Below are positions 1-64,000 of a DNA stretch of 64,000 nt, in pieces (position 1 is the first letter of the stretch; every line of letters starts with the position of its first letter). The notes below the pieces were generated by a model that was given only the letters and a program-made list of their open reading frames with translations, was not told the DNA's origin and made no database searches. The translations under genes and the position numbers were made by a program. This stretch comes from Selaginella moellendorffii (Eukaryota; Plantae; Lycopodiophyta). The DNA lies in the NCBI RefSeq assembly GCF_000143415.4, contig NW_003314374.1:476030-540029 (forward strand), given 5' to 3'.

Positions 1-774
1 ACTTTCCCAATTATACTTTTAAAACCCATTGCAACCTGACAACTCCACCAAGCCCTAGTTTTTCAAAAGCAAGAGATTTTTAGAGCATAAAGAAGGAAAT
101 CCATCAAAGTCAGTAAGGGGAGAAGATAACAAGTAGGAGAAACATGGGGCAGATTCTTCAGCATTTAGAACAAGCACAACAAGCAAGAAAAATAACAAGC
201 TTTGCTGGTGAGGTAAGGCTGACACTTCTGCCTCCAGCCAGGGAAGGGGCTTATGGACACCACCACCACTATTGAGTAAAACTCTACAATCACAACCATG
301 GAAACCATCGTTCATCAGTGCATGGACACCAACTCCATTACCCTAGGGAGGAAGTCTGGACCACCAACACCAAGCAGGACTTCAACCATCACCACCAACA
401 ATGATTTCAAGGCCACCATCATTGGCTTCCACCACCTTTGTCTTCAACACCAACTAAGGAGAGAGGGCCAGCGTCTCATAACAATCTCAGGTATGTTCCT
501 CCATTGTGGCTTGCTTGCTTTCACAATGGTACATACAAGACTTGGCATACACAACAACCACCAACTCCTCGGCTAGCAAGCTCCACTCCAGCAGGCCGCC
601 ACCACTTGGGTCGAGCTCCTCTGCCTCAGCCATCACCACGTTCTGGAGCACACAGCAGCAGCAGCAATGGTCCAGTGGCAGAAAGCACACCACTGCCACC
701 TTCTTAGTGTTCCTCAACACACAGTGGTGCACCAAAGCTGGTCGCTCTTCAGGCTTTCGAGACTCCAGCTATCC

Positions 775-1270
775 TAGGTATGTGTTCTTCTGCATTGTTG
801 GACACCTCCTTTTACATAATTCTCGCAAGAGAGGTAAACATAGCCACCATCCTCCCCCATCGGGTAATCATCCAACACCACCACCACTTTCTGCACACAG
901 TACCACCACCGCCAAATGTTGGTTGCCCTTCAAGCTTTCAATCCAATATATGTATTCCTCTGCATTGTTAAACACCTCCTTTTACATAATTCTCACAAGA
1001 GAGGTAAACACAGCCACCATCCTCCACCACTGGGTGATCATCCTCGGCCCTCTTAGCCTTCCTCACCACAAGGTGGCAGCCACGGTCTAGGATGCCATGC
1101 ACCACTGCCACACAGTGGTAGCAATGGTGCAACGCCACTGCCAAAAGCTGGTCAAGGTTTCACCTCCCAGCAGTTCCACGTATGTGTTCCTCTGCAATTC
1201 TGGCTACCTCCTTTACATTGGTCCTCGCAGGAGATCTCAACACGGCCACCATCATTCCACACCACCTCCT
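775..1270. repeat. Three degenerate direct repeat units, each starting TATGT(G/A)TTC(C/T)TCTGCA
   Basis: Units at ~779, ~949 and ~1181. The first two share CACCTCCTTTTACATAATTCTC.CAAGAGAGGTAAACA.AGCCACCATCCTCC. Confidence 0.6.
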
Positions 1271-1420
1271 TCACCACTAGATGATCCATACAGTGTTAGC
1301 CATTGAACCCAAGGGAAAAGCACACCGGCTTGTTACCTCCTTGACATAATGTTTGTGAGCATTTTGGAGCTCCTCCATCTCAGCCACCACCTCTAGCTCA
1401 CAAGCATCATCACCATTCTC

Positions 1421-1858
1421 GTGATGATCTTGGAAGTGTCAAATGGCGTCCACATGGTGATCCTAGAACTTTTGACTAGCATCCACATGGTGATCTTGGA
1501 AGTGTTGATTGGCATCCACACAACGATCTTGGACATTTTAACTGGCATCCACACGGTGATACTAGAAGGGTCGATTGGAACCCTCACAATGATCCAGGAA
1601 TTCCTAGCAATCCCAACAGTCCCAGCAGCCAACAACCCCCTTCCAGCTCTTCAAGGTGCACACTTCTCTCTGGCAACAACAGGAGCAACAGCTTTGGTGT
1701 GGATCCCGTTTGTGGCCATTGTGCTCATCGTCCTTGCCCTTGTGGTCATGCTCCTCATCAAGTGGAGACACTCTCGACGACACCAAAGAAGGGACAAAGC
1801 TTTTCTTGTCTACAATGTTGTGACCGACATTGATAAGTATGGCAGAGCAGCAGTCTAG
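1421..1858 (+). CDS. Orphan single-pass membrane protein candidate with 11-aa repeats; start uncertain, may be a gene remnant
   Basis: 33-bp tandem units encode GIH(M/T)VILE(V/L)LT about 5 times, followed by a hydrophobic segment (LVWIPFVAIVLIVLALVVMLLI) and a basic stop-transfer tract (KWRHSRRHQRR). Confidence 0.35.
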   Translation: MMILEVSNGVHMVILELLTSIHMVILEVLIGIHTTILDILTGIHTVILEGSIGTLTMIQEFLAIPTVPAANNPLPALQGAHFSLATTGATALVWIPFVAIVLIVLALVVMLLIKWRHSRRHQRRDKAFLVYNVVTDIDKYGRAAV

Positions 1859-2198
1859 CAGTGATTCAAAGCTTTAAAATCACTAATTGCGCATCATATC
1901 TGTATATCCGTTGCTGCTTGATGTTGACTGGAGATTTGTCCGGTGCGCGCTTTTCTGCTGCTGCTGAAATTGAGCTTTGGCTATAAAACATAACACAGAA
2001 TCTGTGAAGAGAACAATTTTGATCTAATGCCCAACATCAAGCACAAATTCGAAGGTGTCAGCTTAAAAAGTCAAGGAGAACAAAGTTTAGACTTATTTTC
2101 TGATTATTTGTCCATCTTCTAGATTGGTTTTAATGGCAAATCTCTTTTTAGCCATTCTTTTGAAGAATAATTTTAAATTTATATAAACAAACCTCGCC

Positions 2199-2670
2199 TC
2201 AAAAAATGCATCCAGGGATGCATTCTTCATACATCAATTTCTCAACCTTGCTCTGCCTATTTTCTTCTCTGTGTTCTAAGAATCGAAGAGCATCATCCTT
2301 CTCCATACCATATTTACAAATTAAAACAAAGCTACTACTTGCTCGCAATGAAGACAGAGTCTTTCCAGAGGCCTCCAGCGTGTCTGCATACCTGGAAAGC
2401 TCTATTTTGCCAAGAAAGTTTCTCATCTCAAAAGCTTTCTGCTTAAGCACAAGAGTGAATTCTTTGAAATGAGAGATTTCTGACACTCACCCTTTGCTGC
2501 TTAGTAAGGCCCAGCGCTTTCACATCTTTCCTGGTCATTGACTTGAGCGATTCAACGCTGTCCCATCCCTTCCTGACAAAGATCTTGGATGTTCCAGCAA
2601 GAACACTGCTGCCGAGGTAGTCATCTAGATTATCAGGGGCAGATCTATCCTTTGCTTCTGTGCCCTGCAT
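2199..2670 (-). CDS. Small tandem SAM-like domain protein (~139 aa), two exons
   Basis: Exons 2670-2491 and 2438-2199 join through a phase-0 GT-AG intron of 52 bp. The sequence GWDSVESLKSM...QQRKAFEMRNFL...YADTLEASGKTL...KYGM...RFLE resembles the N-terminus of plant SAM-like/AhpC-TSA proteins (recognised from memory). Confidence 0.65.
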
Positions 2671-3832
2671 TGTTGCTCGTCTTGTTGAGAAGAAAGAAGC
2701 TCTTTAAAATGCCCTGGTAGTCAAATAGAAAGTAGAATCAAAGTGACATTAATCCTCCTCCTAAGCTTTAAAAGTAAAAGTCTCACATCCCAACTTTGTC
2801 AAGATGATGTCGCAAACATTATGTGAATTGACGACAAATTGCTGCATGCCCTGCCCGTCAGCATGATACGCGACTTATAGTTTAAATAAAGGAGAATAGA
2901 GGGAAAGAGAGAAGAATGTTTGCATGACCAATGCTACCAAACAACAAGATCTCTCCACGCATTCATTCTTCACCTCACGATCGCTCCCTACGTCCAGCTA
3001 TTGGAGGGATCCTCTGAGATCTTCATGAAAGAGGTTGTGATCATAGAGATTATTATAGAACAAGCCTGAATGCAGAAAGCTCAGATGCATGCGTGGTCCT
3101 TCATGGAGCACAGTACTGAAGAACAGCCTTCAGCAGAAGCACCAAGAAAAAAAAGAGAATATGATTCTTCCAAGGCCATCCTAAAGAAAAATCGCTTTGA
3201 TCCTGGATCCTGGGAATCGCTTGTGCCCTCGCCACCCGGGATCTGTTATATTCTAAGATTGTCATTCTGTGTTTACTGTTACTGTGCTTCGACTAGCATA
3301 GAACCTAACCTATCTCCTTTCAACAATGTGACATAAACTTGACTCTCATGGTAGGTAAAATGTCACACTAAAAAAATAACAGGATACAAAGTTGTGGACA
3401 AAAGTTCCTCACTTCTCTTAGAGGAGTTTGTAAAGCAAAACACGCAACCTTTAGATCTTCAACGCTCTCCCCCCTGAAAAACTCCAGAACAAATTTAGCT
3501 TTCCCAACCCGCTTAATTAAGAAAATTTCTCAGCGCAATTAAGTAAATGGCTTTCGAAAGGCTGGAGACCATCCACCACATTGCATCACTAAATACTATT
3601 TGGAAAATAGAGTTCCTAACATTTTCACTCAAACTTGTGAAATCTATATAATCCACAATTCACTCAGTAGATTACCAAGGACTTGTCCGTCTGTGCTCAG
3701 CACATTGTAGCTGTGGAGAAGCATGCACAACTCACTAGCTGTTTGAAACAACTCCTAGTTGAAAGTGGAAACTAGCTCACAAAGAAAGTGAAAACAATGA
3801 TCTCCTTGATCACAAGTTCTCACAAGAGCTCA

Positions 3833-4450
3833 TCAAAGAGGTTTCACAAACATTGCCCGATTCACTTGAACTAACGACAAATCCCCGATGGGCTGAATTG
3901 CCTGTCCACCAGCAACTACCACTGGCTCCCGCGTGTGATCATCTAGAACAGAACTTACCACTTAGATTGAGCGCCAGGAATTTGTGTGATCAAACTTACC
4001 AAACAACGTGTTGAAGGACGAAGCTGGGGGTGTTGCCAGATGGTTCAGGCTCACGTAAGTGAGGAGAGTAAACGGAATTGCAAGCATGAAAAGCCCAGGA
4101 ACCACAACAGCCCAATACCTGCGAGAGCTAGAGTAAAACCAAAGGCACTAGCTTTGTAGTGTTTCCAAAGCTTACCTGTCGGGATAGTACGTTATTCCAA
4201 GATAATGAAGCCAAGGTTCGGGGAGATACGCCCAGATAACATACACTCCTGGATTCGTAGTTCGCCACTGTCAGCGATTCAGATTGAGAATCTAAAGTAT
4301 TCACTCACCAAATGCGACTATGGTTGAGATCGCTCCCACGAATGCATAAACCTCTGCGGGCTTTGTTCCTTGACTCTTGCGTTTCTCGTGATCCTACAAT
4401 CCAGGAAAAAAGAATAATGGAAAAGGTTGATCGATCGCTTGATATACCAT
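3833..4450 (-). CDS. PIGP: GPI-GlcNAc transferase subunit P (PIG-P), copy 1, intact
   Basis: Coding exons 4450-4448 (ATG only), 4393-4309, 4248-4176, 4118-4000 and 3942-3833, all GT-AG. Product: MDHEKRK..EVYAFVGAIST..WAYLPEPWLHYLGITYYPDRYWA..LNHLATPPASSFNTLFDDH..IQPIGDL. Confidence 0.88.
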
Positions 4451-4894
4451 TCACTTGTCGGCCTTCTCTCCGGGCCGTGGAACTTTCTTGTACTCGAAAT
4501 TGTTGATGTCTACGTGCTGCTGGATTGCCTGCATTCCAGAAACAATTAAATCTTAAGCAAGGATCAAGAGCACGCGGTTAATTACCTTGAGCTCTTCCTC
4601 GAGTGTGGTGGGCTTTCTCTGCTTGAAGTTCTTGAGAATCCCCTCCTTGGAAAGGGCCTGCGTCACTTTTAGAAGCTCCCAATCCCTCTCGTCGCGCTCG
4701 TGGACGACCTCAGTTCTAGAATCCCAGAAAATAAATTAAAGCGAAAAAAAGAATGCTTGTTACCTCCCAGCAACGATCTGAGCGATGCCAACGTAGCCAA
4801 TGACGGACCCAGCTATGATCGGGAGGCCAAAAAGAAAGAACCGATTCGACCCACTCAGCCTCCGTCCCTTCTGGATCCCCCGCACAGTGGACAT
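4451..4894 (-). CDS. COX16: Cytochrome c oxidase assembly factor COX16, copy 1, intact (112 aa)
   Basis: Exons 4894-4764, 4715-4586 and 4528-4451, all GT-AG. Product: [65 protein letters not shown], matching plant COX16 motifs. Confidence 0.88.
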
Positions 4895-4905
4895 TTGCTC
4901 TAAGC

Positions 4906-4913
4906 AAACCCTA
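4906..4913. promoter_or_regulatory. Telo-box (AAACCCTA) just upstream of the COX16 start
   Basis: Exact motif 11 bp from the ATG at 4894. It is mutated in copy 2 (TGGGGTTT). Confidence 0.5.
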
Positions 4914-5086
4914 CTAGGTAGCTGAAAAAAATCTTGTCACCTTGAAAGAAAAAATTGGATTTTTGAAAAAAAAAATTCGGGGCGATTTCTGTGTAAATAA
5001 AGAGCTACATTAGCTTGCAAACGTAGGTAAGTGAGACTAGTGTTAGAAATCTACCAACATGGCTACGAGAAGAAAGAAGAAAATCT

Positions 5087-5587
5087 TCATGATTCCTTGA
5101 GAACTTCCTCCGGAATATCTTCCTCTTCCTCGTTCTTGAGCTCTTCATCTTCCATCTCTGCAAGCCAAGCAAAATGCAAAGAGAAGAACGAATAAGAAAA
5201 ACCTGGACGAGAAACGCAAATGGTACTTACTCTGGATTTCCTCGTCGGTGAGCTCCGGAGCGTCCTCTCCCTCGACAGCCGGAGCTTTGTCGTCGACTTC
5301 TGCCGCTGCTGCGTCGTCTTCCACAACAATCACTGGAATCGTTGCGTCTTTATCCGTCGTGGGATAGTAGTACTCGGATTGAGTGTCCTGGAAACACAAA
5401 CAAGATGGAAAGAAAAGAGAGGAAGATCAAGTAAAGTTCTTATAACCAAAGAGAAAAAGTGAGAACCTGGTAAGAAGCCATTGGAACCTTGGTACAGAAC
5501 TGAAAAGCCCAAAGCCCCCTTTAAAAACGCACTGACTGTACCGAAACTCACTGAGAGTGAGACACGCTTCACTGGCAAACTTTCCAT
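5087..5587 (-). CDS. Small, highly acidic protein of unknown function, four exons
   Basis: Phase-consistent splice model: MESLPVKRVSLS|FCTKVPMASYQ|DTQSEYYYPTTDKDATIPVIVVEDD...EEIQ|KMEDEELKNEEEEDIPEEVLKES*. Confidence 0.5.
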
Positions 5588-5704
5588 GCAATGGAAGAAT
5601 ATGCAGCTTGATTCATGGCAGCCTCCGATTGGTTACAAAGAAATAGAGGAGAAACCAAAATTTTTACCACGTACCTTTAAAGAGCGCTCGAGAAAGTTTT
5701 GATA

Positions 5705-7798
5705 TTACAAGTCAGTATTGGTGGTGAAAGTTTTGACAAAACTCGCCAGTAGCTCCTTTCCTCCCAGCTCGTGAATCTTGGCCAGTGCACGCTTCTCGAT
5801 CTGGCGAACTCGTTCTCTAGAGAGGTTGAAATGGTGGCTCAGCTCCTCCAAAGTTCTGTCCCTTCCATCGCCAATGCCATAGCGGAGTGTCAGGACTTCC
5901 TTCTCCCTGGGCTTCAGGAGATTGAGCACTTTGTCGAGCTGTTCCTTTAGTAGCGCCTTCTCGGCAACTAGAAGAGAGGACTCTACTTCCGGGTCCGGTA
6001 GGATTTCCTGTAGCAAAAACAAGAAAAGAAAAGAAAAAAATTAACAATTTTTTTAGTGTCGCAAGAATATGGTTTTGCTTACCAAAAGAGTGACGTTGTC
6101 GCAACCTGGTACATTGTCGTCCAATGACTTTGGATGTCTCATAAGATTGGCAGCCAGATGGACTTTTTGCGCAGTCGTTCCAAGGATCGTGGCCACTTCC
6201 TCGTTTGTTGGAAATGTACCACGTTCTTCGAAGATCCTGGCTCTCGTCTTTAAAACTCGAGTGTGCGTATCAAATAGATGCATCTGAAAGACAATGTTTC
6301 TTTTAGATTTGAACTGTACTTCTCGAAGTGAACAGGAGCTTACAGGCACTTGGCACATTATGCTGCGTTTCACCGATGCCCTCCTTACGGATAGCTCAAT
6401 CCACCAAAGTACGTACGTTGAAAGCCGGAAACCTCGAGACGTGTCGAACTTTTCAACACCGTGAAGTAAACCGTTGATCCCTTCCTGCAGTACAAAGCCA
6501 AGTTGATAAATGCATGAAGAAAAACTAGCTCGACAGAGAAACTTTGATACTTCACCTGTATAAGATCCTCTATCGTCGTCCCCTTCAAACCAAACTTTCG
6601 GGCCACTTTGATCACGAGCCCGAGATTTGAAGAGACCATGTTGGTCCTGCATCTTTTTGCATGTTTGAGCTTCCTCCGAAGCTCTTGAGGTTCTATTTTC
6701 AATGCCTCGGCCCATTCTCTGAATGTTGGTTCACGTCCAAGCTGCTCGCTCATGCTGGTAAACAAGGCTTCCATTTTTATATGCTCCTGAGATTAAAAAA
6801 ACAACGCACGAAACAGTAATTTAGCCAGCAAGCTCAGCATTTCATCATATATCTACAAAGAAAGTACCTTGAATTCCCACCTGAATACCATTGATTGCTT
6901 CCAGCTCCTCGGCAGCAGACATTCGAGTCCTCCTAGATATTTGTGGACAGTACCGGTCTCTGCCTACGACTTTTCTCGATCCGGCTGGAAAAAGTCCTTT
7001 GATCGTCTCCCCATCTCCGTCCTCCATCTCGTTCTTTCTCTTCTCTGCTGCCTGTGCTCTTTTCATCATCCTTTGTTTGCGCCTCCTAGAGGTAACCGCT
7101 ACTTCCACGTTGTACTTCCTCTCTAAGCTCTCCGCCTCTGTTGAAAGAAGTTCATTGGCTTGCAATGCAGTTTCTTCCGCTTCTTCTGTTGTCTCAATCC
7201 TCGCCACCTCTGGAAGTTGGATGCTCTGCTCGAGTCCCAAAGTTGATCCAGCAAGTGGTTCGTTCGCGAGTTCCATTTCGCCAGAATCATCAGCAATGGC
7301 CTCGGCAGCTTCTCGAGCTGCTAGAACCGCCGCCCTTGCAAGAGCCATGGCTTCCTCGGCCGCGGCAATAGTCGTTGCCTCGTCACTAGCCAACCAAGCC
7401 TCAGTCTCTGTAAAACTGGAAGTGGTGGTCACTGCTCTCACTTGTAAGGTGCCAGCCACCTTCCATCTTCGTTCTGGGCCTTCGTGATTCCTATGCGGCA
7501 AAGAACTCCCAGCTAAGAAAATAAACTTCTATGGCATCAGTAAACGACTTACCATGCTAGAACCGAGCTCCAAAGCCGTGGATTTGCATTGTGATGATCC
7601 AATTTTGCGAAGCATCCCCTCCTTCTGGAGCAAGGCTTTTGACGTCTCAACGAAGAAGTGCCTGGAAATTGGATAGAAACCACTCAGCGAGAGAATTCCC
7701 ACTTCTTCCCACTTACTTGGAATGCCAGGCGATAGAACAGAGCTACATTCCAGCACTGCGCCGCCAGTCGCAGCTGCCAAGCCTGCCACCACTGCCAT
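5705..7798 (-). CDS. Nuclear-encoded plastid sigma-70 factor, SIG2-like, multi-exon
   Basis: Transit-peptide-like N-terminus and EAMALARAAVLAAREA motif. Region 2: NLGLVIKVARKF..EDLIQEG..EKFDTSRGFRLSTY..WWI. Region 4: LKPREKEVLTLRYG..LSRERVRQIE. Confidence 0.9.
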
Positions 7799-8196
7799 TG
7801 CCTCAATGCTACGACCTCGTTCTCATATTTCCAGATCCTAGTCCTCAAATTCGCCGCCATTGCCCGAATGCGGCCATGGCAGCGCTTCCAGTCCAAGAAT
7901 CCGCTTACAAAATAGAGGACGATATTTGTGCAGCGCCATCGCTCCCATTTCCTCGGCGACGAACTGCCATATCCACAAGATTTTCGTTAAACCCTAGCAG
8001 TCGTGGCAAAAGAACCACCATGTTAAACCTCAGCCGCTGGATGTCTCCAGCTCTCGACGGTCTGGATCCACATCTGGTTGAGTGGGCCAGATTCGCCCTG
8101 TTATCCAGACATATCTTAGCCTTCCAAAATAGCAATAGCAAAATTGGTTTTGTTTCTCATATTTTTGAAGATTAAGATTCTAACTGCTTTTATCAA

Positions 8197-8201
8197 GCGG
8201 G

Positions 8202-8244
<43 letters not shown>

Positions 8245-8269
8245 GCGTGTTCGATCCACGCTCACCGCA
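8197..8269 (+). tRNA. trnF: tRNA-Phe (GAA)
   Basis: GCGGGGATAGCTCAGTTGGGAGAGCGTCAGACTGAAGATCTGA...GTTCGATCC..CTCACCGCA, with an upstream CAA and a downstream T-run. Confidence 0.97.
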
Positions 8270-8531
8270 TTGCTTTTCTTCTCTGTTTTAACTTTTGACG
8301 TATGAGGAATCTTTTGTCGACAACTTTGTTGATGTCATTGTATGGTACATTTGAGTGTGATATTTTACTATCTCCTTGAATTCCGATGTTGCTAGAGAGA
8401 CGCTAAGGTGACACCACCTGAATGACAATCTGACAAGATCATGAAGTTTCACGGATGGAACTTGTTTATGCTAGCATGGTGACTATAGAAGATCCACATT
8501 GCCTTTATTCCATATGATCCAAAGGCGTCAC

Positions 8532-9030
8532 TCACTCGTCCTTGTGACGATTGACACATTCGTCACTGAGTGAAGCGCATCGCAGGAATCCATTGATGTT
8601 GCCAATGCAATCGTTGAGATCCAGAGTGCTTGCCACATACTCGCCATCGGTGTTCTTGCACTCGCCCTCCATCATGGTGCCCGACGTGAGATACTCAATC
8701 CCCCGGCAGTTCTCGAGCCCGTATGTGAACCTCTCCCCGCATTTGAGCTTCCCATCCTCGCCATAAGTGATGCACTTGGAGATATCAACGGCTGAATAGA
8801 ACTTCCATCCCCTGTTGTTCATGCATTCGGCTTCGAGCACTGGCCCCTTGACAAAAATGTCTTTGCAGCTGCCTGCAAAACCTTCACAAGCCTGCGAAAG
8901 AGTTCCAAGATCAGAAAACTCGAATTGACAAGATCATCTCACTTGCCTTGGACGTAGAAGCAGTCAGTGCTGCCACAAGCAGAAACAAGAGGAGCATAGA
9001 ATTGCCAAGAGGAGAGGAAGAGGAAGCCAT
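8532..9030 (-). CDS. Secreted cyanovirin-N homolog (CVNH) lectin
   Basis: Signal-peptide exon 9030-8947, a GC-AG intron (8946-8892), then FAGSCKDI..VLEAEC..SAVDISKCI...MEGECK..STLDLNDCIGNINGFL, a two-repeat CVNH pattern. Confidence 0.85.
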
Positions 9031-9379
9031 GATACCAGAAGGCGAGATCGCCTCGGATAATATAGTACTAGACTAGCAGGTTCTGGGTTCGAAACCATTG
9101 TTCCTAAGTTTCATATCCACATCAATCTGCCAGCTACATGCACAACGATAACGCTAAACCCTAAACCCCAAAGAGAATATTTTCAAGTATAAGCATATCC
9201 AGTTCCATCAACTTCTTACACACATCGACACTTGTCACCAGTGCAATCGACACGCGGCTGCACCATGCCTCAAAAAGGGCGAACTTGGAGCATTTGTGAG
9301 CGCGAAGAGAGAGAACGAACGGATTAATCGATCGATCGAAGCAAGCATTTCCAACGTTCACAGCATTCACGCAGCAACA

Positions 9380-9742
9380 ATGGCGTTTAGGTCAGTTCTC
9401 GTCGCCTCGAAGAAGAATGCCCTCGGTCATTTGCTCGTGAAGAAGGAGTTCCTGGCAACATCGCCTCTCCTGCTCAACAAGGAGGCGGGCACCGCCGAGT
9501 CCATGGCGCACAAGGTCGGGGACAAGGTCGAGAAAGCCGGGGAGAACCTCAAGGAGACGGCCAAAGATTCTAAGGAACCGGCCGAGAGCGGAATGCGCGA
9601 ACAGGTCAGGAGCGCCGCGGAGAAGATTGGCGACGCCACCGCGAGCGCGGGCGACAAGATCGAGCACTCGATGGAGAGCGAAGGCGGCGGCGAGGAGAAA
9701 TCCAAGCTCAATCTCGAGGACAAGCAAGTCCTCTCCAACTAA
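9380..9742 (+). CDS. LEA-like hydrophilic protein with a putative organellar presequence
   Basis: Basic N-terminus MAFRSVLVASKK, followed by A/E/K-rich amphipathic repeats (KVGDKVEKAGENLKETAK, AAEKIGDATASAGDKIE). Confidence 0.65.
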   Translation: MAFRSVLVASKKNALGHLLVKKEFLATSPLLLNKEAGTAESMAHKVGDKVEKAGENLKETAKDSKEPAESGMREQVRSAAEKIGDATASAGDKIEHSMESEGGGEEKSKLNLEDKQVLSN

Positions 9743-9786
9743 ACCCTCTTGTTAAATTAGGGTTCTTTGTAATCCGGCCAAGTTTC

Positions 9787-9975
9787 GCCACGTGTTATAA
9801 CAAAGGCTATCTTTTCTAGTGAATTGAATTGAATTTAAAACAATAAAGTTTTTAACTCGTCGGTGGTTATACTGGCTTATTTATTCAATGGGCACCTGTC
9901 GCGTGGATTTGTCACATACGTGGCAAAGATCGAGGTGCCATGCGTCGGCATCTCAGGGCCTCTCGATTTGTATAA
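9787..9975 (+). promoter_or_regulatory. ABA-responsive promoter elements of the dehydrin
   Basis: G-box CACGTG at 9789-9794, ABRE TACGTGGC at 9917-9924 and TATAA at 9971. Confidence 0.55.
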
Positions 9976-10107
9976 GAGCTGAAAGCTCCGCACTCTGGAA
10001 CTCATTCTATCTTCGATCGATATATCTGTTTTATCTAGATCTTTGGCTTTGTCTTGTTTTCTCGATCACAAGTTCTCTTCGCAGTTCTTTTGATTCTCGC
10101 AGCGCTC

Positions 10108-10530
10108 ATGGCCTCGATGATGGAGAAGATTGGTGAGAAGTTCGGCAAGAAGGACGACGAGCACAACAAATTGGGCGGGCAGACGCACGAGACGCACGGA
10201 CTGGGGCAGCAGACTCACGGTCAGGGCGCCGGCTATGGGCAGGAGGCCGGCTACGGGCAACACGGCCAGGGCGTCGGCCACGGGCAGGGCGTCGGTCACA
10301 ACCCGGGATCTACTCCCTATGGCGCCACCACTGGCACCACCGGCACTGGTCACAACCCGGGATCTACTCCCTATGGCGCCACCACTGGCACAAACCCGAC
10401 TAGCGGCCACACCGCTACCGGGCAGCCCCAGAAGAAGGAGGGGCTTATGGACAAGATCAAGAAGAAGAAGAACCAGCACAAGGAGCGCAAGGAGGGCGAC
10501 AAGAGCAGCAGCAGCAGCGAATCCGACTAG
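10108..10530 (+). CDS. Dehydrin, KS-type architecture
   Basis: Gly/His/Thr-rich body with a duplicated GHNPGSTPYGATTGT, a K-segment (KKEGLMDKIKKK) and a C-terminal SSSSSESD. Confidence 0.85.
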   Translation: MASMMEKIGEKFGKKDDEHNKLGGQTHETHGLGQQTHGQGAGYGQEAGYGQHGQGVGHGQGVGHNPGSTPYGATTGTTGTGHNPGSTPYGATTGTNPTSGHTATGQPQKKEGLMDKIKKKKNQHKERKEGDKSSSSSESD

Positions 10531-10838
10531 AGATGATAAAATTTCCTCTACTATGAATAAGTTTCCACCTGTGCTTTCTTCTTCAGATGCTGAAGAAAGA
10601 AGAGTAAAAAAAATGTAATGTTTTTCCTCTTTGTTTATAAAAAAAAACCGCATACTTTATTGTACAATGTGGAAAATGTGTTCCTCTCTCTTTTAAAAGT
10701 AGAATATTCTGTTGTTTGCAACAAAATATTCCTCGGGATTTGATCGGCGCCGTTGCTACGGCTAGCGGCTGAGATTGGCTTCTTTGCCGGAGAGCAGGGT
10801 TAGGGTTTATCGGCGGCTGCTGGAGGAGAGGAAGCGCT

Positions 10839-11671
10839 ATGGCGGAACAGGTATGCGTCGTCTGGATTGATCGCGCGCCGCATTGATCGATTTTTTCGTT
10901 GTGTAGACCGAGCGCGCCTTTCTCAAGCAGCACAAGGTCTTTCCCCTGTGAGTGGATCTATTTTTTTGCTAGCTTCGCGTGTCGGTGCTGAGGGTCTTTG
11001 TGTGATGGATCAGAGGGAAGACGTCTGGGAAGAAGAAGAGGCCCGGCAAGGGCGGCAGTCGTTTCTGGAAGAACGTCGGGTTGGGCTTTAAGACCCCTCG
11101 CGAGGCGATCGAAGGTATAACTCTCGGATGCGTTCTTGCTGGATCTGTGATCGATTTCTTCGTCTGTGGCTAGGCACCTACATCGACAAGAAGTGCCCAT
11201 TCACCAGCGACGTGTCCATCCGTGGCCGAATCCTCACTGGAACTGTGGCTACAACCAAGATGACCCGGAGCATTATCGTGAGGCGAGATTACTTGCACTA
11301 TGTGAAGAAGTATCAGAGGTGAGTGTTGGCCCAAGTTCTTCCAAGTTTCTTCTTTCGCCTCGCGATTCTCTCGCGATTCTCATCCAGAAAAATCTCTTTT
11401 TTTTCAGGTATGAAAAGAGGCACTCAAACGTGGCAGCTCATGTGTCGCCGTGCTTTCGTGTCAAGGAAGGAGACAAAGTGATCCTCGGCCAGTGCAGGTT
11501 AGTCAAGATCGTAGCTATAAATTAGATTGGAACAAAATTCTCTGTTCTCATTGATCGATCCATCTTTTGTTTGGCAGACCTCTTTCCAAGACGATCCGGT
11601 TCAATGTGCTCAAGGTGATCCCGCGAGGAGCCTCCGACGGTGGCGCGAAGAAGGTCTTCACGGCAGCTTAA
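10839..11671 (+). CDS. RPS11: 40S ribosomal protein S11 (uS17), multi-exon
   Basis: [63 protein letters not shown]. Telo-box repeat AGGGTTAGGGTTT at 10796-10808. Confidence 0.95.
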
Positions 11672-11810
11672 GAGCTTTTTGTATCTTTCTTGAAAAACCA
11701 ACGGCTGAGATTACTCTACGGGTGTTTGTTCGAAATCAATGCCTGCGATGCGTTCGAAGCTTGAGTCTTATGGGCTAGGGTTTTAGGAGCTGAGAGAATG
11801 TAGCGTCGCA

Positions 11811-13099
11811 ATGGAGCTTCCGCGATCGCCTGGGACAGCGTCGGCGCCTCTCTGGACGATCGCGGAAGAGGATGAGTTGCCAGAATCGGCCGCGCTTGTC
11901 AAAGATCGTCTTGTCTATGGCTCGGCAGGCTCGGATTTGCCGGAAGCGGTGTTGGATGATCGCAGGCAGGGAGATCGCGCTGAGAAATCCGGGATTTCGG
12001 CTCCAGATCGATGGTCCCCGGGGAGGAGGCTCAAGAAATCGCGCACGGCTCCAGCAATGACAAGCGATTACGGCAAGCGGTGCGGCGATGATGACAAGCC
12101 TAGGCTTGAATCGGCGGCACGCATCGCCAGGCAAGCGGCAATAGGATTTTGCATCTACATTGCGATCGGCGTGCTGATCTACGTGTGGAGGAATTCTCGG
12201 GCACAAGGACTCACACGCTCGTCGATGCCGTGTATTTCGGCATCGTGACGATGTGCACGATCGGGTATGGGGACATCGCGCCGGTTTCGTCCACCACGAA
12301 GCTCTACTGCTGCGTTTTCGTGGTGATTGGTATGGGATTCATCGACGTTTTGCTCAGTGGAATGGTCGCTTACATCCTGGAGAGGCAAGAGGAGCTTCTC
12401 ATGAGCGCTGTGGAGGGTGGCCGCCATCAAACTGCGAGGCGCGTCTCTCGTCTTGGTTAACACGAGAGGTATGTTCTAGTTGGATCTCAAACACTTGCAA
12501 GGCTGAGAGTTTTTTTCTTTGTTTCTTTCAAGGACGTATGAGGAAGCGAATGAAGGTGGTTCTAGCACTGGGGGTGGTGATCGGGTGTGTGACTTTGGGG
12601 ACTTTGGCTGTGCACAAGCTGGAGGAACTTAGCTGGGTGGACTCCTTCTACTTGTCGTGCATATCGGTGACGACGGTGGGATATGGCGACCACGCGTTCG
12701 AGAGCCTGGCGGGAAGGCTGTTTGCTTCGATGTGGCTGCTGATAAGCAGCTTGGCTGTCGCTCGGGCTTTTCTATTTCTCGCAGAAGCCAGGATTGCGAG
12801 GAGGAACAGGCTGATTGCCAAGTGGGTGCTTACGAGAGAAATGACGGTCGGTGATCTAGTTGCAGCGGATATTGACAACAATGGCTTTGTCAGGTATGCG
12901 CCATCCATTATCTACGTTTGCTAAAACACTGCCTTTTTTGTTCTTTCTTTGCAGCAAATCCGAGTTCGTGGTTTATAAGCTAAAAGAGCTCGGCAAGATT
13001 TCTCAAGACGATATAATGGAAGTCTGTCGCCAGTTCAATATTATGGACCGTGATAATTCTGGAAGAATCACCTTGTCCTGCCTCAGTGATGCAGTTTGA
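11811..13099 (+). pseudogene. TPK: Two-pore K+ channel (TPK/KCO) with two frameshifts: pseudogene or assembly error
   Basis: SRTAP 14-3-3-type motif, pores TIGYGD and TVGYGD, and C-terminal EF-hands. The frame breaks at ~12188 and ~12445. Confidence 0.7.
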
Positions 13100-13399
13100 A
13101 GCCCATTTGCTAGGCCTTTCTTGTCGACAGCACGTAAGTTTCTGCGGATACGGTTTCATACACGAACTAACCATACTTCTCTTTTCAGAGGTTTGCTGGC
13201 AATTTTTTATTCACTAGCGAATGAGTTATGCACTCTTTAGAGCAGTTTACAGGTCCGGCTAGTCAGTGTGACTGCTAGAAACAACGAGGGGCAAGTGGTG
13301 AGCACAGTGATTAGATTCCGTGAAACAGTGCAGCAAGGGATTTTAGCAGAAGGAAGGATTATCCTATCTACTGCGGGCACTAGTTGCACGTTTACGTGC

Positions 13400-14100
13400 G
13401 GACAAAGTTGAAGTATGCAAGGATGAGTTTACGGACGTTTTTAGCAGCACTTCTCTGCGGACGTTGAAAGAGGTGTTACACGCAAGCATGGTGGAGGCAA
13501 GAGCAGTGTTCGACAATATGTTCGAAACTTTGGTACTGGGCTATGCGGTGACAATTAGTAGCGGACCTTTGTTTGCTGCACTTACGGCCTGTAGAGGGCA
13601 CGGAAGAAGCAAGACTAGAGCGTGGACAAAGTCTGAAGAAGCGAAAGGGATGTGAAGCTGCAAAAGCCAATTGTTGTGCAACATCTTCGTGGGAAACACT
13701 CGGCTGATATGTGTGGACGTATGGAGGACAGATTGCTCCGCGACAGAGTGGTCTCATAGAACGCTTTGCTGCTGGGATATGTGAGCAACGACTTGGCTCT
13801 GGATCTATTCCCGTATATCGAGTTCTACGAAGGCCGCACTCAGGGTTTGTGCAAGCTTGGCCAACTTAGAGCAGGCTTGTAAAGACGAGGAACTTGGGCA
13901 CAGGGATGTATGGCCGACGCTCGCAAAGTTTTGGAAGTTATGGTTACGCATGACGTGGATACTGGGCTACATGGAGAATGAGCTCGCTCTGGAGCTTTTG
14001 AAACGGATGCAGTCAACTGGTTGCTCGAAGTCCACAACTTGATGCTGCTCTCGTGGCCTGCGGAAAATTGGTGGATATGATGGTCGGAAGAACGGAGGTT
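13400..14100 (+). pseudogene. Degenerate PPR gene remnant
   Basis: PPR-like fragments (SMVEARAVFDNM; WILGYMENELALELLKRMQ) interrupted by stops and frameshifts. Confidence 0.45.
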
Positions 14101-14276
14101 CTTAGACGTGAACATGAGAACAAGAAGACAGCCTGCCTGGTGAGGTGAACGAGCCATCAAGTTGTTTGCGTCGAACTCCCTAAGAAGTGATCCTCAAGCT
14201 TTTCGATGAGAAACTGAAAAGAGCTTTTCGACAAAATGGACGACTATTTTCGGCTAGTGGGGTTTGCTTAGAGCAA

Positions 14277-14709
14277 ATGTCCACTGTGCGGGGGAACGGA
14301 GGCTGAGTGGGTCGAATCGGTTCTTTCTTTTCGGCCTCCCGATCATAGCTGGGTCCGTCACTGGCTACGTTGGCATCGCTCAGATCGTTGCTGGGAGGTA
14401 ACAAGTATTCTTCTTTCACTTTGATTGATTTTCTGGGATTCTAGAACTGAGGTTGTCCACGAGCGCAACGAGAGGGATTGGGAGCTTCTAAAGGTGACGC
14501 AGGCGCTTTCCAAGGAGGGGGTTCTCAAGAACTTCAAGCAAAGCAAACCCACCACACTCGAGGAAGACTTCAAGGTGATTGCTCTTGATATTTGCTGATG
14601 CCAGTAAGATGTAATTGTTTCTGGAATGCAGGCAATCCAGCAGCAAGTAGACATCAACAATTTCGAGTACGAGAAAGTTCCACGGCCCGGAGAGAAAGCC
14701 GACAGGTGA
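14277..14709 (+). pseudogene. COX16: COX16 copy 2, frameshifted
   Basis: Inverted duplicate of 4451-4894. A 10-bp deletion (TCCAGAAGGG) after codon 6 produces TGA at 14304-14306. Downstream exons and splice sites are retained. Confidence 0.85.
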
Positions 14710-15310
14710 ATGGTATATCAAGCGATCGATCAACCTTTCCATTCAGTCTTTTTGCCTGGATAGGATCACGAGAAACGCAAGTGTCAAGGAACACAGAGGT
14801 TTATGCAATTCGTGGGAGCGATCTCAAACATAGTCGCATTTGGTGAGTGAATATTTTGGATTCTCAATCTGAATCGCTGACAGTCGCGAACTACAAATCC
14901 AGGGGTGTGTGTTATTTGGGCGTGTCTCCCCGAACCTTGGCTTCATTACCTTGGAATAACGTCCTATCCTGACAAGTAAGCTTTGGAAATCTACAAAGTT
15001 TTTTTACTGTTAGCTCACAGGTATTGGGCTATTGTGGTCCCTAGGCTTTTTATGCTTGCGATTCCGTTTGTTCTTCTCATTTACGCGAGTTTGAACCATC
15101 TGGCAACACCCCCAGCTTCGTCCTTGAACACCTTGTTTGGTAAATTGGATGATACAATCTATCCTCTTTTTTCTTATTGATAAGTGGCACATTCTAGATG
15201 ATCACACGCGGGAGCCAGTAACAGTTGCTGGTGGACAGGCAATTCAGCCCATCGGGGATTTGCCGTTCGTTCAAGTGAATCGGGCAATGTTTGTGAAACC
15301 TCTCGGATGA
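14710..15310 (+). CDS. PIGP: PIG-P copy 2; reading frame open through compensating indels
   Basis: Same five-exon structure as copy 1. A -7 and a +1 indel in exon 2 give GTQRFMQFVGAIS in place of GTKPAEVYAFVGAIS. Ends FVKPLG*. Confidence 0.65.
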
Positions 15311-16036
15311 GGTCATGTGAAAACTTGTGATCAAGAAGGATCATTAAAGGAGTTTTTTTAAAGAACTATGTCAACAAGATGGTGGTAATCTAAATAACTA
15401 TCTGCAAGATCTTTTACTTTATATGAGGAGCTGACCACGAAGGATGTGAAATTGATTCTGTTCTATCCATGAGGATTGACATGTAGGCGCTGACGAGTGA
15501 AATATAGTGTAGGCAGTGAGAGTAGGGGTAAGCTGCTACAAGACTTTCCGAAAACAAGTATTATTATTAAGGAAAGAATGAGTTTACATATTTTGTCCTC
15601 AGCCTTTGAGTTCTTTAAAGTACATAAGGACTTTGGCATTGCTTTGGCACAATAAACTCCTCTAGAATGCTCCCATTCACATGGTTGGGCTGGTAAGTAT
15701 TATTCTAAAAGCAGTTATTTATTTATTTATTTACCCCAGAAATAGAAATCATATTTTGTATAGAGTTAAATTTAAAAATTTTAAACATCAGTTTTTCTAA
15801 GTACTTCTAGAACTTATTGGTTTTTCTAAGTACTTCTAGAAGAACTTGGACTATAATAACATTGTAGTCATTGGAGGCATTAAACCACCGGTGAATTCAT
15901 CCAAGCCAACCTACCCTCTCCGTACTCTCTTGGTCTAAGTGAGAAAAATGTAAAGGGTGTTTGACAAGATGGACCTATCCTCTTACATATTATAAATCTT
16001 ACACACCCAGAGCTCTAGTCACTTGCAAATTTAACG

Positions 16037-17646
16037 ATGATGAGATTGATATGTTTTGCTACTTTACTCTCAGTTGTGTATTCTGGATATAACTTGAACT
16101 CCTCCAATTTTATCAAAGAGGCATCTACTATTTCTGAGTTAGAAGAGTATGATTACATTATCGTTGGAGGAGGAACTGCCGGATGTCCATTAGCAGCTAC
16201 ACTTTCTGAGTATTTCAAGGTACTTGTTCTAGAACGTGGAGGTTCACCATATAGAAATCCAAATATTACACAACAATCAAATATTGCAAATGCCCCACGC
16301 CAAGACCCTGCATTTCAACAATTCACATCTGAGGACGGGGTTGCTAATCTTCGAGCAAATGTATTGGGTGGAGGGAGCAGTGTAAATGGAGGGTTTTATT
16401 CTCGTGCAGAGTTGAGCTTTCTTCGCCAAGCAAAGCTAGATGAAACAACTGTGAATAAGTCATATGCTTGGGTCGAAAAGGTTGTAGCATTTGAACCAAC
16501 TTACAAAAATGCATTTCAAGCTGCTACTCGTACTGCTCTTGTAACAGTTGGGGGTATAATTCCAGAGTATAATTTTACATATGATGATGTAATTGGAACT
16601 AAGACAGCAGGAATTACATTTGATCCCAATGGACACCGCCATCCATCCCCAGATTTGCTTTTTGAATATGCGAATCCTCACAACATTCTGGTTCTTTTAC
16701 ATGCAACTGTGGAAAGGATCATTATAAGAAATAAAGGTACTTAAGAAATTAGTTATTTAATGCTTTATATTTATATTCTGATTTAGGATCCGCAAAGTTA
16801 GCATTTGGAGTTATGTTTAAAGACAATATTGGTCAAATTCACACTGCAATATTAAATGAGAAAACTGGAGGTGAAGTAATAGTTTGTGCAGGTGCTCTTG
16901 GAAGTCCACAATTACTAATGCTAAGTGGAATTGGCCCAATAGAACATCTTAAACCCCTTGGTATTAACTTGGTACTGAATTCTCCTCAAGTTGGAAAAGA
17001 GATGAGAGATAATCCATCAGGAGGTATGGTATTACTATCTCCAATTCCACTTGGTAATTTTTGGAGTCCTCTTACTGTTGGAGTTGCAAGTGCTGGCTTT
17101 TTAGTGGAAACAATGGGACTTGGAACTTCAGGTCAGCTTTTAGTGAAAGTTAAAGGTCCACAATCTTTTGGAGAACTGCTTCTCAAATCCAAAAATGCAA
17201 GTGAAACTCCATCTGTGAGGTTTAACTACTTTAAAAGCCCAGAGGATATACAAAGATGTGTTGCTGGAATAAACACCTTAGAGGAGATGGCTTTATCAAG
17301 TGTTTTTGCACCCTATCGATATGATAACCAAACGCTGCCATCAGGAGGTACTGTTTTATTGCCAAATCGACGGAATTCTTTGTTCCTAAAGAGCATCAAC
17401 AGCACTATAGCTGATTATTGCAAGAAAAATATTGGAACATTTTATCATTATCATGGTGGCTGCCTGAAAGGTGAAGTTATCGATGATAACTACAAGGTTA
17501 TTGGTACCAATAATTTACGAGTTGTAGATGGCTCTACGTTTAAATCCTCTCCAGGGACAAACCCTCAAGCTACAGTGATGATGTTAGGACGATATGTGGG
17601 AACTAAATTACTTCTGGAGAAAGAGAAAAAGAAAAATAAATGTTAG
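16037..17646 (+). CDS. Secreted GMC oxidoreductase (HOTHEAD/mandelonitrile-lyase-like)
   Basis: Signal peptide, YDYIIVGGGTAG FAD motif, LGGGSSVNGGFYSRA, SPQLLMLSGIGP, YHYHGGC, LRVVDGS and GTNPQAT. Single intron at 16737-16786. Confidence 0.92.
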
Positions 17647-18357
17647 ACTCAATTAAATAATATGATAATAAAACGAATTTTTCCGTCTTTGCCTTTATTT
17701 CTTCTTAGGTGTCGCAAATCGCTCCAGCGGTGGCGCCCCTAGAGCCTTCTCTTTTCACTGCATACGTAAGGGATTCTAGCAGAGCAGGAGATGGAGAGTT
17801 CTGATGAGCCTTAAATTTTCTTCCCGTTTGATGACCAACCGAGACAAGCCGGCAGAGACGAAGAAGAAATGCTGTGGTTTCTTTGACAATCCGGAAGATT
17901 ATTCGCCGCAGAGAAAGGAGAGAGAAGCGAACGAATTTCTCTACGTCCTGCTCTTGGATCGTGAAAAATTCTATGCGTCAACTAAGGTTCGCGTGGTTCT
18001 CTTTAGCTGGCTCTTGACACCCTGGCTTGCGTAGCCGTACTCGGTGCTTCCAGGATCAAAAAGAAGAAGTCGTCGAGCTGACTCCTTCCTTGTTTTTCAA
18101 TCACAGCTTTTTCCAGATGGATGCAAAAGAGTGCCTTTCTAAGGAAGCAGCGGCTGCAAAAGAGTGGTGGCTTTCCTGATACATCTCGGCTAGACACTTG
18201 GAACGCGTCCTTACTATGGGCACACAACCTATCTCTCGACCTTCGAGGTTCTATAACTCAACCTGTGTGGTCTTTCGATACAAAGGAATGAACCTTTGGC
18301 TAGACGAGAACTATTTGGTAAGACTTGAAATTAAAACCAAGATCAATTATGTGCTGA

Positions 18358-18438
18358 GTTGAGATGGCCGAGTTGGTCCAAGGCGCCAGATTAAGGTTCT
18401 GGTCCGTAAGGGCGTGGGTTCGAATCCCACTCTCAACA
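18358..18438 (+). tRNA. trnL: tRNA-Leu (AAG)
   Basis: GTTGAGATGGCCGAGTTGGTCCAAGGCGCCAGATTAAGGTTCTGG...GTTCGAATCCCACTCTCAACA, with a long variable arm. Confidence 0.96.
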
Positions 18439-18518
18439 GGTGAAATCGTTTTCTCGATTGTAAGACAAATGGCGGTATTTTAGGATTTGATGACGCTTGC
18501 CAAGTTGCCACCTTCAAG

Positions 18519-19573
18519 GTGGTCTTGGCGTTCTACACGAATGGTGACGTGAAAGTTACCTCGCTAGGATCATCAGGTAACAGTGGCAAGGAATGGAAAT
18601 GTTGGTGCTCGAAAAATTTGCAGGAATCAGCGTGGAGCATGACCTCCTGTTATACTCACTGCTGCAAGCCTGTCGGGTCTGGAGCATCGACGAGGACTGT
18701 GTCCTCCTCACCGCTTACAATGCCAAATGGGAGCATCACCCTCGACCACTTCATGTCTGCCTGGACCAAGTTGCGCATGGATGAAGCTCCTGCTCCCGGG
18801 TCCTTCTTTGACATCGTCACCTCCTCTGCAGGCCTGGTGCTCATCCCGCAGCTGTTGTGGCCCGACCGTGAGACTCCAAGGGTAAAGTTCACAATGGGAA
18901 ATTCGATAACCATCAGAAGATAGCTGGTCTAATAATTTACAGACGTGGGAATTGAGGAGTTCAAGTTAGTAAATTTTGTGGTAATAGGATTTTACTACTT
19001 GCAATATTTGTAATTCATTTTTACTAGTAAATTAATATATTTGTATACAAAACTACTTTGGTTAGTTTCACTGGTTCAAGCTACAATCATGCTTGTAGGT
19101 GCCGAGGTTTTCTTTGTCTAAGATCTTCGACAATCTTCCTCCACAAAGGCAGGAGAGCGTGTCTGCCAAGCAGATGACTACCTTGGCAGAGGTGTTCTTG
19201 CTGGAACATCAGATTGAATCGCTTGAGACAATGACCAGCAACGATGTGAGATTTTCTGGCTTCACCAAGAGTGAGTTCACAAATCTCCTGATCAATTATA
19301 TCTAAAGATGTGCACAATTTGTTCTCCTATGCAGAATGCCTTCGAGGTTTGAAACTTTCTTGGCAGGCTGGAAATTTTGGAGTATCTGGAGGCGTCTGGG
19401 AGAACTCTGACTTCGTTGCTAAGAATGAGCTCTTCTTTCTTGACAAGTACGGCATGAAGAAGAGTCATGCTTCTCGCTTCCTGGAACACAAAGAAGAAAA
19501 CAAACAGCACAAACTTCGACAATGTTGGTGTTATAGTATAGTCAAATACTTGGTGCGATATCACATTTCTTAG
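18519..19573 (+). pseudogene. Pseudogenised paralog of the SAM-like gene, with a possible extra upstream exon
   Basis: After an intron at the equivalent site it reads NAFEV*NFLGRLEILEYLEASGRTLTSL (TGA at 19350), then frameshifts to KYGMKKSHASRFLEHKEEN. The ORF segment ending at 18881 could splice in phase 0 to 19099. Confidence 0.6.
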
Positions 19574-19584
19574 ATCCAAACCCG

Positions 19585-19758
19585 AACCTTTGGTTGACGC
19601 AGAGTTTTCTGCAATCCTAGAGTGATGGTCTTCAAGGAGTTAGAGAACTCGTTTGCTTTAGCTCGCCGATACCTAAACTGTGACAGCTGCAAGTGTGTCC
19701 GACTGCAAAGAAAATTTTAAGCGGCACCTCTTCGTCACCCTCTTTGTCTTCGTCACTG
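19585..19758 (-). pseudogene. Degenerate duplicated fragment of DDX11 exon 2
   Basis: Nucleotide similarity to 28630-28810 (GACAGCTGC.AGTGTGTCCG.CTGCAAA...TTTTAAGCGGCACC), with indels. Confidence 0.75.
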
Positions 19759-20077
19759 CCAATTCGCTATAAGAACCACCTCTCGATCCACCACAGCTGA
19801 TCACAAGCAGATATAAAGAATACGTCCTAAACAAGCTTGCACCCCTTTACTCTTTTGCTTTTTAAGCAAAGTAAAGAGCTTGACGAATCACGCTTTGCTG
19901 CTTCATTTATAAAGATCATGAATGTTCCAGCGAAAACACAAGATAACCTAGATACAGACAGCTCCATCTTGCCTGCGTTGTATCTGTGAAGAAAATTTCA
20001 AGGATTTGTAGCCAGCATTATTAACTTTACGCTGGTGAGAGATCTCCTCAAGATAAAAATTAAAAGTGACATCAGGA

Positions 20078-20890
20078 AAGTCCAAGATGATTTTGCAAGA
20101 ACCGCATCAAGAAAAATGAATCAACAACAACATTTCAAAACATGTCCAGGCCTCGTTTTTCTTGGTTGGCAACCGAACTTACAACTGTAAGCAATAGCAT
20201 GATAGATTAATAGCATTGAAAAGTTTAAATGATACAAGTTTTCAAGCTGGAAAAGCATACTTTATAGAGAAGAACGTTGTTAAGGCCAAAATTGTAAGTG
20301 CTGATGGTCGTGCTGGTGGCGTTTCCAGCAGCATCGCGAAAAATTCCCGTGCCACCTTTCACCACAGCAGTAACATCCACAACTCCATTAGTTCTAAACC
20401 CCTGGAAGTTGAAGTAGGCTCCGTCCAAATCATAAAACTTGAACTGACCCTTGCGAAAAGAGATCGATCCGTCTGACGCTGTGGAAACAAGCACTGCAAG
20501 TAAGACCCCAACTTGTCTCGAGCTGTACTCAGGTCCTTCAGTGAGTTTTGTTGATAAAAGCAGGGGATAGCCAAAGGGATATGGAGGAAGGCGTTTGCAT
20601 CCACTCCCTGGGATGCTAACAAGGTTTGATACCTGAGAATCGTTAGCAGGAACTCGAATTATATGCGCATAGAACACAAAGCAAGAGCATTTAGAATCTT
20701 CCCCATAGGCAGATCCAAGAGTTAGAAAGAGCACAACCAAGATGAGTGTCATGTTATTATTGCCTCCCGAAAGATTGATGAATTTGTGCTAAAGAAAGCA
20801 AGTTTGGTTGCCAACCAACGTAGAAAAACGTAGACATGTTTTGAAATGTTACTGTTGATTCTTTTTTATTGATGGGCTCATCCTGGACTT
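20078..20890. repeat. ~100-bp imperfect inverted repeats (20078-20180 and 20800-20890) flanking the dirigent-like gene
   Basis: Left arm AAGTCCAAGATGA...AATCAACAACAACATTTCAAAACATGTC...TTGGTTGGCAACCGAACTT is the reverse complement of the right arm. Confidence 0.8.
20225..20752 (-). CDS. Secreted dirigent-like protein, intronless
   Basis: Signal peptide, FVFYAH, PFG..LTEGP..S..VG and VVKGGTGIFRDAAGNAT, which are dirigent-type motifs. Confidence 0.75.
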   Translation of the reverse strand: MTLILVVLFLTLGSAYGEDSKCSCFVFYAHIIRVPANDSQVSNLVSIPGSGCKRLPPYPFGYPLLLSTKLTEGPEYSSRQVGVLLAVLVSTASDGSISFRKGQFKFYDLDGAYFNFQGFRTNGVVDVTAVVKGGTGIFRDAAGNATSTTISTYNFGLNNVLLYKVCFSSLKTCII

Positions 20891-20900
20891 ATTATTATTA

Positions 20901-21181
20901 TTGGTTTGCTTAAGCAAACTTGTATGTTAGTGGATATACTTAAAATATGCTTGAATATTCTAAGATATTCTACCATCTAGCGGTTGTTATTCATTTAGAT
21001 TAATATTGTATTTATAATATATAAACATGTTTATAATTTATAAACTCTTTTAAACCCCTTCTAGTATATTCTTTTTTATTCTATCATCTACAATAAAATT
21101 AATCTTGCGTTTATAAATTACAAACATGCTAAACTTTATTTGATTAATAAGTAATAATAAAATTAATATTAAGCAAACCAA
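20901..21181. mobile_element. AT-rich MITE-like element, copy 1
   Basis: 13-bp terminal inverted repeats TTGGTTTGCTTAA/TTAAGCAAACCAA near (TTA)n runs. A homologous inverted copy lies at 58684-58986. Confidence 0.6.
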
Positions 21182-21366
21182 GCGTTGCTACAATTTATTA
21201 TTATTATTAGTATTATGTAATATAATACTATCCATTAAAAAATACCTTCGTGACAAAAACAAAAGGTTCAGGGTTTAAGAAGGAAAGAAAAGGGATATCA
21301 CATTTTTGTTTGGAGCCCTAACCCGTGTAGGGTTTTTTCCTCAGCTGAGTTCTCTCGCCTCCGGGC

Positions 21367-24300
21367 ATGGCGGCCGATCTCAACGCCGTCTATACGCTCC
21401 TCCAGAAGGCGCTGAGCCCGGAAGACTCCATGCGCAAGTCGGCCGAGGCAAATCTCACGGCGCTTGAGAGTCTGCCGGGTTTTTGCTCGTGCCTGCTGGT
21501 ATGTAAATAAATCCGTTCGATACCTTCCCTCTCCAGGGCTCTCATGGAGAAATTTCGCTTCCAGGAGATCATAGCGACGCGAGACTTGGACGATCAGAGC
21601 GACGCGCGATGGCTGGCTTCGGTTTATTTCAAGAACAGCATCAATCGTTACTGGAGACATAGACGCGATGCGCCGTAAGTTGTTTGCGCAATGCGTCTCA
21701 GTTATTCTTCTTACGGAATTCTTTTTCCAGTGGGATTCCCTACGCAGAGAAACCATATCTACGTACGAAGCTACTTGGCTTGATAAGGGAGGAGAATCAA
21801 AAGGCATGTCCTTGATAGTTTCTTTCTCACAAGCCATTTTTTGTTTACATTCTTTGGTGGATGCACAGGTTGCTGTTCAACTCGCTGTGTTGATCGCAAA
21901 GATTGCTCGGATCGACTATCCTCGCGAATGGTATCTCGTAGAGCATTGGCCAAGTTTCACGCATTTTGGTTGCTGGCTGCATTGTCACTAGAGAAAGCGT
22001 TTCCAGGCTTGGTTTCATCTGTGGCTCATGGTTTGCAGGCAAGACTTGTTTCCAAATCTGCTACAGAACCTCCAGTCCTCGGACGTGCTTACTACTCTGA
22101 GAGTGTATATGGTTCTTTACCAGATATTGAAGGAGCTTTCTACAATGCGTCTCGCAGCACACCAACAGAACTTTCACACGGTATTAGCTCGTCCAGCAAT
22201 TGACACTGAATGCACCTATTTTAATAGCTTCTTGCAGATCACGTCTCAACTATTCGACTTCACTTGGCAACACTGGTGTGCTGATACTCAGGCTATCGTT
22301 AATGAGTTTTCGGCCTTTCTTTCGAGTTCAGATAGATTTGTGTCGTCCACACAAACGTTGCCAATGATCCTCGAGAGATGGTTACTATGCGTAAAAGTTC
22401 TCGGTCGTATGCTAGTATTTGGTTTTCCTAGCGATTTGAACTCTGTACAGGTATGGTTGTTCCTGCAGGTGATATTACTAGTCTGATGTTTTATTTTATT
22501 CATTCATGATAGGAAGTCCCACCCGTTAAGCAGGTTTGTCCAGCTATCTTACAAACGATTAAGTCGTTCCTGCAGTACAGTAAGATATACTTCAATGTGC
22601 AGGGTATACACTCACTCACCATTGTAACTTGCAGGAGCGGCATTTCCTGGCACACATCAATTGCATTCTTTTATGGAGAAGGCACTATTAAAACTTATGA
22701 AAGTTCTGGTTACGGTTCAAAATCATCATCCATTCTCGTTCAGCAGCGAGCTTGTGCTTCCTCCAGTCCTCAACTTCGCCTGCGACCAGATAACGGAGCA
22801 GAAGTGGGACACTGATTTGTTCGAGCCTTTCTTAATGCGATGCATGCATTGCGTTCAACAAGTATTGCAATGTAAAGCGTATAGGCCAAGTAAAACAGGG
22901 CGAGTTCTTGGTGAGATCTCTTTAACAAGAGACGAGACCAAAGCCAAGCTAGCTAGACAGGCTGAACAACTACTGAGCTCGTTACTGGACAAGAAACGCG
23001 TGTTGCTGCTATGTGAGACGCTCTTGAGAAGGTTTGCTCTAGAAACACAGCTTCAGTATTCTGACCGTATGCTCTCTATAACCCAGGTACCTTGTCTATA
23101 CGTCCAAAGATTTGGAAGACTGGGCACAGGATCCAGAAGCATTTCATCACGAGCAATCTCTAGTGCAATATCATGACAAACTTCGACCCTGTGCGGAGGC
23201 GCTCTACATTGGATTATTTGAAAATCATCGTGAGGTAGGCTGGCGACGTAAATAGGTACTATGTTCTTGTCGGATCATGTTTTTTGTTACAGGTTCTTAC
23301 ACTTTATGTTGTTGAAGTGCTTCAACAAGTATCACAAGATTGCCCGCCACCAGAACCAGATGCAATTGTGCAGTTAAGCCCGGCTTTGCTTACTAAAGAA
23401 GCTGTTTATGCTGGGATTGGTCTTGCATATTATGACCTCCATGACTACATTGACTTCAAGCTTTGGTATGCTTTTGTAACTCACGATTTCAGTATAACCG
23501 CAAAAGACTCTGTTTAATCAGGTACGAAGGGGCTTTGGTCAAGGAGTTGAGGAATCTTCATCCCAACAACCGATTACTTCGCAGAAGAATAGCTTGGCTT
23601 GTCGGGCAATGGGTCAGTAAGGTATGTAATGGTTGAAATCCTCGGATTCCTAGCTGACTTTAACATTCCTCAGATCGATAAGGATTTGAGGAGGCCGATT
23701 TACGTTTCGCTTTTAAGATTGCTTGGCGATGGTGATCTTGCTGTCCAGGTATGTATTCGGCTTGTTTAGTACATACTTGTAAGACCACCCGTGCAGCTAG
23801 CTGCTTGCCATTCCTTGCAAACTCTGATTGATGATGTCCACTTCTATGAAGAAGAGTTTGTGGAGTTCGTTTCTCCATGCTTGGAGCTTCTTTTCGTGTT
23901 TATGAAAAATGCTCAGGAGCTGGACTCGAAGGTTAGTGTTCTTTATTTCTATATTGTCGTTACTTCTTTTGCGTTGTGCAGCTGCAAGTATTCAGCTTGG
24001 TCACGCTTATCATTGAACGCCTTGGGGAGAAAGTCGTGCCTTGCACGGAGAAGATCATGATATTTCTACCTCAAGTACGAGAATTCTCTCCTCTCCTTTT
24101 TTTAATGGATTTTTCTTTCGGTGCAGGTTTGGCAGAGCTCTGAGGGACAAAGTCTCTTGAAGATTCAAGTGGTTTTGGCCTTGCAACGGCTTGTTGCAGC
24201 CCTTGGTTCACAGTCACCGTGCTGCTATACTCTACTCGTTCCCATCCTACAGCATGTGACTGACGTTAATCAGCCTGATGAGCTCAACATACTAGAAGAT

Positions 24301-25636
24301 GGCTTGCAGGTAGGCAGTTTTTATTAGCTTGATTTCATCGCTAATTTCGTCTATAGCTGTGGAGCACAACTCTTAGACATGCTCCAGTTATGATCTCTGA
24401 GCTCCTTGTTTTCTTCCCTCACCTGGTGTCCGCCTTGGAAAGAAGCATCGACCATTTAGAGGTACTTGCAACAAAAAAATTATTTCCCTTTCTCATTGTT
24501 ATAAATGTTTGGCGCAGGTCTCTATGGGGATCGTTGAAAGCTACGTTCTTCTCGGTGGCGCAGAATTTCTAAGTCGTCATGGTGCTGGTGTAGCCAGCAT
24601 CTTCAAGATGGTGATTGGTCATGTAAAAGAAAAAGGAACAATTCGCGCGTTATCGGTTCTAGATACGCTGATTCAGGTACTTTACACCTCATTTTGGATC
24701 ACGCTGCCCTTACTACGTGTTCCTCTCGTGCAGTGTTTTCCTGTGGATGCACCGCCGCTGTTGGAAGAGACCTTGCAGGTAGAGTGTGAGATCAGAATCG
24801 GGCTTTGAAGTAACGCTCTTTTGTTTATGTCGGCAGTCGCTCTTCGTGATTGTAATTAATGGCCGGGATGAAAGTGACGCTGTGAGGGCAATGGCGGGAG
24901 CTATTCTGGCACGAGTTCTCGTTCAAAACAGTAACTTCTTTGCCCATTTGAGTGAGCAGCCATCTCTGTCGCTCAAGTTGCAACAATCAGGAGTGTCTCT
25001 CAGCGCAAGTCCGGTGGTGCTATTTTTCGATTCCTGGCTAGAGAAGGTCGATGTCTGGGCTGACTTTTAAATTTCCACAGCCTCATGACTCGTATGGCAG
25101 GTCGATTCCTTGACAACCGCGTCAAAACGAAAGGTGTGCGGGCTTGCGCTTTGCATTTGGTTGACGTCCCGGGAGCCGCTTATACTCGACAGACTGGAGC
25201 AAATATTGGGGTGAGGTTTCTGGCTTTGTATTCTCTCTGTGTTTATGGGATTGTTTCCAGAGTGTGCACAAGCATTCTCGAAGATGAGAAGAGCGGAGTT
25301 GCAACAGGCAGGTCAGGATATCTTTGCGTGCGTTGTTTTGTCCACTCACCGCCATCTCCTTCCTACAGTGGTGATTACAACTGGCAAAACACAGAAGACG
25401 GGAGCGAGTCTTTCAGGAAGCAACAGGTGTGGTTGTGGTTTCCATTCTCTACTCATTGTAACTTGTGATGAAATTCCTTCCAGATTATCAACTCGGATCC
25501 TGTGAACAATCTCTCGCTCGCTCCCTTGCTCAAGGAGCAGCTGCGGACTTGTGCCAGCCTCCACGGCGAGGCGGCATTCAACGTTGCTCTGTCGAGATTA
25601 CACCCCAGGCTGATCACGCAACTACAGCAGCTATGA
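21367..25636 (+). CDS. IPO11: Importin-11 / KA120-like karyopherin-beta, more than 20 exons
   Basis: IBN_N domain: RKSAEANLTALESLPGFCSCLL..ASVYFKNSINRYWR..IAKIARIDYPREW. Also EDWAQDPEAF, LRPCAEALY and RRIAWLVGQWV. One GC donor at 21804. Confidence 0.9.
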
Positions 25637-26412
25637 CGGCGATCTCAAATCTCTGGGTGCTCGGTTCTCAAGGACACGCTGTAAAAAAATGCGAGCTAGG
25701 TGACAAGTATTTTTTCTCGGGTTTCAAGTAAGTCCATCGTCTATGTACTTCGCTTACCTTTGTGTGCAGGATTTTACTGAGCAAGGCGGGGGGTAAAAAT
25801 AAATTTTGTGTCGCGTGTTTCGTGTGATGGTCCAAAATGGGATCATAATAATCGTGTAAAAAAAATCAAATTTGTTTTGTTTTAAATATCAACGCTGATT
25901 AAATTAAGTTTTAATAGCGAAAAGTCACTTTTTTAAGAGAGGAAGGTAGAACAGATCATACCACGCGCCTTTTCCTTGCCAAGCAGTCCAACTTTCTCGA
26001 GCTTGGCATCCAAGAGCTTGATATCCTTGTCTTTAACTTGGAAAGTTGCAATGGGCACCACTTCATAGCCCGATATGTGCTGTCCACACCTCTCGACACA
26101 TATGTAGATGTGATTTTCCCAATCGTTCCCGGAGCAACAGTCCACCGAGTCCAACACTTCAAAGCTCTTGCCCAGGTAAAAAGCCACAGCCTCTGTGAAA
26201 CCCATTTGGCCCACAGCTCATCAACGACAGATCTTTTTCGCTTTCTTCTGCCGTGGAATCCTCTCTTTGGGATACTTTGCTCAGTGCTTTTCACCACGTC
26301 CCTTGAAAAGGCACCGTAACACAACCCGTCGCATCCACCCATGATGGAACTAAGAGAGAAAAAAGGACTTGGATACTTATAAGAGCGAGTAGTACCTCTA
26401 AGCTGGAGAAAA

Positions 26413-29359
26413 CTATTGGTTCATCGGTGGCTTGAAGAACAGCAAAAGCCTGTGAGCCTCTCCAAATCCTCCTCTCACCACCACAAGGTGCTCTTTGATC
26501 CATTCCGGGAGCTTTGCTGCCGGCCCTCCCGTGGTTACGTAGCGTCCATCCAGCAAAAGTATGGCAGCGTAGTCTTTTGCATGCCTGATTGCTCGTCCTG
26601 TTTGTCACGCTCATTAGATCCCGTGAGAGGGAGTAGCGAGACGTCTTACCAATGGATTGGTTCACGGCCTTGATGCACAGGTTTTCGTAGTAGTCCCTGC
26701 CTCTGTGGCCACACTGCTGGAGCGTGAAGCCTGTTCGCTGCTGAGACGGGGGCGAAGAGGATTCTTTCCTGTTCTTGGTGTTGTTTAGCTCGTCGATGTA
26801 CTTGATCTTCTCGAGGAGTTCCGGATCTCTTGAGCTTGGATACGGTAGCCCGACCATCACCACGCACCGTCCCATTCCATCGCTGAAGTTGATGCCTTCG
26901 GACATCTTGCCACCCACGACTGACAGTAGCAAAGCACCACCACCTGTTGTTATGCTTGTCTTGTATTCCTGTAAAACTGCCTCCACTGCGGACGCGTTTC
27001 GTGGCTCCCGGAAGATATTTTTCTTTTTGAGAATCGAGGAGAGGATGCCGCTCTTGTCCCAGCACTTGTGTACTTGAGACTCGTACTCGAACGACGGGAA
27101 GAAAACCACGATCCCTTCGGGAACAATGACGGATATATTTACCAATAGGCGTCCGAGCTCTTCAATCTGGAAGAAAGGTGTTGAGATGAAAGCAAAACGA
27201 GAGTAAGCAAAGGAGAGAACTAACCATTTGTGGCGAGCTGCGAGACTGGTACGTGAAGTCGAATGTCTTTCCTGACGGACCTTTAGCTATCGCCAAGGGC
27301 AGGATACTTTCTCCGGGAACAATATGTCCACACGAAAAGAAGTGCAAGCTTTCGTCTGGCACTTGAAAGAGCAAACGATCACGCATCTCGGCAACGGGTT
27401 GAAGAGTTCCTCCAGCCAGAATAACTGTTCGTGCCTGCTGGACAACCTGAAACAAGCACTTAAGCTAATAAGATTGAGATGTAGACGTACCTCAGAGAAA
27501 TGTTTTGCTGCATCCAGCATAAGAAACTTAAACATGCACTCCCCATCCGAGCTTTCAACGATCAAAACGCGGCCATCACTTTGAGCCGTCGTCAGTGACA
27601 CTAAGAAAGCAGCAAGAGCATGAAACCCGGCTGTGCTACTGGGCGAAAGCTCGTTTTGTTGCGAGAGATACTTGTCTCCATAGCCACTCACCTGAGACGA
27701 GAGAAACAGATTAAAATGGACACATCGCGAAACAACAACATAAAAAAAGCACCTTGTTGACGATGTTGCTCTCTTTGATATACCGACATAGCTTGAATAG
27801 ATTGATGTTGTCAATCCCAAGGGAGAACACAAAGTCATTGATCGTTGTGATCGCTGCTGGAGTTTGAACATCTTGCACCCCTGGTTCTTTCTCTCGAGAC
27901 CCGACTGACATTAAGCGTTCAAGGAGAGCCTGAACGAGGACAAGCAGCGTCTGAATATAGCGACGATTTGCGGGTGCCAGTCGAGTTCTAAACCTTGAGA
28001 GATACTCTGATAGCTGCGAGCTGACTTGCCTAAGCTGCACACCACGACCATTTTCTTAGCAGGCTCCACAAGAAGTAATCCAGCATTTTCCGATATAGAA
28101 CCTGGAGGGTCGAGAGTTGAGAGCTGTAGGTGTTCGTGACGGTGTCTACCAGGTTGTGTGCCTCGTCGAAGATGACCACCGAGTCCTTCAAGTTGATTCC
28201 CAGTGACTCGCGAGTGGCAGCGTGAAGGAGGGACTGATACGGTAGCACCACGACTTGAGCCATCGGAAGTGAATTCCGAGAGCCATAATAGGGACAGCTT
28301 CCAAGCTTCTGGCCGAGATGCACCAAGTCTTCAATGTCCATAGGCTGGGAAGCCACCACTGCTTCCTTGAATTGCTTTCGCTGACGCTGCTTCTTAAGAA
28401 AAGGACATGCCGAGGTTTTCGACTTGATCACTCTTTGGTCATCCACCTGAAAGAAGTTGTGATGAGAAACAAAGGAAGGAGAGTTCCGTGTAGATACCTT
28501 TTGGCTCGACGACTTCTTTTTCTTTTGAAGATCTAGGCAGCGGTCATTGATCCTGGAAGCACTCCCTAGCTTGAGTACGTCTACGCAAGCCAGCCCCACG
28601 TCAAGAGCCAGCTAAAGAGAACCAGCCAAACCTTGGTTGACGCACAGAGTTTTTCGCGATCCGAGAGCGATGGTCTTCAAGGAGGTAGAGAAACTCGTTC
28701 GTTTCAGCTCTCTGATAAACTGGGACAGCTGCGAGTGTGTCCGGCTGCAAAAGAAGATTTTAAGCGGCACCGCTTCTCCTTCGTCACCCTCTTCGTCGTC
28801 TTCGTCACTGTCACTAGATTCAGGCTTTCGTTTCATGGTGGTGGTCGATTCACCAGCACCACCGTCACTGCTGTAGTCTTCCAGCAAAAACTCCTCATCG
28901 TCTTCGCCTTCCACAGCAGCCTGTAAAGATTTCGATTTCCTGTGTGAATCTCTCTGCCTTCTCTGCGAGGAAGAATCGTCCGGAGTGCCAAAGAAATCAC
29001 CGCATTTCTTCTTCACCACTTTTGCCTTCGTGCCTACCAGCTTGTCTCGCTTTGTTGAGAATTCTTTCATCCACTCCGGCTCATCAGAATCCTTGTCATC
29101 TCCTCCTCTGCTTGAATCACTACCTCTATCTTCCAGCCACTGGAGCACGCTGCAAATAAGGCTCAGAGTCTTCCCAGTCCCTGCGGCAAGAGACCTCTCC
29201 TCACATTCGTTCCCCAAGCAGCAAAAGGAAGCCATTACCTGTAGGACTCTCGACGATCGCGACGCCGCCTTTCTCCAATGCGCCATAGACCGCTCGCATC
29301 AGCTGGAGCTGGATCGCGTATGGCTGGAAGGGGAATGCCGGGAATTGTTCCCTCGCCAT
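26413..29359 (-). CDS. DDX11: DDX11/ChlR1 Fe-S DNA helicase
   Basis: [65 protein letters not shown] and AVNQSIGRAIRH. Confidence 0.93.
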
Positions 29360-29552
29360 GGGAGCAAAAACCCTAGTTGGGTTTAAGAAAAAAAGTTGAC
29401 TTGACTGCAAAGATTGCGTTGACTGACTGCATTGATAGATTTTGAGCATTGCGATTGCTAAACCCCATTCATTTTCTGGATCATGAGTCAGAGAATATTC
29501 CTTCTTGGATAAACCCTAATAACAGTCAAATGGTTGACTGGCCCTCGTTGAC

Positions 29553-30399
29553 TTAACTCCGTTCGCTTAGACCATGTCTAATGAGGCATTTTTTTGTTTC
29601 TTGCAAGGCACTACCACAAAGACAAGAGATACGTCAAGAGCAGAGAAAAAGAGAAGAAAGAACAAGGATTACCTTCCAGCTCGAAGAACTTTAAAGCTGG
29701 CTTCTGCCGTGAGATCCACTATTGTCGATCCCGCTCGGCCAGCCGAGAGCTCCCCGGCATCGAAAACCGCGGCGCACTGGGGCCACAAGTGCTCGAATTC
29801 CTCCACGCAGATGCTGCTGGGCCTGCTGCTCGTGTTGGCGCTGGTGAGAGCGAGCGCTCCGTCGAAAGCTCTCGCAACCGAGCGTATGAAATCGCTGTCT
29901 GGAATCCGGATGCCAATGCTCAGCAATCCAGGATTCAGCGATTTCTCCAGCTCGCTCTTGTCACCTGCGATCAAAATCTGTAAGTTTCTATCATCTCTCG
30001 CGCTAAAAGAGAGAGTTTGCTCTCGCCCACCTCGATTCAAGACGAGAGTCACGGGCCCCGGGAGCAAATCGTGCAGGAGAGCGTCTGGAAGATGATCGAT
30101 CCGAGCGTATCTCTTCAAGTCGGGGACGTCGGCCACGCACACGGCCAGGGGACTGCCGGCATTCCGGCCCTTGATGTCGTAAATCCTCTCCACGGCCACT
30201 CTAGAGCTGGAATTCGAGATGAAGAAAATGGAGGTAAATTCTTTGCGAGAGAGAGGATTAGTTACCACGCATCCGCCGCCAGGCCATAGAGTGTATCGGT
30301 TGGGACGGAGATGACATCGCCTCGGCGGAGCGCAGCTATGGCGTGCCTCACATTCTCCTGGGTCGCCGCCAAAACCTTCTCCGACACAAAGCTCCCCAT
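29553..30399 (-). CDS. YRDC: YrdC/Sua5 (TsaC) threonylcarbamoyl-AMP synthase
   Basis: VPTDTLYGLAADA, IYDIKGR..PLAVCV, LLPGPVT, IGIRIP, LALTSAN and STIVDL across four exons. Confidence 0.9.
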
Positions 30400-30796
30400 T
30401 CACAACACACGTAAGCCCTAAAATTTCTAAAATGGGTTTAAAGCGACTGGGGTAATGAAAGGAGATTTTCTCAATTATCTCGTGGTGATAAAACTTGCAA
30501 GTTTTAGCAGCTTAGCGTTTGTTCTCTATTGGGTGTGTCTTAAAGTGTAGATCGAATCAATAACATTCTAGAAAAACATTGGAGCTCTTCTACAAATGAA
30601 GCTTTGATCGCTGTCTTTGTTTTTGTTGGTAGAGTATCGAAATTGAGCTGGAGAGGTTAGTAGTCCTACTTTTCCTATTTTCTTCGTCTTCTTTCCAAAA
30701 GAAGATGTGACTGGAAGACAACGAGTTCCTCAAGAGCTTAAACCGGAAAAGTCTGAAGAATAATTGGTGTATTCTCAGAATTATTACGATTTAAAA

Positions 30797-32474
30797 ATGG
30801 ATTCATCGAGCCGACTCCAACAAAAAAAATCCCTGGATTTGTTCTTGAGTAGTGGCAAGTCTTACTGAAGACACGTCAAGAGCGAGAAAAAGGCGCCATA
30901 TAAAGTTAAAACCAATACTGACCGTTGGTAGCAAGTTTAAACCGTGGCCGTCGATGCTAGGGTACAGAATTTAAATTCTTTCATGTTTAGGGCGACGCTA
31001 CGACAGCTTCTTCCGCTCAAGGTACTGGATCCAGGCCGCCTCGAGTTTCCAGCGATTCCGCTTCCACCCGCGAGCGATCTCCAGCGGCGCGGTAGATATT
31101 CTAGTGGTGGAGCAGCCACAGGGCGGATTGAAATGCAGCCCCTGGCATGTCCGGTTTGGTCGATTCCAGGGCTTCTTGCGCAGGGAAGAGAGGATTGTGG
31201 GGATAGCAGTGAACGATGTGGATTCGGGGTTTCATATGTATTTGAATCGCAAAGGGCAGGTCCATTTCTTCAAGAACAGTGAGGAGGAGGAAGAAAGGAA
31301 AGTAGTGGGCGGTTTTGTGAGGAGCTTCTATCGGAGAAAGAGATGGTTTGTGAGGCGTAGGCTTGCAAGTTTGACACCGACATCGCAGCAGCTAGAATCG
31401 CTCAACTTGAAACAAGGCAGGAACAAGATCACTTTCACGTTTGCGACTCGCGTTCTTGGTAAGAGACAGGTACAAAGCCATGGTTTTTTTTTCTTCTTGG
31501 TGTTGTTCTTTCTTACGGAAGAATGCACAGGTTGATGCTGGAATTTATTTGCTCCACTGGAGATCCAAGCTTGTGGTCTCGGATGTTGATGGAACAATCA
31601 CAAAGTAAGGATTTTTCTGCGTTTGAAGTTTTGAGTTCGCGAGTTTGTCTTGCTGCAGGTCGGATGTTCTTGGCCAATTCATGCCTTGGATCGGCCGAGA
31701 CTGGTCACAAGCTGGAGTGACACCACTTTTCTCTGCGATTAAGGTTTCTCTTTTTATGATTCGATTGAATTTTACGTTTATTTATTTATTTATTTTCGAC
31801 CAGGACAATGGATACAAACTTATATTCCTCAGTTCGAGAGCAATTACACAATCTTCCAGTACTCGCAAGTTCTTGACAGATCTAGAACAAGTAACTTAAT
31901 CGAGTTTTCTGGTTGATAAAATCTCTCAGTTCTTTGATCTTGAAAACACAGAATGGTGTGAAGCTTCCCGATGGACCTATCGTCATATCTCCGGATGGAA
32001 TTTTTCCATCTTTGTATAGAGAAGGTCAGTGGATTGCCTCGATTGTTTGTTAAACTCAAGCGTGTTTTTCTCTCTTCTTGCAGTGGTGCGACGACTTCCG
32101 CAAGAATTCAAGATCGCGTGCTTGCAGGTAAATTAGTTGAGCTCTTTGATCGTTGGTTTTGAAACGCTTCACCAGGAAATCAGATCTCTTTTCCCTCGGG
32201 ATTGCAATCCATTCTATGCGGGGTTTGGGAACCGCGACACTGATGTGATAACCTACCTCGAAGTTGGAATTCCTAAAGACAGGATCTTTACTATCAATCC
32301 AAAGGTACTTTCGATCGTCTTTTTTTTTTTTTTTCGTTTTTCTCGTGGATGGATCAATCAAGTTTGATGTTTCGGAAGCAGGGCGAGCTCATTGCGAGCA
32401 CTGCAGTGAACGTTAAGTGCTACTTATCTCTGCACAAGCTCGTTAACGAAATGTTTCCTGGCATTTGTGAATAA
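30797..32474 (+). CDS. PAH: Short lipin-type phosphatidate phosphatase (PAH); 5' end uncertain
   Basis: N-LIP segment [28 protein letters not shown] segment [33 protein letters not shown] and [11 protein letters not shown]. Confidence 0.8.
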
Positions 32475-32592
32475 ACAGAAGCAAAGCAGTGCTTATATAC
32501 TTACTATCCTCCCCTGCTAGCTATGGAAGATCTACATTCGCACAAAGTATCAAACACGGGTACCATCGACGTCAGAAATCCTTGTGCAGTTT

Positions 32593-33565
32593 TTAAGCTC
32601 CAGTGTAGTAACGCGTTTCCTGCATCAAGAGCAAAGATCTGAGAACGAAGTAGAGCAGAAAAAAGGCGTTATACTTTTGTAGATTTGGCCTGGCTCGCAA
32701 AATATCGCCAGGCTGTGGCTCATCCACTGTCAATGGATCAATCTTCTTCTGGAAGAACGAAAACCAAAATTTAAGATCACGAAACAATGCGTGAACTTAC
32801 TTTTTGCTTCACCAGCTTGAACTCGGCAGGGAGCTCCTCGTTTGGATAAAGCTGCGAGGAGAAGTAAATTCTCCGGATCCGACAATTCGCATGGACTTGC
32901 ACTCGAAGAGCTTCCACATATTTCGTACCATAAGCACGCCGGGTATAGTCTGCCAAGTTAAACTCAATCTGGTTCCATCCCGGTTGCAATCTCACAGGCG
33001 TAGAACATATCAATGGTCTCACCCTCGAGTTGGACTGTGCAAAGCAGGCGTTACACAGAACAGAAAGAGAAATTTTAACTGACCGCTGAATACCTCAAAG
33101 TTGGAGACCCGGAGATACCGCATCTCGTTGACACTGTCAAGTATCAACACCTCGAAACCAAAGTACGTCCCCAGGTTCTTGACAATCATCACCAAGTGGT
33201 GGTGCTTGATTCCCAGGGACAGCTTCGGATCCGAGGGACAAGTGATAGAATTCTTCTTGACATTCTGGCCGATGATCTCAATCGTGTTCAGCTCGCAGTC
33301 CTCGTCCACAACTCTTTTGATGTGTCCATTCTCCACTGCTCAGGACGAGAATGTATGAGTACAGTGGATCCAAAAGCCAAGAATAAGAGCTACGATACCT
33401 TCGTGCCTCCATATGTAGAGTGGCTTGAGCCTGCAAGACTAACGAAGAAAAGAAAGCACCAAAGAATCAGCAAAACGCCCAAAAAGGATTGGATCAAACT
33501 CAGTATACTGACCAGTCACTGTAAAGCAGCGTCAAAAACGCGTACTGGGGAGTGTTCTTGAACAT
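32593..33565 (-). CDS. Divergent CFAP20/BUG22-like protein; 3' end uncertain
   Basis: [67 protein letters not shown] and ELPAEFKL. Confidence 0.85.
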
Positions 33566-33770
33566 GGCTGCTGCTGCTGCTGCTGCCGGGAGGAAGACGA
33601 AGTCATGTGAAAGGCAGTTAGGATTCCACGTGGATCGATTCTTCGGCCGTTCGATCTCATTCCTTATCAGTTTCTATGAAAATTCGGATGAATCGACAAA
33701 ACAAAGAAAATGAAGAGACGATTAGATCAAACTCTCAAGAATGTGTGTTACCTATGCTTTCTTTCTCTCT

Positions 33771-35343
33771 CTATTTTTTGTCTCCGAGAGCCTTCTCAAT
33801 GTCTGCAAAGGAAACGGTTCCGGAGCCTCTTCTTGCGGGTTTTTGTTGAGAGGAATGTGGACTCCATCCTCCCATATAAATAACCTGTTTGTTCATAAAG
33901 TTAGTGAAGGGAAAAGGAACTTTAAACACACCTGAAAAGTCGCGGGGATTGATCCATCTTCCTCTCGAAACATGGACTCGTAAATGGCGGCCGCAGCCAA
34001 CGCAGTGTCTCGCTTCAAGATCTGTGAAAACGCAGTTTGCACAGGTTCAGAAAAGAAATATAAAGTCCAGCTTTGCTGACGTACCGGGTTTCGCTGAATC
34101 AGGCAGTTCATCTCACCCATTTGTCGGATGTGATCGATTAAGTCCATAGCTGAGAGGTAGCATATTAAGAGGCGATCGCATAAAAAAAGGTGGAAGATTT
34201 ACTGACCACTAGAATATTTCATAACGTAGTCCTGGATGTCCACAGCTGGAATTGCAAAGCCTGCCCGTGTTAAGAGATTTCCAGCATCACTGACCTGATG
34301 ATCAGCACTGCCAGGTTTAATCGGAAAAACTTGTCTAGCAAACTTACACGAGAGAATGGAGAAACTCGTGGACTGATTCCACCTTCTCTTTCCAGCTGAG
34401 CCAAATGACACGAGATTCTGAGCTCTCTGCGTCGAAGAAACAGTCCGGTGTGAAATTTAAAACGAGAAAGGTGAGAACGCACCGGAGAGTGTCTCCGCCA
34501 AAGATTGATGCCAGAAAGAAGCCGTCCGGTTTCAAGGCTTGTCGAAACTGCAGCAAAGATTCCATCATCACACATGGAAATCTTCCTAGAAAAATGAAAA
34601 CAAGATTTTCACTTACCTGTGTCATTGCACCAGGAACGTTGTTTACCCAGTGTAGTCCCAAGCAAGAAACAACCAAGTCCAGGGAGCTTAAAAGCCATGA
34701 AGTTAGTTTTTCAACTCTTCGTTTCACGCAAGTAGTACCCTGGTTTGATGGGAAGAAACTCCTCGTCGGCAACGAGATGGACGCACTCCATTTCAGAGGC
34801 GCTTGATTCCGCGCATTTGTTCAGCATTGGGAGTGATAGATCCATCATGAAAAGTTTCTCCACGCCGCCTGTATAGATCGATCTTTGCCATGAGCCAAGC
34901 TTTCACGAAAGCAAAGAAAGAAAATTACCTCTTCCTTTGAGAAGTTTTTGGACATAGTCCAGAGCTCCACCTACATTGAGAGCAACTGGAAATTGTCGCT
35001 TACAATCCTGGAAGAACGCAAAAATCTAAGAAAAAAGAACAAAGAAAGAAAAGATCGATGTGTGATTGTTACCAGGAGCCGATCGAGAAGAGTCTCAGTG
35101 ACGGATTCCATCAAAGAATTATCATCCGCGCGCAGCACCGCTGCCCTGTCCCTCTGGAAATAGGAGGAGAGAAATATTTCCCAGAGAGAAGAGAAGAGGT
35201 TCTAGCTCTCTAAGTACCTGGCTGCGCTTAAGCTTGCGATCGAAGATATTCATGGGCGCCTCGCCTGGATCTTGCGACGCCATCGCCAGAGCTCGCCGCC
35301 ATTCTCTCAGCGCCTGCCGCCGCGACGCCATCGCCATCGCCAT
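33771..35343 (-). CDS. NDUFAF5: NDUFAF5-like mitochondrial SAM-dependent enzyme
   Basis: [59 protein letters not shown] and [16 protein letters not shown]. Confidence 0.9.
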
Positions 35344-35418
35344 GGAGACCAAATTCCCGCGATGGAGAGAATATACCCTCTTCCCAGAGGCTAGGGTTTT
35401 TCATCCATCAGGCACAAA

Positions 35419-36528
35419 ATGGGAAATTTGTTCGTGAAGAAGCCTCGCGTCACGGATGTGGATCGGGCGATTCTCACGCTCAAGACGCAGCGGCGACGCC
35501 TCGCGCAGTATCAGCAGCAGGTTAGCGAGCAACCGCGGTGGAAGTTTTCTTCTCTCGCGATCGCGCATTTTGCTCACCCATTCGTCGCGTTTTCTAGGTC
35601 GAGATTGTGATCCAGAAGGAGCAGGATGCCGCGCGGCAGCTGGTTCGAGAGAAGAGGAAGGATCGAGCGTTGCTAGCTCTGAAGAAGAAGAAGGCGCAAG
35701 AAGAGCTACTCAAGCAAGTGGATGTTTGGCTTGTAAATGTCGAACAACAGGTAGAATTCGATCGAACTTTGGTATTGTCCATTGCTCACGGTTGGAAAAA
35801 AAAAAAATCACTTGACTTGCAGCTAGCAGATATCGAGATCGCTGCCAAGCAAAAGGCTGTTTTCGAGAGCCTCAAAGCTGGCACCCAAGCGATCAAAGAC
35901 CTCCAAAGCGAGATCAACATCGATGACGTCCAAAAGCTCATGGATGACACAGCGGAAGCCAAGGCTTACCAAGACGTGACGCTTCTATGCAATCTCTTTC
36001 TTTGCATGAATTCACAGAGCTTTTGCGCTTGTGTTGCAGGAAATCGATGCCGTGCTGGGACAGAAGCTCTCAACAGAAGACAACGAGGAAGTTCTAGCTG
36101 AACTTGCCGAGATGGAAGTGAAGGTATTACTCAACTCAATATTCCTCGCTCTCTCGTTTACTCGAAAGTTTCTTCTTTTTGTAGATGGCTCTGGAGGACA
36201 TGCCCGCCGTTCCAGACGTCCCGATGACGGACAGACCCGAAGCAGCGGAGCCAGCTAAAGTTCCAGTTGCCGAGCAAGCCGAGACACAATACTCCGACAT
36301 CGAGGCAGTGATGGGAAGCAACCAGAAGAAACTCGTAGAGGACGACGATGTAGATATGCTCGATCTTCCAGAAGTTCCCAGCACAATACAGAGAAGGAAA
36401 AAAGAAGCGGCCAAGGGTAAGTGCTTCCATCCATCTCAGAGGATTAAAAGCGTGTTCTTATCACCTCTTTTTCTTTTTTCGTTTTGTTCTTCTTTTTCGC
36501 AGCGCGCGTGGATCCATTGGTAGCGTAA
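35419..36528 (+). CDS. VPS20: ESCRT-III subunit VPS20/CHMP6
   Basis: Myristoylation-type start [43 protein letters not shown] and a C-terminal LPEVP. Confidence 0.92.
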
Positions 36529-37157
36529 GAACAGTAGGTGAGGCTCACGCCATTTTCTATGTTTGATTCTAACGGTTTGATAGGTTTGTAGATTTTATTA
36601 GGCGGCCACTGTTCCTGGCACCAAAAGCAGCCATTACGCGATTGTCTGTATTAACTTCTCTAGATTTAGCGGCATTTTTCCGCTTTCTTTTCCTTCTTGA
36701 TTGATTGACATTTGCCGCGGTACTTTGATGTTGGTTAGGTGCTCTCCTGATCATGACGTGTTTTTCTTCAGCCAGGTAAAACTTCCAAGGAATCGAGATT
36801 AGTTTAACTGCAAATCTCTAATACCGTTTTTTCTTAAGATGGCTGGACTGGACGGGTGATTTATTCAAAGCCAAAGACGACAATCACGCAATGCGGGCAG
36901 CGGAGAGATTGATGAAGCGGCCGGGATTTTTCCCTTTCACTCCATGAAGAAAGTAAAGTAGAAGAAAGCTCGGTGATTTCTAGTAAAACCATGCTTATAA
37001 GCCGATGGGTCGTGTGCAGGCCATGCATGGAGGAAGAGATGGCGATTAAAAAGGTGAGCCAACCCAGTGGTTGGTGCTAGCCGCCCTATTGGAAAAAGGA
37101 AGGAGGTGGTGGTGGTGGTGGTGGTGGCTTCTCTCTTTTAGGGGAAGAGGGAAGGCG

Positions 37158-38384
37158 ATGAAGCTCGAGGAGCCAAGGAGGCGGCGGCGGTGGTCGGGCG
37201 AGGACTGGGCGGTTCTCCCGTCGGAGCTCCTCGATCTCATCCTCCTCCGCCTCCCGCTGCTGGCCATCGTCCGAGCACGCAGCGTCTGCAAGAGCTGGAA
37301 CGACGCCATCCAATCGCCGGGCTTTGCTCACAGGAAAGCGCTGCTGGATCACGAGCTGGGCTGTGTCCCAAAAGGCTGGCTCGTCACTCTCATCGGGCGT
37401 TACAAGAAGAAATGGGTGTGGCTGTATGATCCGCGCTCGGGGCTTCGCCACCAGATCACGCTCCCGGCCTCGCTCAAGGGGACCTTTTACGAGGCGGTGG
37501 TCGTGGGTGGATTCATCTTCATCGAGGCCGGCTGCGTCAACTGCGATGACAACTTTTCGTCGAGGTACCTGGCCTGGAACCCGATCACCGGCTTCGTCAA
37601 GGAGCTCTTCGTCCCCCAGGCCGGCTGCCTCGCGGTGGTGTCCACGAACCGCAGCCTCAAAGTCTACTCGCTTAAACCCAGCGGCGGTGGTGAAGAGAGC
37701 AAGAAGATCTTGTCCGGCCTGGCGGGGTCGTGGCACAGGGTCGCCTTCCTCACTTACCGGAACCAGTTCTTCTTCGGTACGTACAGCAACGGGCTTGTCT
37801 ACAGCACTAAGGCCTTCCGTGACAGGACGCTCACGGCACAGGACATGATCACTTTGAAAATCTCGGGAGTGGAGCTTCCGCCGCAGCTGGAGAGGAAGTG
37901 CCGGTGGGGGCTCAAGCTTCTCAACTCGGAGGGGAGCTTGCTGCTGCTGGTGGCATGCACGCCGCTGAGGCGCGATGGGAACCGAATGCAAGTGTGGAGG
38001 CTCATCGATGGCGCTCCTCCGGGGGCGAGGTGGGAGTTTATCAGTGCGATGCCGGAGGAGTTTTACGAGCTGGTCTTCCGGGGCAAGGTGACGCAGCACA
38101 ACTGGAGGTGCGCGGCGGTGGATCATCTGGTGTACGTCTCGAGCTCGCACCGCCGGGTGGAGCAGCAGGAAGGGGTGGTGGTGCTGGACTTGAGGACTTC
38201 CAGGTGGAGCAACGTGGAGCCGGTTCACCACGAGAGGCAGCATTGCCCGTGGTCGGCTCCCGCTGCGTTTTATCCCTCGTTCGCTTCGCTGGACGACTCG
38301 GCCATGCCTCCGCAGCCAAAGTTCTCGCCGGAAGACGTTGGGACAAGCCAGCCGAGGCCGGCGTTTCTTCGATCAATGGTGTGA
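37158..38384 (+). CDS. F-box protein (kelch/FBA-type C-terminus), intronless and GC-rich
   Basis: F-box motif WAVLPSELLDLILLRLPLLAIVRARSVCKSWN, followed by a beta-rich region with YDP/WNP motifs. Confidence 0.85.
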   Translation: MKLEEPRRRRRWSGEDWAVLPSELLDLILLRLPLLAIVRARSVCKSWNDAIQSPGFAHRKALLDHELGCVPKGWLVTLIGRYKKKWVWLYDPRSGLRHQITLPASLKGTFYEAVVVGGFIFIEAGCVNCDDNFSSRYLAWNPITGFVKELFVPQAGCLAVVSTNRSLKVYSLKPSGGGEESKKILSGLAGSWHRVAFLTYRNQFFFGTYSNGLVYSTKAFRDRTLTAQDMITLKISGVELPPQLERKCRWGLKLLNSEGSLLLLVACTPLRRDGNRMQVWRLIDGAPPGARWEFISAMPEEFYELVFRGKVTQHNWRCAAVDHLVYVSSSHRRVEQQEGVVVLDLRTSRWSNVEPVHHERQHCPWSAPAAFYPSFASLDDSAMPPQPKFSPEDVGTSQPRPAFLRSMV

Positions 38385-38519
38385 GGTCTGTGGAGATTTG
38401 GAAGAGAGATTGGAGCTCTGACTGTGTTTTTTGCTTTCCTTTGCAAGGCGATAAGAAGAAGAAAAAAGAGTACACAAGTCTTATCCTGCGAGTTGGAGGT
38501 AACCAAATCGGTTTTGCTT

Positions 38520-38849
38520 CTAACTGTAATGCTGCTTTGGCCAGATGAACCGACTGCCTTTCTTGTCCAAGTGCTCGTTCTCCGTTGCGTCAATCGGGTC
38601 TTGATCGTCCTCGCCGTGATTCACTTTATTTTGCGACCACTGCAAAGATGTCAGTTCAGTCCACCCTTTTTCTTTCCGGAACATTTTTTCATTCCTCTCG
38701 GTTCGCGTTTTGTTTACCATTTCCACGAGTACTTTGTACTTGAGGTCCATCAAGTTTAGCTTCTCCTTGAGGTTCTTCATCTCCTGTTCTTGCCTGGCGT
38801 ACTTGATGATCTCCCTCTCCTGTTTGATCGTCAACAGGTTGCTATCCAT
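38520..38849 (-). CDS. Hypothetical coiled-coil protein exon
   Basis: Charged heptad-like ORF (EREIIKYARQEQEMKNLKEKLNLMDLKY). The upstream exons were not resolved. Confidence 0.35.
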   Translation of the reverse strand: MDSNLLTIKQEREIIKYARQEQEMKNLKEKLNLMDLKYKVLVEMVNKTRTERNEKMFRKEKGWTELTSLQWSQNKVNHGEDDQDPIDATENEHLDKKGSRFIWPKQHYS

Positions 38850-39328
38850 TTCGAGTCGAGCGGGTTTACCAGTGAGACTTTCTCCTTCCGGAGCCGTAAA
38901 ACTTCCTCGTGCATTTTTCCCGCGGTGGGCTCACTCACTGGAGAAACAGGAAGAGATTCAGCGCAAGAAGCAAAACGAGAATCGATTTTTTCCTCCGACC
39001 TGGACACCAGTGCCCGTGAGAATTGCACTGGAACTGCTGGCTGTTGAGATTGATCGTGATCGGCTCGAGAGTGGTGTCCAGTTTCTTGACATTCATCACC
39101 TCGCTCGGAATTTGCTGCTGCTGTGGCGAGGAAACTCTCTTTCTCATCAAATCTCTGCACAAAAAATGTAAGAACCAGAGAATCAAATCTATGAATGAAT
39201 GTTACTTGAAGAATCCCATTGCGAGAAGATCAAGCTCTTTGTTTGTTTCAGAGGAGCCCTAATCAGATGGACCAACGGCCGTGTCACAGTCATGTGAAAG
39301 TGACATGGTAGTTGGGCCGAGAATACCG

Positions 39329-39395
39329 GCCGACTGGTGCCACGTGGCTGCATGCCATCGAAGAGAGATTTTTAGGGCTCATTTGGAAACCCTAA
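39329..39395 (+). promoter_or_regulatory. Stress-type promoter motifs upstream of the CML gene
   Basis: GCCGAC (DRE/CRT core), palindromic GCCACGTGGC G-box/ABRE and telo-box AAACCCTAA. Confidence 0.45.
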
Positions 39396-39406
39396 CAGCG
39401 CTGGGG

Positions 39407-40334
39407 ATGGGCATCAAGGGGAGCAAGGATGTGCAATTGAATGACGTCTCCAAGATCGAGAGGAGAATGGTGGAGGCGATGCGCAAGCGCGCCAAGGCTG
39501 GACCATCGCCCTTCAAATCCTTCAACAGCATTCTCATGAAATTCCCAAAGATTGACAAGTCCTTCGAGCAAGTGAGGGGCGTCTTCAAGAAATTTGGTAA
39601 CTTCCCCTCTCTCTCTTTCGCGATAGCTTTGCTTATAAGATCCGTGTTCTTTGGATCTATCGCATCGCAGACAAGGATGATAGTGGAACCATCGATCTGG
39701 AGGAACTCAAGACGTGCTTCCGAGAGCTCCAGGTGGAGTTTACTGATACCGAGGTGAAAGCGTTCCATGAGGAGAGCGACATGGACAAGAGCAAAGGTGT
39801 GGACTTCAAGGAGTTTATCATCGTTCTAGCGTTGGTTTATCTGCTGGGCGAGACTGGCGCCAAGCCCGTCAAGCAAAAAGAGGAGGACAAAGGCAAGGGG
39901 TCTCAACTGAAAAATCTCGTAAGTGCTAAGCTTTCCTCTTGCTGCTTTTTGTTCTTCCAAGCTGAGAACCTTCTCTAGAAATCTCGCATTGGTTTAGCGG
40001 AGCTTGAGTCGACTTTCGAGACGATTGTAGACACTTTCAGGTTTTTCGACAAGGATGGCGATGGCTACGTGAGCAGGAAGGAGATGATCACGGCCATTAA
40101 CGAGGCTTCTCCGGGGCAGTCCTCGTCGGGCGAGAGCATCGGCGTCAAGAGATTTGGTAACTCTCAAGAAAAAACCAGAAACTTCCGTAACTTTCTTCAT
40201 GCTTCTCGTACTCGACAGAGGAAATGGATTGGGACAAGAATGGGATGATCACGTTTAAGGAGTTTCTGTTTGCTTTTACTGATTGGGTTGGGATCGAAGA
40301 AGAAGAAGATGCAGACGAAGACGAGGAAGAATGA
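39407..40334 (+). CDS. Calmodulin-like protein, CML21-like
   Basis: MGxxxS start, KSFNSILMKFPKID, and four EF-hands (DKDDSGTID, DMDKSKGVD, DKDGDGYVS, DWDKNGMIT). Confidence 0.9.
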
Positions 40335-40611
40335 AACGTGAAGCCAAACTCGTTGTCCGGATGAGTTTTTTTTTTTTTTGTTCTCCTAACACATTCTCTG
40401 GAGGTAATTCGCTACTAGACCAAAGGTGGACATCGCTTTAGAGGTCCCTCCCTTGACAAGCTTGATATGATTTACTAGCAATATAAACAACAGCATTTGA
40501 TCCCAAGTAACTCAGGAAACCTGTGCCAGAAACAGAAACGGGAAGAGAATTGAAATACAATACCCTGAGGGATGCCATGCTACGTAACTTCGATCATGGC
40601 CACACAAACAC

Positions 40612-42408
40612 TTAACTTGCAAAGTTTGTGAGCATGTTGTGGAGTAGAGAGTATGCACCAAGGTGGCATGGGTTCAACTGCAGAACACGCCGCACAATCC
40701 TGCACCCCAGACAGAAGTCATTCTGCATTCTGCACGCACCCAGCAGCGCCATGTACGTTTCTACATCAACTTCAAACGGAATCACCCGAATCAACTCATC
40801 GGCTTGAGTTAGCCACCCCGCCCTCGCCAGGAGATCCACAACACACGCGTAGTGTTCCACCGCTTGAGAGATCTTTCGGTCATCGGCCATGGAGGAAAAG
40901 AAGTCTCTTCCTCGATCAATCATCCCCGCGTGGCTGCATGCAGTGAGAAGGCACACGTAAGTTACAGCGTCGAAATCCACCCCGTGGAGCTCCATTTCGA
41001 GATAAAGCTCGAAAAACTCCGGGAGTCTGGATTCGTGAGCGTATGCCGCCAGCGTCGTCGTCCATGCGCAAGAATCCGGAATTCTTTGCTCCTCGATGAT
41101 CCTCTGAGCTCGATCCGGGAAGCCACACCCGCAGTACATCTCCACGACCGCGATCGCGAGCTTTGAATCGCGAGCGAGCGTGATGGAGCCTTGGCGATCG
41201 ATACGAGCGTGGATCTCGCAGCCCAGATCAAAATCTCTGGCTTGCGAGCACGACGCTAGCACGCTCTGGAATGTGATCTCGTTGGGTTCCAGCGCTGATT
41301 CCATTCTCTGGAAGAGATGGATCACTTCACGGTGATTGCCCTGTTGGACGTACGCTGAAATGATAGAGTTCCAGCTTACAACATCTCTGTTCTTGATCAA
41401 ATCGAAAACTTTCCTTGCGTCTTCTACGCAGCCACACTTGCCGTAGAGATTGATGAGCGAATTCGCCACGAATTCATTCTCTTCCAGCATCGATCTTCTC
41501 TTTTGATCCCTCGCGATCATCCTGTGTATCTGTCGGCCCTCTTCTAGGCACCTCAAGATCGAGCACGCATTTAGAACCGCAACGAACGTCACCGCATCAG
41601 GATGGATCTCTCGGATGCTGGCCATTTCTCTGTAGATCTCGAGCGCTCTGGCCGGATGCCCCGATCGTGTGTAGGCCGATATGATCGCCGTCCAGACGTG
41701 GGCGCTTCTCGATCTGTGCTTGATCCGATCAAACACCCCTCTCGCCTCGTCCAGCCTACCGCATTTGCCGTAGAAATCGATGAGCGCGCTCGCCACGATC
41801 GCGTTCTCTTCCAGCCCCATGGATCGAACCTGGCAGTGGATGATCTTTCCCTGCGAGAGATCCAGCAGTCCACAGCACGCAGCGATGGCATTGACGAACG
41901 TCGCGGGCGTCGGCCGCAAATCCATCTCTTTGTATAGCTCCAAAGCCTTGCCAAAATGTCCACACTGGGTATTTGCTCTAATCATCGTGTTCCAAGATAT
42001 TACGTTTCTTTCTTTTACATTTTCAAATATATTCCTCGCTAGATCTAAGAAACCGCAATTCGAATACATGTTCATCAGCGCATTTGCAACTGCGGCATTG
42101 GATTCGAGATTTCTTTCTCGAATCTTTGAGTGGAGTGCTTTGCCCTGTGTTAGATCCTTGCTCGATGAGCAGGCGTCCAGAGCGGCGGTGTAGGTGAAGG
42201 CATCGGGATGGAATCCCTGCGATTCCAGCTCATGGTAGAGGTGGATCGCTTGGCGGCCATGTCCATTTCGGGCATAAGCAGTGATGATGGCAGTCCACGA
42301 CACTAAATCTTTGTTGGGGATGGCATCAAAAACATCCCACGCGCGCTGCAAGCTGCCGCATTTGCCATACATTTTTATCAGTGTGGTGGCTTGTGCTAAT
42401 AGCACCAT
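40612..42408 (-). CDS. PLS-class PPR protein with an E extension and no DYW; probably 5'-truncated
   Basis: Repeated MYGKCG..A..VFD..DVVSW..I.AY and P..TF...L.AC motifs, plus EHYACVVDLLARAGWL. The ORF starts mid-repeat next to TE-derived DNA. Confidence 0.8.
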   Translation of the reverse strand: MVLLAQATTLIKMYGKCGSLQRAWDVFDAIPNKDLVSWTAIITAYARNGHGRQAIHLYHELESQGFHPDAFTYTAALDACSSSKDLTQGKALHSKIRERNLESNAAVANALMNMYSNCGFLDLARNIFENVKERNVISWNTMIRANTQCGHFGKALELYKEMDLRPTPATFVNAIAACCGLLDLSQGKIIHCQVRSMGLEENAIVASALIDFYGKCGRLDEARGVFDRIKHRSRSAHVWTAIISAYTRSGHPARALEIYREMASIREIHPDAVTFVAVLNACSILRCLEEGRQIHRMIARDQKRRSMLEENEFVANSLINLYGKCGCVEDARKVFDLIKNRDVVSWNSIISAYVQQGNHREVIHLFQRMESALEPNEITFQSVLASCSQARDFDLGCEIHARIDRQGSITLARDSKLAIAVVEMYCGCGFPDRAQRIIEEQRIPDSCAWTTTLAAYAHESRLPEFFELYLEMELHGVDFDAVTYVCLLTACSHAGMIDRGRDFFSSMADDRKISQAVEHYACVVDLLARAGWLTQADELIRVIPFEVDVETYMALLGACRMQNDFCLGCRIVRRVLQLNPCHLGAYSLLHNMLTNFAS

Positions 42409-43249
42409 AAAAGAAGCTAACCATAAGGCTTGGACTTGCCACCTTTTTCTCCTAGAGGTCCTGGGTTCAATATTTAAAACAAGATTTAAAACATATAAGA
42501 TTGAATTGATTCTATAAATATGCTCATGCTTGCACTAATTTTCCTAAGGTCTTATACTAGCAAATGATTATAGGATGGAGGTTTTGTTTGAGAATACCTA
42601 CCTGAAATAGTCCGGAAATCTTAGAACCATCCCCAATGCCTATCAAAAGCTACAATTGTTGAGGATCAAGGAGACGAAGAATTATCAAAAGCTTTAAGCT
42701 TTTGCATTTTAATTTTTTCTTATGTTTGTGGTTAGCTTTTACAAAATTTCTTTTCCCTTTTTAACAAAGGGGAGAATTCTTTTATTTTCCTTTAGTTGAA
42801 GGGAAACTCACCACCCTTCAAATTTATGTCTTGCACCTTAGCACAATAGAATAGAGTGGGTGGCACCATTTGGCCCACCCTTGACTAACATGGCAAAACC
42901 CTAGTGAACCCAGTTATAATCACTTGTCCCAGTAACATCAATTGTATGCAAACATGCTGACTTGAAAACTAGTTTCTTTGTCACCACCACCAGATTTATA
43001 CTCCCTTACATTGAGAGACTTGTGCTGGAGCTCATGGATCTTGACGACTGTGGACATTGAGGCCAGTTGAGCATACAATCCCAGCTTCACCATCCAGCCA
43101 TAGGGGATGGCCCTCGATGTATCTTCTTCTTCCCAGTTTTTCCAAATTTTCTAGGATCATTATTTTCATCCTTGATGTATCCTTTTGGTTCCATAATAAA
43201 GGCTCTACTTTGCTAAGTTTAGAGGGTGTTCACTTATAGTAAATGTAAG

Positions 43250-43832
43250 TTCTTGAGTTTGGACTTCCCATCACCTAGCCTAATACTATTCAAACTTAAG
43301 GACACTTAATCTTAAATATCCTAAAACTCTTAACCGAATGGAAAAGGAGGTGCATTTTTGTTCATGGGCCCTTTCCCTTTATATTTGAACCCTATAGATC
43401 GTCTCTTAAATTGTTTTTTTTAGTTATTTTATAATCCACCATGCTTCCCTGCAAGTTCATGCCTTCCTGAACGGAAGTTGAGAGCTGCAACTCTCCTGAG
43501 AGCCCCGCTCTCTTGACACCCTACCCCTTGAGTCAAGCCCAACGGGAGCAAATTGGACCTGCCAAATGTCAATTAACATGTGGTGTGATTCCCCTAGCCA
43601 ACCAACAAAGTCAGACCCAAGACCCTTTTGATACAACATGTAAACTCCTAAGTTTGGACTTCCCGAGAGGTCACTTAACTTAGTACTATTCAAACCCAAA
43701 GACGCTTAACCCCAAATATCCCAAGATTTTTAACCGATTGGAAAAAGGGGTGCATTCTTGTTTATGGGCCCTTTCCCTCTATATTTAAACGCTATGGATC
43801 ATGTCTCAAATCGTTCTTTTTGGTTGTTTATA
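43250..43832. repeat. Diverged direct repeat of ~180 bp (43250-43433 and 43645-43832), probably TE-derived
   Basis: Both copies share AGTTTGGACTTCCC...TACTATTCAAAC...GGTGCATT.TTGTT.ATGGGCCCTTTCCCT.TATATTT. Confidence 0.7.
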
Positions 43833-44780
43833 GTAAATCTCCATAATATTTTCTATTGTGGGCTTTATCTAAGCCCAACCTAAGGAATAAGGTTCTTAGT
43901 TCAAAATGTTGATTTAAACTATTGGTAATGGTGTGGCTTGGTCAAGGTGACCAAGTGGGAAAGACATCTAAGGGAAATGAACTACGATAATATAATGGTA
44001 TCATGAGTTCAAAAAAATAATCTCTATAGAAAGACTCATGGGTGAGTCGCAAACTTCACAAGGATTTTATCTTTATTTAGCCATAAAATCACTTAGTGAT
44101 CTAACTTTGACACTTTAATAAATTTGCTAATAGGTACTAAGTCTTCCAGAACTTTAAGTTGTTGACCATGACCCTAAAGACATCCCCTACACTTGGCAGT
44201 GCGCCCAAATCAACCCTTTTGGCCAGAGGTTCATAGCAACTAAGCTTGGTTTTTTCTATTTCATTCACCACATCCTTAGTGCCACTTGCACCAAAGTGTT
44301 CAAGTTAGATATTTTAAGCTTTAACACTAAGTAATATAACTATGCATCACGACTCTAAGCCATCCCCCACTTGGCAATATGCCCAAGCTAGTCTCTTTAT
44401 TGAGAGCCCATTATGATCGAAAAATCAATGTCCTCATATTCTAAACTATCACCATACCTTAGTGAATGGGTTGCTTGGGTTACTTGAACCCAAGCACTAA
44501 AGGGTTGGGACTCAAACCCAACCTCTGTATATGCATCTACGGATAGCATCACCTAGAATAACTAGTGTGACTCCCCACACCGGTGCACCAATTTAATCCC
44601 AAAATGTGCTATTGATCACAATTTATGAACTTAATTCCTCCGAATTGCTAAGTCCTCTCATCTAACAAGTCTATGATCATGCATGGACTCCTCCATGCTC
44701 GGCCCTATAGGCTACCCTTTTGAAGTCAACACCTTCATCTAGGGTCTTTGTTCCCTTGACTTGTCAATCTTGCTTAGCAA

Positions 44781-47700
44781 TGTAAGGAACCAACTCCCCG
44801 AGGTGTCGTAGGCTAAAGGATCCCCAAAAGCATGACCAGAATGACAAAGAGTTCATCAGATGGGACCGAGTCTGAGATTGAGTCCAAGATTGACTCTGAG
44901 ACCGAGTTCGAGATGGAGTCCGGAATCGAGTCCGAGGCCGACTTGGAGACCGAGTTCAAGACCGAGTTCGAGACCGAGTTCAAGACGGAGTCCGAGATCC
45001 AAAAACGGGTCTGAGACCAAGTCCGAGATCGAGTCTGAAGTCGAGTCGAGACCTAGTCCGAGTACTAATACAAGTCAAGGGGTGAAAGCCCAAAGCGTGC
45101 ATCTCCCGGGGGGGCTGTAGGGGGTTCCAAAAGTATAGTAGGGATAGTGAGGTCTAGGAACCAATCTTGAAGGAACTCTCCAGTGGTGCTTCCAAACTGA
45201 CTTGAGGTTGAGACTGGGGTTGCGGGGCCTTGGGTGGGAGTGAGCATGGACTCGGGTAGTGCTGGAGGGGCCACCCAGGGAAGTGCTCAAGAGCAGCTCA
45301 TACTCCCGAAAGGGAAACCAACTGTAGTGCTCCTGGCTTATATGGAGTGGTGCCCCACTTGAGTACTTTGTGGCTCATTGGTCAGGGACTTGGGCCTTCC
45401 CTTTGGGATGGAAGTGGGGGGGGGGGTAGAGGTACCCATACCTGGCCGTTAGGCGACGGTGTTTCGCCTCGGCATCCTAAAGCAAGTGTTGCACCCAAGA
45501 CTTGAGATTTAGAGGGTCCCATGATCAAGTCTTGTGGTACCAAAGGATGTTAAAAACCTGGAGGCTTGGTGTGCTTGGCTGCTTGTGCCTGCGGGGAGTG
45601 TAGCCGAACCTTAAGTCCAGTCTAACCCGGGGAGGGGGATTGAGAGAAATTTGGGAATCCGTGGATGGATGGCTGTCGCGAATGTGACTTCGGGTATCGA
45701 AAGTTACCTGTCGACCAGTCCTTTCGGATATTCTTTCCTTACTGCCACGACGGCAGGAGGTCGGTATTGCTGGACTCGTTATCAGTCTCCGCCTGAGCTA
45801 GTTGAGAAACTGGTCATCACATGTGCACTTAGACCGGAAGGGCACTAAGGAAGGAAATCCTAAGTTGTCATTTGTCAAGCAGACTTGATACGGTGATGAG
45901 AAACTCATGATGTTAACTTGCACTTGCTAGTGTTGGGAACCCCTGCGATAATGAGCTTGGTCCCTCAATATCGCTAGATAATAGCTTACCGTGTCTGCCA
46001 AACACCCTTGCTATCATGCTTTTTGTGTTAGTATCAATTCGGTCCCAAATGCTATTTATGGAAAGTGTCTAAATTTGCTCATTTGGCATATTTACGGAAT
46101 GTAGAGATCATTCTGAACACAATGGTGTTTGTCCCATGTCCAAATTCGCAATCTAAGGACATTCCATATTTAGTAAGTTTCAAGCTTGTCCCAGAGACTA
46201 ACTCCTGATACTAAAGGAGGCTTGGGGTGAAAGCCCAAAGCGTGTGTTCCTCAAGGGGGGGGGGGGGGGGGGGTTATGGGGGGTTCCAAATGTATAGTAG
46301 GGATAGTGGGTAGGTCAGGCATGGCCGACCAACCTGAGGCATAATCTAGCTCCCGCTTGCGTGCCTGTCCTTGTTCTGCATCCGGCTTGGGTCTAAGCCC
46401 AAGTTCCATTCCATGCTAGCTAGTGGAGTACCCATATCTTCACATTAGGCCACCGGTATGCCGAAATAGCGCCAGACTCCGTTTGGCACTGTTTTGCGTG
46501 CTGGTCCTAGCATTAGGATGCTGGTTACTCTAGGACTGTTCCAAGTTGCTCTAGGCTCCTGTCCCTTCGCTCTTTGGGCTGTATGCTCGGGAGTTGCTCC
46601 GTGGTTCGGTTCCGTCACTCCTCAGTTCCATGCTTGGGAGTTTGACACCGTTCCTTCGTTCAGTGGCCCAAGGCCCTGAACCTTGGGTTCCGCACCACTG
46701 TCCTTTGGACACATGGCATATGACACATGGCATGTGTCACGTGGCAGAAAGAGGGTTTAGGTTCCGCTTCGTGGTGTTATCCTATGGTAAATCACCATAG
46801 GATAAAGGGTCAAAACCACGTGTGCTACAATGGCTAACACTCCGTTGCTCGTGTAGTGAGAAGCTGAAACCGAGTAGGACCAAGTAGGAGCTAGTACCAT
46901 AGGCAGGGACCTTGGTGAGGGAACTTAGCAAAAGCCAAGGCAGTGTTGGACGGATAGATGAGGTAAGCTGGCAAATTGGAAAGGAAAAATTTATGGCTTA
47001 CAATTTTGTATCGGAGCTTTTTCCTCAGTTCTAGCGAAGGATAAAGGCAGATTGCTAGGAGATGGCAAAAGGAGGGTGTAAGCGAACCAAGGCAGAGACA
47101 GAACCTCCGCCAGAGCTGGAGCCTCTGGTCGAACAAGAGGTTATGGATGAGGATCCTTACATGAGGAGGACTCCAGTGAGGAAACTTCTAAACAGGAATT
47201 CGATAGCGAGGTTTGGTCATCCAAGGCTCGATTGGATGTTCTAGAAGGACAATTGGCATAGACCAATGACCTGCTGGAGACTCTCGTACACAAGGTAAAG
47301 CGTGACGAGAAGCAGAAGAAAAAACGAAAGATTGTAGATACTGGCAACATAGAAGGTGCGGACCCTTCGGTTGGGACTGAGGTAGAACCAAACAAGGTCA
47401 AACAAACTGAAGTGGAATCAATCCCTCAAGCAGTTCCCAAGTACAAACCAAAACCCTCACCGGTCTTCAAGGGAGTTAATGACTATAAGGTGGTAGAGGA
47501 TTGGTTTTACTATATGGAGGACTACTTCCGAGCGTTGCGGTTACCAAGCTCGGAGAAGGTCCCATATGCAAAACCATACTTGGTAGATAATGCCAAGTCT
47601 TGGTGGAGAACGACAGAGGCCAACGAAGGACCAGTGGCCACTTGGGAAATGATGAAGGCGAGGATCCGCGCAACTTACGTTCCCCCAAATGCTACTCTAC

Positions 47701-50700
47701 ATCTAAGAGATGAGCTGAGTACGCTGAAGCAAACCGAAACCATTCAGGAGTATGTGAATGCATTTATGGCAAAGAGGATACTTGTCATGGACATGGGTGA
47801 TATGGATGCATTCCATGCCTTCATATCAAGCTTGCAAACCTGGGCTCACGGTGAGGTCATGCGTTAGAACCCGACCAACTATAAGGAAGCATTGGATGCG
47901 GCCATCAAGGTGTATTTCAACGATAACCTGCGAAAGGGAAACACGACGGGGTCGGGGTCCACGTTTAGCAAAGGGGCCAAACCAAGGGGAACATATAGCA
48001 AAGGGAAATTTAAGAAGAGTTTCTCTAAGAATGAGTCTTCGGGGTTTTAGAAAGGCAAATCCGGCGGCCAGCGAGCAAGTACGTGGGGGAGTCAAACAAA
48101 AAGAGACAAACCCACAGATAAGAAGGTCAAGTCGTTAAACAGCGTGGGAAACAACGTATGCTACAACTGCAGTGAAGTGGGACACTTTTCGAGGGAATGT
48201 CCCTACCCGAAGAAGGCCAAAGCCAATATGGCCATTAAGTCAGGTGAAGTCCAAATTGAGGTATGTGATCCAATCCCTAGTTCAAAGTTACTCATTACAC
48301 GAGCAACTTTAGTAGAGAGTCGTTCACGACATCTACTAGCCCTCCGAGGGAAGCTCGGAGGTAGCTTTGTTAAGTTCCTTATTAACACAAGTGCATCGGA
48401 TAATTTTGTGGTTGCAGATATAGTCCAGCAAGCCGGACTAACGGTGCAGCGGCTGGGCGAACCAACGACTATAGAGTTTGTTCAAGGCAGCCAAAGCACC
48501 GATGAGGTACTTCGACAAGCGAGAGTCGAAGTGGGGACATGGAAAGTAGACATGGATTTCACCGTGTTGGATATGGCGGGATTTGACATGATCTTCGGGA
48601 TGGATTTGTTCAATTGGTTCGTGGTAGCCCTGCATGGACAAGGTAAGAACCTTGTGCTACTAGCGAATGCTCAAGGAAGAAGATCTAAGATGGAGGCTCA
48701 AGATCTAAAGGTAGGGCAATGCAAGGCCAAAGATTCCTACCTAAACCTAGTGTCCACGAGAGGACAACTCACTAAAGGAACCAAGGCAGCATTTTTGTGG
48801 TTACTCTTGGTGAAGAGTGACAAAAAGACGGGACCGGAAGAAGTACCTTTAGTGATCTAGCGGGTGTTGGACCAATTCCAGGATACCATGCCGAAGGAGT
48901 TACCGGCGGGGTTGCCCCCCGCACGACCGATAGAACATAAGATTGAGCTAGCCGAGGGTGTTGAGGCAGTGGTTCATCCGCCCTATCGTTTGAACGAAAA
49001 GGAACTCGAGGAGCTCAAGCGCCAACTAAAGGAGTTGGTGGACAAAGGGTATGTTAGGTTGAGCAAGTCCCTGTATGGGGCGCCGGTGTTATTTGTAAAA
49101 AAGAAAGATGGATCTATGCGCATGTGCATAGACTACCGGTTGCTCAACAAGTATACAAAGAAGAACAAGTACCCTTTGCCAAGGATCGAAGACCTATTCG
49201 ATAGGTTGGGAAAGGCAAAATACTTCTCGAGGATTGACCTAAGGTCAGGATACTACCAAATCAGGGTAGCAAAAGAAGATGTTGAGAAGACAACCTGTCG
49301 AACAAGGTATGGGAGCTTTGAGTTTCTGGTGATGCCCTTTGGGCTATGCAATGCGCCAGCAACATCTTTGTACCCTATTTAGATCACTTTGTGGTCATCT
49401 ATATTGACGACATCTTGATCTATAGCGAAACGCTAGAGGAGCATGCCGAACACTTAACGAAAGTGTTTAAGAAACTAAGGGAACATCAGCTGTATGCTAA
49501 AGAGAGAAAATGTGACTTTGCTCAACAAGAGGTAAAGTTTCTCGGGTATGTGGTGGGCAAGGACTGGCTCAAAGTGGACCCTGAGAAGGTCCAAGCGATC
49601 CAGGATTGGGAGCGACCATCAAATATACACGAGTTAAGGGCATTCTTGGGGCTACGCAACTACTACTGAAAGTTTATCAGACACTATTTGAGAGTAGCCC
49701 TACTCTTAACGGACCAAACGGGAAAAGGGAAGATGGTATAGACAGTAGAATGCGAGGCAACATTTGTCCACCTCAAAGGGAAGTTGAGGAAAGCTCCCAT
49801 GTTGGCATTACTAGACTTTGGTAAGGACTTTGAGGTAGAAACGGATGCTTCAGACTTTGCATTGAGCGTAGTTTTAAAGCAAGACAACCATCCAGTAGTA
49901 TTCTTCTTGAAGAAGTTGGACAAGGCTCAATGGAAGTGGCCTGCCCACCAGAAGGAATTGTTTGCGGTGGTCAAGGCGCTCAAGGAGTGGTGACACTACC
50001 TTGGGAGACACTTCAAGGTTTACATGGACAATGTGGCAATGAAACACTTCTTGTCACAACCCGACCTGAGAGGGAAACAAGGTCGGTGGGCCAATGCTTT
50101 AGCTGAGTTTAATTGTGAGATTCTGTACAAGCATGGGAAGAGCAACATCGTGGTAGATGCGCTAAGTCAAAAAGCGAGCTTGAAGTTGGCGATATCCAGT
50201 GTGACAGCAACCTTTTGGGATGATGTGCAGACAGCATATGAGACTGATGGTCTAGCACAAGAAGTGTTGCTGAGGAATCTGGAGGCACGAGAAGCTCACT
50301 AGAGAGGTGAGCTGCCAACGGAAGAGAAAACGGGCTATGCGGAACGCAATAGACTCATCTATTACAAGCAAACGAGGGTGTATGTTCCAGAAGGGGAACT
50401 AAAAAAGGTAGCCTTGGAAGAGTGTCATGACAGACCTCTTGCGGGACACGGCAGAGTGCCCAAAATGATGGGCTTACTCAAGAGAAAGTACTATTGGCCA
50501 GATATGGCTAAGGACGTCCAAGACTATGTAAAGACATGCCCAACATGTCAGCAGGTCAAAGCTGTGACTAAGGCTAGTGGGGGCTTGTTGGAAAGCATCC
50601 CAATTCCAGATCATCCGTGGAAATGTCTTACGATGGACTTCATCACGGAACTCCCCCCAAGCGAAGGGTTTGATGCAATATTCGTGGTGGTGGACCGATT

Positions 50701-53160
50701 TTCAAAGATGGCACATTTCATACCCACCACAACGGAAGTGGATGCGGAAGGTGTGGCAAAGTTGTTTTTCAAACAAGTTGTTTGAGTGCGGGGAAGGCTA
50801 GAAGAGATTATCTCATATCGAGATAAGATCTTCACCAGTAGGTTCTGGAGAACTCTCTTAGAACAGTATCGCATCAAGTTGAAATTCAGCACAGCCTATC
50901 ACCCATAGACAGGTATTGGGTATTAAGTCAAGTTTGATGGCACTAACACTTCTTGATAGACAGACAAACGGAAAGGGTGAATAGGCAGCTGGAGGATTAT
51001 TTGCGATACTATGTCTTAGGAGACCAGACTGATTGGGTAAGTCATTTGGGACTTGTGGAAATGTGTTATAACAACTCACTGCATTTGAGTATCGGGGTGA
51101 GTCCATGGAGAGTTACCCGCAGTGGAGGCATTCACAGCGGAAAGACTCAACATTTGGAATCTAGTGAGGGATTCCTTGGAACGGGCTCAACAAAGGCAAA
51201 CCAAGTATGCGAACCAGAAGCGGTGGGATGTTGAGTTCCAAGCTGGGGAGAAGGTGTGGCTGAACACCAAAAACCTCAGGCTACCAAGTGGGATCAGCCG
51301 GAAGTTGACCCAAAGGTAAAAATGCATGTATTCCTGTAAATGAATTGATCTTGATTTCCTTAAGTAGGTTTCTAGGGCCTTACGAGATTGAGGCACGAAT
51401 CGGTAAAGTGGCTTACCGTCTTCGACTTCTTTGAGAGATGGGGAAGATACACCCAATGTTCCACGTGAACTTACTCAAGCCGTACTTTGAGGATCCGCTT
51501 CGCAAGGACCAAGTAAGACCTTTACCTGAGGTTATCCAAGGGGAAGAGGAATACGAAGTCGAGGCCATCCTCAAGGCGCGCAAGAGCAAGCGACAAGGAC
51601 GCGAGGTGAGAGAGTTCCATGTGAAGTGGAAAGGATTTTCACACTACGAAGCAACATGGAAACAGGAGGAGAACCTAGCGAACGCGTGAGATCTAGTGGA
51701 GGAATTTCTACAAAGCAGAACTCTATGTACTTATGCAAAGTTCAATTAAAGTATCAATTTGTGAAGTTGAGCAATGGCATATGTTAGGACCCAAAGGCGC
51801 GCCAAAGGTAAGCTAATTAGCATGGGTTAGCTAGGTCAACCAGGCATAGGGAAACTACGCCTGACTCCCTGCGGGGATGTTGAATCTGTAGATGTATTCT
51901 ACGGAGGAGTAAAGCAAGGCTGGGTTCAAGTCCCAACCCCATACTAAGGCATGGTTAGGTGAGGGGTATAGGGACACCTATATTCCATTGTCATGGGCTC
52001 TTGGCCGGGGAGGCTAACTTAGGCACACCACTAAGTGGGGGGATGCCCCTAGAGACATGGTCAACAAGTCGTAGGATAAAAAGAGATGTTCGATGTGGGC
52101 ATCAAACTTCTTCTATGGGTGGTGGAGTTGTAAGGAACCAACTCCCCGAGGTGTCGTAGGCTAAAGGATCCCCGAAAGCATGATTGAAATGACAAAGAGT
52201 TCATTGGATGGGACCGAGTCTGAGATCAAGTCCAAGACTGACTCTGAGACCGAGTTCGAGATGGAGTCCGGAATCGAGTCTGAGGCCGACTTGGAGATCG
52301 AGTTCGAGACCGAGTTTGAGACGGAGTCCGAGATCCGAAAACGGGTCCGAGACCGAGTCAGAGATCGAGTCCGAAGTCAAGTCCGAGATTGGGTCTGAGA
52401 TCAAGTCCGAAATCGAGTCCGAGACTGAATCCGAAGTTGGGCTGCAAGGGGTTCCAAAAGTATAGTAGGGATAGTGAGGTCCAGGAACCAGTCTTGAAAG
52501 AACTCTCCAGTGGTGCTTCCAATTGACTTGAGGTTGAGATTGAGGCCGAGGGGCCTTGGGTGGGAGTGAGCATGGACTCAGGTGGTGCCGGAGGGGCCAC
52601 CCAAGGAAGTGCTCAAGAGCAGCTCCCACTCCCAAAAGGGAAACCGACTGTGGTGCTCCCAGCTCATGTGGAGTGGTGTCCCATTTGAGTACCTTGTGGC
52701 TCATTAGTCCTCGCCCTTCCTAGGGGCTTGGGCCTTTCCTTCGGGATGAAAGTGGAGGGGGGGGGGGGGGGGGCATACCGGGCTGTCAGGCCATGGTGTT
52801 TTGCCCTGGTGTCCCGAAGTAAGTGTTGCACCCAAGACTTGGGATTTAGAGGGTCCCATGATCAAGTCTTATGGTACCAAGGGATGTTAGGAACCTGGAG
52901 GCTTGGTGTGTTTGGCTGCTTGTGCCTGCGGGGAGTGTAGCTGAACCTTAAGTCCAATTTAACCCAGGGAGGGGGATTGAGAGAGATTTGGGAATCCGTG
53001 GATGGATGGCTAACACTCAGTTGCTCGTGCAGTGAGAAGCTGAAACCCAGTAGGACTAAGTAGGAGCTATTGGCGAGGGAACTTAGCAAAAGCCAAGGCA
53101 GTGTTGAATGGATAGACGAGGTAAACTGACAAATTGGAAAGGGAAAATTTATGGCTTACA
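44781..53160 (+). mobile_element. Full-length, decayed Ty3/Gypsy chromovirus LTR retrotransposon
   Basis: LTRs TGTAAGG...CTTACA at 44781-47002 and 52129-53160. TSD AGCAA/AACAA and an iMet-like PBS at ~47004. Contains gag, a CCHC knuckle, protease, RT (YIDDILI), RNaseH, integrase and a chromodomain (YEVEAIL..VKWKG), with many stops. Confidence 0.93.
45674..46829. mobile_element. Solo LTR inserted into the 5' LTR
   Basis: TG...CA termini with a perfect ATGGC TSD (45669-45673 and 46830-46834). It is absent from the 3' LTR, which reads GGATGGCTAACACT. Confidence 0.88.
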
Positions 53161-55400
53161 AACAAGTCTTCTGACTAGTGTAACATTGTTTCATGCATAA
53201 GCATGAAAGCCCTTAACCATTGACTTTCATGCAAAGTTATCTCTTTTAACACTCAGGAACTTGTTCCTTAATCTTAATAGCCTCACCTCATGACAAGATT
53301 CAAGACCATACTTCTGCTATGCCACTCTAATTTTTGCCTAATTCTATAAACCATTTACATTTATCTTTCTAAATGTTAATTTACTTAGAATTATCTTTGG
53401 GAACTTTGAAGGGACTCTCTCCCTTAGTTTGCTAAGGCCTTTCCTTTCACAAGCTTTTTAATCACTATATAGTCTAACATGAATAATTCCATACTTTATA
53501 TAGCATTACGGTTGTCAATAGCAACACCTTTAAACACCCTCTTAATTCTCCATTCCTAACTTGCATAACCACTTTTAGCTATACCCTTTAATATTTATAA
53601 TTCAGTTTTATTCTTTTATTATTTGTTTTTTGGTTTTACACCTTCCTTTTAGTTATTCTCCTTCTGGCTATGAGGGTAGTTTTGCACTTTCTACCATGCC
53701 TTAGTAAGTATTCTTAGGGATGAATTTACTCAATAATTTAAGGAGTGGTTCTTCAATTTGAGTATACTCACTATGTAATCCCACACACCAGAATTACGTA
53801 TGCGCCTTTTTATGCGTATTGCTAGCCATGCTAAAATCCCTTTTGGTTTTGTTTAATTCGAATAGATGGACTTTTCTGTCTCCGCAACTTTGGATATTGG
53901 ATAGCACCTTCTATCCATTATTAGCTAAAGACTTTGTTTCTTAGACTTTATCTAATGCCTTCATGATACCAAACACCACTTCTTGGTATTTTAGAGTGTT
54001 TAAGTATCTCAATAATGGTCTTCTTTGATAATGAGCATTTCTTTTAACACATTGACTTACTATATCTCAATATAAGTAATTTATCCCTCCAAGGAATATA
54101 TTTAACCTCCTTATCCCAATAAAAAGTTTTAGAAAGTTAACTTCCACTAATCCAATTAATTATGTTTGCACCTTTTGCTTAGTTGCCCCATAGTTGACAA
54201 GTACTACAACTCATTGCTAGTGCTTCCACACCTTCATCATTATCTGGGTCACCACACTCTAACCGTATGCCTTCCAACTTAAGTTATACTATTCTCATTT
54301 CCATTGGGATTCCTTTGGCAAGGGGCTTTGGTGAACCTCACTAACTTGACCTTAAGGCATCATCTTTTGAGACACTTGGGGTCTCTACATTGTTAGCTTC
54401 ACAAGCTTACTTTCATGATACTTTCCATTTGTGTTTAGGTCTTTGCCAAGGCCAAAGCAATGATTTCTCATGCCAACTATCAGTTAATATCACACTATAG
54501 TGTTCACACACAACTCTATACCAAAGTTGCTTTCTTCTAAGGACACCTTTTTTATGACATTAGTATAGCACATTCTATCATTAACAAAATACTTATTATT
54601 CTTATATTTGGATTTTATTATCCTCCCCATCCTTTGTATAGTACAACACACCTCAGTCCAAATGTTTTTATTGATCCTTTAGGACCATTCTTTGATTCCA
54701 CTTAAGTCATCCAGCTTTTTTGGACTTTGTTAATTTGACGACCCATAAGGTCTTACCCTTATAACTATTTCTAAAATGCTAGCTTATTAAAATATAACTT
54801 TTTGTATTTATGTTCTACTCAGAAGGACCATATTTGCAAGTGTTATTCCAACACTTGATTATTCCTTATTCTATATGGGTTAACTTTGCCCCTTAGGACT
54901 ATCTGTCTATATTATGAGAGTACCAAATCATCTTTTAAGTATATCCCAAATTCCTTGGGTTGTTCCAACATTTATTAAAGATAGCCCCGGCTACTATTTC
55001 AAGGACCTATGTCATCAGCTATATTTGACCTACTACAGTTACTAACTCCAGTCTCAAATTCTTGAGCACCATCCTCAACTTTATAAAGACAACTTTATGA
55101 CTCCTTTATTGTCTAGGAGTTTCTATCATTCTCATGATCTAAACTGTAGTTGTTTACTATAACCACATAAATTAGTTTGTTAAGTCAAACACTTATATAG
55201 ATCACTTCCTTAACTCTTTGAGAAAAACATTTTACTGTTCCCAAGATCCTAAAGTTGTTCTCTTGTTAGCCCCTTTATATTCACCATATGGCCTACCCAT
55301 TTGCATGAACTATAGTGGAGAGCTATGTCCTCTTGACATAGTACTTCTCGAGGAAGGCCCACTACTAGGACCTTCCAATGCTAATATATTTAACCACCAA
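53161..55400 (-). mobile_element. Highly decayed older retroelement pol remnant
   Basis: RT-like traces only (e.g. a CGDY-like segment near 53775-53790) and no long ORF. Confidence 0.3.
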
Positions 55401-55404
55401 TAAA

Positions 55405-56580
55405 AGTCAGATTTGGGATTTAGAGGGTTTTATAATCAAACTTTGTTATACTAAAGGATGTTAAAAATTTGGAGGCTTGGTGTGCTTGGCTATTTGTGCC
55501 TGCGAACCTTAAATCCAATTTAACCCAGAGAGGGGGATTGGGAGAGAATTTGAGAATCTATGAATGGATGGATAATATATTATTATTTGTGTAGTGAGTA
55601 GTTGAATCCAAATAGAACCAAGTATGAGTTGGTACAATATGTAAAACCTTGACAAGGGAATTTAACTAAGGCCAAAGCAGTGGTGGTTGAATAGATAAAG
55701 TAAACTACTGAAAATAAATATTTATAACTTATACGTATCAGAGTATTTTCTATAGTTCTAATAAAGAATAGAAGCAAATTGCTAGGAGATGGCTAAAGCA
55801 AAGCATAATTGAACTAATGTAGAGATGGAATCTCTTCCAGAGATAGAGCCTCTAGTTGAACAATACATTATGGATGAGGAATCTTTGCATAAGGAAGACT
55901 TCAGTGAAGAGATTTCCAAACAAGAGTTTTGGGGTGAGGTTTGATCATTAAGGTTTAATTGGACACTTTGAAAGGACAGTTGACACATACCAATGCCCTA
56001 TTAAAGACCCTCGTATACAAGCTAAAGTGTGATAAGAAATGAAAGAAAACACAAAAGATTGCAATGTTGGCAGTGTAGAATTTGTTGACCCTTTAGCAGG
56101 GACTGAAGCAAAATTAAACAAAGTCGAACAAACCAAAGTAAAATCAATTTCTTAAGCAGTTCTTAAGTACAAACCAAAACCCTCACTGCTCTTCAAGGGA
56201 GTGAATGACTATAAAGTGGTAGAGGATCGATTTTACGATATAAAGAATTACTTTCGAGCATTATGGTTATTAAGCTCAGAAAAGGTCTTATATGCAAAAC
56301 CATACTTAACAAGTGGTGAAGGTGAGGATCCGTGCAACTTATGTTTCTCCGAATGCTATTCTGTACTTAAGGGATGAGTTGAGTAAACTAAAGCAAACAG
56401 AAACCATTCAAGAATATGTGAATGTATTTATGGCCAAAACAATCCTTGTCATGGATATGAGTGACATGGATGCATTCCATGCCTTACTGACCTAGGTTTG
56501 GGGTGAGGTAATGCATTAGAACCTAACCAACTATAAAAAAGTATCAAATGCAACTATTAAAGTGCATTTCAATGATAATC
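55405..56580 (+). mobile_element. Degenerate relative of the chromovirus: partial LTR, PBS and gag
   Basis: Homologous to 52835-53160 and 47003-47930 (ACAAACCAAAACCCTCAC; RIRATYV.PNA.L.LRDELS.LKQTETIQEYVN). Confidence 0.8.
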
Positions 56581-56581
56581 T

Positions 56582-58360
56582 ATGAAAAAAGGATCAAAGT
56601 CGGAGTTCTTTCATGGGAATCCTAAGGATGATATGTACCATTGGTTCGATCACTTCACAATGATTGTTATATATCATTCTTGGGATGATGCTCGACATTT
56701 GCATGAGTTTCCCATATCTTTAAGGTATAGCGCTACAATGGTACAATGGTTTGAGCAAAGCCACTCATAGGGATTAGAGTGTTCTCCCAAACGTCTTCAA
56801 ATGTGCATTTAGACATGCTGATGATTGTGATGATGCCTTCCAACAATTGCATCATCTTTGTCAATGGCCATTTGAGTCGGTGATGCAATTTGGCATCCGT
56901 TTCCGAAGCCTCTTGCTTCTTACAAAGCCAAATATGTTGGAGCGGATCAAGCTAGGAATGTTGTGGCCAGCATATGAGGTTTGTGAGGCTCAAAAGATTG
57001 AGCTATGGATTCGAAGGCTTCGAGAAGAGTTTGAGAATCTTACATCACTTGCTGATGACTTGCCATTCTAGCATTTACATTTTCAATATCGCCTTGAAAA
57101 CAACTTTCTTTATTGTGTGGGGACAGATGCTAATGATCATTTATGGCCAATGGTGCCTTCAATCTTTATTCCATAGTTTCTCTAAGCTTACCATAATTTT
57201 CTTGTTCTAAGTGGGTATATAGGACATTGTCGTGTGACTGAGAAGCTGTGTATGTCTTTCTATTGGCTAGAGATATGCCATGATATTATCCAGTATGTAC
57301 GTATCTGTGTTTGGTATCAAGCGTTGTAATACTCCCCCTCATGCTACAGAAGGACAGTGGAGTCAATTGTAGTTTCCATATAATGTATTCCACGAAATAC
57401 GATTTTATAGAACATTTTTCACGATCAATTGCTAGTAATGAAAGTGTTATTATTGCTTCTGACTACTGACTTTGTTGGGTGGAAGTTGATGCTTTTGCTA
57501 GCACCTCTGCAACTGCTATTGGATACTTCCTCTTCAATCAAGTGGTGTTTCAGCATTTTTGTCCAAAACGGATTTTTTTGGATAATGGTCTTGCATTTAT
57601 GGCTAAGGCATTTCATGTTTTGACATCTTGGTTAAGGATACGCTACACTTTTGCGAGTGCTTATCATCCACAATCAAACAGTTTGGTAGAATGGCTCATT
57701 TGGACGTTCAAAGAGATGATCACGAAATATGTAAACTTTTAGCATTTGGATTAGGATGGTTATTTGCCATCTCTTTGGTATATATATGTCACAGGGGTGC
57801 AGAGTTCTGTTGGTGTTTCACCATATAAACTCTTATATGGTTATGATCCAATATTATTAATGGAGGTAGGTTTACCTTCACAATTGCCACGAGCTGCTAA
57901 TGCTATGTTGTGGGATCAATATATGATGAGCATTCTTCCACTTATCTGAGCAAAGTGTGCCAAACACTTAGGCTGCGTACAAGTGGGACAACAACGGCAC
58001 TACAATTCTCACCATCGTCCATCTACGAAATATAAAGTGGATGACTTTGTGTTAGTCTGTTTTTCTTGTCTTACAATATATGGTTTATCTAAGGGGCTTC
58101 TTGTTTAGTGGAAAGGACAGTATTAGGTGTTGTGGCAAGTTGGACCACAAATTTATAAGGTTCAACATGGTCCAACAAGCCAATCCTCTAAAAATTATGC
58201 ATATGCAACGATTGAAACATTTCATATAAAGGGATTAAGAATAGTTAATATCACTTATAGACCACGATGCCTCCTCCTGATGTTCTTCCAGATCCCAACC
58301 CATTTACACAAGAACCCTGATGGTCTTCCATTATTTTGAGAAAAGGGGATGATGTGGCTA
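56582..58360 (+). mobile_element. Decayed Gypsy gag/integrase remnant of another family
   Basis: Integrase fragments (FLDNGLAF..SAYHPQSNSLVE; SPYKLLYG) and a PPT-like GAGAAAAGGGGATGA at ~58339. Confidence 0.6.
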
Positions 58361-58683
58361 CGATGCCATATACTAATATTAGCTAATACTAGTGGGATTT
58401 TGGTAGCTATCGGATTGATTTCAATCCGGACCACTATATAAGTTAGGGTTTTTAGGCTAATGGATATACACATTTTTGTATTCCATTTTCATATTCCATG
58501 CACTTATAGTGCTTTGTAATTTAATAGTTAAATGATTTGGTGATGTGCATTTAAAAAAAGAAATATACATATAAATACAAATAATTTTCTAAGCTATGAA
58601 GAATTATAAAAGTAACAATTTTTTCTAATTTTTTTTTTCATTTTATATTATAAAAATTCATTGCACTTTACATGCAGTAACAC

Positions 58684-58986
58684 TTGGTTTACTTAGTAGT
58701 AGTGTCAATATTATTTAGTATTTGTATGATCAATAATTAGAAATATTTTTATAATTTATAAATCAAGATTAATCTTATTTTATATCAATTATTAGATCAT
58801 AGAATAAAAAGGAATATACTAGACAGTGTTTAGGGAAGTATATAAATTATAAACATGTTTATAATTATAAATACAAAATTAACCTAAACGAATAACAACA
58901 GTTAGATGGTAAAATATCCTAAAATATCCAAATATATTCTAGGTATATTCTCTAGTCCCCATTTAGGTTTTTCTTAACTAAACCAA
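58684..58986. mobile_element. MITE-like element, copy 2 (inverted relative to 20901-21181)
   Basis: Termini TTGGTTTACTTAG and TTAACTAAACCAA. The interior is homologous to the reverse complement of copy 1. Confidence 0.55.
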
Positions 58987-61699
58987 AAAAGAGGCCCATA
59001 TCAATTGGAAAGTATTTATACATAGTATTTTTAACAGTTTTGAAATCATCAAATGATCTAAGTTTTGTTTTATGAAACATTATTAAGCATAAAGCTCAAT
59101 ATTAGATGGAGAAATAAAATACACCTGAGGAATTACATGTTTTTTCTTCTAGGATTATTTTTTAAAATATATAATAGAAAGGAGTTTCTTCATATATATA
59201 TAATGTCTTGATCATAAATATTAAGTTATAACCATTTTATTAATATTTTTTTCTGACCCTTTTAAAAGTTTTACATTTTAATAATTTGGAAGGTGAATTA
59301 GAAGTCATGTTTTACGTTGTGTATTTTAAATATCAAACATTTTCAAACAGCTTCAGGTTCTAAAATATATTGATTATTTATATAAGTTTTTATTTCAGCC
59401 CTATGTATTGTTGTTTGCATTTGTATGATAACATAATTATATTATTTATAAATATATTTAAATAAGTATTTAATTCTTTTAATAGATGGATTTTTGAATT
59501 TTTTACATAAATATTTATTAAAATAAAAACCTAATTATTATCAATAATATGATCAATGTTTTAAAAAGTACATTAATATAACATCATTGAATTTCATCTT
59601 CCATGTAAGGACTATTATAATTTAGGAAACCATATAGGCCATATATCATAAGTGAGTTGACTATTTGATAACTTTAAGGTTTTGAATAAGGATCAAGTAA
59701 TTTTCCTGTTAGATATTGATCAATTATCTCTAGTTTTATCATCATAAGGATAATATTCCTAAGAAATGACAACTTATAAATCCTCTTTTTTGAAATGAAA
59801 TTACATAGGAATTTTTTAATTTAAAATAAAACACCCAGGATATTCTATCACATCGTCCCTTTAAAGTAATTTAAAAGTTTCCATCTTATTTATATTTTAA
59901 ACACCAAGATCATCATCTGTAGATTTACAATGTATTTCTCATTTTGAACTTAATCTATTATAAAATCTGAAAAATCTTCTAAAACATGAAGTATAAAGTA
60001 ATAAATAAAGATAAATATAAAATGTATTGAAACAAGATAATAAATTATTGACCATAGATAATTTAAATCCATTAAGAAGTACAGTCAAACTATTATAATA
60101 TTGTGGTTGCATAATTAAAATTCTAATATAACTATATTTTATCATTTTATTCTCTTACTTTTGTTAAATTTTAATTTTAATTTTTATATAGTACTATATT
60201 CAACCTCACATAGATGGAATTTTAAATTTGTTTCTTGGGATTGATGGTTTATATATTTGTAATTTGCTTATATGTTGACACTATATAAGTCTACTAACAT
60301 TTCTCCCTTTCATGTGTTACCTCCTGCTATGGGTTTGATGTCAATCCCTCTACATTGAGAGTATGGTTGAAGTATTTAGATAAAGTTTTACCAATGTTAC
60401 ATGCACAATATTTAGAGACTTTGATGTGAGTTTCAAAGGAATTCTTATGATGCACAGCATAACTCAAAAGGTAATCTAGTGTTTGAGCTGATTTGTGGAT
60501 TTGATCGTACCGAGCAGAGGCTAAATTTAGTCTACTAGTTTATCAAAGGATTTGGGTGAAACAATATGATTTGTAGCATATGGCACATGTTTCTCAGATT
60601 TAACCATTTTCACCAATGACAATATTTGAGGGAGGACTAGTCATATGATATATATATATATATATAGATACCTCTTAGATATGGTCAAGACTAATTACGC
60701 TAATCTAGGTTGCCTAAGTTAGTGACTGTCAGTTATCAAAAAATGAAAATAACCTCTTCCTTTGAAGAAAATGAAAAAAATTCCCTTTATAATCATATCT
60801 CATTTGACATAAATTATTTTGTATGACCAGAAAAAAATTAGGCAAATCTTACAAATTACACTATATATCATCTTTTATACTTGATAGATTAAAAATAAAA
60901 TTTTAATTTTGAAAAATAAATTTCTCAGTAACTATAATATGTGTATATTATAAGAGAAAATTTTATACTTTTAGTTTATAGATTTTATTAGGATGGAAAT
61001 TTAAGTCTCCTAGTTTTTATTTTATATTAAGAAGAGAGATATAAATCTAAAATAGGAAAAGAAGGTTTGGTTTAAGTTGTTTTCCAAAATTTCTATTTAT
61101 CATCTTAATAGTTTAAATATTGCAAATTTAAATACTTCATAATCATGGCTGATAAAAAATTGCTTAATAGTATGCCATTGAGTCAACATTTTAATAACTT
61201 TAGAGGCTAGACTAGGACCTTGATATAAAAGGATGCACTTAGGACAACCATACCATGTGCAAAGCCATAATTTTCTTGTCATATCTGGTAGTTTAGGCAC
61301 TTCAATCCTCCAAATTTGATAATTAATGATGATGTATTAATACCTTATAGTAAACTTTGGAAAATGCCCCATGTTACCAATCCAAATAGACAAGAAACTA
61401 CTAACAACCCTATGGAGATATTTAATTGCTAACACTATTTTCAACACATTATGGTATCCCAAATAGCCAGACATAGGATTATATATGATTATGGAAGAAA
61501 AAATTGATAAAACATATTGGTTATACCAAAAAGTACTTAGCATTATCACCAATATATACTAACATATCCTAAACCACTTTACAAATTTGGCATACATTAA
61601 AAAGTAGATATGCTAAATGAGCAAATCTAAACACTTTTCAGAAATAGTATTTGGGATCAAAATAAGACTAACACAAATAATTTGATTCTCATTGGGCTA

Positions 61700-63604
61700 T
61701 GTCACTCCTTGTTTTACGTCTGGCTTGGGTCTAAGCCCAAGCTCCACATTGCTCTAGTCGGTGGGGTACCTTCCTCCTTGCATTAATCCACCGGTATGCC
61801 AAAATCATGCCAAACACCATCTGACACCATTTTGCATGTAGGTGCTACATACAGGGAGCTGGTGCTTATGAGATTGTATTGGACCCTTGTTTCATAGCAT
61901 AACAAGCTTGGAGTTTGGCTTCAAATTTAGGTGCATTACATTTGGTATTAAAGCAATTGTCTCAAAGATTCCTATCCAACTTTTATCAGTTTTTTGACTC
62001 AAGTTGCATACACAGAGACTTTTTTAGTAGATCCAAAGAGATCTGTTTAGTATTAGTTGGATTGTACCATTTGGTAACAACATTGTATGCATGTTTAGTT
62101 ACTGATAGAGGTATGTATGCAGCTAGTAGGATGGTGAAAAGTAACTGTATTGATAGACGGACAAATCAAGAGGAAGAAACTCTTGAGGCTAAGTTAAAAG
62201 AGGAAGAGCCAAATATTGCAACATTGCAACGTACAACTCAAGAAGTTGAGATTGAGAATTTATGAAGGAAAGTTCATAAATTGAAAAAGGAAGAGAACAA
62301 GAAGTGGAAGAAAGAAATTGAGGCAACTAAACCAACTAAACCTAAGCAACTGGACTCCTCTTCAAGTTTTGAGAATAATGAAGTTCCACAACCGCCCCTA
62401 GTTGCACGAGTTTTAAAGTTCAAGCCTCCAAAACCACCCAATTTCAGAGGCATGCAAGACTATCAGGTTTTGGAAGATTAGGTCTAAAATATGGAAAGCT
62501 ATTTCATAACAATAGACATAAATGATTGTACAAAAGTTGTGTGCATGCAATCCTTTTTCATTGATCATGCCAAAATTTGGTAGTGCTAAGTGTGTGCTAA
62601 AAAAGGGCAAACAAGAAGTTGGACCAAGATGCAGTCTCATATCTGTAAGGAATACTTCTTGGTTTGAGACTTTGCATGGAGCTGTAGTGGTTAAAGCAAC
62701 GCAGACATAAGGAACCGAGCGNNNNNNNNNNNNNNNNNNNNNNNNNNNNNNNNNNNNNNNNNNNNNNNNNNNNNNNNNNNNNNNNNNNNNNNNNNNNNNN
62801 NNNNNNNNNNNNNNNNNNNNNAGAGTGTAAGGAGGCAGCACAACAAGTTGCCTTTAGTCACTCACTCATGGAACAATATCAGTAGCCGTATACTGGTACC
62901 TTAGACAAGAATAAAATTTTTGGGAATAAATAAGGTGATCGGAAATAAAGGGTGGAAGGAAAGTTTCGCCCTAGAGGCTCATAAGCAATGGTTAACAAAG
63001 GTGGTGGTTAACAATTACTTGTAGCTTCTTTTGGTCCTAGGCCCTTTATTCCTCCTCCTGGTGGGTACAAGTAGTAGCAATCTGCAAAATCTGCTCCTAG
63101 CAGAATGGGTAGCGTGGGTTATTGCTTCTATTGTGGAGAGTCAGGATATAGATTTTTGGAATGTCCCAACAAGCATAAAAGAAGGTCTCGTATTAATATA
63201 ATGAGAGAAGACGGTGGTAGTGAAGTTGAAGGGGTTAACAAGTTGGTCAATGTAGACTATGAGGAAGAGGAGGTGAATTACTTTCATTACTTTCCTCAAG
63301 TTTTTCTCATAGTTAATGAAAATATCTGGTAGACTTTGTTTGCAAATATTGAATCTAGTTGTTAGGATTGAATGCTGAGAAAATGTCGCCTATACACTTC
63401 AGAAGGTGGAAGGTGTTTGCGGAAGGTGGGCAAGTAGCCAGAAAATTTGTGAGTGATGTTCAAATAAAAATATCCAAGTGGAAAGAAAGGGGATGGTCCA
63501 AAGTTGAGTTGAGCTCAATTCAGCTCAAGTCAATGTTAGTTAACATAGTCAACCATAAGTCTTATAAGGAAATATTAAGTCAGAAAAATGTTATTCTTTG
63601 GTGA
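61700..63604 (+). mobile_element. Decayed Gypsy LTR, PBS and gag remnant spanning an assembly gap
   Basis: 61720-61810 resembles 46381-46470. PBS-like TGGTATTAAAGC at ~61943, gag-like KPPKPPNFRG..DYQVLED and a CFYCGESG..C knuckle. Confidence 0.6.
62722..62821. other. Assembly gap (100 N)
   Basis: Run of N. Confidence 1.
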
Positions 63605-64000
63605 ACTTGAAATTTATGAATTTAAGTATCAATGGCTCAGAGAAATTTTATTTTTTGAATCTTTCTAATGCAATTTATATAATAAAATACTGTTTCTAGA
63701 ATTAGAAGTTCGTCTTTTTGGGCTTTATTGGTCCCAAATAAAATGGGAATATTAAAGTTTGAATGAACCTAAAATTTTTGTTATATATTTCAACATTTTA
63801 ACATTTCAACAATTGACCAGAAATATATAAATAATTCAAAACACTAATTCACTCATTCATTCTTTAGGGTTTATAGAGATGGGAAGCAAGGAAGACAAAA
63901 AATTTGTAAGTAGTTCTAGCATATAGAAATGTGAGAATGTTAATTTTGTTTCACTACCACAATCTCTATATTACATGCCTGGTTTTTATTACCCATCCGG

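Follow-up and report, generated by a model that had tools for sequence, protein, structure and literature searches.

The 64,000-nt stretch of Selaginella moellendorffii DNA analysed here (hereafter the window) carries on its minus strand a gene for the mitochondrial complex IV assembly factor COX16 and, directly behind it, a gene for PIG-P, a subunit of the ER enzyme of GPI-anchor synthesis. The minus strand was read over 3300-5500, and exon borders were set by script (Table 1). The COX16 coding sequence (CDS; 4894-4451) has three exons, 339 nt in all, and encodes 112 amino acids, the last codons being GAC AAG TGA, while the PIG-P CDS has 390 nt and encodes 129 amino acids. The spacer between the COX16 TGA and the PIG-P ATG is 0 nt, and the two open reading frames (ORFs) share one frame with the TGA alone between them. 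The last coding exon of COX16 and the next 3 nt form one 81-nt internal exon; in RNA contigs, the joints 4527/4585 and 4392/4447 have this 81-letter side in common. A preliminary description, made from the letters of the sequence, had claimed that the stop abuts the start, that a GT donor follows the PIG-P ATG at once, that the ensuing 54-nt intron is free of ATG and that no space exists between the ORFs for a poly(A) site and a promoter. Every one of these sequence statements is confirmed. PIG-P has no other in-frame Met until residue 65, so its sole usable start lies within the exon in which COX16 ends; any PIG-P mRNA therefore has to include COX16 coding sequence. This conclusion rests on the architecture of the locus and is independent of the contigs described below.

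Table 1. Features of the COX16-PIG-P locus and its surroundings (positions within the window)
Feature	Position	Strand	Remarks
Unannotated spliced 80-aa ORF	5087-5481	-	exons 5481-5467, 5387-5231 and 5157-5087; very acidic; no Pfam match
Minimum 5' leader	4895..4931	-	contig of run X5 to 4913 plus 18 letters matching the second haplotype; ATG-free
COX16 coding exon 1	4764..4894	-	ATG 4894-4892, weak context; splice 4715/4764 in four RNA runs
COX16 coding exon 2	4586..4715	-	sequence and RNA contigs
COX16 coding exon 3	4451..4528	-	stop TGA 4453-4451
PIG-P start codon	4448..4450	-	adjoins the COX16 stop, same frame; last 3 nt of the common exon
54-nt GT..AG intron	4394..4447	-	between PIG-P ATG and codon 2; ATG-free; removed in four of four RNA runs
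PIG-P coding exon 2	4309..4393	-	sequence and RNA contigs
PIG-P coding exon 3	4176..4248	-	sequence and RNA contigs
PIG-P coding exon 4	4000..4118	-	allelic T/G at 4001, Phe to Leu
PIG-P coding exon 5	3833..3942	-	stop TGA 3835-3833
3' UTR	3589..3832	-	contig ends between 3761 and 3589 (records 4, 7 and 9)
Copy B, inverted duplicate of the whole COX16-PIG-P unit	14277..15310	+	91% identical, introns included

Both proteins are readily recognizable. The COX16 product matches Pfam PF14138 with an E value of 5.8e-20 over model positions 1-79 of 79, and this full-length match comprises the N-terminal transmembrane segment and the charged C-terminal part of the family. Conserved W, LEEEL and EYK.IPRP motifs are shared with aligned plant COX16 proteins, and the nearest protein Atlas clusters are all COX16; a word-index protein search gave no match beyond COX16 itself. 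Because S. moellendorffii has a separate plastid CCS4-like relative, which is a different protein (10.1101/2022.10.14.512171), the COX16 described here is of the mitochondrial type. The PIG-P product matches Pfam PF08510 with an E value of 1e-34 over model positions 2-121 of 121, and its core motifs EVYGFVG and WAYLPE.WLH..GITYYP are in place. In the alignment, it lacks only the plant N-terminal extension that bears an SPRR.LSLSR motif.

Of the words sampled from 3700-5100, 20-41% occur in twenty RNA runs of the species, a share that fits spliced RNA. Contigs of four runs, one each from four studies, were placed on 3000-6200, and in all four runs each of the six introns is removed, including the 54-nt intron after the PIG-P ATG; the 81-nt exon is spliced at both sides in every run. 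Single assembled contigs of 843-1130 nt span both ORFs. Record 7 of run X5 (843 nt) extends from 4913 to 3761, record 9 of run X7 (898 nt) reaches 3589, and record 1 of run X1 (1130 nt) covers both ORFs and then continues into exons of the upstream neighbour. The preliminary description had made its reading depend on a spliced link from COX16 exon 3 to 4393, and this link is present in RNA-derived contigs of the four studies. No form other than the joined one appears in the contigs, where it is well represented. It counts against a bicistronic reading that the RNA support consists of assembled contigs rather than single reads, and since the X1 contig joins the upstream neighbour to COX16, contig continuity alone is no proof of one molecule. 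The earlier claim of a single transcript carrying both genes thus stands insofar as contigs from four studies run through both ORFs, but these are assemblies and fall short of single-molecule proof. With this caveat of assembly, one spliced nuclear mRNA bearing COX16 and PIG-P is well supported at the transcript level.

Upstream of COX16, the CDS of a plastid sigma factor ends with a stop at 5707-5705, and the unannotated 80-aa ORF sits between this gene and COX16. The exons of this small ORF share contigs of 2.3-2.5 kb with sigma-factor exons in three RNA runs, and run X2 also removes 5675-5607, directly behind the sigma-factor stop. The ATG of the 80-aa ORF is preceded by other ATGs. The arrangement could reflect introns in a 3' UTR, a small gene that overlaps or another pair of co-transcribed genes. 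The contigs of the upstream transcript end at 4946-4992 on the minus strand, only ~15-60 nt before the first base of the COX16-PIG-P contigs (4913-4931), and the two are joined in run X1. From these nearly touching ends it follows that the COX16 promoter must overlap the 3' end of the neighbour or that some transcription reads through.

Both proteins are 100% identical to S. moellendorffii database entries. GenBank has two genes with gapless abutting CDSs, namely, COX16 (EFJ08041.1) and a partial PIG-P (EFJ08040.1), and RefSeq XP_002990996.2 is exactly the 129-aa PIG-P model, including its start and the coding exon that consists of the ATG only. The COX16 cluster of the protein collection holds no RefSeq (XP) protein for COX16, and for this reason RefSeq appears to keep only PIG-P on the mRNA, COX16 apparently having been dropped through one-CDS-per-mRNA annotation. 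Such annotation may hide a real protein at this locus. A second haplotype scaffold, GL377620.1, carries the same pair with an identical junction and a COX16 CDS without internal ATG; between the haplotypes, 4 of 129 residues differ in PIG-P and 1 of 112 in COX16. Protein searches returned no further intact COX16 or PIG-P of the species, each being found once per haplotype. At 4829, 4616, 4060 and 4001, the RNA contigs bear the alleles of the second haplotype and not those of the window. This accounts for an odd one-letter insert at the 3943/4002 joint; a different splice site was considered there and rejected, the oddity being the allelic T/G at 4001, which is also found in haplotype 2.

The whole unit occurs a second time in the window as an inverted duplicate, here referred to as copy B (the pair described above being copy A). 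Homology extends from ~25 nt upstream of the COX16 ATG to ~35 nt after the PIG-P stop. In copy B, a 10-nt deletion leaves a 9-codon ORF in the place of COX16, the rest of COX16 being open in another frame, while the TGA-ATG-GT junction is kept and there is still no internal ATG. The PIG-P of copy B is open at 128 aa when homologous splice sites are used, with an altered EVYGFVG motif. Exon divergence between the copies is 4.9% for COX16 and 8.1% for PIG-P, against 17% for the introns, and dN/dS between them is 0.37 for COX16 and 0.38 for PIG-P, values that indicate purifying selection on both ORFs for most of the time since duplication. RNA runs of two studies (P2 and P4) contain words of copy B. 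An intact copy beside one with a collapsed first ORF offers a built-in comparison for scanning, reinitiation and evasion of nonsense-mediated decay (NMD).

Comparison with other plants shows that the arrangement is derived. We aligned PIG-P from Sphagnum, Diphasiastrum, two ferns, conifers and angiosperms, and all of these other plant proteins have 35-80 extra N-terminal residues with the conserved SPRR.LSLSR motif. In Diphasiastrum and Spirodela, a single exon encodes both these N-terminal residues and those that correspond to Selaginella exon 2, and later intron positions match. Because the homologous residues fall within one exon in these two plants, the 54-nt intron and the mini-exon consisting of the ATG are new in the Selaginella lineage. 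The preliminary description had proposed a search for the same adjacency in other plants, and none was found in a moss, another lycophyte, an angiosperm or a fern. Sphagnum PIG-P transcripts have only 155-235 nt upstream, with COX16 absent, and COX16 is likewise absent upstream in the PIG-P transcripts of a further species. By tblastn, no COX16-like sequence lies within 6-10 kb of PIG-P in Spirodela or Diphasiastrum; PIG-P is not the neighbour of an angiosperm COX16 gene, and, by gene calls only, no other called gene lies within 4 kb of a fern COX16. Since the pair was not found in any other sampled species, deep conservation is unusable as an argument for its function. Fusion proteins were likewise not seen: none of 48 COX16 matches among 1.84 billion representatives extends C-terminally to the COX16 domain, and none of the best 120 PIG-P relatives has PF14138.

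Plants in general prefer a purine at -3 and G at +4 of a start codon. The COX16 AUG (gcaaATGt) has C at -3 and U at +4 and is weak by this general preference, which may not be Selaginella's own consensus. In the spliced RNA, the PIG-P AUG (tgaATGg) has U at -3 and G at +4. The weak COX16 context and the G at +4 of PIG-P were already part of the preliminary description and are as it described them; the U at -3 is an addition, and it means that the PIG-P AUG is not a strong site, which counts against the reading favoured below. The nearest ATG upstream of the COX16 start is at 5010, the leader being ATG-free up to there.

After its start codon, the spliced COX16 CDS is free of ATG in all three frames over 336 nt, and the same is true of haplotype 2 and copy B. 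Composition and genomic density predict 5.1-5.6 ATGs, and mononucleotide shuffles of the CDS give an expectation of 5.1 with P(0)=0.005, in agreement with the earlier claim that about five should have been present. The 64-kb window has one ATG per 60 nt, and of all 336-nt stretches within it 0.3% on the plus strand and 1.6% on the minus strand are ATG-free; the PIG-P CDS, for comparison, has 5 internal ATGs in 390 nt. Under nulls that keep the Met-free protein, the depletion is only marginal, with a mean of 2.2 ATGs (P=0.05) for synonymous resampling and a mean of 1.3 (P=0.21) for codon permutation. A monocistronic angiosperm COX16 CDS contains 7 out-of-frame ATGs, its protein likewise having no internal Met. 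The absence of internal Met was considered as a mark of selection and rejected, as other plant COX16 proteins are Met-free too. Several homologues in the alignment have no internal Met at all, so that the absence of in-frame Met is not special, and what is special is the absence of out-of-frame ATGs. The preliminary description had also placed Met in angiosperms at two positions that read Ile here (PIIAG and KAIQQ). This is only partly right: Met is found in 4 of 15 homologues at PIIAG, the others having Leu, and in a single one at KAIQQ, where Leu prevails.

A weak context of the first ORF (ORF1) and depletion of AUG before the second ORF (ORF2) have been tied by mutation to leaky scanning in green-algal bicistrons (PMC11291117), which bears out the earlier statement that such features are hallmarks of algal leaky-scanning polycistrons. 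At the Selaginella locus these hallmarks, namely, the weak context and the ATG-free ORF1, are real. We favour, with a probability of roughly 60%, the reading that the locus is an obligate bicistronic nuclear gene in which PIG-P is reached mainly by leaky scanning. The data show how the two genes are built and spliced, that RNA contigs link them, that ATG is depleted and that the locus is derived; beyond this, we infer that both ORFs lie on a single molecule, that no separate PIG-P mRNA is made and that both ORFs are translated by the following mechanism. One capped and spliced mRNA of ~0.85-0.9 kb would begin about 20-40 or more nt upstream of the COX16 AUG and would contain the COX16 ORF of 112 codons, the UGA and then directly the AUG of the PIG-P ORF of 129 codons. 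Part of the scanning 40S subunits would initiate at the weak-context COX16 AUG, and the remaining subunits would pass 336 ATG-free nucleotides and initiate at the next AUG, that of PIG-P, with a possible contribution from termination and reinitiation at the UGA-AUG. As for its origin, a rearrangement in the Selaginella lineage may have removed the coding region of PIG-P's own first exon together with its promoter, and the rest of PIG-P may have become joined to the end of COX16 through the new 54-nt intron.

The main biological tension concerns NMD. In Arabidopsis, NMD acts on the bicistronic readthrough RNAs that intergenic splicing produces, and translation of the second ORFs is rare (PMC9768141). 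As four exon junctions lie downstream of the COX16 stop, this counts against a bicistron. It is conceivable that the junction complexes downstream would be removed by those ribosomes that bypass the COX16 AUG and go on to translate PIG-P. If the bicistronic reading is true, copy B, with its ORF1 shrunk to a 9-codon upstream ORF (uORF), is a natural experiment on how ORF2 is reached. On balance, we lean toward the wider picture, in which two unrelated housekeeping proteins of a vascular plant, one for complex IV assembly in mitochondria and the other for GPI-anchor synthesis in the ER, would be made only from one zero-spacer mRNA that arose by recent gene capture via a new intron, is stable despite four exon junctions after its first stop and is convergent on the mammalian PYURF-PIGY pair.

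The main live rival is an internal transcription start within COX16, which we consider unlikely but take seriously. Here, two overlapping transcripts would exist, a long mRNA serving COX16 only and a shorter one on which the PIG-P AUG comes first, with the ATG-free COX16 sequence doubling as the PIG-P leader. Because COX16 has no internal ATG, any start downstream of 4894 would, after splicing of intron 2, yield an RNA with PIG-P as its first ORF. Overlapping transcripts are indistinguishable in contigs, which in run X1 also merge neighbouring genes. Moreover, the second genes of Arabidopsis readthrough loci usually retain their own start sites (PMC9768141). Against these points, no contig end or loose end falls inside COX16 in the four runs, except for one at the allelic SNP 4829, the common 81-nt exon is without exception spliced on both sides, and the depletion of ATG begins right at the COX16 AUG and extends over the entire CDS instead of being confined to its 3' part.

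Ranking next, and also improbable as the principal route, is termination-reinitiation on the same bicistronic mRNA, by which ribosomes that finish COX16 at the UGA would start again at the adjacent AUG. Reinitiation is efficient mainly after short uORFs, whereas ORF1 here has 112 codons, and it predicts neither an ATG-depleted ORF1 nor a weak ORF1 context. The 0-nt spacer does suit this mechanism, which profits from a stop and a start only a few bases apart, and in some Auxenochlorella bicistrons the two codons overlap (PMC11291117); reinitiation would also clear the downstream exon-junction complexes after translation of COX16. However, mutational tests in algae favoured leaky scanning over it (PMC11291117), and it is rare at Arabidopsis second ORFs (PMC9768141).

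That PIG-P persists only as an untranslated relic ORF within the 3' UTR of COX16, with the GPI-GlcNAc transferase using another PIG-P or none, is very improbable. Arabidopsis second ORFs are rarely translated (PMC9768141), and the N-terminal region of the other plant PIG-P proteins compared is absent, both of which would suit a relic. A relic would hardly retain a full-length Pfam match, an ORF left open in each haplotype and even in copy B, a dN/dS of 0.38 with exons twice as conserved as introns, and precise splicing of all four PIG-P introns in RNA contigs; no other PIG-P of the species was returned by protein searches that could take its place, and the N terminus of human PIG-P is short too. 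Least credible is readthrough of the UGA into a COX16-PIG-P fusion, which the preliminary description had also held to be a less likely alternative: one UGA is all that separates the two in-frame ORFs, but a shared frame has a 1-in-3 chance, the UGA is followed by A, which is not among readthrough-promoting contexts, the N-terminal mitochondrial inner-membrane anchor of COX16 would misplace an ER subunit, and no fusion was seen among the COX16 and PIG-P homologues above.

With an obligate bicistron as the preferred reading, the locus is apparently an undescribed case of a rare two-protein messenger in a vascular plant, its translation being predicted. The pair is undescribed in the full-text literature searched, although the abutting CDSs are already in GenBank. 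Mammalian PYURF-PIGY resembles it in that a small subunit of the GPI-GlcNAc transferase is the downstream ORF after the ORF of another protein. Murakami et al. are said to have reported in 2005 that PreY/PYURF is mitochondrial. The two systems differ in the subunit (PIG-Y and not PIG-P), in the upstream protein and in the lineage, and the likeness is convergent, not homologous. The preliminary description had drawn this parallel on the premise that PYURF and PIGY share one mRNA, and RefSeq does assign both to one mRNA (PMC4339237).

The readthrough RNAs that arise by intergenic splicing in Arabidopsis (Kurihara et al. 2022, PMC9768141) are similar in that an intron runs from the 3' end of gene 1 into gene 2, leaving no chance of termination, and in both systems the stop of ORF1 lies upstream of exon junctions. 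The Arabidopsis RNAs are minor by-products beside monocistronic mRNAs and are degraded by NMD, mostly as noise, whereas the joined COX16-PIG-P form is the only form in the contigs and, unlike in Arabidopsis, the only way for PIG-P to obtain a start codon. Proven bicistronic nuclear mRNAs are very few in land plants, the standard case being CDC26-TTM3 (Lorenzo-Orts et al. 2019, as cited in PMC11291117 and PMC9768141). In those accounts, it too is a land-plant nuclear mRNA with a small upstream protein ORF and an unrelated downstream ORF; it is described as deeply conserved from green algae to land plants (PMC11291117), whereas COX16-PIG-P is absent from the moss, other lycophyte and angiosperm flanks.

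A close parallel in organization is with the nuclear polycistrons of green algae, for which exclusively polycistronic loci were described by Gallaher et al. 2021 (PMC7896298) and which are known from Chlamydomonas, Chromochloris and Auxenochlorella (PMC7896298, PMC11291117). Neither COX16 nor PIG-P is mentioned in the main texts of these two papers or in the searched supplements of PMC11291117. In the algal loci, two independent ORFs, each with its own start and stop, share one mature mRNA, an organization that assembled contigs support for COX16 and PIG-P. As at the Selaginella locus, ORF1 is short, has a weak start context, is depleted of ATG and is separated from ORF2 by a very short distance. 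Some Auxenochlorella loci overlap stop and start (PMC11291117), while COX16 and PIG-P abut at 0 nt, and small mitochondrial assembly factors, of which COX16 is one, are frequent partners in the algal sets. Unlike the algal loci, the one described here belongs to a vascular plant and not a chlorophyte, an intron splits the start codon of ORF2 from its second codon, and translation is predicted. If this reading is true, algal-style leaky-scanning polycistrons work in a vascular plant too, and the locus would represent a young, datable birth of such a gene through loss of an N-terminal exon and gain of a new intron.
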